Below are positions 1 to 64,000 of a stretch of 64,000 nt of DNA, piece by piece. Source of the DNA: Harriotta raleighana (lineage: Eukaryota); NCBI GenBank assembly GCA_050575255.1, contig JBNZDD010013693.1, positions 4,286,857 to 4,350,856 of the forward strand. The letters run 5' to 3'. The notes below the pieces were generated by a model that had not been told where the DNA came from, made no database searches, and saw only the letters and a program-made list of their open reading frames with translations. Both the position numbers and the translations under genes were made by a program. Numbering within the stretch: position 1 is the first letter of the stretch; each line of letters begins with the position of its first letter.

Positions 1-402
1 CAGAGAAGATTGAGGGGAGACCTAATAGAGGTTTATAAGATCATGAGGGGTTTCGACAGGGCAAATAGAGAAAAACTATTTCCACTCGTGGGCGAATCTG
101 TGACCCGTGGTCACAGATTTAAAATAGTTTCAAAGCGAAGTAGAGGGGAGCTGAGGAGAATTTTTTTCACTCAGCGAGTTGTTCGAATCTGGAATGCATT
201 GCCTGAAAAGGTGGTGGAGGCTGATTCGATAACAACTTTTAAAAGGGAATTAGATCTTTATTTAGGGAGAACAGGTCTATTAGGCTATGGGGAGTGAGCA
301 GGGCAGTGGGATTAAATCGCTCTTTTCAAAGAGCCGGCACAGACTAGATGGGCCGAATGGCCTCCTTTTGTGCCGTAAAATTCTATGAATCTATGAATCT
401 AT
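1..402 (+). mobile_element. CR1-type LINE 3' end (ORF2 C-terminus, 3' UTR and tandem tail)
   Basis: ORF 10-297 reads RGDLIEVYKIMRGFD...TRGHRFK...FFTQRVVRIWNALPEKVVEA, the typical CR1 ORF2 C-terminus. It is followed by ...gggccgaatggcctcc... and an ATCTATGA-type tandem tail at ~381-402. Confidence 0.9.
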
Positions 403-777
403 AAACAACAGAGTCAACGAGATCGGTCTTAAAGTCAGTTTTGAAGCAGAAGGCGAGATGGGAGTACTTCAGGATTGAGTTCTTTTGAGAAATAGCTAAA
501 AACTCACCAATGTGAATGAGGATCTACTGCCGGCCAGGGCAGGAGAGTTGCAGGGGTAGGGTGGGCCAAGGCCACCTGAGACTGGTACAGCACACACTAT
601 GCTCGTAATGTAATGACTATTTTGTAGTCCTGCTTGGACAGGTACTGGATTTTTTTTAAAAGGCAATTTGTTTCAAAAATGGTTGTCAATTAACTGGTCT
701 CATTAACAACGAATGAATGTAATCAGATCAGCAGTGATATTCTATCCACCTGTGGATGTCTGCTCAGGTAGTGTGGG

Positions 778-1060
778 AATAATAATAGTAATCCTTGCAT
801 TTGATATCGCACTTTTCACGTTTTCTAGGAGTTTCAAAGCACTTCACAGAATATACTGTAAAGTGAATTGACTATACAGTATATGTGGGCGAAAAGTGCC
901 AGCCAATTGCGCACAGCAGTGAACCAGTTGTGAAGTGAAATGACCAAATTTTTTCGAGGGAGATTATTATTTGGCGTGTACGGAAAGTTTCCCAAGGTTT
1001 GCCCTGCCTGAACCAAGGTCTCTCGCTTGCAAGGCAAGTGCTCTAACCACGGAGCTACAA
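778..1060 (-). mobile_element. tRNA-derived SINE with L2-like tail (type A tail ...atcaaatgcaaggattattatt)
   Basis: The minus strand starts TGTAGCTCCGTGGTTAGAGCACTTGCCTTGCAAGCGAGAGACCTTGGTTC (A-box and degenerate B-box). Body and tail match the copies at 7525-7870 and 14057-14380. Confidence 0.8.
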
Positions 1061-1429
1061 TGCCCTCAATAGTCTGTTTCAGGTTGAATCGCAGCCAGTG
1101 CCGAATTTGCCAGCATCATCCAGGGCAGAGTGGAAGGACTGCAATCACGGTGCCTCTCCATTCTCAGGAGAGGTAAAGGGGATTCCTGCCAGGTCCCACT
1201 CCTGATACTCAGCTCTGCACAAATCACTGCTTGTATGAAAGGCCCTGCGCACAATTGGATACATGACTGGGGTACCATTTGAAAGGTTTGTAGGCACTTT
1301 GAAACATTTTGACATGAAAAGGAGTGATTTAAATTTCCTACGCCGCTGTGTATGGAGGTGGGATAACAGACATAGGCAAAGGGTATTGGGCGATCGCAAA
1401 TTATGGCTAATTTGTTTTGGAAATAAAGG

Positions 1430-1730
1430 TGAAGAGAGGAAGGGAATCAGGCAGAGATTTGGGAGCCTGGCACCGAGGGGACAGAGAGAGGGGCATTCAG
1501 GCAGAGAGCAGGGGTTGCAGTCACAAAGAGGGGCTGTCAGGCAGAGAGAGGGGTAGTTAGGCATAGAAAGGGGGAGTTGGACAGAGAGAGGGAGTTGGCA
1601 AAGAGAGGGGGAGTTGGCAAAGAGAGGGGGCAGTCAGGCACAGAGAGGGGAAATCAGGCAGAGGGGGAGTTGGGCAGAAGGAGATTTGGGCAGCGAGATA
1701 GGCACAGATCAGGCAAAAAAAGGGGAGAGT
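1430..1730 (+). repeat. Purine-rich degenerate tandem repeat (GGCAGAGAGAGGGGGAGTT-like units)
   Basis: Recurring ggcagagagagggg units are visible directly in the sequence. Confidence 0.75.
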
Positions 1731-2139
1731 GCTCCGAGATCGTCTCCTAGGTGAGAGGCTTTGTGGGAGTGTAAACTATTGGGTGGATTAAAACAGACTG
1801 CTGACAGCCAGGGCACAGATGTCAACGTTTAAACACCAATAATCAAAGGAAATAGAGATAAAAAGATTATTAAAAATTTATTGTAACGCCAAACTAGGCC
1901 ATTCGCTCATACAGCCAACTCATTCCAGGATCTCATGTTTTCTCATTTCATCTCCAGGCAGATTAGCATTATAGTTCAACGCAAGGTTAAATTCTGCAGA
2001 TCAGTGATAGAGCATGCAACAACAACAACAAAAACAAAATTACATTTATAGAGCACCTTTCATGTCGGGAGGACATCTCAAGGCGCTGAACAGTTAGATC
2101 GGGATGGCTTGTCTTACGTTGTTATATTCTGGGGGTACA

Positions 2140-2395
2140 AGCCAAATTTCCTTGCAAGTGAGAGACCGATTCCTTTCTCCACAATAATCCCTGACGATAA
2201 TCCCTCAAAAACATTATAAATGGGTCATTTCAATCCACAACTGTTTGTGGGACACCGCAGTGCGCAATTGGCTACCGCATTTTGCCCATAAATATACAGT
2301 CAATTCACTTTACAGTATATTCTGTGAAGGTTTTTGAGACATCTAGAAGACGTGAAAAGCGCAATATCAAATGCAACAATTATTATTATTATTAA
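2140..2395 (+). mobile_element. SINE copy, same family as 778-1060, with partial head
   Basis: Body tgtttgtgggacaccgcagtgcgcaattggct...cagtcaattcactttacagtatattctgtgaag, ending in the tail gtgaaaagcgcaatatcaaatgcaacaattattattatt. Confidence 0.75.
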
Positions 2396-2774
2396 GGTTG
2401 CTCCTAATCTCTCCCCATTATGGAAATTTGGCCTGAACCCCCAGAATTTAACATCGGAAAACAAGCCATTCAATCTAAAAGGTTGCTCTTAGTGTTCTGC
2501 AGAAGATTAAATAGTTAACAGTAAACATTAAAATGTGCGCAGTTGGCTGCCGAGTTTTACCCACAGACGTACGGTCAATTCACTTAGCCGTGTGTTCTGT
2601 GAAATGCTTTGAGACGTTGATAAGATGTGAAAAGTGCTATTTCAAATGTAAGGATTATTTATTACGATTATTAAACCTCTAGTTTCTCCCTTTTACCCTG
2701 TTCACTTTCTCTATTTGTTGCCCTTCTTGTGTTTGTTGGTGTGTTTACTAAAACTGCTCCCTTCCAACATCCCC

Positions 2775-2875
2775 CAGTTCTGATGAAAGGTCATAGACAT
2801 AAAACATTAACTCACTTTCGTCTCTCCACAGATGCTGCCTGACCTGCTGATGTTCCCACTGACCACTGATTTTAT
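2775..2875 (+). mobile_element. Penelope-like terminal repeat remnant with degenerate minimal hammerhead core
   Basis: CTGATGA-aaggtc-ata-gacat-AAAAC-attaac-tc followed by tctctccacagatgctgcctgacctgctga. A related copy lies at 26277-26392. Confidence 0.6.
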
Positions 2876-5800
2876 TAAACACTCCAGGTCTGATTCTATC
2901 CTAACAGGCTTCAGGCTGTTTCAGGCTCGCAGACCTGAGTGTGGAAGTGGTGGTAGAAGGGATGGGTCAAAAGGGCAGATCCGGTCATGGCTATCTTCCC
3001 CACAGAGAGGTCACAGTGAGAGAGGGGATCATTCTGTGTGTTGCTCGCGTTGTCAACGGTTACAGTACAAGTAACTGCAATCCTAATTTTCTTGTGGAAA
3101 ATTCAATAGTTCTGGTAATTAACCAGTAAACAAGTGTGTTTGATGCGGTGAGAGTGTAGAGATTTAGAACTTAGTAGACACATCAGTCAATAAGAGATCT
3201 TGAAGCAAGGAAGGTAGGTGAATGGGCACAACTACAGATCAAGCAGGCTCTGAGACTCATTGGTGACTGTGTGATGGCCAAAGAAACAGTTAAATGTTCT
3301 TCAGCAAAGGAGAGGATAGACAAGGAGAAATACAAGAAAACTCCCTAACTTAAAGAAGATTGTCTAACATTGGGTAACTTTTAGGTCCAGAAATTGATCA
3401 CCTTTCTTGTGTTCATTGGCGCTTGCCACCATAAGCTTAATACTCTCCGGAATTAGATGGGCAGATTGCATCCTTCCAGGGAGCAAGTACATATTCCATT
3501 CTAATATGTAGGTGGCATGCATGAAATTCTCAGTTTGGTTGGATACTGGTGATGGATTTCCACATGTGACGGACTCCAAGCCGACCAAAAAACATACATG
3601 CATTTGGATGTAAATGAACCTAGTCTCAATGGATCTTCTAGTTTATAAGATGCTGCTTCATGAAATATCTGCCTTAACAAAGATGGTAGTGTGGAGAGAA
3701 TACAAGCACATGAAGGACTAGGGCCACATATTGTGGGCCGAGGGCAGACACGTCACAGCCATCCAGATTGTGGAAGACAATGGCAGCACAGTACACAGGG
3801 TCAGCCCTGTGTACTATAGTAAAGAATGAACAGTAATTGTGCGTCTGGAACACTTGCTGCTCCTCCCAGTGATGTCAATTCCAGCTCGACTAGAAATTAA
3901 CATGTGTCTCATTTGTGTGATTTTTTTTAACCAAATTCCTCAATGGAAAACATGTAAAACTTCAGCGTGAGCTGCAGAAGGTATTGTTTGGCACATTGAT
4001 GTTCCAGAAATTTGCTAGTTACATATTACAAACTAGATCCCATTATGTTGATGAATCTGAACATCGAAACCTCCAGTGGTGGTTCTGACTGTTTATATGT
4101 GAGCGGAAGGTTAACAAAGTGAGCTGGCCTTGATTTGCAATCCGACACAGACACACATGGCTTAGTAACTCTTGTAGAAATATTGCCAGTCATTTCATAA
4201 ATCAACTTTTAACTTAAAATAATCTATTTGCTCCAATGTTTTGATTCCAACCAATCCTAAACTCAATGGCCCATAGCCTCACCCACACCAATCTCCACAC
4301 TTGTCACCCCAACTCTGATAGACTCCACTGTCTCCAGCGATGGGATTTCAAGGTTCCCAGCCTAACCTGTAAATGCCCTAGGACCTCTTTATCTGTGAAA
4401 TCCTTTGCCCCTGCTCCACTCGGCTAACACAGGCTTTCCCACCCCTCCCTCCCCCACCCACCTCACCCATCATCGGTGGTCAATATTCTACACCTCTAAC
4501 CTCTGCATCTCCCTCCCTTTACCGCTTTGTCTTACCCCTTCTCTAACAGACTTGACGCCCCATTTTAAAACCTACCTCTTCATCTACGCCTGTGGTCACT
4601 TGCCCTTCCACGCACCCACCCTATCTTCCAGATGTTATCCTACACAAAGGGCACGATATAAACCCAAATTGTTGTTGTCGGATTAGAACTGTAGCAGCAC
4701 TGGTTCGATTCCAGAAATGGATCTCCTCAAATAAAAATTATCTTAAAATAGCCGGTAAACATATTGACAGCTTAAAATACACCACTATGAATGCTAAATG
4801 TCGTGCGTGAAGACAACATTGCTTCATCTCAATTCTGATGCAATAAGCTGCGGAGAAACAGCAATTTGAATTTATATTCAATTGAGTACAGCAATGCCCC
4901 ACAAACACGACTGCCTGTGAGACACTGCTGTGTGCAATTGGCTGCCGTGCTTTGCCCACAAAATAACCAATTAATACACTTTACAATATATTTTGTTGTT
5001 ATTTGAGATGTCTCAATGACGTAAGGTTCTATAGCAAATGCAAGGATTACTATTATAGCATCCTTCACATAGGATAACATCTCCAGAACGTTCTGTACAG
5101 TGACAGGATTGTACAACGAGCAAGGAAGGGGAGAAGGAGATGACTATTAGTAGATCAACGTGATAAGAGTATGTTGAAGCGAGGGGGCAGAATCAAAAGG
5201 CAGAGGGAGGGAGTTTCAGGGGTTAGAGATTTAGAATCTGAAGACTCGACTGTCATTGGCGTCACAGAGAGGGCAGGGGATGCCAAACCTGAGTTAGCTG
5301 AATGGCGGGAGCAAGGAGAGGAATGAGACAAGGTTTGTTTCAATGCATAGATCAAACTCCCACTATCCGAATCCAAATTGTTTCAGTCAGCAGAGCAGGA
5401 GCTCACCTGGACTGGAAGAGGAGAATGCAAAGCACAGAGCCCTGAGTCAGAACTCAGAACAAGTCACCAGATGGATTAGCACATCGATTCTCACCCACTC
5501 CTCCCCAGCCCTTGCCGAGTTGGGAGGATAAAAGGCTTCAAGTTGGGGGGTGGGGGGTGGGGAGGGTAACATTCTATAGCGGTCATTGCCCCACAAACAC
5601 GACTGACTGTGAGACACTGCTGTGTGCAATTGGCTGCCGTTGCCCCAGAATCCCTTGTGGACCTGGTCTGTGCCAAACAATACTAGGCCAGAAGCAGGCC
5701 ACTTGGCCACAAAACACATTCCTGTGATTCAAGAGCCGTGTCAGCTGTCAGCTTGGTGAGGTCAGCAGCACTCTCCACTCAGGCCCTTTAAACTGGAGCA

Positions 5801-6689
5801 TTTAGTCCTTCACCCGAGACTTAAACTCACAGTCCACAGTTGCACTGCAGTGTGTGACAGTGTATCGCCTTGGGATGTCCTCCCAATGTGAAAGGTGCTA
5901 TACAAATGTGATTTTTGTGGTGGCTGTTGTGTTGGGGGAGCGTGACATTAACCTGAGAGGTGACCCCTCTCTATGTGTGGAAAATCCCATGGCTCTATCC
6001 AAAAGTAACAAGAATTTCTGATGTTCTGGCCAATACTCGCGAGTTACCTGACTGCTCACCTCGTGGCTGCTTGCAGGACCTCATTGTGCATAAAACTGCC
6101 ACCAAGACCTTACTGCTTTTCTCTGTGACACACTTTAATGTCATAAAGTATCTCAGTGTTCCACAAATAAAATCAAGTAGCGGAGGTGGATTTGTGGCAA
6201 ATATGGGAAGAGGCTCCACGGAGAGCCTTGACCCGTCGCTGAGCATCCTGGAGGGAGAGTCGGCTTCACAGTCTGTTTGCCAAGGCCCCTCACACGAGGA
6301 CCTGGATTAAGCAGCCTAGTACGTGACATTGGACTTGGACCTTGTGAACATGAAGCTGGCTGGCACATCACAAGCTGTCCTGTAAAGGTCCTCCCACCAC
6401 GCTGAAGGTAATGTCCCATCAGAGAGCTGTTGAGGGAACACTATGGGCTTGTGGAGGCAGCTGCAGGAAGAAGATACCTGAAGTCCAAGTTTGTGAACAT
6501 ACATTTGTACATCCAGCGCCTCTCACCCACTTTATTTGGTTTGCAGACAGGTGAGCAGCTGCTGCTCAGGCTTCGCACGTCCAACTAGTGGAACCATCAC
6601 TCAGAGGGAAGAGATACCTGTCTGAGCTGTGGGCAGGAAAATGATTGATGATTGTCGGCCAAGACAATGGGAATTCCCATCTCTTTTTG

Positions 6690-6860
6690 AATAATGCCAA
6701 TGGGATCTTTCACATCACATCTGAAAAGATGGCACCTCCAACAATGCAGTAAACCCCAGCACTGAACTGGACAGTCAATCTAGACTACGTGAGTTCAAAG
6801 TTCCAAAGTAGGCCAGAAACCCTCCAGCCTTCTGACTCACAGGCGAGAGCCGGGCTGGCA
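6690..6860 (-). mobile_element. Deu-domain SINE remnant (SacSINE1/AmnSINE-like)
   Basis: The plus strand reads tgccaatgggatctttcacatc...gatggcacctccaacaatgcag...ccttctgactcacaggcgagag, resembling the reverse complement of a DeuSINE 5' half as I recall it. Related copies lie at 9600-10016, 17775-17970 and 20090-20420. Confidence 0.65.
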
Positions 6861-7524
6861 TACAATAATATTTTTACAAAGACAGTTAGAAGACTGTAAT
6901 CCAATCAGTAAAATGATATAACCCAGTAAAGCATTTTACTGCTGTGTTTTTAATCTTTCTGCCTCAGGTGCTTTTGCTGATGCACCTCAACCTGTGGGTT
7001 AGCCTCTGCTACCTGCTGTTTCAGGCAATGTGTATGCTCCTCTTCACCCAGCAATGATAATCAGCTAATTTTCTTGTGTATTTTACTCCAGCATTCGTGA
7101 TGGAGGACTGCCATGGAGTCCTTCAGAGACAAACTGGATCATTCAACTGCACTTAAAACACCTAATCTGGGAAATGGAGCATCTAATACATTGTGCAGCA
7201 CATTCTAGATAAGCACGGGCTGACCAGATGAACACAGCACTGCAGCTCAATTCCCTAGAGAAATTACTCACAAGCAACAGACAACCTGCTCAGCCAGTGA
7301 TATACAGAGACAGACTGTGGCACCTTTGCAGGGATTGCCTACAGAAACAGTCACTACACTTGATGGGAATGACTGGGCAGCGCTGAGCTCTCAGCTGTTT
7401 CAGCACCTAGAAGCACATATTCGTTCTTCTTGTGAATGATCGCCATGCAAACAGCACCTTCATGTGACAAACACCATATCTATTATAGTAATAATAATCC
7501 TTACATTTGATACAGTGCCTTGTG

Positions 7525-7870
7525 TAGTCATGTAGCACAGTGGTTCGGGCACTCGCCACACAAGCGAATAGTGGTTCGGGCACTCGACCCGGGTTTGATT
7601 ACTGGGCATGGACAAAATCTTAGGAAAGTTTTCTTATGCCACACGCATCTGTTTTCCTCGCAGTATCGGGATTGTTAGTCGAATGGCGGATTGCTTTCCA
7701 GTGGTAACAATCCCTTAAAAAAAAGTTCACCCAATCCACAACTGTTTGTGGGACACTGCTGTGCGCGGTTAGCTGCCGTGGTTTCGCCCACAAAATGTAT
7801 TACTGTCAATTCACATTACAGAATATTCTGATATGGCCCTATATCAAATGCCAGGTTTATTATTATCATC
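7525..7870 (+). mobile_element. tRNA-derived SINE with a small internal duplication in the head
   Basis: gtagtcatgtagcacagtggttcgggcactcgccacacaagcga...gacccgggtttgattactggg, in which agtggttcgggcactcg occurs twice. Same body and tail as the other copies. Confidence 0.75.
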
Positions 7871-9599
7871 AAGTCATCGAGACATTTCAATACGCTTCAC
7901 AGGATAGACTGTGAAGGGTGCGACGCTGTGTAATTTATGAACAAATTTATTTGATAAAAGAGGCAAACGTTCCTGCCCTCCTCCCCCTCACAAATGATAC
8001 GACAAATTCAGAAACTATACAATAATTAAACCTTTCTCATCGAGGGACAGGGACAAACTCCACAGCCAGCTCTATAATTATTGGGTAATTTACCGCTCAC
8101 TGTTCACTGCACTCACACAGAGACACGTGTCCCTATGACAGCTCAAATGCCTGCTCAGCCTCCAGCAGATTGTTATTCTTGTCAAGTCGTCCCAGTCCCA
8201 CTGCTCTCTATTCCAAGCGCCATCCTTGCCTCTGCAGTTTGCAGTCGCGTATAAACCAAACTCAATTTCGGACAGGAAACAAATACTTGCTGCAGGGTGA
8301 TCACCTGTGATTACGACCTGCTCCAATCTGTCACCAGCAGTGACCAGCTCGCCTCCCTACCCTCACACCTCGCAGATAGAGCAATCTGCATTTCATTTTC
8401 ATAGGAAAGTCACGCCGTGTTTCACACATGAAAGAAGCATGTGGAGTCTGGACATCATGCCAACACCGGGCTGCTGTCCTGCTCTAGCTGAATGCCCGTT
8501 ACTGTCATGTAATTTGGACCATGGTGAGAATAGTAGCCTTCAGGCAAGTCAGAATCTTAACGCAAAAACACAGTGGAAAAAAATTACAATCTTTATCCAT
8601 AGAAAACAAGGCTTTTGACCATCACGCAACAGAATAATATATTTTTTTAATTTCACAGCACTTTCATCTAAAACAAGCATCAAAGTGCTTTTTTTTCCAC
8701 AATGGAGTAGAAATGAAATGAGTGTTATCATGGAGGCAAACAATGCAGCTAATCCGATCCAGCGAAGTCTATGTCTTATGAACAACAAGATGAGCAGCTG
8801 ATTCATTCAAATTTGGTGGAGTGGATATAAACCAGGATAAACCATGTTTTTTTGAACTAAAGTCAGGAAGGACAGCATCCGAATCACGACCAAAAACCTG
8901 ATTACAATTCCTGAATGTAGAGATCCGATTTCATACACTTTACCTTCTACCTGATGGAAGATGTAGACTCATAGACTATCCCTCAGATACAACCAGAGTT
9001 TATACAGCATCCTCCTCGAGGGGTAGAGTCTCGGAGCACTGATATCCTATATTCATAATGATTTACCTGCCCTCAACCCCCTCCCCAACATTGTTTATTC
9101 AGCATTGTTACATCTTGTTATGTCCTTTATTAATATAACTATTGTTTGTGGACAAATCAATTTTCCCAATTAACCACAACAACCTCCTACCATACTGTAC
9201 TGTCATGGTATGATGCTCTGCCAGTAAATACCATTGTGGTATAATGTTACATTATCACTTACTACTTCTCACTGTGACTAATGCCCCGATCTTTGAAGCT
9301 GTCTCCAGGAAGCATCTGTGTGTCCTTGTCCTCCTCGATGGTGAATTTTTGCACTAACCATGCTGAAAGCCTGGCAACCCTGATCTGTACCATCATTGTG
9401 CAGGAGAGAAATGTTGGTGCACTGTATTGGAAATGCAATGCAGTTAGCTCTCCCATTCGTAGTATTATATTATGCAGCAGCTTATCCCATCAGCAAAACA
9501 CTTCAAAGCTTTTCACGGGATTTCCTTGAAAATCGGATGGCTACTCTAAACATAGAAATGTCCAAAAATAGCTATAAAGTGAGTGAACAATTTTATTTG

Positions 9600-10016
9600 A
9601 GCGATTGTTGATCAGGACACCTGGAGAAACTATCTTCTCTTTTCAGTAGTGCCATGGGATCTTTAACATCCACCTGGACAGTCACAGATAGGGCCTGGGT
9701 TTAACCTCTCATCTGAAGTACAGCACCTCTGGCCATACAGTCCTCCAATAACAACAACAACAAAATGACATTTATATGGCACCTTTCGAGGTTGATGCAG
9801 CCAGCACCTGATGGAAGGAGGCGCTAGGGCAAGCCAATCAGTAGGGCCTAGGTCTTGTTGACATTCAACTGCAGATAGTTAGCTCTCATCCAGGACTTGA
9901 TGTCTGACAGACATCATTAGAACCTCACCTTAGACGATCTGAGCTCAAGTCCTGACATGGAGCTTGATCCCAAAATAACCTTCTGATTCAGAGGCGAGAG
10001 TGCTGCCAGGCTGACA
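9600..10016 (-). mobile_element. Deu-domain SINE interrupted by an L2-type tail fragment (~9748-9925)
   Basis: gccatgggatctttaacatccacctg...gggcctgggtttaacctctcatctgaag, resuming at gagctcaagtcctg...ccttctgattcagaggcgagagtgct. Confidence 0.7.
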
Positions 10017-11984
10017 CCCTCGCTCACCCCTCAAATGTTCTCATTTCCCATGTACGTGATTTATTTTGTTAATAGCAGCTTCACATTAGCTAGAAACCTT
10101 TAGGGGATAAATAATCACACTCAGATTCTTTCTCTGCCAATGAAGATTGTGTGCACATGCTAACTGTGACTTGTCCCAAAGCAGTATACTGTACATTGTC
10201 TTGTATGCAGCTACATTTAAATCTATCCATGTCTCTTTGGCCATCTGTTTGATAGACCCAGATTTTGTTTGCAGATTAAGCTCCTTATATTGTTCAAAAA
10301 GAAACCTTGGACCATAAGCCATTTAAATGGGATGCAATCTATACTGTCAGAGATGCACAGAGACAGTAAAAGAGGACATGCATGGAGAGTTGCAAAGTGC
10401 AATTTCAGTTTGGATGCCAGGACTTTTTCTTTCCCCGGGAGGATAATTAACACTGGAAAAGATCAGTGGGAAGGATGGTTGCAGAAGGAGGCTGGACTCA
10501 CTTAATACACAGCTTGCTTCTATAACGGAGGACTGTAAAGTGGGTGTTCTGGAGGGAAGAGTTAAAGTGGGTCAAAGTGCTTCTTAAACTAAATCGATTG
10601 TCAGCCCCTTGGGACGTTCTCCTGCCGTGAAAGGCGCTATTACAAGGGCAATTTTGTTGTTGTTGATGACAGATATTAAGGAATAATCTAAATAACCAGC
10701 GAATGTTGTTGGCACAGGTTGAGCTTGATTATATTTCCTACATCTGAACCCAGTTGTACTGTAACAGTCAGCCAGCAACAGCTCTCAATTCAAAGCCAGC
10801 AAATGAAGTTGCTGGATTGGACGGAGATGGAACAGTTTTATTTTGCGGGTTCTGACAGGAAGAAAAGCTGTTAATAATACAGAACATATCTCTCCCCACT
10901 ACCCTCGGTTAACCCTGTTTATCTTTAGACAGTAGATTTGCCCCTTCACAGCCCAGAACAGCTTTTGCACAGAACGTTATACGTAAACAGTGGTTTCAAT
11001 CAGCTGAACTTCCACCCTAGATAACAGGTGTTCTATGGGAAGCGGTCACTCGGAGGGCAAGAGTGGAGGTGGGAGTGGGGGGGGGGGGTGCACAGAATGG
11101 GAATGGAGGAGGTGGGTATACAGCGAGGCAACTCTGCACAAATGATCTTCCTGTCTCCAACTCTAGGGGGTCCCAGAGGACACGGACAGACGGACGGACA
11201 GACAGACAGGCCACTGGTGACAGCAGAACTCCTGGCAGTTTTCAATCCAGTTCCTCAGCCTTGCCACCCACTCCCCCTTCATGTTACATGTTACAATGAA
11301 AAATTTCCACACAAATCCACATTAAATATTCACTGATGTAATAAACACATAAAGAAATGCTGGAAGAAAAAAAAAGAATCCAAGATCACTTCCAATTTGC
11401 CTCCTGCCTTCCTGGCTGGCAGTCACACTGCACATCATGTCCCGAATCACCTGTGAACTTTATCCCACAATTTTATTTCCTAAAAGAAAACTATGTAATT
11501 CAGGAGATGGAATCACTTCTTGATTCAATCGTCTCCCTGGGCAGACTGACGTAAACACAGCCTGGCGCCTCTCTTCCCTCCCACACTCGCCCGTTCCACT
11601 CACCCCTCCTCTCCGTCACCCCCACCTTGTAAAAAGGTACAAGTGAGGTTGAGAGAGTTAACACAGGTTCTCGTTCCCCAATGAAGGGAAAAAGCTAAAA
11701 AAAAAAAAAACTGCCTTAGACTTTCACTGGTTACAACCTGGCCTGTACAGTAATGGGTGAGGAAACATTTTAACTGACATTAATTATGAAAGAAAAATAC
11801 AATTTAACTAATTTCAAAACTCAATATTTTTTGTTCCAGAAAAAAAACCACACGGTACAAGTGAAATCAATGAATCCCCCAAATAACAGAGAGGGTTAGA
11901 GGGTTAAAGTGTATTGTACAATGTATAAAATCAGATTGCAAAAGATTAGCAGGAACCAAGCAGCGATATGTATTGGAAACATCG

Positions 11985-12080
11985 GCAATAGCTGTACAGC
12001 ACCCACAGCAATAGCTGTACAGCACCCACAGCAATAGCTGTACAGCACCCACAGCAATAGCTGTAAAGCACCCACAGCAA
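11985..12080. repeat. 23-bp tandem repeat x4 (GCAATAGCTGTACAGCACCCACA)
   Basis: Unit starts at 11985, 12008, 12031 and 12054, with a partial unit at 12077. Confidence 0.95.
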
Positions 12081-12309
12081 ATTCTTTAAATCATCACAAA
12101 TATAAACCAAGAGCAGCTGCACCATTATCATTAATAATGACATCTACGGGGAACTAACACTAACATCTCTATACACACAGTAACATATCTATAATATATA
12201 ATATCTATAATATAACATATCTACAACACACAGTAACATCTCTGTAATATACAGTAACATATCTATAGCACTAATATCTAAATAAATATACTGTACAGCT
12301 GACCTGTCT

Positions 12310-12780
12310 ATGGAGGCAACAATCTACAAGATGACAATCTATAGGGTGACAGGGATGACAGTCTATAGGGTGACAGGGGTGACAGTCTGTAGGGTGACAA
12401 GGATGACAGTCTATAGGGTGACAGGGATGACAGTCTGTAGGGTGACAGGGATGACAGACTGTAGGGTGACAGTCTATAGGGTGACAGAGATGACAGTCTA
12501 GAGGGTGACAGGGATGACAGTCTGTAGGTTGACAGGGATGACAGTCTATAGGGTGACAGGGATGACAGTCTATAGGATGATAGTCTATAGAATGACAGGC
12601 TTTAGGGTGACAGTCTTTATGGTGGTAGGGATGACAGGCCCCTCACAGACTATAGGGTGATAAGTTATAGGGTGGCTGCCAACAGGGTAGCAGGTTATAG
12701 GGTGACGGGCTGTAGGTTGAATGTCTAGAAGGTGGCTGTCTATAGGGTGTCGGGCTGTGGGGTGGCTGTCTATAGGGTGT
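12310..12780. repeat. Degenerate ~24-bp minisatellite (GTCTATAGGGTGACAGGGATGACA) at the start of UHRF1BP1 intron 1
   Basis: Recurring gtctatagggtgacagggatgaca units that decay toward both ends. Confidence 0.9.
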
Positions 12781-12800
12781 TGGGCTGGGGGTCGGGTTAC

Positions 12801-12844
12801 CTGGAAAGGTGTTTCAGGATCTGTTTTTTGATGAGTCCGGCCAT
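12801..12844 (-). CDS. UHRF1BP1: UHRF1BP1/BLTP3A (bridge-like lipid transfer protein 3A) coding exon 1; downstream exons not found in the window
   Basis: Minus strand ATG GCC GGA CTC ATC AAA AAA CAG ATC CTG AAA CAC CTT TCC AG|GTAACC = MAGLIKKQILKHLS(R). This is the conserved BLTP3 N-terminus in a 44-nt phase-2 exon with a GC-rich leader. The paralog UHRF1BP1L has the same start; 3A is preferred because of linkage to ILRUN. Confidence 0.85.
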
Positions 12845-12920
12845 CCCCGCCGCCGCTCACAGCCTCCTCCCGCCTCCCGCCACCTTCCCACCGCGCACCG
12901 CGCCGCTCCCTCCCCCTCAC
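12845..12920 (-). promoter_or_regulatory. GC/CpG-rich 5' leader and proximal promoter of UHRF1BP1
   Basis: CpG-dense stretch immediately upstream of the ATG, with GGGAGGCGGGAGG and GGCGGGAGG Sp/KLF-like boxes on the minus strand. Confidence 0.6.
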
Positions 12921-13640
12921 ACACACACACACACAGCGACACCTACCGGCTGCCATACACACACACACAGCGACACCTACCGGCTGCCATACACACACAC
13001 ACAGCGACACCTACCGGCTGCCATACACACACACACAGCGACACCTACCGGCTGCCATACACACACACACAGCGACACCTACCGGCTGCCATACACACAC
13101 ACACAGCGACACCTACCGGCTGCCATACACACACACACAGCGACACCTACCGGCTGCCATACACACACACACAGCGACACCTACCGGCTGCCATACACAC
13201 ACACACAGCGACACCTACCGGCTGCCATACACACACACACAGCGACACCTACCGGCTGCCATACACACACACACAGCGACACCTACCGGCTGCCATACAC
13301 ACACACACAGCGACACCTACCGGCTGCCATACACACACACACAGCGACACCTACCGGCTGCCATACACACACACACAGCGACACCTACCGGCTGCCATAC
13401 ACACACACACAGCGACACCTACCGGCTGCCATACACACACACACAGCGACACCTACCGGCTGCCATACACACACACACAGCGACACCTACCGGCTGCCAT
13501 ACACACACACACAGCGACACCTACCGGCTGCCATACACACACACACAGCGACACCTACCGGCCGCCATACACACACAGCGACACCTACCGGCCGCCATAC
13601 ACACACACAGCGACACCTACCGGCCGCCATACACACACAC
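12920..13640. repeat. 34-bp minisatellite, ~20 near-identical copies (AGCGACACCTACCGGCTGCCAT(AC)6), decaying into CA-rich sequence to ~13990
   Basis: The gcgacacc anchor recurs at 12970, 13004 and 13038 (period 34). The translated ORFs repeat every 34 aa (3 units). Confidence 0.95.
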
Positions 13641-14056
13641 AGCGATATCTGCCGACCGCCATACACATACACAGTGACACCTGTCAGCCGCCACACACAC
13701 AGCGACACCTGCCGGCCGCCACACACACATACATACACTCACACACCATACACTCACACACACAGCGACACCTGCCGGCCGCCACACACACATACATACA
13801 CTCACACACCATACACTCACACACACACCGACACCTGTCGGCCACCACACACACACACTATACACACATTCACACCATTCACACACGATACACACACCNT
13901 AGAAACACACACACACCGACACCTGTCGGCCACCATACACACACACTATACACACATTCACACCATTCACACACGATACACACACCTGCCGGCCTCTCTG
14001 ACATGGAGGTGGTAGACGAGGTCTCCTTCAGGTTGATCCGGCTCCAAGGTGACATC

Positions 14057-14380
14057 ATAATAATAATAATCCTTGCATTTGATGTAGCGCTTTTCACATC
14101 TTCTAGACGTCTCAAAGCGCCTCACAGAATATACTGTAAAGTGAATTGATTGTATATTTGTGGACGAAACAGGGCAGCCAATTGCGCACAGCAGCGTCCC
14201 CCCCACACAAACAGTCCTGGATTGAAATGACCAATTTCATTATTGTTTTGTTTGAAGGAATTATTATCAGACGTGTGGAGTAAGGAAACTTACTCAAGGT
14301 TTCGCCCTGACCTGCCTGGAATCGAACCCAGGTCTCTTGCTTGAGAGACGACAGCTCTAACCACTGAGCTACAGGACTCC
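14057..14380 (-). mobile_element. Near full-length tRNA-derived SINE with intact Pol III A and B boxes
   Basis: Minus strand GGAGTCCTGTAGCTCAGTGGTTAGAGC...GACCTGGGTTCGATTCCAGGCAGG (A-box TAGCTCAGTGG, B-box GGTTCGATTCC), with tail ...atcaaatgcaaggattattattatt. Confidence 0.85.
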
Positions 14381-14609
14381 ACATGCCCCACGGAATGTCC
14401 CACGGTATCAATCCCACCCTCTGTGACGGTCTCTGGGTCCAGTTCCTGAGCCTGGTGGGTCCCGGGCACTGCCAATGAACCCTCTCACTCAGCGCCTGTT
14501 AAGGTCCTCAAGTCCGAGTCGGAGAAGCAGTGGGAAGCCTCGCCCGACAGTGATATCGATGTGGGTTTTAGCTGTTTAGATTCCCGTAGCTAACCCCAAT
14601 GCATGGTCT

Positions 14610-16530
14610 AAGGCTTTTTGTGACTGGTGTATAAGACATCCAAGTCCCTCTGAACACTAACAATGTCTCGTCTCCCCAACCTCTAGAAAAGAATCCGCTT
14701 TTCCATTTTTACTACCTAGATGAATAACTTCACATTTCCCCACATTATATTCCATCTGCCACCTTCTTGCCCAATCACCTAGCCTATCCATATCCCGTTG
14801 CATTATTTTTGTGTTATCCTCAGAGCTTATTCTCCCAACTGGTTTTGTATCATCCATGAATTTAGATATTTTAAGTTCTATGTCCTTGTCTGGATCATTG
14901 ATATAGATTGTAAATAGTTGAGGCCCAAACACTGATCCTTGTGGCTCTCCTCTAGTCACATCCTGCCAATGTGAGAAGTACCTGTTTATCCCTAATCTCT
15001 ATTTTCTTCCCGTTAGCCACTCTTCGATCCATGCTAATACATTGCATTTAATTCCATAGGCCCTAATCTTGTATAGCAGTCTTTTATGTGGCAACATGTT
15101 GAATGCCTTCTGAAAATCCAAATACACATCTACTGGTTCCCCACTATCTAACCTGCTAGTTACATCCTCAAAAAACTCTAAAAGATTTGTTAAGATTGAC
15201 TTCACCTTTGTAAAGCCATGTTGACTCTGTCTAATCATGTTATCATCTTCTAAGTACAATACCTCACTACGATGTCCCTACTTAAGGATTCTAGAATGTT
15301 CCCTACCACCGATGTCAGACTAACTGGTCTATAGTTCCCCATCTTCTCTCTCCCACCCTTCTTAAATAGTGGTGTGACGTTTGCAATCTTCCAATCAATG
15401 GAAACCAGAGAATTTTGGAAGATCAAATTCAAGGCATCCACTATCTCATCAACCGCCTCTTTTTAAACCCTAGGATGCAGATCAAATCCAGGGGATTTGT
15501 CATTTTTCAATCCCAACAGTTTCCCTAGTACTAATTCTTTATTGATGTTAATTTCCTTAAATTGCTCACAATCATTAGCTTCTTGATTCAGTTCTATTTT
15601 TGATAAGGTTTCAATGTCTTCTAAAGTGAAGCCAGAAGCAAAGTATTTATTTAATGACTCGGCCATATCTTTATCCACCATTATAATTCCTCCCGTCTCT
15701 AACTGTAACAGACCCACTTCACTTTTGCTAGTCTCTTCCTCTTTATGAATTTGTAAAAGCTCTTGCAATCTGTCTTTATGTTGCTAGCTAGTTTGCCCTC
15801 ATAATCCATTTCCTCCCTCTTAATCAGTTGCTTAGTTTCTCTTTGTTGATCTCTGAAGACCTCCTAATCCTCAGGCTTACTGCTCTTTTGAGCAGTATTA
15901 TAAGCCTCTTCTTTTAATTTTATACTTTCCCTTAGCCATAGTTGAACCACTTTCCCCATGATACTTTTATTCCTTAAGGGAATATGTGATCACTGGAAAT
16001 TATTTACTACAGTATATCTTTAAATGTTTGCCATTCCTGCCATATTCTTTAATCTAATTCCCTGGTCTATTTTAGTTAAATCCTCCCTCATTCCTGCAAA
16101 GTTGGCTCTAGTAAAATGTAAGACCCTTGCTTCAGGCTTAACTTCATCTTTCTCTAACTCAATGCTAAATTCCATCATGACCTGGTCACTCTGCCCTCGA
16201 GGAGCCTTAATATCTATATTGCTGATTAGCCTTGTTTTGTTACACAAAACAAGGTCTAGGATCATCTGTGCCCTGGTTGGTTCTTAAGCATCTGATCTAG
16301 AGAACTACCTCTGAAGCATTCTATAAACTCCTCCTCTAACCTACTTTTGCCAACTTATTTTTTCCCAATCTTTTTGAAGATTTAAATCACCCATATTAGA
16401 GTATTATCTGCTTCATACCCCTCTAATTTCTTCATTAATACCCTGCGCAATACTGTGACTGCTATTTGGGGGTCTATAAACTAATCCCACTCATGTTTTC
16501 TGCCCTCTGTTATTTCATACTTCTACCCAT
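14610..16530 (-). mobile_element. Decayed CR1 LINE ORF2 (endonuclease-RT) fragment
   Basis: Frameshifted minus-strand ORFs carry [71 protein letters not shown] and KFMDDTK. Confidence 0.93.
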
Positions 16531-16769
16531 TCTTGACCCTGATTTTGCTGATAGGGAGTTTAGGGAGAACAGAGGATAATGAGAATGTGGAACTCAGTGC
16601 CAGAAGCTGTGGGTGAAGCGAAAACTCATCAACATATTTAGGATTATGGTTAGGGAGTACAGAGAATAGAGGAATACTATATAGGTGAATAAGAGTGATG
16701 GAGGCTGGTGTGGGGTGTAAACACTGCCATGAACTTGTTGGGCCGAATGGCCTATTTCTGTTCTGTTTC

Positions 16770-17220
16770 TGTTCTGCCCGCTGAGCAGAGAGTGTGGACA
16801 GGTTGGTAGGGGGTTAGGAGGTTGCAGAAGTAGGGTGAGGCAAGGCCATGCAGGGCTTTAAAGGAGGTCCAGTATCTTGAATTGAATTCTCTGGATAGGA
16901 AACCAATGGAGTCGGGCTGGAATGGGGTCACGGAGCTTGGTGCAGGAGAGGACATGGGCTGCAAAGTTCTGGATGATCAGCAGCTTATGGAGGGAGGACT
17001 TGGGAAGGCCCACAAGGGTGTTGGCACATGTTGAGCCTGGACGTGATAAAGGCAATGAATGATAGTTTCAGCGATCTGAGGGGTGAAGTAGAGTCAGACA
17101 GTGCGGCTGAGATGAGGGAAGCAAGAGCGGGTGTGGGGGAGGAAACAGTTGAGGATCGAACAAGACATCTAGGTTCCTGACTGGTTTGGTGAGGTGGAGT
17201 GTGCAATTCCAGAAAGTAGT
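16770..17220 (-). mobile_element. L2 LINE fragment
   Basis: Minus-strand ORFs LPKSSLHKLLIIQNFAAHVL...LHWFPIQRIQFKIL match L2 ORF2 C-terminal motifs. Confidence 0.8.
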
Positions 17221-17384
17221 AGGCACCTGTTAACCCTGCAGCCAACACCCAAAAGGGTAAACAAGATCTAAGACTTGTGGACCTTAGAGTGTGTGTTGGG
17301 GGTAAGTGCTGGGATACTAACCAGCTAAAACCACATAGTTCAACATTGATGTCACTTTCCCGCTGCTTGTCCAATTAGGACAAC

Positions 17385-17632
17385 CCTATTCCATCCCCCA
17401 GTGCCTTCGCCTCGCTTCCTCGCTTTTCTCCTTCAAGGCCGGTCTCAAGACCTTTCTCTTCGACCGTGCCTTCAGCTCCCCTCTTGACTCTCTACCCCCT
17501 CCTCGCTCCCTCCCTCCCATCCCCTCGCCCTGATCATTTTCCCCTGCTCGGGTCCTGAACCAACTGTCCAATGCCTTGGGACGTCCTCCCGACGTGAAAC
17601 ATGCTCTATAAATGCAATCTTGTTGTTGTTGT
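17385..17632 (+). mobile_element. L2 3' end with type B tail (...gccttgggacgtcctcccgacgtgaaa...ttgttgttgtt)
   Basis: ttcaaggccggtctcaagacctttctcttcgacc (FKAGLKTFLFD) followed by a stem-loop tail and (TTG)n. Confidence 0.8.
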
Positions 17633-17999
17633 TTTGAACGTTGGCTGCAGGGTTAACAGCAACCAAGTGGGATGACTCCATGCCTCCAGTAACTGATCTA
17701 CCCTTCAAGGTGCTGTCGATGAGCCAGACTAGATGTGTGTCATCAGCAGTGTCCTGGAATACTGCAGACATATCCCAGGTGTATCCAGGCAGACAGGCGT
17801 TCAGTTTAATGTCTCATCTGAAGGCCACAATCCTCCCCTCCTCTCCCCCAAACCCCTATCACCGTCCTCCGTACTTCATTGGAAAGTCAACATGGAAAAT
17901 ATGAGTTATAGTCTCAAGGTGGAACTGGAACTCACAATTTTCTGATTCAGAGGGAAGAATGCTACTTTCTAAGATGATAGAGCTGAACTGACACAGCTC

Positions 18000-19810
18000 T
18001 GGCCTCCACCAAATCATCCTTCTACTCCAGGATAATCCTGGAGGCAAAGGACAACCCCAGGCTCCTGTTCTCCACAACAAACCTGATCCTCCACCCTCCC
18101 CACCATGCCTTGCAAATTCTTTCCTCCAATTCACATTGCGAGGAGATGCTGGATTTCCTTGAGTCCAAAATCGAGGGAATCCTCTCAGCTGTCACCACCC
18201 TTCCAACTTCCAGCCCCTCCCCACCTCCCTCCCACACTCCGTCTCCTACATATCCCTCCTTTCACACCTTCAAACCCATCTCTCCATGCTGTCATCACCA
18301 CCATATCCTCCATGAAGCCCACCACCTGCTCCCTGGACCCCATCCCTTTCCTTACCTCCCAGCTTCATCTCCTTTCTCCACTAATTGCTGACACAATCAG
18401 TCTGTCCCTTTTATCCGGCATTGTTCCCATTTCTTTCTCAACAGCCACGATCATCCCCATCATTAAGAAATCTTCCCCTGATGTGTCGCAGCTTTCAAGC
18501 TACCGGCTCATCTCCAACCCCCCTTTTTTGTCAAAGATCCTTGAAAGAGTCGTTGCCTCCCAGCTTTGCTCCTTTCTCTCAACCCACTCCCTCCACAAAC
18601 CTCTCCAATTGGGCTTCCATGCTGCCCACAGCAGGGAAACTGCTCTGGTCAAGGTCACAGATGATAATAATAATAATCCTTGCATTTGATATAGCGCTTT
18701 TCACATCTTATCAACGTCCCACAGCGCTTCACAGAATATACTGTAAAGTGAATTGACTGTATATTTGTGGGCGGAACGCGGCAGCCAATTGCGCACAGCA
18801 ATGTCCCACAAACAGTCATAGATTGAAATGACCAATTTTATTATTGTGGGTTTTTTTGGAGGGATTATTATTAGGCATGTGGAGTAAAGAAACTTGCCCA
18901 AGGTATCCTGAGCATTTGTGACCAGGGCTACCTCTGCCTCCTCATCCTCCATGTCCTATCCAGCGTCTTCAATACCATGGATCACTCAATCCTTCTCCGC
19001 GGCCTCTCAACCTTCAAGGATCTGTCCTTGACTGGTTCCAGTCCACACTGCCTCCACTGTGTTCCGGTCCACACTGCCTCCACTGTGTGTCCGCCAATGG
19101 GTTTTCCTCCAGCCTCCGCACCGTTGTGTGGTGTTTCTCAGGGCTCTTTCTTTGGCCCCCTCTTCACCCTCTACATGCTCCCCTTGGTGATATCATCCTC
19201 AGACGAGGGGTAAATTTCCACGTTTGCGAATGACACCCAACTCTATCTTACCGGAACCAATCAAGGACAAAGACTTGAAGGTTGAGGAGGGAGAAGAGGT
19301 GGTGGAGGAGGATTGCGTGGTCTACAGTCCCAAAGGCGGCAGACAGATTGAGGAGGATGAGGAGTCCTGGTCACAGTTGGTCAGGATGTCATTTGTGACC
19401 TTGACCAGAGCAGTTTCCATGCTGTGGGAAGCATGGAAACCCGGCTGCACTCTTCATTTCTTGAAGGCAATCAGGAACCTGGGTGTTTTATTTGACCCTG
19501 AACGGTTCTTCCTCCCCCACATCCGCATCATGACTATTTAGGATCTTACCCCCTCCTATCTCTCTGACCTGCTGACTCCCTATGAACCTGTCTGTCCCCT
19601 CTGTTCAGTGGGCTCCAGTCTGCTCCATGTCCCCCACCTGACCCGCCATATCATCGGTGAATTGGCTTTCAGCCTCTCTGCCCCCAAAATTCTGGATCTG
19701 GATCCCACAGTGCCTTTGCCTCGCTTCCTCCCTTGCCTCCTTCAAGACCCTCCTCTTCGGCCTTCTGCTGCCCTCTCTGCTCCCTCCCTCCCTAACTCTC
19801 TCTCTTCTCC
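18000..19810 (+). mobile_element. L2 LINE RT fragments, interrupted by a minus-strand SINE (~18662-18905) and a rearranged segment
   Basis: ORF 18105-18689 reads KPTTCSLDPIP...SYRLISNPPFLSKILERVVASQL...GFHAAHSRETALVKVTDD. The L2 frame resumes after the SINE (gatgat|...|atcctg), then SQGSFFGPLFTLYMLPL. Confidence 0.85.
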
Positions 19811-20089
19811 CTAGCAGAAGCTGAATCAAATACTGAAATTCATTATAGCAACAAAAATCCATCTGAAGCACTCTTGGACCCAGTGTCCATATCACAGAGG
19901 GCATGTGGTGCTACAGATGGCAAGTTTGAAGCAGCTTGGTTGCAGTTATTTAAAATCTTGGCTGAGCCAAGGAACCTAATTTTGAAGTTGCATGTTCCTA
20001 AAAATTTGGCATGTTCTGGGGACGGAAAGAGAAAACATTGAACCCAATGAAGAAGCCTAAAGGATTTATTCTAAAGTGGAGTGACTTAT

Positions 20090-20420
20090 AGGTGAACACA
20101 ACAGCCAATTTGGCCTCAGAGATGTCCCACAAACAGCCTTGAAGTGTGCAATCAATCTTATTTTGGAGATTTGGGGCCAGGACACTGGGAGAAACTCTCT
20201 TCTCCTTTCCAACATTTTTGTTGGTCTTTGACGCCCACCTGAACAGACAAATGGTACTTTGTTTAACCATCTCATCCAAAGGACAACACATCCAACAATG
20301 CAGCACATCCCTAGCAATGCATTGCAGTATCAGCCTAGACTGTGAGCTCAAGTCTTGATATGTGACCTGAATCCAAATCCTTCAGATTCAGGCAAGAGTG
20401 CTACCAACACAGCTAGACAC
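20090..20420 (-). mobile_element. Deu-domain SINE copy
   Basis: ggtctttgacgcccacctgaacagac...gtttaaccatctcatccaaaggacaacacatccaacaatgcagcacatccc...cagcctagactgtgagctcaagtc...ggcaagagtgctacc. Confidence 0.7.
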
Positions 20421-21569
20421 CATTGTTGAAATGTCTCAAGGTGCTTCATAGGATTGTAGTATGAGTGTCGAGAGTGTATTTGCAGGCAAATGCAGCAGTT
20501 AATATGTGTACAGCAATTCCCCAGATTCAGGAAATAAAGCTTTTATATACATTGTAACCCCGTTATAATGTGATCTCTGGGAATAGCAAGCTTGACTGCA
20601 CATGCAGTGAAAAAAAGTCAACTTCCAGGTCATTGGGTCAACACAATGTTCCGGTTTGCTGTGCATGTGCAGAGCAAGAATTGACATTAGTTGTCACTAA
20701 ATAAAGTGGAAGTCAGCTACTTTAGCACAAATTACTCTTTTTCATTATACGTTCATTGCTTGTGTATGTAATGAAGGGGAACCACAGTTCAAATTCAACT
20801 GCTTCACAAGTGAGTTTCTACTATTGAAGTCACAAGATTGTTCTGGCTGAAGGAGTCCTTTGCTCAGTGGTTAGAGCACTCTTCTCACAAGCGAGAGACC
20901 TGGGGTTGATTCCCGGCAGGGAATTCTTCATTGTTTGCTCAAAAATTGAATGAAAAACAAGGTTACACAGAAGACAATGATCAATGCCCGAGGCCTGAAC
21001 TCCCACCCACGATTGTCTTAAAATTTAAGATCACATTGAAATTCTTAAGAAAATCTTCAATTGAATCTCAATTTGGAAACCAGGTTTCTACAGTTCTTAA
21101 AATGAAATCTGCTTAGAAATCAAGACCAAATTCAAAAGAGTTTTTCATAATTCTGACATCTTGTAGAAACTCATGGGCTACGATGAGGTGGGATTTTGGG
21201 CTTTGTGTTAAGCTGCTGGAATTTAACCAGCTAAGATCACATTGCTGGCTATTGAAAGCATTGTAGAAAAACTTTCCGTTATGTGCTAAACTAATAGCAA
21301 TCTTTCCTTTGAATCAGAAGATAGCTAGTTCATTTGGGGCTTTGAACTCATCAAGTCTTGCCTAATGAAAGGAATCTGGAACCCTATTCCCCAAAAAGGC
21401 AGTGGATACTGGATCTATTTACATCTGCAAGACTGAGATGGACAGATTTTTTTTAAGATCAGGGTATCAAGGGATATGGGGCTTGAGGTCCAGATCAGCC
21501 TTGATCTTGTAGGAACAGGCTCAAGGGGCTGAATGGCCTGTACCTAAGTTCATTTCTATGATTTGTCTC

Positions 21570-22222
21570 TCTTGTTTCACCCTGAAACTGTCCTTTCTCT
21601 CCCACATCCACACCATGACCAGCATTGCCTTCCACCACCTCCGTAACATTGCCAGATTCTATCACACATTCCGCCAATGCATTTGTCGCATCAAGGCTTG
21701 ACTATGAAAACTCCCTCATCGGCCTTCCCAGCTCTTCTCTTCAAAAACTGCAGATAATCCAGAACTCTGCAGCACGTGCCCCCACTCCCACAAGGCTCCT
21801 TAACCCCATCACTCCCACTCTCGCCCGGCTTCATTGGCTCCCCATCCTCCAGAGGATTGAATTCAAGATCCTCATCCTCACTTTCAAGCCCCCTCCTATG
21901 TCTCTGACCTGCTGACTCCCTATCAATCTGCCTAACCCCTGCATTCAGTGGGCTCCGGTCTGCTCCATGTCCCCCACCCTACCATCAGTGGATGGGCTTT
22001 CACCCTCTCTGCCCCCACATTCTGGAACTCCATCCCACAGTCCCTTTGCCTCGCTTCCGCCCTCGCCTCCTTCAAGGATGGTCTCAAGACCTTCCTCTTC
22101 AATTGTGCCTTCTGCTGCCCTCCCAACTCTCTCCCTTCCCCTCCCCAACACCTGCCCCCGTGCTCGGGTCCTGATCCCTGACTCTTCAGCGACGTCTAAT
22201 TGTAATTTTGTTGTTGTTCTGT
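21570..22222 (+). mobile_element. L2 3' fragment abutting the ILRUN promoter
   Basis: ORF 21625-21915 reads AFVASRLDYENSLIGLPSSSLQKLQIIQNSAAR...LHWLPILQRIEFKILILTFK. It continues as APTFWNSIP...FKDGLKTFLF and ends in (TTG)n. Confidence 0.88.
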
Positions 22223-22289
22223 GATTTCCTGGCCAACAATCACCTCCCCTCCTGTTTCCCCCCCCCCCCCCTATCCTTGCGGCAGGTTT

Positions 22290-22612
22290 GAATTAGGCGC
22301 GTTATGACGCGACCGGTAGGTGGGGCGTGGCCAATGTGACGCATGCGCAGTGTGACCAGCGGGGGGAGGGGGAGGATACGCATGCGCGCTGGCGGCGGCG
22401 GGAGGAGGCGGCGAGGCCTCGGCCTGGAGTTTACACGTCACACCGTGAGCGCGGGGGGGCCCCACCGACACACAGCCCGGGCCCGAGGCCGGCAGCGAGT
22501 GCTCAGCATCAGCGAGGCGAGTCAGACAGCGAGGGCCGGGGAGTGAGCAGCGGACAGCGGTGAAGAGAGAGGCGGCGGCGGCGGCGCCCGCAACACACAG
22601 CGCAGCGGCGCC
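22290..22612 (+). promoter_or_regulatory. ILRUN CpG-island promoter and 5' UTR
   Basis: TGACG half-CRE (~22305), GGGGCGTGG GC-box (22322-22330), CCAAT (22331-22335), two NRF1-like ACGCATGCGC sites (22339-22348 and 22378-22387), and a strong Kozak context gccATGg. Confidence 0.8.
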
Positions 22613-22767
22613 ATGGACGTGGACATGGAGCTGGACCAGGACCTGATGCAGAAGTTCAGTTGTCTGGGCACCACCGACAAGGACGTGCTGATCTCCGAGT
22701 TCCAGAGGCTGCTGGGCTTCCAGCTCAACCCCGCTGGCTGCGCATTCTTCCTGGACATGACCAATTG
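22613..22767 (+). CDS. ILRUN: ILRUN (C6orf106) exon 1, UBA-like domain
   Basis: MDVDMELDQDLMQKFSCLGTTDKDVLISEFQRLLGFQLNPAGCAFFLDMTN(W); donor TG|GTGAGT at 22768; 155 nt, phase 2. Confidence 0.96.
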
Positions 22768-22794
22768 GTGAGTCCCGCGGCTTCTCTAGGCCGN

Positions 22795-22951
22795 CAGGAC
22801 CTGATGCAGAAGTTCAGCTGTCTGGGCACCACCGACAAGGACGTGCTGATCTCCGAGTTCCAGAGGCTGCTGGGCTTCCAGCTCAACCCCGCTGGCTGCG
22901 CATTCTTCCTGGACATGACCAATTGGTGAGTCCCGCGGCTTCTCTAGGCCG
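22795..22951 (+). other. Duplicate of the ILRUN exon 1 3' part and donor after a single N (probable assembly/haplotype overlap)
   Basis: 157-bp copy of 22637-22793, joined by N at 22794. It differs by one synonymous base (AGT at 22660 vs AGC at 22818). Confidence 0.85.
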
Positions 22952-23169
22952 CTGGCCGGGGCCGCTCCACCTCCCCCCCCGAGTCCCCAAACCTTACCCT
23001 GTCCTGCCCCGGGCGGGCGGCGGCGGCGGCTGCTCTCCAGGCCTGTGTTTGTAGTTGTTCCTCTGCCCCTGGGATTACACAAGTCAGGCGGGGACTCTTG
23101 CCCGGCGAGAGGGGGCGGCTGCCCACAGGTGACCGCACTGCAGAGAGCAGCTCCTCCTCCCCCCACCCC

Positions 23170-25110
23170 CGGGGCGCCAGGTGTTCCCTCTCCCCCTCCA
23201 GTATCTCAGGTATTCTCTCCCACGATATTCTCTTCCACCCCCTTTACGTCAGATGTTGCCCCATCTGACATTACTTCCCGGTGTCCCAGGTGTTTGCCAT
23301 CATTCCAGGTGTGTGTCATTCTCTCCCCAACCGCGTTCCAGGTGTGTGTCATTCTCTCGACCCTCCCGTCCCAGGTGTGGGTCATTCACCTCCCCCCCCC
23401 CCCCCCCCCCCCCCCNCCCCCATCCCAGGTGGGTATATTTCCCCCCCCCCTCTACCTCCTACCCAGGTGTGTCTGTCTCCCCCTATCCAGGTGGGCATCA
23501 TTGTCTCCCTTCCCTGTCCCCAGTGTATCCCATCCCCCATCCTAGGTGTGTTTCTCCCCTCGCCTATCCCAGGCATATTTTCATCCCTGTCCTAGGTGTG
23601 TGTTTTTCCCCTCCCTTACCCAAGGTGTGCCTCCCTCTTGGCCCAGGTGTGTCTCCCCTACCCCCAACCCAGGTGTGTCTCTCCCTCTCCCAGGTGTGTC
23701 TTGTTCCCCCCTGCCCCATCTCAGGTGTGTCTCTCCCTCTCCTCTGTCCCAGGTGTGTCTCGTCTCACCCCTCCCAGGTATGTCTCACCCCTCCCAGGTG
23801 TGTCTCACCACCCTGTGGTGTATCCATAGCAGTCCGCATCCCCCCCGCTACCCGTCTCACTTGTGTCCCAGACGTTCTCGACCTTCCCAAATGTTCCGCA
23901 ACCAACCCACCCCATGTCTTGTCCCGTGTCTTGCCCACCCTATGTCCCATGCCTTCTCCCTCACCGCTCCATATCTTCCTCTCCCCCGTCCTGTGTCTTC
24001 CTTTCCAGGTGTTGTCATTCCCCCTGCATTGTCCCAGATGTTATCATAGACCCCATCCCAGCTGTTACCTCACTTCCCAGGTATTGCCACCTCTCCGTCC
24101 CAGGGGTCGTCCCCTCCTGTCCAAGTGGTCGCCTTTGTCCCAGGGGCCTCCCCTCCCTTTACTCTGGAACTCCATCCAGCAATCCTTTCGCCTCCCCCCT
24201 TTCCTCCTTTAAGGCCAGTCTCAAGACTTTCCCCTTTGTGCCTTCTGCTCCTCTCCTAACTATACCCCCTTTTCTACTCTCCTTCCCCCCATACCGACCC
24301 CCCCCCACACCCCGCTCGTATCCCAACCTAACTATTCAGATCCTTGGGACGTCCTCCCGACATGAAAGGCGCTCTATAACTGTAATTTTGTTGTTGTTGT
24401 CCCAGGGGGTCTCCCCTCCCATCCCAGATGTTGCCCCCTCTCCCATCCAAGGTGTTGCCCCCTCACCCGTCCAAGGTGTTGCTTCCCCTCCGTCCTTGGC
24501 ATTGAACCCCCCCCCCCCCATCTCCAGTGTTTCCTCCCCGATCCAGGTGTGTTCCCCCTCCCGCGGTTTCTCCCCCTTCCCAGGTGTTGTCCTCCCCCCC
24601 CCACCCCCACCATGCTAGCTGTTGCCACCATCCCGTCCCAGGTGTTGCTGTTCGGCCCCCCTGTCCAGGTTTTGGGTGTCCCCACCCCGGGGTTGTATCC
24701 TCCCCCATCTCAGCTGCAGTTCCCCCCAATCCAGATGTTGGCCCCATCCCAGGTGTTCCCCACCTGTCCCAGGTGCTGTCCCCCCACCCTCCCAGGTGTG
24801 TCCATTCTCCCCGTCCCAGATGTAGGTTTCTATAGCACTCCCCTCCATTGCTCGTCCGTCCCAGATGTTCTGCCACCACCCCTTGTCCCGTTCCGAGTCT
24901 TGCCCACCTCCTCACGTCCCATGTCTTTTCCCCCCCGTCCCATGTCTTCCTCCCCATCCCAGGTGTTTCCCCCCCTCCATCCCAGGTATTGTCTCCTGCC
25001 CCTCCCCCGGGCATTTCTCTCCCACCCTTCTCATACGCTCTCTTTCTTCTTTCCCATCCCCCACCATCCCATGTGCTCTCTCCCTCACCACACCCCATCC
25101 TAGGTGCTCT
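23170..25110 (+). repeat. C/T-rich degenerate array with recurring CCCAGGTGTGT motifs at the start of ILRUN intron 1
   Basis: Roughly 30 (C/T)nCAGGT(G/A)T motifs separated by pyrimidine tracts. An L2 fragment lies at ~24130-24400. Confidence 0.85.
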
Positions 25111-26276
25111 GCCTGCTCCTTCTCAAGGCATTCTTCCCCTCCCCCCCACACCATTCCCAGTTGCTCTATCCTGATCCCTGTACCCCCATGCAGCAAATTT
25201 CCTTGCCTTTCCTCTCCACGACTCCTTACCATATATGGTGGGAAAGCGCTTCGGGATGCGTGAAAGACACTATAAATGCAAATTGTTGTTGGTGTTTCCT
25301 CATGCTGGGTGCCTTTCCTCCCAGCCCATGCTACTCATCCCAGTAAATGTCCCAGGGTGATTTCTGTGTGCAAGTGAGTTTGAAGTTGAAGTTTGGTGCT
25401 GAAGGTGTTACTTGGTTGAGTGGTGACTTTGAAAGCGATTGATCTCTAGTCTTTTTGACTGCTTCTCTTTGTTAAGAGGAAAATTCTTGGGTTTGGTTTT
25501 TTTTTGAGAGTGGGTTTTGTCAGTGGCTTATTGAAGTGAATTGTAGATAATGCATATGTTTATGACATTTCTTTTCTGGAGAAAACATTACTATCGTATT
25601 TTGCAAGGCTATAGGTATTGGTGAGCGATGGTAATATTCAGGAATGGATAATGTCTTCTGTTTAAAAAGCAATCTGCTCAACTCTACACCCCTTGTAGCG
25701 TTTTACAGTCCTTGGTTATTGGCAGTTGGCCCATATTCTCGTGTGACTAGTTAGTCGGGTTGAAGGTCAGTTTAACATCCTTGTGCAACAACATTAACAA
25801 CAACAAATTACGTTTGTACATTGAGTCTCACGTGAGGAGGACGACCTAAGGCACTGGATAATCAGGGAGGGATATGTACCCGAGCTGGTGATTGGAATCA
25901 GGAGTGGTGGAGGGCGGACAGGGCAGGGAGAAGATGACCGGAGGCATGGTCGAACAGGAACGTTTTGAGGTGTATCTTGAAGTACGCAAGGGAGGTACTT
26001 CAGTCAATTGAGCTCAGAATTTCAAGAACTTGATCTTTATGGAGTTTCGTAATTAATATTCAAGTCTTGTTTTCCTTTGGAAAACTGAATTTAGCAGAAG
26101 CCAGGTCTGCCGATGTGCTATCAGATTATCTAGCAGACATCAGGCCTTGGAGGAGTACAAACTTCCTGCAGCTGAATGTGGACAAGACGGAAGCGTCCTT
26201 GGTTCTCATCAACATCCTCACTCCTGTGGTGTTTGCCATACTGTCAGGCTTGTCAAGCGTGATAGTTTGTTTTGTT

Positions 26277-26392
26277 CTGACGAAGGGTCATGGACCCTTT
26301 CTCCATGGATGCTGCCTGACCTGCTGAGTTTTCCAGCAACTTCTGTTTTTGTTTCAGATTTCCAGCATCTGCAGTATTTTGTGTTTTGTTTC
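26277..26392 (+). mobile_element. Penelope-like terminal repeat remnant (hammerhead core with GAAAC segment deleted)
   Basis: CTGACGA-agggtc-atg-gaccct followed directly by ttctccatggatgctgcctgacctgctgagttttccagca...tttcagatttccagcatctgcagta. Confidence 0.6.
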
Positions 26393-27358
26393 TGACAGTA
26401 TGTTTACCTGTCTGCTTGCCTGTTTCCAGGCAGGCCTGCAGTTACCCTTTTTTTGCTGTCAGTTTTGGATCCTTAATTATTTGGTAATGATCACAATGCT
26501 TAAGGGTGGGGTGATGAAGCTCTTAACTCTTGGACTATTCACTATGTATCTGGGCAAGGTCAGTAAGAGTAACTTGTAAATGCTAATTATAGATGGCACC
26601 TTAGTATCCAAAAGCATTTGTATAGATGATTGAAAGGCACAGCTGTGCGGCTTGTATTTCTATTTCTCTTTCCCCTCCCCCAATTCTTTCCAACAAATAT
26701 TCGTAAATAGTCCATTTACTATTACTACAGAAACGGCAAAATATCCTTATCATTTGGGATAATACAACTTTTAAATCTTTGTATATCATTTGGATCTGAA
26801 AATTCTTGTTTGTGTATCATAGAACATAAAGAACATAAAGCCCGTACTTTCAAAAACATAACAAGAATTTGTAATTATGTTCTGATTTGTTTATGCCATG
26901 ACTTGTTGCTGACCTGCTTTTGAGATGCATCATTCTTGGGTTAGATTCAAATGTCCAAAGTTATTTAATATATATAGTTTCTGATTTACAACCAGAAGGA
27001 AAATACAAATGCTGGCAGTGCAGAGGAAGCAATCTGGTACATGGTCATACCCAAAACATGAACACAATATTCCTAAATGCTATGCTAAGCCACCATTATC
27101 CTACAGGTGGTCTTCAATGTCTTTCTCCCACATCGGAAGTGAGGAGTTGGGGCTTGAGTCAGGAACATGTCTGCTGTATGTTTACCTGTCTGCCATCTGA
27201 ATTTGAGATCTGGTGCTTGACCAGATGTAGATGTTTGAAAATTCAAGAGAAATTAATTGCAATGCAACATACATGTATTGGAACTCCTCTCTATATGTCA
27301 TCCCAATAAACATTGTTTCGATTATACATTGTTGATGAATTAATAAATAGAGAAAATG

Positions 27359-27968
27359 CAGTAAAACCTTGTTTATCTGTGACTTGGTGAACCGGAAAAT
27401 CCGTTCAACCGCTATCTAAAAAAAAAGCCCCGATTCGATTAACTGGAAGTTAAACAGGAGAATAGTGAAGACGCGTTTAATGAATGGATTGTCGCATGCA
27501 AGTACTGGTGCAGTTATATACGTGGCCGCTAGTTGAGCCTAAAGTCGTGCTACTGACATTTTTTTAAAAACTCGTGATACTACCGTTTTTTTAAAAAGTG
27601 CTGTTTTCCTGATTATTTTCCTCCTTTGGCAGCCATTGTAGAAGTTAAGTATAAATAATAAAGTACTAATACAATATTCTATTAATATAGTATCTGTTAT
27701 TAGTATTTTAGTCTATTATTTATATAGTATTGTTCAACATTTACATGTGTATGAGTGTGTTTGTGTGTGTATGCTCATTCTCTCTCTACAAGTCCAGCCT
27801 ATTCAATCAATTCAAAATACCTCGCGAGAAGGCTTCCCCTGGCTGAGGGTTAGTGGCATGCGGATGGCAGCTTCCTGTGTTTGCACAGGGTGGGACCTGG
27901 TAATCTGTTATTACTGTTTAACCGCCATTGGGCAGGTCCTGTGGGTGCTAGATAAACAGGTTTTATTG
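27359..27968. mobile_element. Tigger/pogo-like MITE (TIR CAGTAAAACCTTGTTTATC)
   Basis: Left end cagtaaaaccttgtttatctg; right end gataaacaggttttattg followed by TA. Same TIR family as 61589-61969. Confidence 0.75.
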
Positions 27969-28060
27969 TAATTAGAAAATTGGATTAATTGAAGGAATAT
28001 TAGCTGATTACATTTTATATTAGTTGTTTAGTAAATATATAAATAAGATGACAAATACAA

Positions 28061-28208
28061 TGCGCAATTTGGCTGCCGCATTTCACCCACAAATTTACAG
28101 TCAATTCTCCTACTCTCTTTCCCCCAACCCCTCCCTGCTCTGGTCTCTACCTGACTGTTCAGCGCCTTGGGACGTCCTCCCGACATGAAAGGCACTATAT
28201 AAATGTAA

Positions 28209-28246
<38 letters not shown>
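28061..28246 (+). mobile_element. 5'-truncated retroelement 3' end with (ATTG)n tail
   Basis: SINE-like body gcgcaatttggctgccgc...cagtcaattc fused to the type B L2 tail gcgccttgggacgtcctcccgacatgaaagg, ending in (ATTG)n. Same tail as 30979-31160. Confidence 0.75.
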
Positions 28247-28249
<3 letters not shown>

Positions 28250-28505
28250 TAAGAGAACACCTGCCTCTTGTACGGAACCCAAGAGGTGCCTGACCACATC
28301 AGCCTTCTCCAGTAAGTGTTCTCTTAATTGTATTTTTATCTTATTTATATATTTCTTAAACTTTTATTTTAATTTTCAATACCAGTGGTGTTATTTTTGG
28401 TCTTTATTTAATATTAGTGTAAGAAAATTTAGACCAGAAATGTACTGCAGGAACGTAACCTCTATTGATATCATTAGGGCCTTTGATCATTTAGGTTTTG
28501 CTATA

Positions 28506-29232
28506 CAGGCAGTCCTCTAGTTACGACGTTTCAAGGTACGACAATTCGAAGTTACGACACTTAAAATCAGTAAAATTACGTCCGAGTTACATCCGAGGTT
28601 TTGAAGTTACGACACTACTATGTAAATACTTTAGTTGCCCCACGCGCAATAGAAAACTGGAGTCGCCGCTCTCAACACTTACAGGACCACGATACGCGTT
28701 CAGGACAGGAACAGGATGGAGGCGAAACGCGAGTGTGTACTGTACAGGTACTGTGTGAGTCTGTGAGCTCGGCGGTACAGTACTCTCCAGCCTTTAGACT
28801 GCGCTGCATCACGTGCGATCTGCGTTGCGCTACGTCACGTGTGATCTGCGTTGCGCTACGTCACATGTGATCTCCTGCGTTGTGCTATGTCGCATGTGAT
28901 CTGCGTTGCGCTACATCGCGTGTGATCTCCTGTGTTGCGCTACATCGCGTGTGATCTCCTGTGTTGCGCTACGTTGCGTGTGATCTCCTGTGTTGCACTA
29001 CATCGAGTGCCAGACTCACAATGAAGCCATGTAAGTATAGTAATATTTTATTTTATTTACAGTGCTGTACATATTAGGAGGGGTGCAGGGGAGAGAGGGC
29101 AGCTCACTATACACTACAACCAATCACTGTATGTTACTGTAAGCATTATAGGGGGGTGACTCGACTTACATACAAATTCGACTTACACTACATCTTAGGA
29201 ACCTAACCCTGACGTAACTTGAGGACTGCCTG
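28506..29232. mobile_element. Tigger/pogo-like non-autonomous DNA transposon with TA TSD and internal CpG-rich tandem repeat
   Basis: TA-CAGGCAGTCCTCTAGTTACGAC ... GACGTAACTTGAGGACTGCCTG-TA (22-bp TIR, 2 mismatches). Internal ~27-29-bp repeats gtgtgatctcctgtgttgcgctacatcgc lie at ~28800-29010. Confidence 0.88.
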
Positions 29233-30978
29233 TACGTTGTTTCATTTAAAATCGCACTTTTCAAGAACACATCCCCAACGTTAATTGAGGAGTCCCAGTA
29301 TGTAGCCCAAGTACTAAAAGGAAAGCTTTGAATTACCTGAAATTGACAGCAAGCCAAATTTTAGACCAAATGGATTGTGAATGGATTCAAAAGAATTGGA
29401 AAGGAAGCACAAATTGAAATGGTATTCTTCAAATGTTATTTAAAGTTTGTGTAGTGGAATTTGTTCTAAATTTGACTTCAGGTTCCTTCAAGACACCAGT
29501 GTATGGAATGCTAGGTCTGATGCTCAATACATTCAGGTGAAAGCAAAGATTTGAACCTTTGTTTGTGGAACAGTAAGATGGACTTTTGTGTTGCTTATCT
29601 CTCAGCAATTCTCTGTGTGACAAAAACTAGGTGCAAAAATATAAATACAAGCTTAGATTGAACTACTCAAATGCCTGGTGTACTGGTGCAAAGAGAATGT
29701 GATTTGTGCCCTGAAGTACTGCTCTGCCTGGCTAGGAGTACTGAGATCACCCCAGAGGATTGGCTGAATTCCAATATTCGGTTACTGAACAACAACAACA
29801 ACAAAATTACACTTGTATAGTGCCTTTCATGTTAAGAGGATGTCCCAAGACGCTGGACAGTCACTGCTTCAGACCTGAGCTGGGGACAGGTGTGGGGGAA
29901 GGAAGGGGGGATTAGGAGTTGCCGATGGGACCATTGAAGAGGAGAGTCTTGAGGCAGGACTTGAAGGGGGACGGGGTTAGGCGGAGGGACTGCGGGATGG
30001 AGTTCCAGAGGTTGGGGACCGAATGGCTATAGATTCGCCTGCCAATGGTGGGTCCAGGGACGTGGAGCAAGCCAGAATCTGCTGAATGGAGGGGGTGGGC
30101 AAGTTGGTAAGGAGTTAGAAGATCATGGATGTAGGGTGGGACAAGGTTGTGGAGCTTTAGTTTAGTAAATGTGAGGACCAGGATCTTGAATTGGATTCTC
30201 TGGATGATAGGGAGTCGGCCGAGGATGAGGGAATGGGGTCATGGAGTTTGGAACAGTAGGGGACACGGGCCGCAGAGTTCTGGATTATCTGCAACCTGTG
30301 GAGGGAGAAATGAGTCGAGTGAGCAACCATGGAAGCTGATGTTGGCAGCATCTGATGCTTGAAGGCGCTGGCGCGAACCAATCAATAAGGCCTCTGTCTT
30401 ATTGACTTTCAACTGTAGGAATGATAATGCTCATCCAGGACTTGATGTCTGACAGACAGTCTATCAAGACAGCTGGAGTCCTGGAGTCAAGGGTAGAGGC
30501 AGAGAGATAGAGTTGGACAAGACGGAAGCCATACTGCTTGGCTCCCATCAACGTCTTCACTCCTGTACTACTAAACTCCTCAAATCTCTCTTGAGAAGGA
30601 CTGTCTTCTTCCACCTATACCACATTGCCCACCTCCAACTATACCTTACCCCAAATACAGCCAAAATCCTCATGCGTGCGTTGGTCACCTCCCACTTGGA
30701 TTACTCCAACACACTCTCCGGTTTCCCCAGTTCCACCATTCAATAGCTCCAGCTGCTTCAGAACTTTAGGCCCACAGACTGACCTGGACCAAACTACGTA
30801 CCCACCAGTTCTAGCAAGACTCCACTAGCTCTCCATCCCAGAATGGATCAACTTCTTTATCAACATGTGTTCAAACCCACTCATTCACTGGCACCTTCTG
30901 ACTTCCTCAGTCCACCACCTTGCAACTCCACTTGAGTCACTGGCTTCCTGCTCATCCCTCGTACCTTCTGTCCCACCA

Positions 30979-32049
30979 ATCAATCAATCAAAATCAAAAT
31001 TTTATTTATAAAGCGCCTTTCACGTCGGGAGGACGTCCCAAAGCGCTGTACAGCCAAATAGGGGGGGAGGGTTCAGGGAAAGGAGTAGGAAAAATTGACT
31101 GTATATTTGTGGGCGAAACGCGGCAGCAAATTGCGCACAGCAGTGTCCCACAAACACACACAGAAATGGGGGGAAAAAATGGCAAGGGGGAGAAATGGAG
31201 GGAAAAGCGGGGTGGGGTAAAATCAGGGAAGAAAAGGGGGGGGAGAAAGGGGGACAAGGGGGAAATCAGGGAGGGCAAAGAGGGAGAAATGTTGGCAAGT
31301 GGGAAGAGGGAGGGAAGGATGGGTAGGAGGCAAAACCAGGGAGAAAGGGGGGTAAGGGGGAAGAGGGAGGAAAGGGAGAGAGGGAAGGAGAAGAACAAAA
31401 AGGGGGAAAATCAGGGGGCAGGGGGAGTTTAAACAACAACAAACAACATCAACAATAATAAACAAAAAAGTAAACAACAATCAACAACAATAAACAAACA
31501 CAACAACAACACCCAACGACTGTCCAGCCACCGCTCCCTGTCCTCGCCGCCCGCCTGGACCATCTCAAAAAAGGCGGGAACCAGGCCATCGATGGCACTC
31601 GCCGATCTCCCTCTTCCCCACTGGGACGCCGGGTGCTCCCGGCCCTCCTCCTCCCGCTCCACCGCACACATCAGTCATCCGCCCAGGCCCGTGTCCTCGA
31701 TTCTCAGGCCACTGACCCCGCCACTCAGGCCTGTGTCCCCGCTGCTCCAGCTCCACGGCCGCCGGTCCCTGGGTCGAGTCACCGGGCCTGTGCGGCTCCG
31801 GCTCAGCCACAGTCCGACTCCATACTCGACTCCCATCTCTAGCTCCAGCCGCAGCCCAGGCCAGGCCGAGCCGGCCCCCTGCTCCCAGCCGGGGATGGCA
31901 ACTCCCGTGGTGTGCGACCGACCGACCCCCGAGCCCCCCGCAGACACACGGGGCGCAGCCCAGCTTCCCGCGCTCGCGACTGGTGATCATGGTGATGGTA
32001 GTGGCGGCCGCTCCTAACCCTCCTGTACCGCCACCGCCATCTTTCTATA
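30979..32049 (-). mobile_element. Composite non-autonomous retroelement: YY1/CpG-rich 5' region, TG- and CT-rich spacers, SINE-like body and L2-type tail
   Basis: It interrupts an older plus-strand L2 (tcccacca|insert|ttggaggccgagctttcagcc...ctctggaac). The minus strand begins TATAGAAAGATGGCGG and ends ...gggacgtcctcccgacgtgaaaggcgctttataaataaaattttgattttgattgattgattg. Confidence 0.7.
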
Positions 32050-32880
32050 TTTGGAGGCCGAGCTTTCAGCCAATACTCTACAAAACTCTGGAACACTCTC
32101 CGTCAATCCTCCTGCCTTGCTCCTCTCCCCCCTTTTCAGGGGGAGTGCTACATAAGTGCAAGTTGTTAATGTTGGGGCTAAGCAAGTCATCTTGGAGCAA
32201 GCTTCGTTCCAAGAAGACCCTGCTTTTTTATTCCAACCGGAGAATAATCTGGAAAGAAATTTTAAGATTGCCATAATTTCCTGGAATAATACTGATTCCT
32301 TTGCAGCTTGGTTATCCATGAATGCCTGAGATAGTGTTAACACAATTGGTTAAGAAAATCAGGGGAATATCCAAAATGATTGCAGCTTCAATAAGAACTA
32401 AAACATCACCTATTGTAATTGCACTTGTATACTATCACCTGCAAGGTGGGAGAAGAGACTATCAGATGAGACGTTGTGGAGATGCTGAGACAGGTTGAAG
32501 TGAAACCAGGAAAGTGCAGAGCCAGGGAGCAGAGACAGTGAAGAAGAATTGAATTGAATTGTGGCAAAAGCAGTAGGGTGATCCAGGATAAGGAAGCACA
32601 GAAAGCCCTGGTTGGAAACAGAAGATATCGTTTGAGACCATGCTATTGCCAACTTTAACACAGGAAGAAAATTGACCAATGTACTAATAATTTTCTTTGG
32701 ATCCCTCCAAAATCAAGTAGTATGCATATATTTTAAAATAGTGGGATGGATAAGGTAGCATTCAGCACAATAATGCACCCTTTAGTTTCTTCTGCTACTT
32801 TTCAGACCATTGTATAGTCAGTGGTCCATTTGATTCCCAAACTTACTGAAGGAATTTTTATTTATTTTTTTGAATCAGTT

Positions 32881-35630
32881 GAACATAAGAACATAAGAAT
32901 TAGGAGCAGGAATAGGCCCTTTGGCCCTTCAAGCCTGCCCCGCCATTCAATAAGATCATGGCTGATCTTCTGACCTAACTCTAATTTCCTGCCCTATCTC
33001 CATATCCCCTAATTCCTCTATTTTTAAAAAATCTATCAGTCTCAGCCTTGAAAATGTTCAAGGATTGAGCATCTACAGCCTTCTGGGGTAGTGAATTCCA
33101 TAAATTCCATAAATTCACTACCCTCTGAGTGAAGAAATGTTTCCTTAACTCTGTTCCAAAAGGTTGACCCTTAATTTTAAGATTGTGACCGCTGGTTATG
33201 GATTCTCCTACCAGGGGAAACAGTCCCTCAGTGTCTACTTTATCCAGGCCTTTAAGAATCTTATATGTTTCAATAAGATCTCCCCTAATTCTTCAGTACT
33301 CCAGAGAATACAGCCCTAGTTTATTCAACCTATCCTCATAGGTCAGTCCCCTTATCCCAGGAACTAACCTAGTGAATCTACGCTGTACTCGCTCTAAGGC
33401 AAGTATGTACTTTTTTAAATAAGGAGACCAAAACTGCACACAATACTCTAGGTGCGATCTCACCAAAGCCCCATACAGTTGCAGCAAGACTTCCCTACTC
33501 TTGTACTCTTAACCTTTTGAAATGAACGCTAGCATGCTGTTCATCTTCTTAGTTGCTTGCAAACTAACTTTTTGAGACTGATGTACAAGGACACCCAAAT
33601 CCCTTTGAATACTAACACTATCTAACCTCTCCCCCTCTAAAAAATAATCTATTCTTTTATTTTTGCTACCTAGGTGAATAATTTCACACTTGCCAACATT
33701 AAATTCCATCTGCCACCTACTTGTCCACTCCCCTAGCCTATCTGTATGTTGTTGCAATCTTTTTGCATCATCCTCAGAGGTCACCTACCTAGTTTAGTGT
33801 CATCCGCGAATTTATACACATTACATTCAGTGTCCTCATCTAGATCATTGATGTAAATAGTAAATAGCTGAGGCCCAAGCACTGATCCTTGTGGATTTAC
33901 AATATTTAATCCACTAGTTACATCCTGCCAATTCGAGAATTCGACCCGTTTATTGCTACTCTCTGTTTTCTATCCGTTAGCCATGCTTCTATCCATTTTA
34001 ATATGTTCCCATTAATCCTGTGGGTCTTAATCTTGAGTAACAGCCTTTTGTGTGGCACCTTATCAAATGCCTTCCTAAATCCAAATATACCACATCTACT
34101 GGTTCCCCCTTATCCAACCGGCTGGATCATCCTCAAAAAACTCTAAAAGATTAGTCAAGCATGACTTCTCTTTTGTAACGCCATGTTGACTCTGCCTAAT
34201 CTTTTTATGGTTTTCCAGGTATCCCATAACGACGTCTTTAATTAAGGACTCAAGAATTTTCCCTACCACTGACATCAGACTAACTGGTCTATAGTTTCCC
34301 ATATTTTCTCTCCCACCCTTCTTAAATAGTGGAGTTACATTTGCAATCTTCCAATCAATGGGGACTTTTCCAGCATCCAGAAAATTTTGGAAGATTATAG
34401 ACAAGCCATCCACTATCTCAGTACCCACCTCCTTTAAAACCAGGATGTAGGCCATCCGGTCCAGGGGATTTATCGGTTTTAAGACCCAACAATTTACCTA
34501 AAACCATTTCTTTACTAATAATCTCCCTAAATTGCTCGTTAACATTGTCTTCTTAGTTTCCCTCTATTTTTGGTATTTTTCCAGTGTCTTCTACGGTGAA
34601 GACTGTAGAAAAATTCTTGTTTAATGACTGCCATGTCTTTGTCCCCTATTATAAATCCCCCGGTCTCTTCCCCTGGACTCACATTCACCTTTGATAGCCT
34701 TTTCCTCTTTATGTATTTATAAAAACTCTTGCAGTCTGTTTTTATGTTCCTCGCTAGTTTGCCCTCATTTTCTATTTTTTCCCTCTTGATCAATTTTTTG
34801 ATTCTCCTTTGTTGTACCCTAAAGTTCTCCCAGTCCTTAGGTTTACTACTCATCTTGGTTGTTTTATAAGCTTCTTTTTTTGACTTGATACTTTCCCTAA
34901 CTGCTCTAGTTAGCCACGGCTGGACCACCTTTCTCATGGCATTCTTATTCCTCAAAGGAATACATGCTCACTGGGAATTTTGCATTATCTCCTTGAATGT
35001 CTGCCATTGCTGGTCTACTGTCCCAGTTTATTTAATTTCCCAGTTTCTTCTGGCTAAATGCTCTCTCATACCATCAAAGTTGGCTCTATTTAAATTGAAG
35101 ACTTTTGCTTCGGACTTAACTACTTCCCTCTCTAACTTAATGCTAAATTCCATCTATTACGATCGCTTTGCCTTAGAGGAGTCTTAAGTTCCAGTTTGCT
35201 GATCAGCCCTGTTTCATTACACAAAACAAGGTCTAATATGGCCTGTTCCCTGGTCGGCTCCTCGGCAAACTGATCTAAAAAATTATCCCTAATACATTCT
35301 ATAAACTCCTCTTCTATCTTACCTTTCCCAATTTGGTTGTCTCGGTCTATATGCAGGTTAAAATCACCCACAATTAGTGTCTTTGCTTTGCTACATGCTC
35401 TGCTAATCTCCTGATTTATACCTTGAGCGATACTTTGACTGCTGTTTGAGGGTCTTTAAACTACTCCCACTATAGTTTTCTGTCCCTTGAAGTTAAGTAC
35501 CTCTACCCATACTGACTCTACATCTTGCTTTTCAGATTTAAAATCTTTCCTCTACTGTTTTTATCCCATCCTTTATTAGCAGGGCCACCCCACCCTCCTT
35601 GTTTATCACATTGCCTATCCTTCCTATATA
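32881..35630 (-). mobile_element. 5'-truncated CR1 LINE (~2.7 kb, broken ORF2, intact 3' end)
   Basis: Tail reads (GAACATAA)n on the plus strand at 32881. Minus-strand ORFs carry [74 protein letters not shown] and [15 protein letters not shown]. Confidence 0.95.
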
Positions 35631-38600
35631 TTGAAGGTCAGAAGATCTTGAATTGGTGTGAAACTATATTTTTCTATGTGCTCAATGTGCATTTGTAATT
35701 GGCATTTTCTTACTTCAATAAAAGCAATCTCTAAACTAGTCCATTTCATAGAATGTATGCATAGATAATGTACTTCCAAAGCAGTGAGATATTTAGACCA
35801 GGATATGGGGTTGAATCCTTAGAATCAGAACTTTCTAGCATAAAAGCCTGTTCAGCCCACCATGTTTGTGGTTCTTTGAAGGAGCAGTCCATTCAGTTCA
35901 TTTAGCTGCTGATTTCTCCCATATCCCAACATGAACTCCTTTTTAGATATCTAACTAGTTTCCTTTTGCAGGCAATATCGATTCTGCCTTGCCTCAACCA
36001 CTTTTTCTGCTCAGTTCACTGATCTCACCTGGGACAGCAATTGGCTCTAGCATCTCTAGCATATCGGAGATAAAAATCAGTCAGGATATTATAATGGGAT
36101 TGGGGAAAAGGAACAGTATGCAGCGAGCTAACACAAACGTAACAGAGGAAATTCAACAACAACTACTTGCATTTATATCGCGCCTTTCACACAGGTTAGC
36201 ATCTCAGTAGCATCTGNCACAGTATGCAGCGAGCTAACACAAACGTAACAGAGGAAATTGCATTTATATCGCGCCTTTCACACAGGTTAGCATCTCAGTA
36301 GCATCTGACTAACTGCCTTCTGTGCTGAAAATGTGTACTTCTGCCCTCGATCACTGTATATTTAGTGTTGAGATGATTTACCACTTGGGTGTTTAAATGC
36401 AGCAGATGCTCGGAGAAAATGCAGGAGTTACACAGATTCAGAGCATAAGTATAAGTCCATGTGAGTTTTGATTTTAATTACAAACTCAGAGCATGTCAGA
36501 TGGGAAGAAAAAGAAGAGAGGAAAATCATAATAACTTGTATATTAAAAAAAGTGTTCATTCAATTCGTGACGGTTTGTGGGACATTGCTGTGCGCTATTG
36601 ACTGCTGCGTTCCGCCCGTAAAATACACTTTATTACAGTGTCAATTCACTTTACTACAGTGTATTCTGTGAAGCACTGAGACGTCTCAAAGACGTGATAA
36701 ACTACTAAATCAAATGCAAGGATTATTATTATGAGCAGATAGGGAAAGCTGTGATGGTCAGAAGAATCACCCATCGAATGACCAGCTTTTTCTTGTGTAC
36801 TGTCCAGCAGCTCAGACATTGTTGGAAGATCGTCCAAAGTATTGGAACAGTATTGTACTGGCTTGGGCCTTTCTAGAAAGTTGAACTTGTTGAGAGAAAT
36901 CTAAATGTTTGCCAAAAAAGAACACCAAGCTCTTGGAGGCAGCTTCAGCAGTGGAGATGTGAGTTCCATTTGAGACCAGAGGAGAAAGTGAGGCCACAAA
37001 TGTCACAGCTGAATAAGAGTGGAGACATCAAAGGTAAGCAGTGCTGGGAGCCATTGATTGGATTTCAGAAAGTTATTTCATGTGTCTCATGAGGTGCAAG
37101 AAACAAGATTTTCGTTACTGCACTGAAGGGAATTTAGTTGCTGAATTGAGAGCATTATCAGAGCTGAACTTACCCTTCCTTCACTGCCGTGATTGCCACT
37201 TTAAATGTTGGTGACCTGAGCATGCTGCATCTTAGCTTGGTGTTTATATTGTTAAAATTGCTTGCATTTGATTCAGTACCTTATGATACTGTAATGTGTT
37301 TGTAGGCAAATAAGTATATCAGGTGGAGTGTGGTTTAGTAATGGGCTCGCAGTTTCACATTTACAAAGCACTATGGGCTCTTACTGGAGCTCTGTGTAAA
37401 CGGGGAGATGATGTAACTTTTTTATAGTTGAAAACTAGTGATTAGAGAGTTTAATGGTATCACTTAAGGAGAAGGAGCTACTTTACTGTTTTAAATGAGC
37501 ACGAAGGAAAAATAAGTTCAGGGCTGCAGTTTTGGCAAACATGCTTGTTACCTGGGGAAAAAATAATTTAGGAGTGAGAGAAAAGAGCAATGCTTGTCTA
37601 TTTTATCCAGGCTGATCATATCCTCGCTATTCTATTTGTTGCTTTGAAGGAATCACCTTTGTTTGTGGAAATTTCTATATCTTAAATCTATTTCTCGTTC
37701 TTACATTCAACAATGCTTAAGATTACTGTCATTTCACTTGTATAAAATTTTAATGCTGCAGAGAATGAGCATTTTAGACACTTGACAGATATACAAAAGT
37801 AGATTTTCCAAGTTGTGTCTTGGGTAAAACAATGGATATGATAAGTCTGCAGTGGAGTTCAACCTTCCTCTTCAAATTAAGTGACCTAAAGTTACAAGGG
37901 AAAGCAAAAAAAAAAAGGATTAGAGATCTGATAGCTCCAGGCAGTTTGATCGTTGGGGTCTTTTTTTTAATAGTCATACTGTTTGAGTTTTAGAAAAAGA
38001 CCTGAGTTTAATTTTAAGTGTGAGTAACTTTTCTGATGATTAACTATATTGCTATCACCCACTCCAGGACACTGTTGATGACAGTCCAGCCAGCTTGCTT
38101 ATAGGTTGGACCTGGAGTAGCAGACCAGTACCTGGAAGGGATTCTTTCCTCTCAGCTCTTGTTAACCCTGCAAGCCCAAACCATAATGGTCAGGGTGGTC
38201 CCCAAATGAACATGTAATAGGAAGCTTGCCATAAGGTGCTGGCAATGGCAAGATTTGGATGTTAACTGGTTAAATTTCAGTAGTATGTCAGTGCACAGTC
38301 TGGGTCCTCAAACCTTGACTCTTGTCAACCTGCACCTTATACTCTCCAGAATTAGGTAAGAAAGGTGCATACCTCTGGGGAGAGATTTCATATCCATTAC
38401 AGATACAGTGACATTTCCATGTGTTGGTGGAATATATGTGTGAAATTCTGTCTGGTTGGACATTCTTAAGTAGGGGGTGGGTTTCTGTATGACCAAAAAC
38501 GTTAACACTTTAAGATTCATTGTAACCGTTACAGTTATTTTTCAGATCTGATAGTGTTATTTTAACCACTTTCCTATCTTCAATATTGATCCATTTCAAG

Positions 38601-38639
38601 GAACTATTCTAAATACAGTACCTGTTTTTTGTCTTTCAG

Positions 38640-38794
38640 GAATTTGCAAGCTGCCATCGGTGCTTACTATGACTTTGAGAGCCCAAATATCAATGCTCCT
38701 TCTATGTCATTTGTTGAAGATGTTACAATAGGAGAAGGGGAATCTGTACCACCTGACACCCAGTTCACCAAAACTTGGAGGATACAGAACACAG
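38640..38794 (+). CDS. ILRUN: ILRUN exon 2
   Basis: tttgtctttcag|G completes W, then NLQAAIGAYYDFESPNINAPSMSFVEDVTIGEGESVPPDTQFTKTWRIQNT(G)|gtaaat; 155 nt. Confidence 0.97.
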
Positions 38795-39549
38795 GTAAAT
38801 ATCTGCAGGCTGGCACTTGATGTACAGCTAAGAACAGAAGAAAAATATTGAGATGCATGCAGTGAGAACCGGTTGCTTAAACTTTTAATTTAAGTCATAC
38901 AGAATGCCTTTAGTGGGCACTGAAACACAGGCTTGGGCAGAACTCCCTGAGTTTGGTGGGGTGGGGGGGACACATTTTGTATGACTTAAACATCTTTCTT
39001 GTTCTCTGTCCCTTCCATTTGGTGTTCCACAAGCTAACCACTGAATGAATTCAGGTTGTTATCTTAACTGATACTCTTAAATTTTTTGTTTCATCATTGT
39101 TATTTTTTCCTTTCAAGAGCTACCCAAGTCTGTATTGTAGAGAGCTGATTATTTCCACTAATTTGACTAACCCTTGTCAATTGTGGATAAGCAAACATTG
39201 CTTATCAATGGTCACCATATAGCGTGTAAATTTTCTATAGTATATCATGAAGAATACAATTGGTTTACCAGAATCTTTTCCAGCATAAATTATACTATCA
39301 CTATTGTACTTCAGTGGGCCAGCCCTTCGCTCTCTCTTTACCACTCTGGCTTTAATTTTCTCACTCTTTCTCTGACTTTCTTTCTAACTCTTAAGTCTAT
39401 CTCTATTGTGCTCACGAAATACACAATTATACCGCTTTACAGTCTATCCTGTGAAGCGCTTTGAGACGCCTCGACAATGTAATAAGGCACTATATCAATT
39501 GCAAGGATTATTATTGTTACATAACTTTTATCTGTTTGCGCACCTCTGT

Positions 39550-39860
39550 TTGCAGATGTTAATATTCTGTTGGCGGACTCAACTGGGGATCTTGTGCGCG
39601 GCACTCACCATCTTGAACAGTGGGACATGATGGTGGGTACCTCCAAGTGCAGATATATGGGCCTTGAAGGTACTGATTGGAAGATACAAGAGGCATCAGT
39701 CCTAATTGTTGATTCTTATTGGTATCTGGGGTGTGTAATAGACACAAATGTTTGCTTGGACATTGTCCTGTGGGACTGCGTTGAGAAGGGGCAAAGATCA
39801 TTGGTTGTTCTCGTCTCTTCAGTAACATCAAGGCCCTATTGCAGGTCAAGCTTGTAGCTT
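39550..39860 (+). mobile_element. Ancient non-LTR RT C-terminal remnant
   Basis: ORF 39570-39857 contains SKCRYM...VDSYWYLGCVIDT...KGQRSL, which resembles the 'V..YKYLG..ID..L' thumb motif of non-LTR reverse transcriptases. Confidence 0.5.
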
Positions 39861-40099
39861 ACAAGACTTGAGTCCAATTAATTCTCCTTCATGGTTCCAA
39901 GCTCCTGCATATGCAACAAAGGGATTTCCTCCAGACTGTTTGTTCAGGATCAAGCGGTGGAGTGAAGTAGCTACAGGGATGCAAGGCTCCAGCCTACACT
40001 GACCTGTCGCTAAGCACCCTGGCTGAGCCGGCTACACAACGGTCACTTCTATTTATCAGTCCCTCATACAAAGATCTGGATTAGTCATATTAGATTTGG

Positions 40100-40320
40100 A
40101 CCTAGAATCATAGAATTATACAGGGCAGAAGGAGACCATTCGGCCTATCTTATCAGTGTCGGCTTTCTGAAAAGAGTTGCCCATATCAATCCCACTTCCC
40201 ATCTCTCTCCCCATAGCCCTGCAAGCTTGTCCTCCTCAAATAATTATCTACTTCTCTCATAAAAGTTGTTATCGAATCTGCTTCCACTGCCCTATCAAGC
40301 TATGCATTCAAGATGACCTC
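40100..40320 (-). mobile_element. CR1 3' end remnant
   Basis: tagaatcatagaattatacagggcagaaggagaccattcggcc...aaagagttgccc is the reverse complement of the tail type seen at 300-402. Confidence 0.7.
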
Positions 40321-40339
40321 TAGAACAACAAGGTCGCTG

Positions 40340-40480
40340 GCATGTCAAACTGTCCTGTAAAGGTTGCTCTATCACATTGAAGGCAGATATATGTTGAATA
40401 GCTGATGGGAAAACACTGAGCCTTGGGGTGACAGCTGCTGGAAGGCGTTACTTGGAGTCCATCTTCGTGAACATGCAGCG
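40340..40480 (-). mobile_element. Ancient non-LTR RT remnant
   Basis: Minus-strand ORF 40372-40644 ends SPQGSVFSHQLFNIY, the RT PQGS..SP.LFNIY motif. Confidence 0.5.
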
Positions 40481-43400
40481 ATACATCTAGGGCTTGGAAT
40501 CCACCTTGATCGGTGCAGAGAGGAAAGCAGCTGCTGCCTTAAGCTCTGCACCTCCAACTGGTAGAACCAATGCTTGATGGGAAGGGTCATGTGTCTGTAA
40601 GTTGTGGGCGGGAAGATGGCTGGCAATTTTCTCATGCTTTTCATGCTGAGCTGTACTGCCCACTAGAAAGCTCACATGGAGTTCCTGGTATATGCTTTCC
40701 ATCTAATGATGGGCTCGAACCGGGACATTTTGATATTGAATGACTAACTAGCAACTGTCCTTGGTTGAGTGGGGGGAGAGATGTGGCATCTCCTCTGAAC
40801 TGATCTGGCTTCAAGGGTACGTGCTTGGCCCTGATCGGAGCTGAGTCAATTCTCTGCAGTGGTCTCGGAAGTCCAGTTCCTGAGCCAAGCTCTTGGTAGA
40901 GCTGTAGGGCACCGCTGATGACAGCACAGCCAGGCTGGCTCATCAACAGGAATTGAGAGGTTCAACCCTGCCACTGGGGGCAGTGATTCATTCCTCTCAG
41001 CTCCTGTTAATCCTGCAATCCAAAGTCCCAATGGAGAGGGTAATCTTACCTGGACGGGGCATATAGTTTGACAGAAAGTACTTTCAATGGTGGAGCATGT
41101 GCTTGTGAAACTTCATGTGTGAATTTTATTTTGCCATTCTCTCACAACCACTTTTTCATTCAAACCTAATGTTGATAAATGGGCTTGCAGATAGTATTTG
41201 TGTGGCTGAGTGGTGTACTTGTGCAGTCAGAATATTTAGTGCATTACTGCAGATCTTGTCTGTGGGGAGGGAGAGGTATGTCCCTCTTGAGAATTTTACA
41301 TTCAAATGCATCCCGGTGGAAATAGTCCTTGGATCAGCTACAGTCCTAACCAGAGAGAGAAATTGTCTTGTGTTACTGTCCTTCATCCAATCAGGAAAAT
41401 GCTGTTACTGTGGCATAGGAATTAGCTGACTTAACTTGTGAACCTTTATTGCACTTTCTACTTTAACGTTTTTGCTATAGTTCCTTTCTGAATCACAAGT
41501 GCTCTGTGGAGCGTATTGATTGTGCCATTGTTGGGCTTTCCTTTGAAGGCAGAATTGCTGTGCTTGACATTCCCGAGTCAGACTTTAGATCTTAGTCCGG
41601 AGTCCAGAAATGAAGGAAGCTCCTATCAGCACAGTTGAAATTGAGCTACTCAGCAAGATATGACAAACACTGTGGGAGACTGGGAGTTTATGCGCTCTTC
41701 AGTCATTGTGTGTGAATTGAGAGGATTGCTTTCCTGAGATCCGTGTCGTGTTTTCTGTTTTTCAGTTGGAATATCTCATGTTAATTTGGATTAATATAAT
41801 TGTTGCTCATCTTCACAATCCCAGTTGGCTTTTGAAATTTTTGTAATGCCATCACAGTAGTGGGAAGTAGATAATTAGTTAGAAGTGTACTTTGATGTCG
41901 AAGTTAAAAAAAAGCCTGTCCATAGTTCATTGTCAACAAATTGCATGTACTACACTGAAGTGTTCCTATAGATTTCTTTGGGGGAGAAGAGAGGTGACTT
42001 CCACTCAGCCAGGACCTAAAATGGTGTCTTAGTATCAGCAATCTGTGTATTCTGTCTGTGTGTGAAGATTTAGGACTGAATAACAATATGCCACATTTAG
42101 ATAGCTCCTATTATGTATTCAATGTTCAGTTAGAAATATATGCTTTTCTGACTGTAAAACCAGAATTGTGGATTGAGGGAGCATATTGAAGTTGATGATT
42201 TGACCTTTATTCTGTTACCCTTTGACATGTTTTTGACGTGTGATTTGTTACAAATTGTAGCTTTGTGTAGTGCCACCTTGAGGCATACAGTGTGACTTGT
42301 CTACAGTGTCAGTGACATCTTATAAAATCCTCTTTCTCTTGAATCTACCAGTTTCTCAACAAAAATGTGTAACGTTTATTTGTGAGGAATGCTGCTTGCT
42401 GGGGCACCCTTGCTGCTCTTTGATATCTGAGTTTTCTATTTACATTTGTGTAAAACTAAAGCAAAAATCAGGAAAGTAAATTGTGTGATGTAGTTCTCCA
42501 TGCATTAATCGAATCGAACAGCCCAAAGTTTTTATTATGGTCAGATGGACCCTGATATGAGATTGGAGCTAAAATTAGGGTTACCTAGATTGTTTATCAG
42601 TGGACAGGTGATTTTTTTTGTATGACTCATGTTTTCAGTGCTCTGAGTTGTTTCAACACATTCAGCAGATGTCAGTTTATAATGGCTTGTTCATCTTGTT
42701 CCCTGTCTTGTCATGAATAGAGCTATTATTTTATTCATTTGAATCTGTTACGGATGAAAACTATATTCCTTGCATTTGATACCACACCTTTCATGTTGAG
42801 AGGACATCTGAAATTTTTTTTACTGACTGTATATTTTGCAAATGAATGCGGCAGCCAATTATTGCATAGCCATGTCATTGGATGGACAGCACCTCCAACA
42901 ATAAACCAGTCCCCAGCACTGCATTGGAGAGTCAACCTGGACTCAATTCAACTCATTGGGCTTGAACCCAAACCATGCGAGTGTGCTACCAATTGAGCCA
43001 GGATGATTCGTAATGAATGTGGTATGAATAATTATTTTTGGTAGGAATAAATAACAGAATTCGTACCCAGGTAATTGAATGGTAAGTTGCCTCCCGGGTG
43101 CATGGGTTGAGGATCTGAGGCCACTGGTTGGCAAATTGATAGAAGAGCTGGTGAGGAACTAATTATTTGAAATAGGTCGATGTTTGCTGAGAAAAAGGAG
43201 TTACCAGGTCCATGTGGTTGAAGGAGGCCGCAGAGAAAGAGTAAGGTGAGATCATGGAAGGATTTGAATATGAGATTGAGGATCTTGAACTTGGATCCAT
43301 TGGGAGATGGTGAGCCAGTGACACTGAGTGAGGCTGGGAGTGATAAGATTATGATGGTTGGTGATGGGTTTATTAATACAAAGAAATCACCCTGTGGGTT

Positions 43401-44653
43401 CTCTAAAAACTGCACTTCATAGAATGCAATGATTACTGTATTATTATATCATTGATCTTTACATCAACATCAAAGTATTTACAAATTGTCCAGTGACTAT
43501 TTTGTTCTATTATTATGTTGAATCAGATACTCTGATTGTGTTAGGGCTGGATATGATAACCGTAAGTGGTCTCCTATTTCTGGTGTTTGATAGCATAATC
43601 AGCATTTGGGATAGAATTTTTATTATTAAGATCTTATTTTCACAATAAGATCCTAAAGATTGGCTTAGGCTGAAATTATGAGCGGTGCTTGAGCTTTCAA
43701 ATCTCTATTAGTCAATCAGTTGTAACTTTGGTTCATATTTACTTTGTTCTTTCATTTCATTGGAAATTGACCATGGATGATTTTCTTCTTCCATTTGTTT
43801 TTCTACAAGATATCATTTTCTTCTGAAAGACAATTTTCATTCATTGTGCCATTTCATCTTAATTACTTTCTGTTTCTTTTTCATGGGTGTCATACTTTTG
43901 TTTGATCTTGATTGCTTCTTTAACAATGGAACATTTATTTTTCTGATTTTCATCTTTTTCTATAATTTTGCTACTGTCATCAGGGTTCTGATATCTTCAA
44001 CTAAGCTTCAAAATGCTTAAATTCAAGCCTCTTCCCATCCTCCTCCTTGATATGAATATATTGGCCTTTGTATCGTGTAAACCATGAATAATCAACAGTT
44101 GGTATAACAATTAAGTTATTGTCATATCTGTTTTATCCTGTAAGAATTGCAACTGAAAACCAAAGGCTTAAAGCTCCATGGTCCAGACACTTAGAGCTAA
44201 AATGCTATTGTTTTTCAAGGGTAATGTTGCCTTGCATTACCCCTTGTCTTTCCTAGGAAGCAGTTTCAGTGTTTCCAGTTTAGAATCCAATCTTTTACAA
44301 CAGTGCATTGCTTAGCAGGTATATCTGAGAATATTTCTTAAAATTGTATATTTAAATTAATTTTTTTTAGTACTACTTGGGTAAGAAAAATCAAAGACCT
44401 TTACTCAGCTTTGCCCTCTTTCCTAGAAGCCAAATTTGTTTTCTGCAGCTTAAAGGATTTATATCACTATTTCTCGTCTGTAAAGTCTTACTCTTGACCT
44501 AAACTAAACCCGTAGATTTCATTTTCTCAGAATTCCCCGGTCTGAGTTTGCTTGGGAAATAAATCTTTCTTCAATCAAGTGGTACATGGGTATTCAGTGG
44601 CCCATCGTTTTGGGAGTGACATAACTACAGTGACTGACTCTTTTCTTTTCCAG

Positions 44654-44851
44654 GTGCAGAGCAATGGCCACCTGGAGTTTCCCTGAAGTATGTGGGAGGT
44701 GACCAGTTTGGGCACGTGAACATGGTGATGGTTCGGTCGCTGGAGCCTCAAGAAGTTACTGACGTCAGCGTGCAGATGCGAAGTCCGTCTACGTCAGGAA
44801 TGTTCCAAGGCCAGTGGCGCATGTGTACAGCTACTGGGCTTTACTTTGGAG
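44654..44851 (+). CDS. ILRUN: ILRUN exon 3, NBR1-like FW domain
   Basis: ttttcttttccag|GT GCA GAG CAA TGG CCA... = (G)AEQWPPGVSLKYVGGDQFGHVNMVMVRSLEPQEVTDVSVQMRSPSTSGMFQGQWRMCTATGLYFG(D)|gtaata; 198 nt. It is absent from the ORF track. Confidence 0.97.
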
Positions 44852-47800
44852 GTAATAACATCAAAAATTAATGTTCCACGTGATAATGAGAGCAAGTAGT
44901 GCTTTCACCCTTTTTTTCTCTGCGAAATTGCAATAAATAACCAAATTTGTATTTGTCTTCTTCAATGTTATGCAAAATTTCTCAATGAGAAGATTTTGTC
45001 AGAAGTACTTGATTTATAGAAGTACATCAGTGTACAAGGTACATTGGGAGGACGTCCCAAACTGATTGAGAATTCTGTCTTGGCACCGAGCCAAGAGAGA
45101 TGAGGAGGTAAGACTACCAAAAGCACCCATTGACATGTACGTTAAACAAGTGGAAGGAGCGAGCAAGTGGGAGGGACCTGGGAGTAGAGTACTAGAGAGC
45201 GGGCACCAAGTGGCAACTAGCCAATGGTGAGATAGTTAGATCGATGGATGTGGAGTTGGTTAATGTCAGCCAAGGAAAGGAAAGGGCTGGGTTGGAGTGG
45301 ATGAAAGAGATTGCAGAGGTCAGATGGGGGAAAAAACATGTTGGAATTTAAATGAGAGAACAAGGATCTTGACCTCGATTTGCTGGGGAATGGGGAACCA
45401 ATGTATCCAATCAAGGCTGGGGATGACAGGCTAGTCAGCTTGGTATAGGAGAAGACATGAGCTGCAGAATTCTGGATCATCTATGTAGGGAAGAGCAATT
45501 AAAACAGCAGAGAAATGTAATGAATGTTGTCCTCCACAAGAGGGAGCTCTAACATTTCAGTAGATCAATTGGATATTGATAGACAGGAAGACCAATATCC
45601 AAGAGTTTTATTTTTAACAAGAGTATTCTATCAAGATGCTTGTTCTTTATTTTCTCCTTTGATGATTTAAGCAGGAGCCCGAGGCCCTAGACACAGGGCA
45701 AAGGAGAGGAACTAGTTGAACCTCATTTAAGGAATAATTAGTCGACCAAAGGTTCTTCAGCCTTGACATTGGTTGTCACAGAGGGAACTTTGTAGAGGTA
45801 TAGAGTTTCCAAATGGGACAGAGAAAGATTAAATGGAACAGTGCTTTCAGAAATGCTAGGATAGGACAAGAGGCCATTGGTTCAGGTTTGAGAAGGGCCA
45901 GTTTAGGATGGCTGCCAAGAAGTATTTATTTTACACAGAGGGTAAATAATAGCTGGAATGGCTCACCAAGTAAGGTGGGAGAGGCCAGGACAGTAGACTT
46001 GCTAGCAAAAGTGCTCAGTGCTGTGATGGAAAGATGTGACAGTTGATACTAAACGTAGCAATGTATACCGTAGTAGAAGACCTATTGTTTTACGCCACTG
46101 TTTTTTTCTTCCAAGAAACCATCTCACGATTTTGTCCTTTGCTGATCCTCTCCTTCTGGGTAGGGGAGCTCATTTCCTTGAGCTGAGCTGGCTCCAAAGT
46201 GATGAGTTTGGCAACAGAATGTCAGAACTGTTGGGTTTGGATACTCTTCAGTGTGACAGTGGGTTCTAGCACAATGAGCTGAATGGCTGTCCTTCTGTGC
46301 TGTAAAACTAAATTCTAGGTATCAAACAGCCAGTTGCCCAAAGAATAAAGCCCTCTATTCTAATCCCAATTTTCCCCTCCTTCTCTACTGTTCATCTGCA
46401 TTCCGCCTACAAATATACAGTCAATTCACTTTACAGTATATTCTGTGAAGCGCTTTGGGACTTCGATAAGATATGAAAAGCTACATCAAAATGCAAGGAT
46501 TATTATTGTCTATTATTTCCTTCTCCAATTCTTTCTTAAAAGCCCTAATTTGATTCTGCTAGAACTGCCACCTCTGGTAAATCATTTCCCCACCCCGACA
46601 GCCCTTTGGGAGAAGTCTTTCTGAATCTCCCTTTACTTTCCTCATCACAATCTTTAATTCATGCTCTCATGTCTTCAAATACTTTATTAGCGAGAATAGT
46701 TTTTCAGGATAAATTTTCCCCAATGGCTTCTAATCTAGCATAGCATTCCTCGCCCTTTTTGCTTCACAAGTAGCAGTCCTAACCTCTAGCCTCTCATGGC
46801 TATATCCTTTCATCCTCAGTGTCATCTCCTGGAACAAAGATGAGATTAAATCAGCAAAAAGGTCTTGTTCTTTTGAATCTGTCTTGTGAAGTTCAACTTC
46901 TGGTGCAATGTAATGATCCATTGGTCATAACTTATTTTGGTAAAGGTTGCCATGCACCATTCCCCAGCTGAAGGGAATGCAGTCAGGCAAACGACCTGTT
47001 CATGAGTCTCTGCCAATATTATTCTGTCAGGAACAGCTTGGGGGCACCCTGTGGCTCTACATTAAACTCGGATCGTCCTTCAACTGTTCCCCTCCTTAAA
47101 TATGTTTCTAGTTAACTTGCCATGGCGTTTGTGTCATATTTTTCCATTCCTAAGTAATATTTAAAAACCATTTCTTGCTTGCCAATTTTAGAATGCTTCA
47201 GTTTGCACTTGAGTGTATCATAAAAGGACTCAGTTGCTGATGTTGTTTTTAAGATGGTGTGAGGGATTCAAGGGAGAATATAGAATGCTGTCAAAATATT
47301 CTTGCAGTGCAGGTGGACAGGTGGGAGTAGATGTAAAAACGCTTTAAAATATTTATTTCCACATAATTTATCAATGAGTAATCCGATTTCACGCAGGCTA
47401 GCTACCTTCTTTTTGGAGGATGGGGAAGGGGAGGAAAACCTTCATCAGAAATGGAACTTGGTCTATCAGAATTCAGATGCATTAATGCCAGGATTACACA
47501 TCAAGCTGGCAAACCACAAACATCTTAGCTGTGGGTTGCTACTGAGTCAGTTTGAGGCAGCAGCTGTGGAATGAGATGATCCTCCATTGCTTGCCAACAC
47601 TGATGTGAATGTTTGACAGGTAGCTTGTTAAGCTATCTCTTAAATACAGAGTTGGAGATTCGTCTCCGTAGTTTCTAATATCTTTGAATTCTCAATTTGG
47701 AGTTTTGCTATGATTGTTTTGACAAGTGGAGTGGAGTTGAGTGGAGGCTCTGGTTAGTGGTATGGGAGGCTTGCAATCACAGAGTGCTTGCCATCTACTT

Positions 47801-48646
47801 GGCCAGTGATGACGGGTGCTTTTGAAGAACCAAGAGAAAGTCAAGATTATCTTCCTAATAGTAAAGTGTTGGCCTCTTGTTGGCTGGATGGAAACCTGTA
47901 CAGCTATATATTGTATGGGCCATCTAGGCATGCATTCAATCTCTGAGCTGTGGTAGGTTTGTGCTTAACCAGAATATGTTCAATTGTTCACCTGCTTTGA
48001 TCCTGTGATTGTGAGGTCCTGGAGGCTGGTGTCCATAAAAATATGATTTTTAATGATTTGCCTCAGTGAGTGTGATGGGAAAGTGGAGAGGGAAGGTGAA
48101 GAGTAGATATTTTTTTTAAAAATGCTCACATTGGGTAAGGTCCAAGATCAATGACTCGTGTACCCATGAGGGGCAGCATTTAGGTTCTTCCATTTTGCAC
48201 AGGAAAAACATCAAAATGAAGAGAGAAGATTAGTCTGTCTTGAGTTTTCATTCACCCCTTTAATGGGTACCATTCTCAGGTGGTCCTTCCGAATGTATGA
48301 GCCGAGTGATGGAGAGTACTGGAAAGAGTGAGGGGGTAGGGTAGGTGGAAAACACCTATGTCCTTCCAGGAAGGGTAAATGACCATTGTTATTGTTTCTT
48401 CTCTGGGTTTGGAGAGCGAATGAGAAAGATGCCAAGCCTTTAACACATAGATACATGCATTGACTACTCAAGTGATTTGTAATAAAACTGACATTTATGT
48501 TATCGATCTGGATTTTGCCAAGTTCTGGAATCTAATTCTAAGTGTTTAAAATATTTCAGTAATGGCAAAAGCTCATTGGCTCGAATGGCATTGTAATCAT
48601 CTCAGTAATTGTGATTTCATGTCTTTTGTGCTTGTGTCCGTCTCAG

Positions 48647-48975
48647 ATGTGATTTGGGTGATTCTGAGCGTTGAAGTCGGAGGCCTTTTAGGAGTTACGC
48701 AACAGTTGTCTTCGTTTGAGACAGAATTTTCTTCGCAACCATGTCGCAAGATTGAAGGCAATTTTAACCCTTTCGCCTCGCCGCAGAAAAACAGGCAGTC
48801 TGAAGACAGCATTGTGAAGGACCCCGGGGGCCGAGGTACAAATCCCATTAGTAAAAATACATGGAGCCCAAGTCAAGACCAAAATGAACAAGAGCAAAAT
48901 GGACTGTCGCAGAAATCTGTAAATATCTCACCTAACAGTCACTCTAGCAACTTATCAGTGGTGACTTACAGTCAG
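48647..48975 (+). CDS. ILRUN: ILRUN exon 4
   Basis: tctcag|AT GTG ATT TGG... = (D)VIWVILSVEVGGLLGVTQQLSSFETEF...NFNPFASPQKNRQ...NLSVVTYSQ|gtaaat; 329 nt, ends in phase 0. Confidence 0.96.
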
Positions 48976-51900
48976 GTAAATACAGAATGATTTTTTTCCC
49001 CCCGTTGTCTTGCTTTTCTATTTTTATATTTGTGTGTCAGTTTGATGTAGCGGCTATAGAAATGGGTTTTTCCTGGGGCTGTTCAGGAAATTGAGGGCTG
49101 ACCGTCTTAGGAAACGGAACCTTTCTCACTTTATACCCTGAGCCACCATTGAGGATTCTTCGGTTGGGTCGTACTACAGACGAGGTGCAATTAGGAGCCC
49201 GATTTAAATATATAAAGTCAGAAGCGACTGCTGGATTAACGCTGGTTGAGGCTTCCTTTTTGGTCTGCTGTGAGTTCATTAAATCTGAATTAAGTTTACT
49301 CAGCTCAGTGTAAGATTATTGTCTGCAAAGGCTCTCACAAGGTTCGGAGTGGTGCAGTCTTACAAGTGAGCCAGTGAGCTTTTCCCCTTTTTCCTTATCC
49401 TCTTCTCCTTCCTCCCCCCACCCCCATCCCCCTCTTCCCCCCAAAAATACTAAATTATAGTCAGCTTCTTAATGAAACTTTTTTGAATGCAGTTTTCCTG
49501 AGAGTGGAGTTTGAAATGTGTTTTGCACACATAGCTTTACAATAATACTTGCTTCCAAATGCTGATAGAGATTGAAGAACACAAATGTATGTTAATGGTG
49601 TTCTCTGAATAAAAAAAGGATTATCTCAACTTTTTTGCTTTATTTTTTTTGTTTCACTATATAAGTGTTGTGCCTTTCTCCAGATTGGACTTTTCTTGCT
49701 CTTCCTTTCTCCCAAGGATGGAGGTGGTCGCAGTTCAGTCTCAGTAGCTAATTCAGCATTGGGCAATCCAACACTGGGGACAGTGCACTCACTCCCTCCA
49801 CCTCCCCACCCACATCACCTGGTTTCAGTTTATTTTTCTAAAGTTCTCACAAAGCTCTCCTCCTCCCACCCCCACCGCTCAGGCTCCCAGACAGTTATAT
49901 GCAGCGCTTTGAGACATCCACTCAATATTGACATGAAAGATGCTATATAAGTGTAAATTGTTGTTTTTGCAATCTGGTACCTAACTTTATATTCATATAA
50001 TGGACAATTATGTGTCCTTGAGCACATTTGCAATAACAACAACAAAATTACATTTGTAGAGCGCCTTTCACATAGGGAAGATGTCCCAAGTGTAAACATA
50101 ATGTGTTATCATATGGTGTAGTAACTTTATAATGTTACACAGAGGTAAGTTTATTTTCTCTTGACTTCTAACACTCACAATTCTGTTGCACAGGTGGGAT
50201 CTGTCAGAAATTATCTTAGTCCAGAGAGAAAATATTAGGAAGATCCGAAGTCAATTTTCTGGACTTATAATAACAGGGTGTCACTAGGTGTGAAGGCAAT
50301 ACATGCCCAGAGAAGGCGGATATCTGAGGGCTCCCTACCCACCCACAATAAATGTGCGAGTGAAAATGTTGGCTTGTCATTGTTTGCTGTGAACACTTGT
50401 CACCTAATAGCCCAGTGACTGTCACTGTCCAAGCCCATACATGAGTATTTGGCGAAGTATGAGAGAGGCAGACGTCAGAGGAACTGTATACTAGTCACTG
50501 ACTTGGGGTGTGCGGGGAAAAATAAGATTGAAGGCTCTCTTTTTTTTGCTGGTTGTAGGATTGATACAATACAAAATTACATTTGGATATTGCCTTTCAT
50601 ATCGCAAGGCACCGGACAGTCAGGGATTTGGGACCTGGTGGGGTTTGTGAGATAAGCAATAGTAGGAGGGTGGCCGAAGGCCTGGGGGAAGAGGAGGCTC
50701 TTGAGATGTGCCGTCATGGAGGCAAGAGAGGGAACGAGGCAAATGTGGGATGGGGGTCAAAAGGGTTGGAGTGGAGAGGCTAAAGTCCAGACTGCCGATA
50801 GTAGGTGGCCTGGCAGGGCATATGGTGCAGGCTGGAGCCTATTGAGTGGAGGAAGCAGGCAGATTGATAAAGGGCTAGCAGGTCACAGAGGTCTTGAAGG
50901 TGATGAAAATAAACTAAAAACAATGTTCCTTTGTTTCATTTCCCCCTCATAGTACTGATTGGAAATGTAATATATTCCATTGAAGAACCAGCTATGCTGC
51001 ATTTCTTTTGAGTATTTGTGTGTAGATTTTCCCAAATACCCTTTTAAAACTACTGGCCATTTAGCTCCTGAGTGCCACAGAAGATTGGATGACTGTGGGT
51101 TTGAATTTCCTCAGATAGCTTGCCCAAGTGGTTATTGTTTATGTGAAAGCCGAAATGGTGAGAATTGCCAGGCTGTTTAACTATTGTGGGCATTAAACCA
51201 AGAACCAGTCTCCTCCTCACCTGATTTCAAGAACATTTACTGGTTTGCTATCAACAGTAGCTGGGATTTTGACCCCTTAGCCCTAGTGGCACTGAGGCTA
51301 ATCATATATCATGCTACATACAGCAAGCTTCTGCTTCAGAAGGTAGAAAATTGGCAAAGGTTTTCCAAATCTTTTAAGTGTTAATCCTAGGTGGGCAGGA
51401 GTGGCTTTGATAAACGAGCGAATCACTAACGGATAATAGCCTTATCAGGGTTCTACTTTTTAAAAATTATTTGTTGTGTTGAAGAGCTTTGTAAATTATT
51501 TACTCTGGGCACACACAACGTTCTCTTTGAGCAAAGCATATTCCAGTGAATAGCAAACGCTTTGTGTCTATCCTCATGGGGCAGTGGGTTGGGACGGCAA
51601 GTGGGGTCTCCTTGAGCTGGAGATGAGTTGGACTCTTAAGTAACATGTTTGACAACAGAATTTCAGAATCTGGTCCACCCTGAGTGACAGTCTTGGTTTC
51701 CTTAGGCAGGCGAGTCAGCAGTACTCATTGGAGGGGCATTGCTGCAGACAGATAACAAACAGCCTGGCACATTGGCAGGACTTGGAAGGAACCTACCTGC
51801 TCAGCTCCTATTAAGTGCAAACTAAAGCCTGTGGGTATGGTGGCTGTCAATAACTGGCTATATTCCAACCCAGACTCTAGGGTCCACAAGCCTTGGTTGG

Positions 51901-54900
51901 CACTCACCAACCAGTGCTCAATACTCTCAAGAATTAGGTAAGCATGGAGGGAGTGTATATTCTAATCCAGGCAGAGGGGAAATTCCATGTTTATATGGGC
52001 ATACATATCTATTAGTGAAGCATGGTAACGGATTTCCACATGTGTCAGACATCTGGCGGATCAAAAAAAGTGCCATAATAGAAAGTTGCTTTAACATTGC
52101 AATAGTGCATTGAAATGCATGCTGTATTTTGAAAGCTTTAAGAACTAGTATAAGTAATTTGCACATATTACATCTTGACATAGTCTTTGTCTTTGTTGGC
52201 CTGGGGAGGCAGCTTTGTGACCTCCATGTGAGTGTGTAGTTGGTAGATATCTGAATGCCCTTTTCTATGATACTTGAAGTGAAGTAATCTCTCTTCCAGT
52301 ACCTGATCTTATTGATACATGCCCAGAGAAGGCAGATATCTGAGGGCTGCCCCTTCCCACCCATAGTAATATTCTGTTCCCAATTACAGTGGACAAGGAG
52401 TGGATGTTATGGATATTGGATGTTGAATGTCAATTTCTTTTTAACATTAGAAAAATGGTGATCCAATGATCTTCCCACAAACTTTTGATCGGCACCTAAA
52501 TTGATTCATAACCACTGCCGTTTAATCCGCAGTGAAGCACATCAATCAAAATCAATCAAAATCAATCAATCAAAATCAATCAATCACATGCCAGAACTCT
52601 ACAAATGGGTTCTTCAATAACGTCACCATTAGTCCCTTAAATGTCCCCCAATGGAGCTGTGATTCTACTGGACCTGGTGTGAAATGTACTATGAAAGTCA
52701 TCACCTCAGCAGCCAGGCTCCAATGTGATCTGAGTTGAATCCCATTGATAAATCTGGTTTCTAAGGCACCTTATGTGGCTCTTTGCCTCACAATATAAAC
52801 TTGTCTATAAATTCTCAGCTCTAACTGAGATAAATAATCCTTTTAATTTGCATTTTGCATTTGAGATCCAGATCTTGAAATTGAATGATGTGATTCTGTT
52901 TTCTTTTACTTATGAGTGGCTTTGTAATGTACATATAGAAATAGAAAATTTTAACAGAAGAGTAGACCATCTGTCTTTGCAAGGTCCAACTGATTTTCCA
53001 ATGAAAGTTACTATACATTGCTCCTGGGGTGCAGTATTTATTACACATTGACTATAGTGTAGTACAGCTAGTTTTCTTAATTGACAAAGCAATCTCCAGT
53101 AAAATGTTTAGATTGGTCTCAAACCAATCTCTCTATTCCCGGTGTATTTTGACTCTTTGTTCTGGTCTTGATTTTATGGAGAACCCTTTTTTAAAGACAT
53201 TATTATGTGTTGTAACAGAGTGACTAGCAATTTTTTCTTGAATTATTTTGTTGAAACCTTTCGAACTGCCATGCAGATTTGATGTTATTATGCCCACCAA
53301 ATCCATTCAAAATACCTGTAGTGCTTACCTTAATAAACATTTCCTAAATTGAAATTGACACAAGCTACAGTGGAATCCTTTCATGTAATTTCTCATAACA
53401 TTTTTGTTTGTGGATTCTATCTTTGAACACTTTACTTTACTGTGTGATTGGTTATTGATGGAGGTTTCACAATTCAGCTGCAGAAGACCTCTAAGCACTG
53501 TAACAATTAGAGCTATCACTGTAGCTATCACTTGTAGACTTAGACAATATACATTTCCAAATCGGAAGATCTAGCAGGTGCTATTTGTGACCTGAATGCT
53601 GAACTTTCGCTAATTATTTTTCCTTGATGTTGCATTTGCTTTAAATGAGGGATATATATTTGCTTCAACCAGTGGATCAGGTTGGGTCTGATTTTCTAAT
53701 TTCAGCTATACTGCCAGAGGGAGGTGATGGGGAATAGATACGAAACCAACTTGCATGTAGTGCCTTTCATCCGGGTTAGTGTCCTAGAGCACATGACAGC
53801 GATGGAGACTCCGAGCTAAGGGTGAGAGGGAGGGGGAAGGCGACCATAAGTACAATCAAAAAGGAAGGTCTTTGGGTGGGATTTGAAATTGGGGGGAACA
53901 GAGGTAAGGTGGAGGGATTGAGGGATAGATTTCCAGAGCTTCGGGGCATAGTGGCTGATGGTGGAATGGAGGAGATGAGGGACAAACAGCAGGCCAGAGC
54001 CAGCCAAGTGGATGCAGCAGCATGGAGTACGCAAATCGGATAGGTAGGGATAAGGGTAAGATCTGTGGATAGTAAAATACTGAAGCTCCATGGAGGGAAA
54101 GGAGAGAGAAATTTGGATCTAAGGTATCACCTTGCACACCTCCTAGTGCATAGCTTCCAAGCATAATTGAGAGAATTATTGAACCCTGTTGCTAATCCAT
54201 GATGGACACTCCATTGTAGAGGTGTGTGACCCGGTGTTGTCAATGGGTTTTGTTTCTTGGTTTGAATGAGAATTAAATTTCACAAAATGTACTGAACACC
54301 ACTGAATACCAACCTCCAAACCACAGCGAACAGCTTTGTGATGTACTTCAACAACAAAAAACAACCAAAGAGTGTTAAAGCTTCTGGTTAATTTTATGGC
54401 ACCACATTCTGGGGGACATTATAGACATTTTAATGTGTGAAATAAATGATATCTTGCTGTGGCTGCTTTAAGCACTCAATTTCTAGAAATTCCATTGGTT
54501 CCAATTCACGTTAGTGGGTTGATAATCCATTCAGATTGCACTCGGGATATGAATTATGATTTTTGGTTCTTTTATATGGATAGGTATGTATGCTGTTTAA
54601 TGTCTATTTGATTTTCAGAAGCTATTGGCAAGACCCCTAACTTCTAAATATATCTGAACTTTATACACATCTGTAAAACCCAATTATACTTAACAATTTG
54701 TGGAATCTAGTCATTGTAAATTGCGGTCTAGCACTCATTTCTATGAATTTTTTTCAAAATACATGTTTTTCTCTTAGTTATTTTTGTGTGTTTCTTTGAT
54801 TTGTGCGAGCTTAACTTTACAGAAGTCACAAGAAAATTTGCCGATGAGATAAATCCCACTGATTCCAAATAGGCAGTTAGAATGGCCTCATTATTGCTTC

Positions 54901-55734
54901 CGTAGCTGACTGACTGACCAAAAGATGCAAGGGAAAAATCTTATCATTTTAAGATCTCATAACCTATCCAGAATTTGCTCTGGGGTATGTGAAGAGTTGC
55001 TCAGGGTGACTGTGTCTCTATGGGAGAATGCCTTGGGCCACGGATGGTGTTGGAGCTTCCCAAAGGGTATAAATCCACCTGCAGCCACTGTATTGTCAAC
55101 GAGTACTTTGTGAATTTGCCATCCCTTCACAGCCCCTTTTTCATTCCTTTTATCATGTTGGAGGCTATTCGGATTTCCTATTGGGTTGTTGATGGAGCAT
55201 TGATATTCATTAAGCAAATAAGGTCTGAGTGTGTCTTGAGACTATATTGGGGAAAATAACCTGGGATATATAGCAACTGAGACGAGAGTCATAACAAAGC
55301 CTTTGGAACAATAATGGTTTGAATTCAACAATTGGAGAATTTGTTCTTGTGTCTACCAGGTGACATAGTCAAGCCTAAAAAACTGGCACTCTGAGACAGC
55401 TTAAATTTGAAATGAATTGAACTTTGGTTAAATCTTGAAAGGACCTTGTCTACTTATTGTGGCCTGTAAGATCAGGACAACACTTCCTGCTTGTATCCAC
55501 AATGATACAGGGCCTTGGGGAGGGTGTTCGGGGCAAAGAAATGGAGCCAGATATATTTGCTAGCATTTGGAAGCTTGAATATTTTGCTTTTATTGTAATC
55601 ACCGAGCCCTTCAATACTATAAGGCTTTGTTACAGCCCTGCTTAAATCGGCGCGAAATGCTTAAAAGCTGTGCTTCCCACGCATTTTGGCTGCTGCAAAA
55701 AAGTAATTAACATTTTCACTTTTTCTCTTTCCAG

Positions 55735-55770
55735 GGTTTCCATGGCCCTTATCCCTTTGGTCAGTCTTAA
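55735..55770 (+). CDS. ILRUN: ILRUN exon 5, terminal coding part (GFHGPYPFGQS*)
   Basis: ttttctctttccag|GGT TTC CAT GGC CCT TAT CCC TTT GGT CAG TCT TAA. This matches the conserved ILRUN C-terminus (human GLHGPYPFGQS as recalled) and gives 290 aa in total. Confidence 0.93.
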   Translation, partial: GFHGPYPFGQS

Positions 55771-58700
55771 AACGGGTATTGTCCAGCAGCCTCTGGGGTC
55801 TCAGCGTCACTCTGCAATTTGCTATGGCCCTTTCCCCCCCTTGACCCAACACTGAAAATGATGGCTGTTTGTTACAAAACAATGTATGCATGTGTGAATG
55901 CTAAATTAAAAGAGTGCTCTAATTGTTGAAATAAAACACAATGGATTTTTTAGATGACATTGTCAGATTAATTATGTAGTTAAACACAAAAAAAAGCCAT
56001 GTTCAAATTATTTTGCCTACTGAGCAACTGTAGTTTAAGCAAAAAGGTTTCCAAAAAAATTATTTTGTATTTGTTTGTTCAAAGCATCTTAATTGTTGGA
56101 ATTTTTTCCAGTGCGAGTGTGAGTTTGTTGTAACCCCGCGGAAACCACATGGAGAGAGTGCATGAGTGGAGTAGGATTGTGTGTGAGATGAGTGGAACTC
56201 ACTATAGAATGGGAGCGGTCTGTCTGCACAATCAATTGGAGACTTTTCCATACTGTACAAATGAAGTTTATTATTAAATTAATACTGATGTCTAATCAAG
56301 CTTGTGTCTAATTTTAGAAATCACTTTGTTACAGTCAATGTCAACAAATGAGACACTGTTGACCATTTCCATAATTTTTTTTTTAAATGTGTGTCTCCAG
56401 TTGATTTTCAATTATATTTCAATGTTCACTGAAGAGTTATGCTATGTGATGTGTTCAATGGGATGATTTAATTTCTATTAGGCCATCCCAGGATGTCAAC
56501 TGCTCCTGTATTTGTGGAAAAGCAACCAGTAAATGGTCTCTAAGTCAGTTGGATATCTTATACACTACCATCTTGTCACAGCATCTGTTTAACCTTCCAG
56601 TAATATCTACACTGTTCAAAATTGTCTATTCTACAGTTACCAAGCTGACCAGTAATCATAGCTCATTCTTTCCCATAAATAGTACTTTCCTAGTTATTCC
56701 CTTCTCCCCACCTATTCTGAACCCTTTGTTAGTTTAGGCTGACCCATTCACTGTGGGCTGGTATTCTCTGCCAGTGGCACATGTCCAGGGATTCCACAAA
56801 TCTTATTCATAATGTACAACTCTAGGGTGACTTTTAGTACAGAATGATTTTGAGTTTACTGCAGATACCAGTTCAAGTAAGCAGCATGTTGCCACGTGAG
56901 CTTGATGACTCTTAGGCAATTAGGCAACATGGCTCTAGGTGGTACTAGATTTCCCCAACATTCTTTTTTGATCTTTGGGTGCAAACTTGGGTTTCCTTGT
57001 GGATTCGCAAATTGAGAACCTAGACTGCTCTTGCATGGTTACCAATGGCTGATCATCACCTTCAAATTCCTGCACGCTCTTGCACTGCCCTACCACTGCA
57101 ATTTCCTGTGATCCTACACCCCAGACCTCTGCCGGTGCCGCCCCATTTCATGTCTTCTGCCCTACCATTGTCAAGCAAGCCGGCAGTCCCTTTGCTTCCT
57201 CACACTCTGGAACTCTCCTGAAATTCCTCCCCCTCTGCCCTTCCCTCTGCGCTTTCATATCCCTCCTTGGGCCTCTTTGACTGTGTATTTGGCCGCCTTT
57301 TCCCAGCTTGGGTTCACATATATTCTTTTCCATTTCCCTAACATGAATGTCTCTATATGAAGTGTAAATTGTTGATTGGAGAGTAACTGGGATTTAGAAA
57401 TGATACACGTTCTTGCTTCTGTATTCTATAAATACAAACATTTAGGTATGCGACAGGCTGAAAAATTAAAGCTGGTGTGCTTTCACATGTTTATATGAAG
57501 CTAGGCCGAGACTGCTGCCTGCTTTTATTACAGTATATGGCAGTTCAGTTCTTGAGCATTTAGATGCCTATCGTGTAGAACAAAGGAATGGGGGAGTGGA
57601 CAGGGGGAGTGGACAGAGTGAGCACAGAGTGGCTAGAGACTATAAATAGAAAGTAGACATGAAATGGTTTCTTTAGCATCCCAGTGTATATCTTGTTGCC
57701 CATCACCCTCAGATGATTGCCTCAATTTATAAGTATATATTTTTTTAAATGCTGTCTGGTCTCAGAAATTAAATCAATGATTATGATCTAACCACCATTA
57801 GTGTTACCTTAGTGAAGAGCATTAAGTCCATGGGAAGGAGGGGTGGAGAGGGGGGGGTTAGGGGAGGGACGAAGAATAGGAGAATTGGGATTCTCTCTGG
57901 AAACCAAAATATGAGAGCAGCTATTCATGAAAACTATGCATGCTCTAATGCAACATGTTCGAGACTTTTGAACTAAAATAGTATGTGACCACATTGGAAG
58001 CCAACCCACTTGGAGTGTCCAACCTATTGAGCCAAGGAGCTAGTGGTGACTACGTGCTTAAGTAGGAATAATGGAGGTCTGAATTGGTTGCATGTTTGTA
58101 GAGACTAAATTGATGTACGTGAACATCTGGACTGGGCTTGCAAACTCTAGTGGATCTGAACCAATACTTAGATCATCTTGCCTAGTTTATTAGTTTTTCC
58201 AATGACATTTCATATGCATTCTCTACCAGCCCATCCCCTGCAGTTCGCTTGCTTCCACTTTTTTAGTTCACCCAGCATAGTTTTCATAGGTGAAGTGGTT
58301 TAATCTTTTATTTATCCCATTGCATTGCTTTGTGACTTTGTAGAACATGTCAAAACCTCACCGGCTTGTAGTCAAGGCCACTGTTTGTGTCAGTTTTATT
58401 TCACTCTGTAGGATTCAGTCTGTCAATGATAGAGCGCCATGCAGACCACCATACTCTGTTAAACCTCAGACATTATCCTGCAACCATGAGCACTGGCAAA
58501 GGTGACATTTCACAACCTGCCTTCTGCCTACTGGAAGTGGTTAAAAGTCAACAGTGGAACATATTAATCATAAGCTGGGCCAATAGAAAATTGCACTCAT
58601 GATTGTTTCACAGTTTTTAACGGGGAAAAACTTTTTTCCCAACCCCCTTCAACCAAAACCTGTTCAGATTGTCTTGTGTGTCTCTATCTTTGTCTGTGAA

Positions 58701-59400
58701 TATATCTCTCTGTATATGAGTTTGCCTCGCTGGGTGTGAATGTATGTGTGTGTGTGTGTGGCTCTCTGAGTGTGGACGTGTGTGTCTGTCTCTCTGTCGC
58801 TGTATCTCTGGATGTCTGTGCTTTGGCAGCCCTGTGAGGCAGGAGGTGGTAACCTCTTGCAACCTAGCAGTCAGTGACTGGCGAGCAATGCTGGTGTTCA
58901 ACAAATCTCCACGCCTTCAAATGTAGTGCTGTGTGCCTCTCAATAGCTCTAATCAACTCCCTGCAATTTACAGTTAAATTCATTAAGTTTTCCTGCAATT
59001 TTTAGCAAATATTTCCGCAATTTTCTGTTGGCCCTGGTCTTAATGTGCAATGAGCATGTATCTGAATATAGTCTCAAACTGATATCAAAATTGCATAAAA
59101 CCTCAGTGATATGAATTTAATATTTTATACAGCAGGTTCCACTATTTCTGTTGATGTTGTGCTTTACTCTAGGTGAGCTGTCTTTCAATATAAGTTGCTC
59201 CATTTTAATCCTTGGTCACCATCAATAGAAATAAGTGTGATCGAGTGAATATAAAGAGTGTGTATTGGTAGAGTTTTGTAAGTGTGTTTGATGGTAGAAG
59301 CATATATGTACATTGCTGACTGCTGCACTGATGAACATAAGAAGACTTGGAAATTATTGCAATTAAAGAAATGTTAATTTATAAATTTGTGTGAATAATT
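55771..59400 (+). other. Putative ILRUN 3' UTR, with candidate polyA signals AATAAA 55930-55935 and ATTAAA 59362-59367
   Basis: AT-rich, repeat-poor sequence after the stop codon. The hexamers are seen directly; the true 3' end is inferred. Confidence 0.45.
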
Positions 59401-61509
59401 TGATGTGCAGTTTAATGTCTAAACACAGTGGGGTTACTTTACTCTGTACCTGCATTGGTTGTGTTCTATAATTGTATAGTCTGGTCAAAGCCATACACTT
59501 GGTACCATAAGTTTGCAGTTCTAGTATACAATTACATTACAGGAAACCCATTTAAAAACGTTTCTGGACTTCTCTGTTGGAAGTATTCCATTCTCAACTC
59601 TGAGTTACATGTACATTTTTAACAATTTAAAAACTTTTAAAATAGAACCTTTCACTGGCTGACATCACAAACCACATTATAGGAAGCAAATATCCCATAA
59701 ATGGCGTGAATGACCAATTTTTAGTTGTGTGGGGGGAGGGGGAGGGGGGGGTTGTTGGATCAGACACATTTTTAAGTAGTGCCATGGGATCTTTACTACT
59801 CAACCAGCAAATTACATTTGTATAGAGCCTTTCATGTCTGGAAGACATCCAAAGGAGGTAGACAGTCAAGGATTTGCACCCAAGATGGGACTTGGGATCT
59901 GGGGGACAGGGAAGCTAAGGGCAGGAGAGTGACCAAAGGGTTAGGGTTTCAAAGAGGAAGACTTCATCTCAACAGATAGATGTGACACTTGGTTTAAAGT
60001 CTTATCTGAAGGATGTCTTATTTGGCAATACAGCGCTCCCCTACAGATTTCCTTATCTTGTGTACCAACCAAAGCAGATGCAGTTAGTTTGTTCAACAGC
60101 TATAACTACCCATGTATCGCGCTTGTTATGTCGGATGCCTTGAAGTGCTTTCCAAAGTACATTGAAAGTGACCAATGAAACGGTCACCCAGATTACCCAA
60201 TTAAAATGAGTTTGAAAGGAACCAGTTGAAATACCATCCACTTACCTTACATCTCTTCACCAAGTAGAGTAATAGAATTATCTCCCCTCCATTTAGCTCC
60301 CTTTCCTTTCACCTCCCCTTTACTTATAGTCTTTCATGCAACTCTTATATAAGTGAGTGCATTTCCCTTCACAACTTTATACCTGAACAAGCACTCAAAT
60401 GCAGCCATTGAAAGGTGACTGACTGGATTCACAAACTTGTTCACTATAGTGTGGGGACTTTCACACTTGCAGCTTAAAATCAAACATCTTGAGGGTATGG
60501 TTTCTTTATGGCTGAGTTTTAAGGAGCAGCGAGTGAACACTCGTTCCCATCACTGAAGTTTTACCCTGGTCCAGAAGACATTGTGAGAATCTATAGCTGG
60601 AAGATCCTAATGTCATGAGCGATTTGCAAGGTTTGTGGTATATGGTAAGGAAATTAGAAAAATGCCATTGTTATACAAAGCACACCCGAGGAACACACTC
60701 AAACTGCCTTACAAAGTGATTTGTGCAGTCAATGACACAGAGAGCATCTTGCTGAGAAAGATTTCAACTGAGAAAACTCCAAAAGTCATCACTGTAAATC
60801 CAATCTTTAAAAATTCCATCAAATACATTCTGTGCAACCACTGGAAAAGCTTTTGCTGATGGTTTCTTTGGGATGGACTCAGTAGCATTAATATTGAAGT
60901 GCACAAATAAGACCTTGGTTTCACTCTTCCAATGCTGCAATCTCATTTTCTGCACTGCTTCCCCTGGTTTTTCCCCATTCAATTGCTTCCCGAGGAGGTA
61001 AGTGGACAAGGCAGTCTCAATTACTGATTCGTGCTTCTTTGGATCCAGATACTTAAAAACAAGAACTGCAGAAATAATATAATAAAATAATAATCCTTGC
61101 ATTTGATATAGTGCCTTATTGGATCTTTGAGATGATTCAGAGCACTTCATAGAATATATTGTAAAGTAAATTGATTATTTTGTAGGTGAAAAGGCAGTAA
61201 AGAGACATTCTCTTATCTCCTGTCTGCCCGACTGAGGAGGCAACAAACCTCCACTATGCGGTATGTTACCTGAATAATAATCTTGCATTTACAAAGTTTC
61301 CTGAGATGTTCATAAATTGAGGTTCTGTTGCAGTTTCTAAGATCATTAATAAAACATGTTGCTTCAACAAAAAGTCATGTTTCCAAACGTGACTAGTTTA
61401 TATACTGTGTGAACCTCCTCACACCACGTTCTGGTACGGGTGAATGACTCGCGTGCTTCTAACAACAACAAATTATATTTGTATAACGCCTTTCATTTCA
61501 GGAAAGCCT

Positions 61510-62910
61510 AGCACCAATGGCTTTAACATCCATATTATTTTTGCTTCTTTTGCCGTTCCTACAAAGCTATGGATTCAGAAAGTTATCACAGTAAAACCTT
61601 GTTTATCTGGCACACTCAGGGGAGTCGACTAATTGACGGTGCCGGATAAACGGGGAATAAATCGCCGAAAACCCAACATAAAAAATGTACTTATTTTAAA
61701 ACATACCATGTTAATAATAGACTACATAGTAACAGAATATTGTGTGGATACTTACCAATAAAGCATTCCAGCACAGTCGGGAAAAAATCGGTAAAACCAG
61801 TATTTTTTACCGATCGGTAAAAAAAACAAGTGCGGAAGTTTACTAAGTGCGCATACGCACGCATTGCACGCATGCGCAAAGTAAGCAAACTCGTGAATCT
61901 GGAATGGGGAATTGCCCCGGGAGGCAGTCGAGCAATTGAATCGGGTCACGGATGAACAAGGTTTTACTGTATTCCAATTGCCATTAAGATCTACTCTCTG
62001 CCAGCCTTAATCGTTGGTATATTTTCCTGCTTTGTTCCCAGACATAAAAGAGGTTGGACAGTCAAGGATTTGAACCTGAGCTGGGGCTTGGGATCAGGAG
62101 GGGTGGAGTGCAGGGAGGGTAGAGTGCAGGGAGGGTGGAAGACAGGGAGAATAAGGGTAAAAGGATAACTGAAAGCTCGCCCGAAGAGGAGGATCTTGAA
62201 GGAGGCAAAGGAGGTAGCGTGGCAAAGGGACTATGGGATGGTGGAGGCAGAGAGCCTGATCTGTCATTCTCTATCCACAGTCATAAGGCCTAAACTGCAA
62301 TTGGAACAACAACAACAACTTGCTCCAGCATGTAGGTCATCTGGGAACCTGCGGGGGAAGCAGAGGCAGCTGTTGGACCTTATCTTAAAATTCTGTTTTA
62401 TGTGGTCAGGAAAAGCCTGGTTATTAAAACTGATGAGAAAAACATTGGGAACAATTTGAAATTTATAATTAAGCACCCTTGGTAGCTTTTCGGAGCGCTT
62501 TCCTCATTCACTTATGTTTTCTCCACTTCAATTTTAACACTACTTTTTCTTTCATCAAACCTTTTCGCTTTACTATCCTTTATTTGGTTGGGATGGGGTT
62601 TGGGGGAGGAGAAAGTGGGAGGGGTCCCTCTGGGCTAGCAGTTAGAAGCATAGTTACTCCACAATACACAGGTGACAAGACAGACAGCTTATGAGAACTT
62701 TATTTGAGAAGAGGTATCATTCATTGTTAACACACACACATGTCCTGTTTGGAGAGAAAATTCTGGGAACAAAGCAAGAAAATATACCAATGATTAAGGC
62801 CGTCAGAGAGTAGATCTTAATGGCAGTTAGAATAATAACTAGTTGAATCCATAGCTTTGTGGGAAGGGCAAAAGAAGCAAACATAATATGGATGTTAAAG
62901 CCACTGTGCT
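61510..62910. repeat. ~150-bp inverted repeat pair (left arm 61510-61588 plus 61970-62042; right arm 62762-62910)
   Basis: The reverse complement of the right arm (ggctttaacatccatattatgtttgcttcttttgcccttcccacaaagctatggattca...gccattaagatctactctctgacggccttaatcattggtatattttcttgctttgttcccaga) aligns to the left arm once the MITE is removed. Confidence 0.9.
61589..61969. mobile_element. Tigger/pogo-like MITE (TIR CAGTAAAACCTTGTT[T/C]ATC)
   Basis: cagtaaaaccttgtttatctgg ... cggatgaacaaggttttactg-TA. The uninterrupted inverted homolog at 62762-62910 has TA at the empty site. Confidence 0.85.
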
Positions 62911-64000
62911 GGTAAGATAATTAAGTGACTGACTATGTGAAGCCAAGCTTTGGGATAACAGACTACTTATTTATTTAACCTGATTGCTTTTATCGAAATA
63001 GTGTGGATAAAAAAAAATTGGAGACATTTTGTTATGGAACAGTTTGACCTGCACCTTAATGTTTTAAAGATCATTGGGAGATAGACTCGTGGATAACCGT
63101 TTTATTTTTTAATTTTCAGGTTTTGTTGGATTACTTTGGGATATTCCTGCTAATGCTTAAAAACTATTCTGCAAAATTGCCTGAGCAAAACCCTTCATTA
63201 AACCCTTTTCGTATTTTAGGACTGTTTTTGATTTACTTTTGTAATACTTGACGTTTTAATTTTGTTCTTAAAAGGTTTTAACCTGTTCACATTCAGTGGA
63301 GAGCCAGAAAGAGACTGGGCCAAAGGCAGGGCAAGGCTGCCTGACGGTAAGAGCCAAGGCATTAATATGTGACTTATTAACAATGAAACAATTACGGTGG
63401 TTCTGTTCAGATAGGTTCTGTGGTCCTTCAATCAGGTGCTCAATTTCTTCCCACAGTTCAAATCAGTGCAAATTCTTGGTGAGATGATGGTGGCAGGTAA
63501 TCATGCGCTGCATTGCATAACTTGAGCCTGGGCTGTTTTTACTTCCATCACACCTAAGAGTATCCAAACCAAGCTGAGAATTTCAGGATTCCCTGCCCCC
63601 AGTGACTGGTCTGCCATTCCAAATCCTGCCGATAAGCCTGTGCTGTGCTCTCATCAGCAGTTCCCTTTATCTTTATTTATATATAGTGTATATCTATATT
63701 CAGTTAAAGTCTGGGCTGAAACTTGCTCTGTGAATCACATGAGTAGAAGTTCCTTCTAAGGTAGTAATGTAAATGTTACCCCCAAGTGTTTTAAACTTTA
63801 CATTTTCTTGATGGAGAAAGACCTGTTGACAAATCAACATTGAAAGCGCACACCTTATGAGGAGCAAATGTCCACGTCCCTGGAGACTCAAGACCCTCAT
63901 TTCGACCGTGGCTTTGGCTGCCCGCCTACCTCTTCACCCTCACTCATCCCAACCCTGCCATCTCCCCGCCTGTAACCGGATTCTGACCCCCGACCATTCA

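Follow-up and report, generated by a model that had tools for sequence, protein, structure and literature searches.

Positions 30979–32050 of the window, the 64,000-nucleotide stretch of Harriotta raleighana DNA that was analysed, are occupied on the minus strand by a 1,072 bp insertion, a copy of the youngest subfamily (A) of a composite retroposon that is young, probably still active and assembled from host mRNAs. The best explanation as a whole, in which a mosaic head of host mRNA sequence is joined to an L2-type tail and propagated by a working cycle, is given a probability of roughly 80%; the anatomy of the element is practically certain. The original prediction of a full-length, modular, non-autonomous element with an L2-type tail is supported. 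Its description as a non-coding composite holds for the element as it is today and fails for its origin, the head being derived from protein-coding mRNAs of the host. From 5' to 3', preceded by the whole insertion and the two halves of its target, the parts are:

30979..32050, minus strand: whole insertion, subfamily A; no target-site duplication and no target deletion; the empty allele skips exactly 1,072 bp
30860..30978, plus strand: left half of the target, an old L2 fragment (tested part only)
32051..32150, plus strand: right half of the target, an old L2 fragment (tested part only)
32044..32050, minus strand: short 5' extension, absent from the family consensus and found again in one other copy (L055); likely flank of the source locus
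32033..32044, minus strand: YY1-type motif, family consensus CAAGATGGCGGC; window copy 10/12, with two mismatches
31925..32043, minus strand: decayed histone H2B variant coding remnant; the 5' 119 bp, from the Gly-rich tail to the start of the histone fold
31745..31929, minus strand: probable first-exon piece of a gene without a name ("gene X"); 80% identical to locus L438 over 223 bp (older subfamily consensus 92.6%)
31679..31744, minus strand: 21-bp GC-rich tandem repeat, about three decayed units; unit number varies in older subfamilies; present at L438
31586..31660, minus strand: remnant of two PRKCSH exons joined without an intron; decayed, the window copy aligned through an older subfamily
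31521..31585, minus strand: RUNDC1 5' coding-region remnant, the "box" conserved in all subfamilies (31565–31521: 21.7 bits, E 2.3e-6)
31433..31517, minus strand: TG-rich tract
31161..31432, minus strand: CT-rich tract; ten short T runs lie within it or close by
31093..31160, minus strand: body segment of the local tRNA-SINE with a predicted 14-bp hairpin (z -3.26), the 3' arm of which is a 5'-truncation hot spot
31000..31092, minus strand: L2 3' UTR-like pyrimidine tract and stem-loop (z -2.0), with AATAAA at 31006–31001
30979..30999, minus strand: (GATT)n terminal repeat

The CpG-rich module (31520–32049) has a GC content of 0.69 and a CpG observed/expected ratio of 0.80, against 0.36 for the window, and is followed by the TG-rich tract, the CT-rich tract, the SINE body and the L2-type tail in the order that had been proposed. 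As also foreseen, the block contains no detectable tRNA and no credible open reading frame, the five open frames of the window copy being without a Pfam match. A search of the block against Rfam (to E 1) gave no match.

The insertion was originally described as a block of about 1.07 kb, 30979..32049, splitting an old L2 whose halves rejoin. The block and its target are as described, with all 33 matches to the joined flanks spanning the junction (33/33, duplicated loci counted in), while the true end lies at 32050, one base further than given. The empty allele, for which a search had been suggested, is seen in contigs of two other public runs, X2 and X3, which come from one study: position 30979 is joined to 32052 and 1,072 bp are skipped, without a single difference over 200 (X2) and 142 (X3) flank bases. 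The shorter side of the junction measures 47 letters in X2 and 27 letters in X3, so that at least 31 letters on both sides are present only in X2; runs X5 and X6, in which the share was small, were given no weight. These contigs imply that the insertion is polymorphic, or absent in a very close relative.

As predicted, the insertion is antisense in intron 1 of an ILRUN-like gene, with exon 1 at 22613–22768 and exon 2 starting at 38641; later exons encode an NBR1 Ig-like domain. The antisense promoter that the element was originally said to place there is putative, and it may affect the host gene. Exon 1 of this gene appears doubled in tandem (22637–22952, 158 bp, 98%); an N stands at the join, and the doubling is probably an artefact of assembly. 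CpG-rich minisatellites are located in and upstream of the gene, at 28800–29009 and 12923–13985 (periods 26–29/55 and 34, respectively).

The element belongs to a multicopy family, as had been expected. The CpG-rich head gave 2,171 candidates in the 1.1-Gb genome, and all 40 that were scored are 90–100% identical. Head and tail occur in the same order at 28 of 29 other loci fetched, the remaining one running into a gap; of 27 further loci picked by their 5' end, 19 have the tail and eight end in gaps or are without it. The predicted youth is likewise confirmed: 21 gap-free copies differ by 0–2% from the consensus (median 0.47%), a divergence measured on top-ranked matches and so biased towards young copies, and the window copy differs by 0.66% from the subfamily A consensus. 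Raw-read depth, at a cover of about 1.0x and 1.5x and with the assembly size taken as genome size, indicates about 190–240 5' ends and, at 90% likeness, about 900 boxes. Exact matches to a 35-bp tail pattern number 2,966 (control 0), and 24 of the 30 fetched are family members. In half of the 24 sampled tail copies (12), the starts lie no more than 17 bases apart, on the hairpin's 3' arm; an Rfam search for a ribozyme at this truncation hot spot gave no match. In the parts of the literature available, no description of such a family was found, nor is RUNDC1 named among the matches listed; an entry may exist in Repbase or Dfam.

Several other copies and repeats were observed. An older subfamily of the element is represented at 28061–28247 (plus strand) of the window by a 5'-truncated copy, which starts in the hairpin and is 81% identical to the tail. 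At 52541–52586 (minus strand) there is a bare (GATT)n-type repeat, upstream of which no element can be recognised; it may be an extreme truncation. Elsewhere, copies are arranged head to head, tail to tail or nested in opposite orientation (L053, L114 and L103), and one (L314) is inserted in a long, stop-poor, CpG-rich satellite of several kb.

The head is a mosaic of three host genes, encoding an H2B variant, PRKCSH and RUNDC1, and likely of a fourth, as judged from alignments of the older subfamilies. Peptides derived from the element have their best protein matches in Callorhinchus milii. At the 5' end, a profile of 13 older H2B-bearing heads matches window positions 32043–31925 with 43.3 bits (E 2.7e-13), the best of 200 shuffles reaching 3.2. 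On an H2B-variant pseudogene (L303), this profile maps from coding base 115, inside the Gly-rich tail, from which it follows that the 5' end of the element and its YY1-type motif arose from tail codons. An origin of the 5' end from the start codon of a canonical H2B was considered and dropped, since the 5' end maps inside the tail of the variant; the 5' end may also be aligned to the Lys-Val-Ala run of the C. milii variant.

A coding stretch of histone H2B is found in subfamilies C, D and E; in C, the consensus and host H2B genes are 71% identical. One E copy (L172) retains an open frame of 83 residues (Pfam Histone, E 1.5e-12), 84% identical to the C. milii H2B variant, versus 72% to canonical H2B. 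All 14 older queries match the L303 pseudogene better than other H2B genes. In a search with the variant, 150 of 600 candidates were scored and 16 of 20 examined non-gene matches were element copies; no intact ortholog was found in the genome, only the pseudogene, while C. milii has an intact one. The H2B source sequence is intron-less. The pseudogene of this holocephalan variant (L303:1353–1804) contains one stop and one frameshift, and a truncated element copy is located about 330 bp downstream of it; the two together could be a chimeric retrocopy. A second divergent H2B variant is present in a histone cluster (L156/L158, contig C13217), with one copy intact and one frameshifted.

The second piece of the head is formed by gene X, likely the fourth host source. 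Its open frame starts from its own CAAGATGGC context and begins 4 of 30 sampled copies of subfamily B'. At L438, the frame and the 21-bp repeat stand directly behind motifs that we presume to be promoter-like. No element body was found downstream of the frame in the assembled 20 kb searched; the 1.1-kb gap that comes right after the candidate exon could hide one. Repeated searches to name the gene gave no match, and two matches to repeat proteins were judged spurious. The candidate first exon at L438 (9417–9830) has tandem E-box-like and TCTCGCGAGA motifs before the open frame, which resembles a mitochondrial presequence and includes a hydrophobic stretch and the 21-bp repeat as coding sequence.

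An acidic stretch of subfamily B' matches two consecutive exons of host PRKCSH (92% and 87%; E 7e-8 and 3e-24, respectively), the gene being found with PF12999 while a PF13015 search found nothing. The intron of about 560 bp between them is missing, which implies capture from spliced RNA, and the piece ends at the splice donor of the second exon; the window copy keeps a shortened remnant. Next comes the box. Located upstream of the TG tract, it gave a pattern with 456 exact matches, against 0 for the control, and these exposed the older subfamilies with different middles; in E copies the box is the end of a longer RUNDC1 stretch. In one older copy (L222), 62 residues are 81% identical to C. 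milii RUNDC1 (E 7e-20), and nearly all named proteins among the 120 matches listed for this peptide are RUNDC1. The RUNDC1 piece stops inside its coding run; the 5' exon of host RUNDC1 was searched for and is not assembled in the genome. Two duplicated copies at L248 (about 2360–2760 and 5340–5740), cut off by another repeat, have no H2B and contain RUNDC1 from near its start; they are a candidate for the earliest form of the family. Of the capture joins, then, that of PRKCSH is at a splice donor, those of H2B and RUNDC1 are not at exon ends and that of gene X lies in a gap. The donor end of PRKCSH would fit exon trapping, the H2B and RUNDC1 joins template switching.

The order in which the pieces were acquired can be followed along a ladder of subfamilies, each of those carrying host exon sequence being represented by at least 40 scored copies. 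In a tree of the H2B piece, 48 element copies fall on one side of a branch (97/83) that separates them from four genes. The variant is the nearest of these genes, and the copies follow in the order E, D, C; the bootstrap was unsettled, and two of 50 rows were left out for short alignment. Divergence falls from 8.9% in C over 5% in B' (28 copies, from consensus) to 0.5% in A. Along the ladder the middle of RUNDC1 was deleted, gene X and PRKCSH sequence took the place of the histone core, some lines gained a second CT-rich and hairpin unit by duplication, and the terminal repeat varied among TTG, ATT, TAAA and GATT.

The step from the genes to the C consensus is strand-biased: in the H2B piece, 22 of 55 A sites have changed to G, compared with T>C at 2 of 39 sites (p 4e-4). 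Subfamily D has A>G at 12 of 54 A sites (p 0.01), and the gene-to-gene control gave 3/53 A>G and 0/37 T>C. The gene X piece has no significant excess (A>G 1/33, then 5/26 A sites, p 0.18). A-to-I editing of the source RNA is the probable cause of this bias; a reverse-transcriptase bias may instead be responsible.

The open histone frame kept by the old copy L172, with its 84% identity to the C. milii variant, would also suit a protein-coding passenger of the HAL1 or HeT-A type, with a histone-fold helper as its product. Such a passenger is very improbable, as frameshifts and A>G changes (40%) accumulate along the ladder and the three youngest subfamilies lack the histone core; for the window copy, in which no Pfam match and no intact ORF1-like frame are found, it is contradicted.

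The predicted YY1 motif at the 5' end is present: the window has a single AAGATGGCGG, reading from 32043 on the minus strand. The letters TATAG, which had been taken as the start of the element, do not belong to the family consensus, which starts with (T)CAAGATGGCGG; one other copy, L055, has the same extension. Of 42 5' ends, 24 are exactly equal to the YY1 consensus CAAGATGGCGGC, and the second head, in the 4 of 30 B' copies mentioned above, begins at a AAGATGGC/AAAATGGC context. Extensions of 4–9 bases, of several kinds, are common to small groups of copies, which suggests several sources starting just upstream of the motif. The consensus CAAGATGGCGGC is printed in a source in which, in the part available, YY1 activates immediately downstream of start sites (PMC13017510), and proper initiation of L1 requires YY1 according to the available part of another (PMC8535693). 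By these features of its 5' end, the element seems rather more likely to have an internal Pol II start positioned by YY1 than to lack one.

It is possible, if on balance unlikely, that there is no internal promoter and that a few master loci are driven by flanking or host promoters, the 5' end being a processing or reverse-transcription stop and the YY1 match a Kozak-like ATG context. The shared 5' extensions do point to starts in flanking DNA, a ladder is what a few masters would be expected to produce, and SINEU and SVA_F1 are precedents for upstream drive in the portion of the source at hand (PMC4494074). Against this, the extensions are short and of more than one kind, several sources have their starts clustered no further than ten bases from the motif, heads of unrelated sequence open with this same motif, and the motif persists across subfamilies while the remaining head decays.

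Transcription by Pol III was also considered. The element contains no B box, and its sense strand has twelve T runs of four or more, which together argue against Pol III; the internal T-run argument is made likewise for SINEU in the part of that report available (PMC4494074). The element does carry a tRNA-SINE body segment and two loose A-box-like matches in the middle of the head, as a Pol III SINE with an unrecognisable head, or separate insertions nested by chance, might. With neither a tRNA nor an Rfam match, both are extremely improbable; a single-copy module or chance nesting, named at the outset as what could overturn the prediction, is further contradicted by a block that recurs intact and is missing as one unit from the empty allele.

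At the 3' side, the SINE body matches eight other places in the window at 81–92%, one of them below a tRNA-Glu head, in agreement with the prediction; from its resemblance, this segment is a putative Deu domain. The local tRNA-Glu SINE itself (window 14144–14378 and seven other places) is abundant, with a read depth over the body segment equivalent to about 35,000 copies. Some older copies of the element end in the SINE's own ATT tail, a tail exchange. The predicted L2-type nature of the last part is borne out by L2 copies with ORF2, which carry the same stem-loop, exact over 35 bp; two tail variants of subfamily A also occur in the youngest L2 sampled.

Structural features of an L2-mobilised element are found: the L2 stem-loop, a short terminal repeat, 5' truncation and no target-site duplication. 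The longest flank repeat is 2.9 bp, compared with 2.8 bp in mismatched controls, so there is no excess; absence of such duplications fits L2-type insertion. From these matches, L2 is very probably the driver of the element. That another LINE (CR1 or an unsampled clade) drives it and the L2 tail is a relic is improbable. No L2 as young as subfamily A was found among those sampled and no full-length L2 was recovered, the closest L2 copies being older than subfamily A (92–95% identical to each other, two duplicated pairs aside), and the terminal repeat differs, L2 ending in (TTG)n and the element in (GATT)n. These points for another LINE are met by the exact stem-loop, with the variants of the youngest L2, by the missing duplications and by the under-assembly of young long repeats in this genome, which has many gaps. 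A 1,039-residue "open" L2 frame was rejected, as it consists mostly of an assembly gap.

An internally deleted (bipartite) L2 or Rex LINE, with its parent's 5' UTR as head, would have an L2-type tail, and bipartite elements are Pol II units in the part of the source available (PMC5786205). This origin of the head, which the original prediction had raised, is highly improbable: nearly the whole head is assigned to host genes, and no match to it was found in 30 L2 3' loci and ten longer L2 loci, none of these 40 being a full-length L2. Nor was an autonomous parent with the same head found in 24 loci with the GATT tail or in the 27 loci picked by their 5' end, none of which continues into a LINE frame and eight of which end in gaps or lack the tail.

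Driven by L2 and headed by host mRNA, the element would pass through the following cycle. A source copy would be transcribed from a few bases upstream of the CAAGATGGCGGC motif. The L2 ORF2 protein would bind the 3' stem-loop in trans and prime at a nick on the short terminal repeat. Synthesis would often stop at the SINE hairpin, giving copies of about 140 bp, and sometimes reach the 5' end, re-creating the promoter. Now and then a host mRNA would be joined on, by exon trapping (PRKCSH) or template switching (H2B and RUNDC1); heads beginning with a YY1-type ATG context would found new subfamilies, and A-to-I edits in the source RNA would be fixed as A>G in the next master. Tentatively, and at somewhat less than even odds, the lineage may have begun as host coding sequence with an L2 tail, may have replaced its head several times through 5' gene regions whose ATG context served as YY1 initiator, and may write A-to-I edits into DNA.

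The accepted view is that small RNAs give rise to SINE heads, and L2, as a strict LINE, is not expected to move mRNA. In this family, which is probably still inserting, host mRNA has become the head, and surviving intermediates allow the captures to be dated and ordered; this suggests that an ordinary mRNA can become the head of a SINE-like parasite. If true, Pol II retroposons outside mammals would have a general route of origin, and GC-rich SINE heads of unknown origin a candidate explanation. Three matters are made testable: the origin of such heads, a YY1 site over a start codon as a sufficient portable promoter, and RNA editing inherited via retrotransposition. In practice, more than 100 scattered histone-like fragments can mislead gene annotation, and polymorphic insertions of the family are usable as population markers.

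Compared with known systems, each taken as far as the available parts of the cited accounts describe it, the element shares single features with several groups. Sadhu, SINEU and bird SINEs with GC-rich heads are also short or medium, non-coding and uniform, with internal oligo-T and no Pol III head; their heads are of snRNA or unknown origin, whereas that of the element is traced to named mRNAs (PMC4494074, PMC7245038, PMC5786205). The DeuSINE group (SacSINE1, LmeSINE1, AmnSINE1) has the L2-type tail in common with it, and the local tRNA-Glu SINE a body segment of 65–70 bp, but unlike the L2-tailed tRNA-SINEs the element has no tRNA or 5S head and no B box, and is four times longer (PMC4824008). 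Of the features of a SINE it has the LINE-derived 3' tail, and neither a small-RNA head nor A and B boxes free of oligo-T. Bipartite non-autonomous LINEs (Bov-A, RIME, NARTc and Vingi derivatives) are likewise probably Pol II units with a LINE tail and no protein; the head of the element, however, is not LINE-derived (PMC5786205).

Composites of a host-gene piece and a VNTR are also represented by gibbon LAVA, PVA (PTGR2-VNTR-Alu) as well as FVA, which differ in being primate, L1-driven, limited to one host gene and built on Alu and the SVA VNTR (PMC5753468). The Alu-like, SINE-R and hexamer modules, poly(A) and target-site duplications of the SVA/LAVA group are not found in the element, which ends in (GATT)n. 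SVA is associated with L1, poly(A) and target-site duplications, in place of which the element has an L2-type structured tail, with neither duplication nor poly(A) (PMC6139936). It also lacks Alu, HERV-K or hexamer parts, the likeness being architectural with no homology to SVA expected, and its entire head is host coding sequence, with three or four genes captured in series. The element is neither an SVA nor a bipartite LINE, and under the Pol III definition it is no SINE either. Closest to it among known elements are SVA_F1 (MAST2 exon 1) and chimpanzee pt_SVA_D6 (STK40 exon 1), as described in the part of the source available: like them, it is a non-autonomous composite with a GC-rich host exon at its 5' end, serving or possibly serving as internal promoter, a GC-rich variable tandem repeat, polymorphic copies and, for the PRKCSH piece, an end at a splice donor that would fit exon-end capture (PMC6139936). 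As in SVA_F1, host exon sequence forms the 5' end and has been carried through further rounds of retrotransposition.
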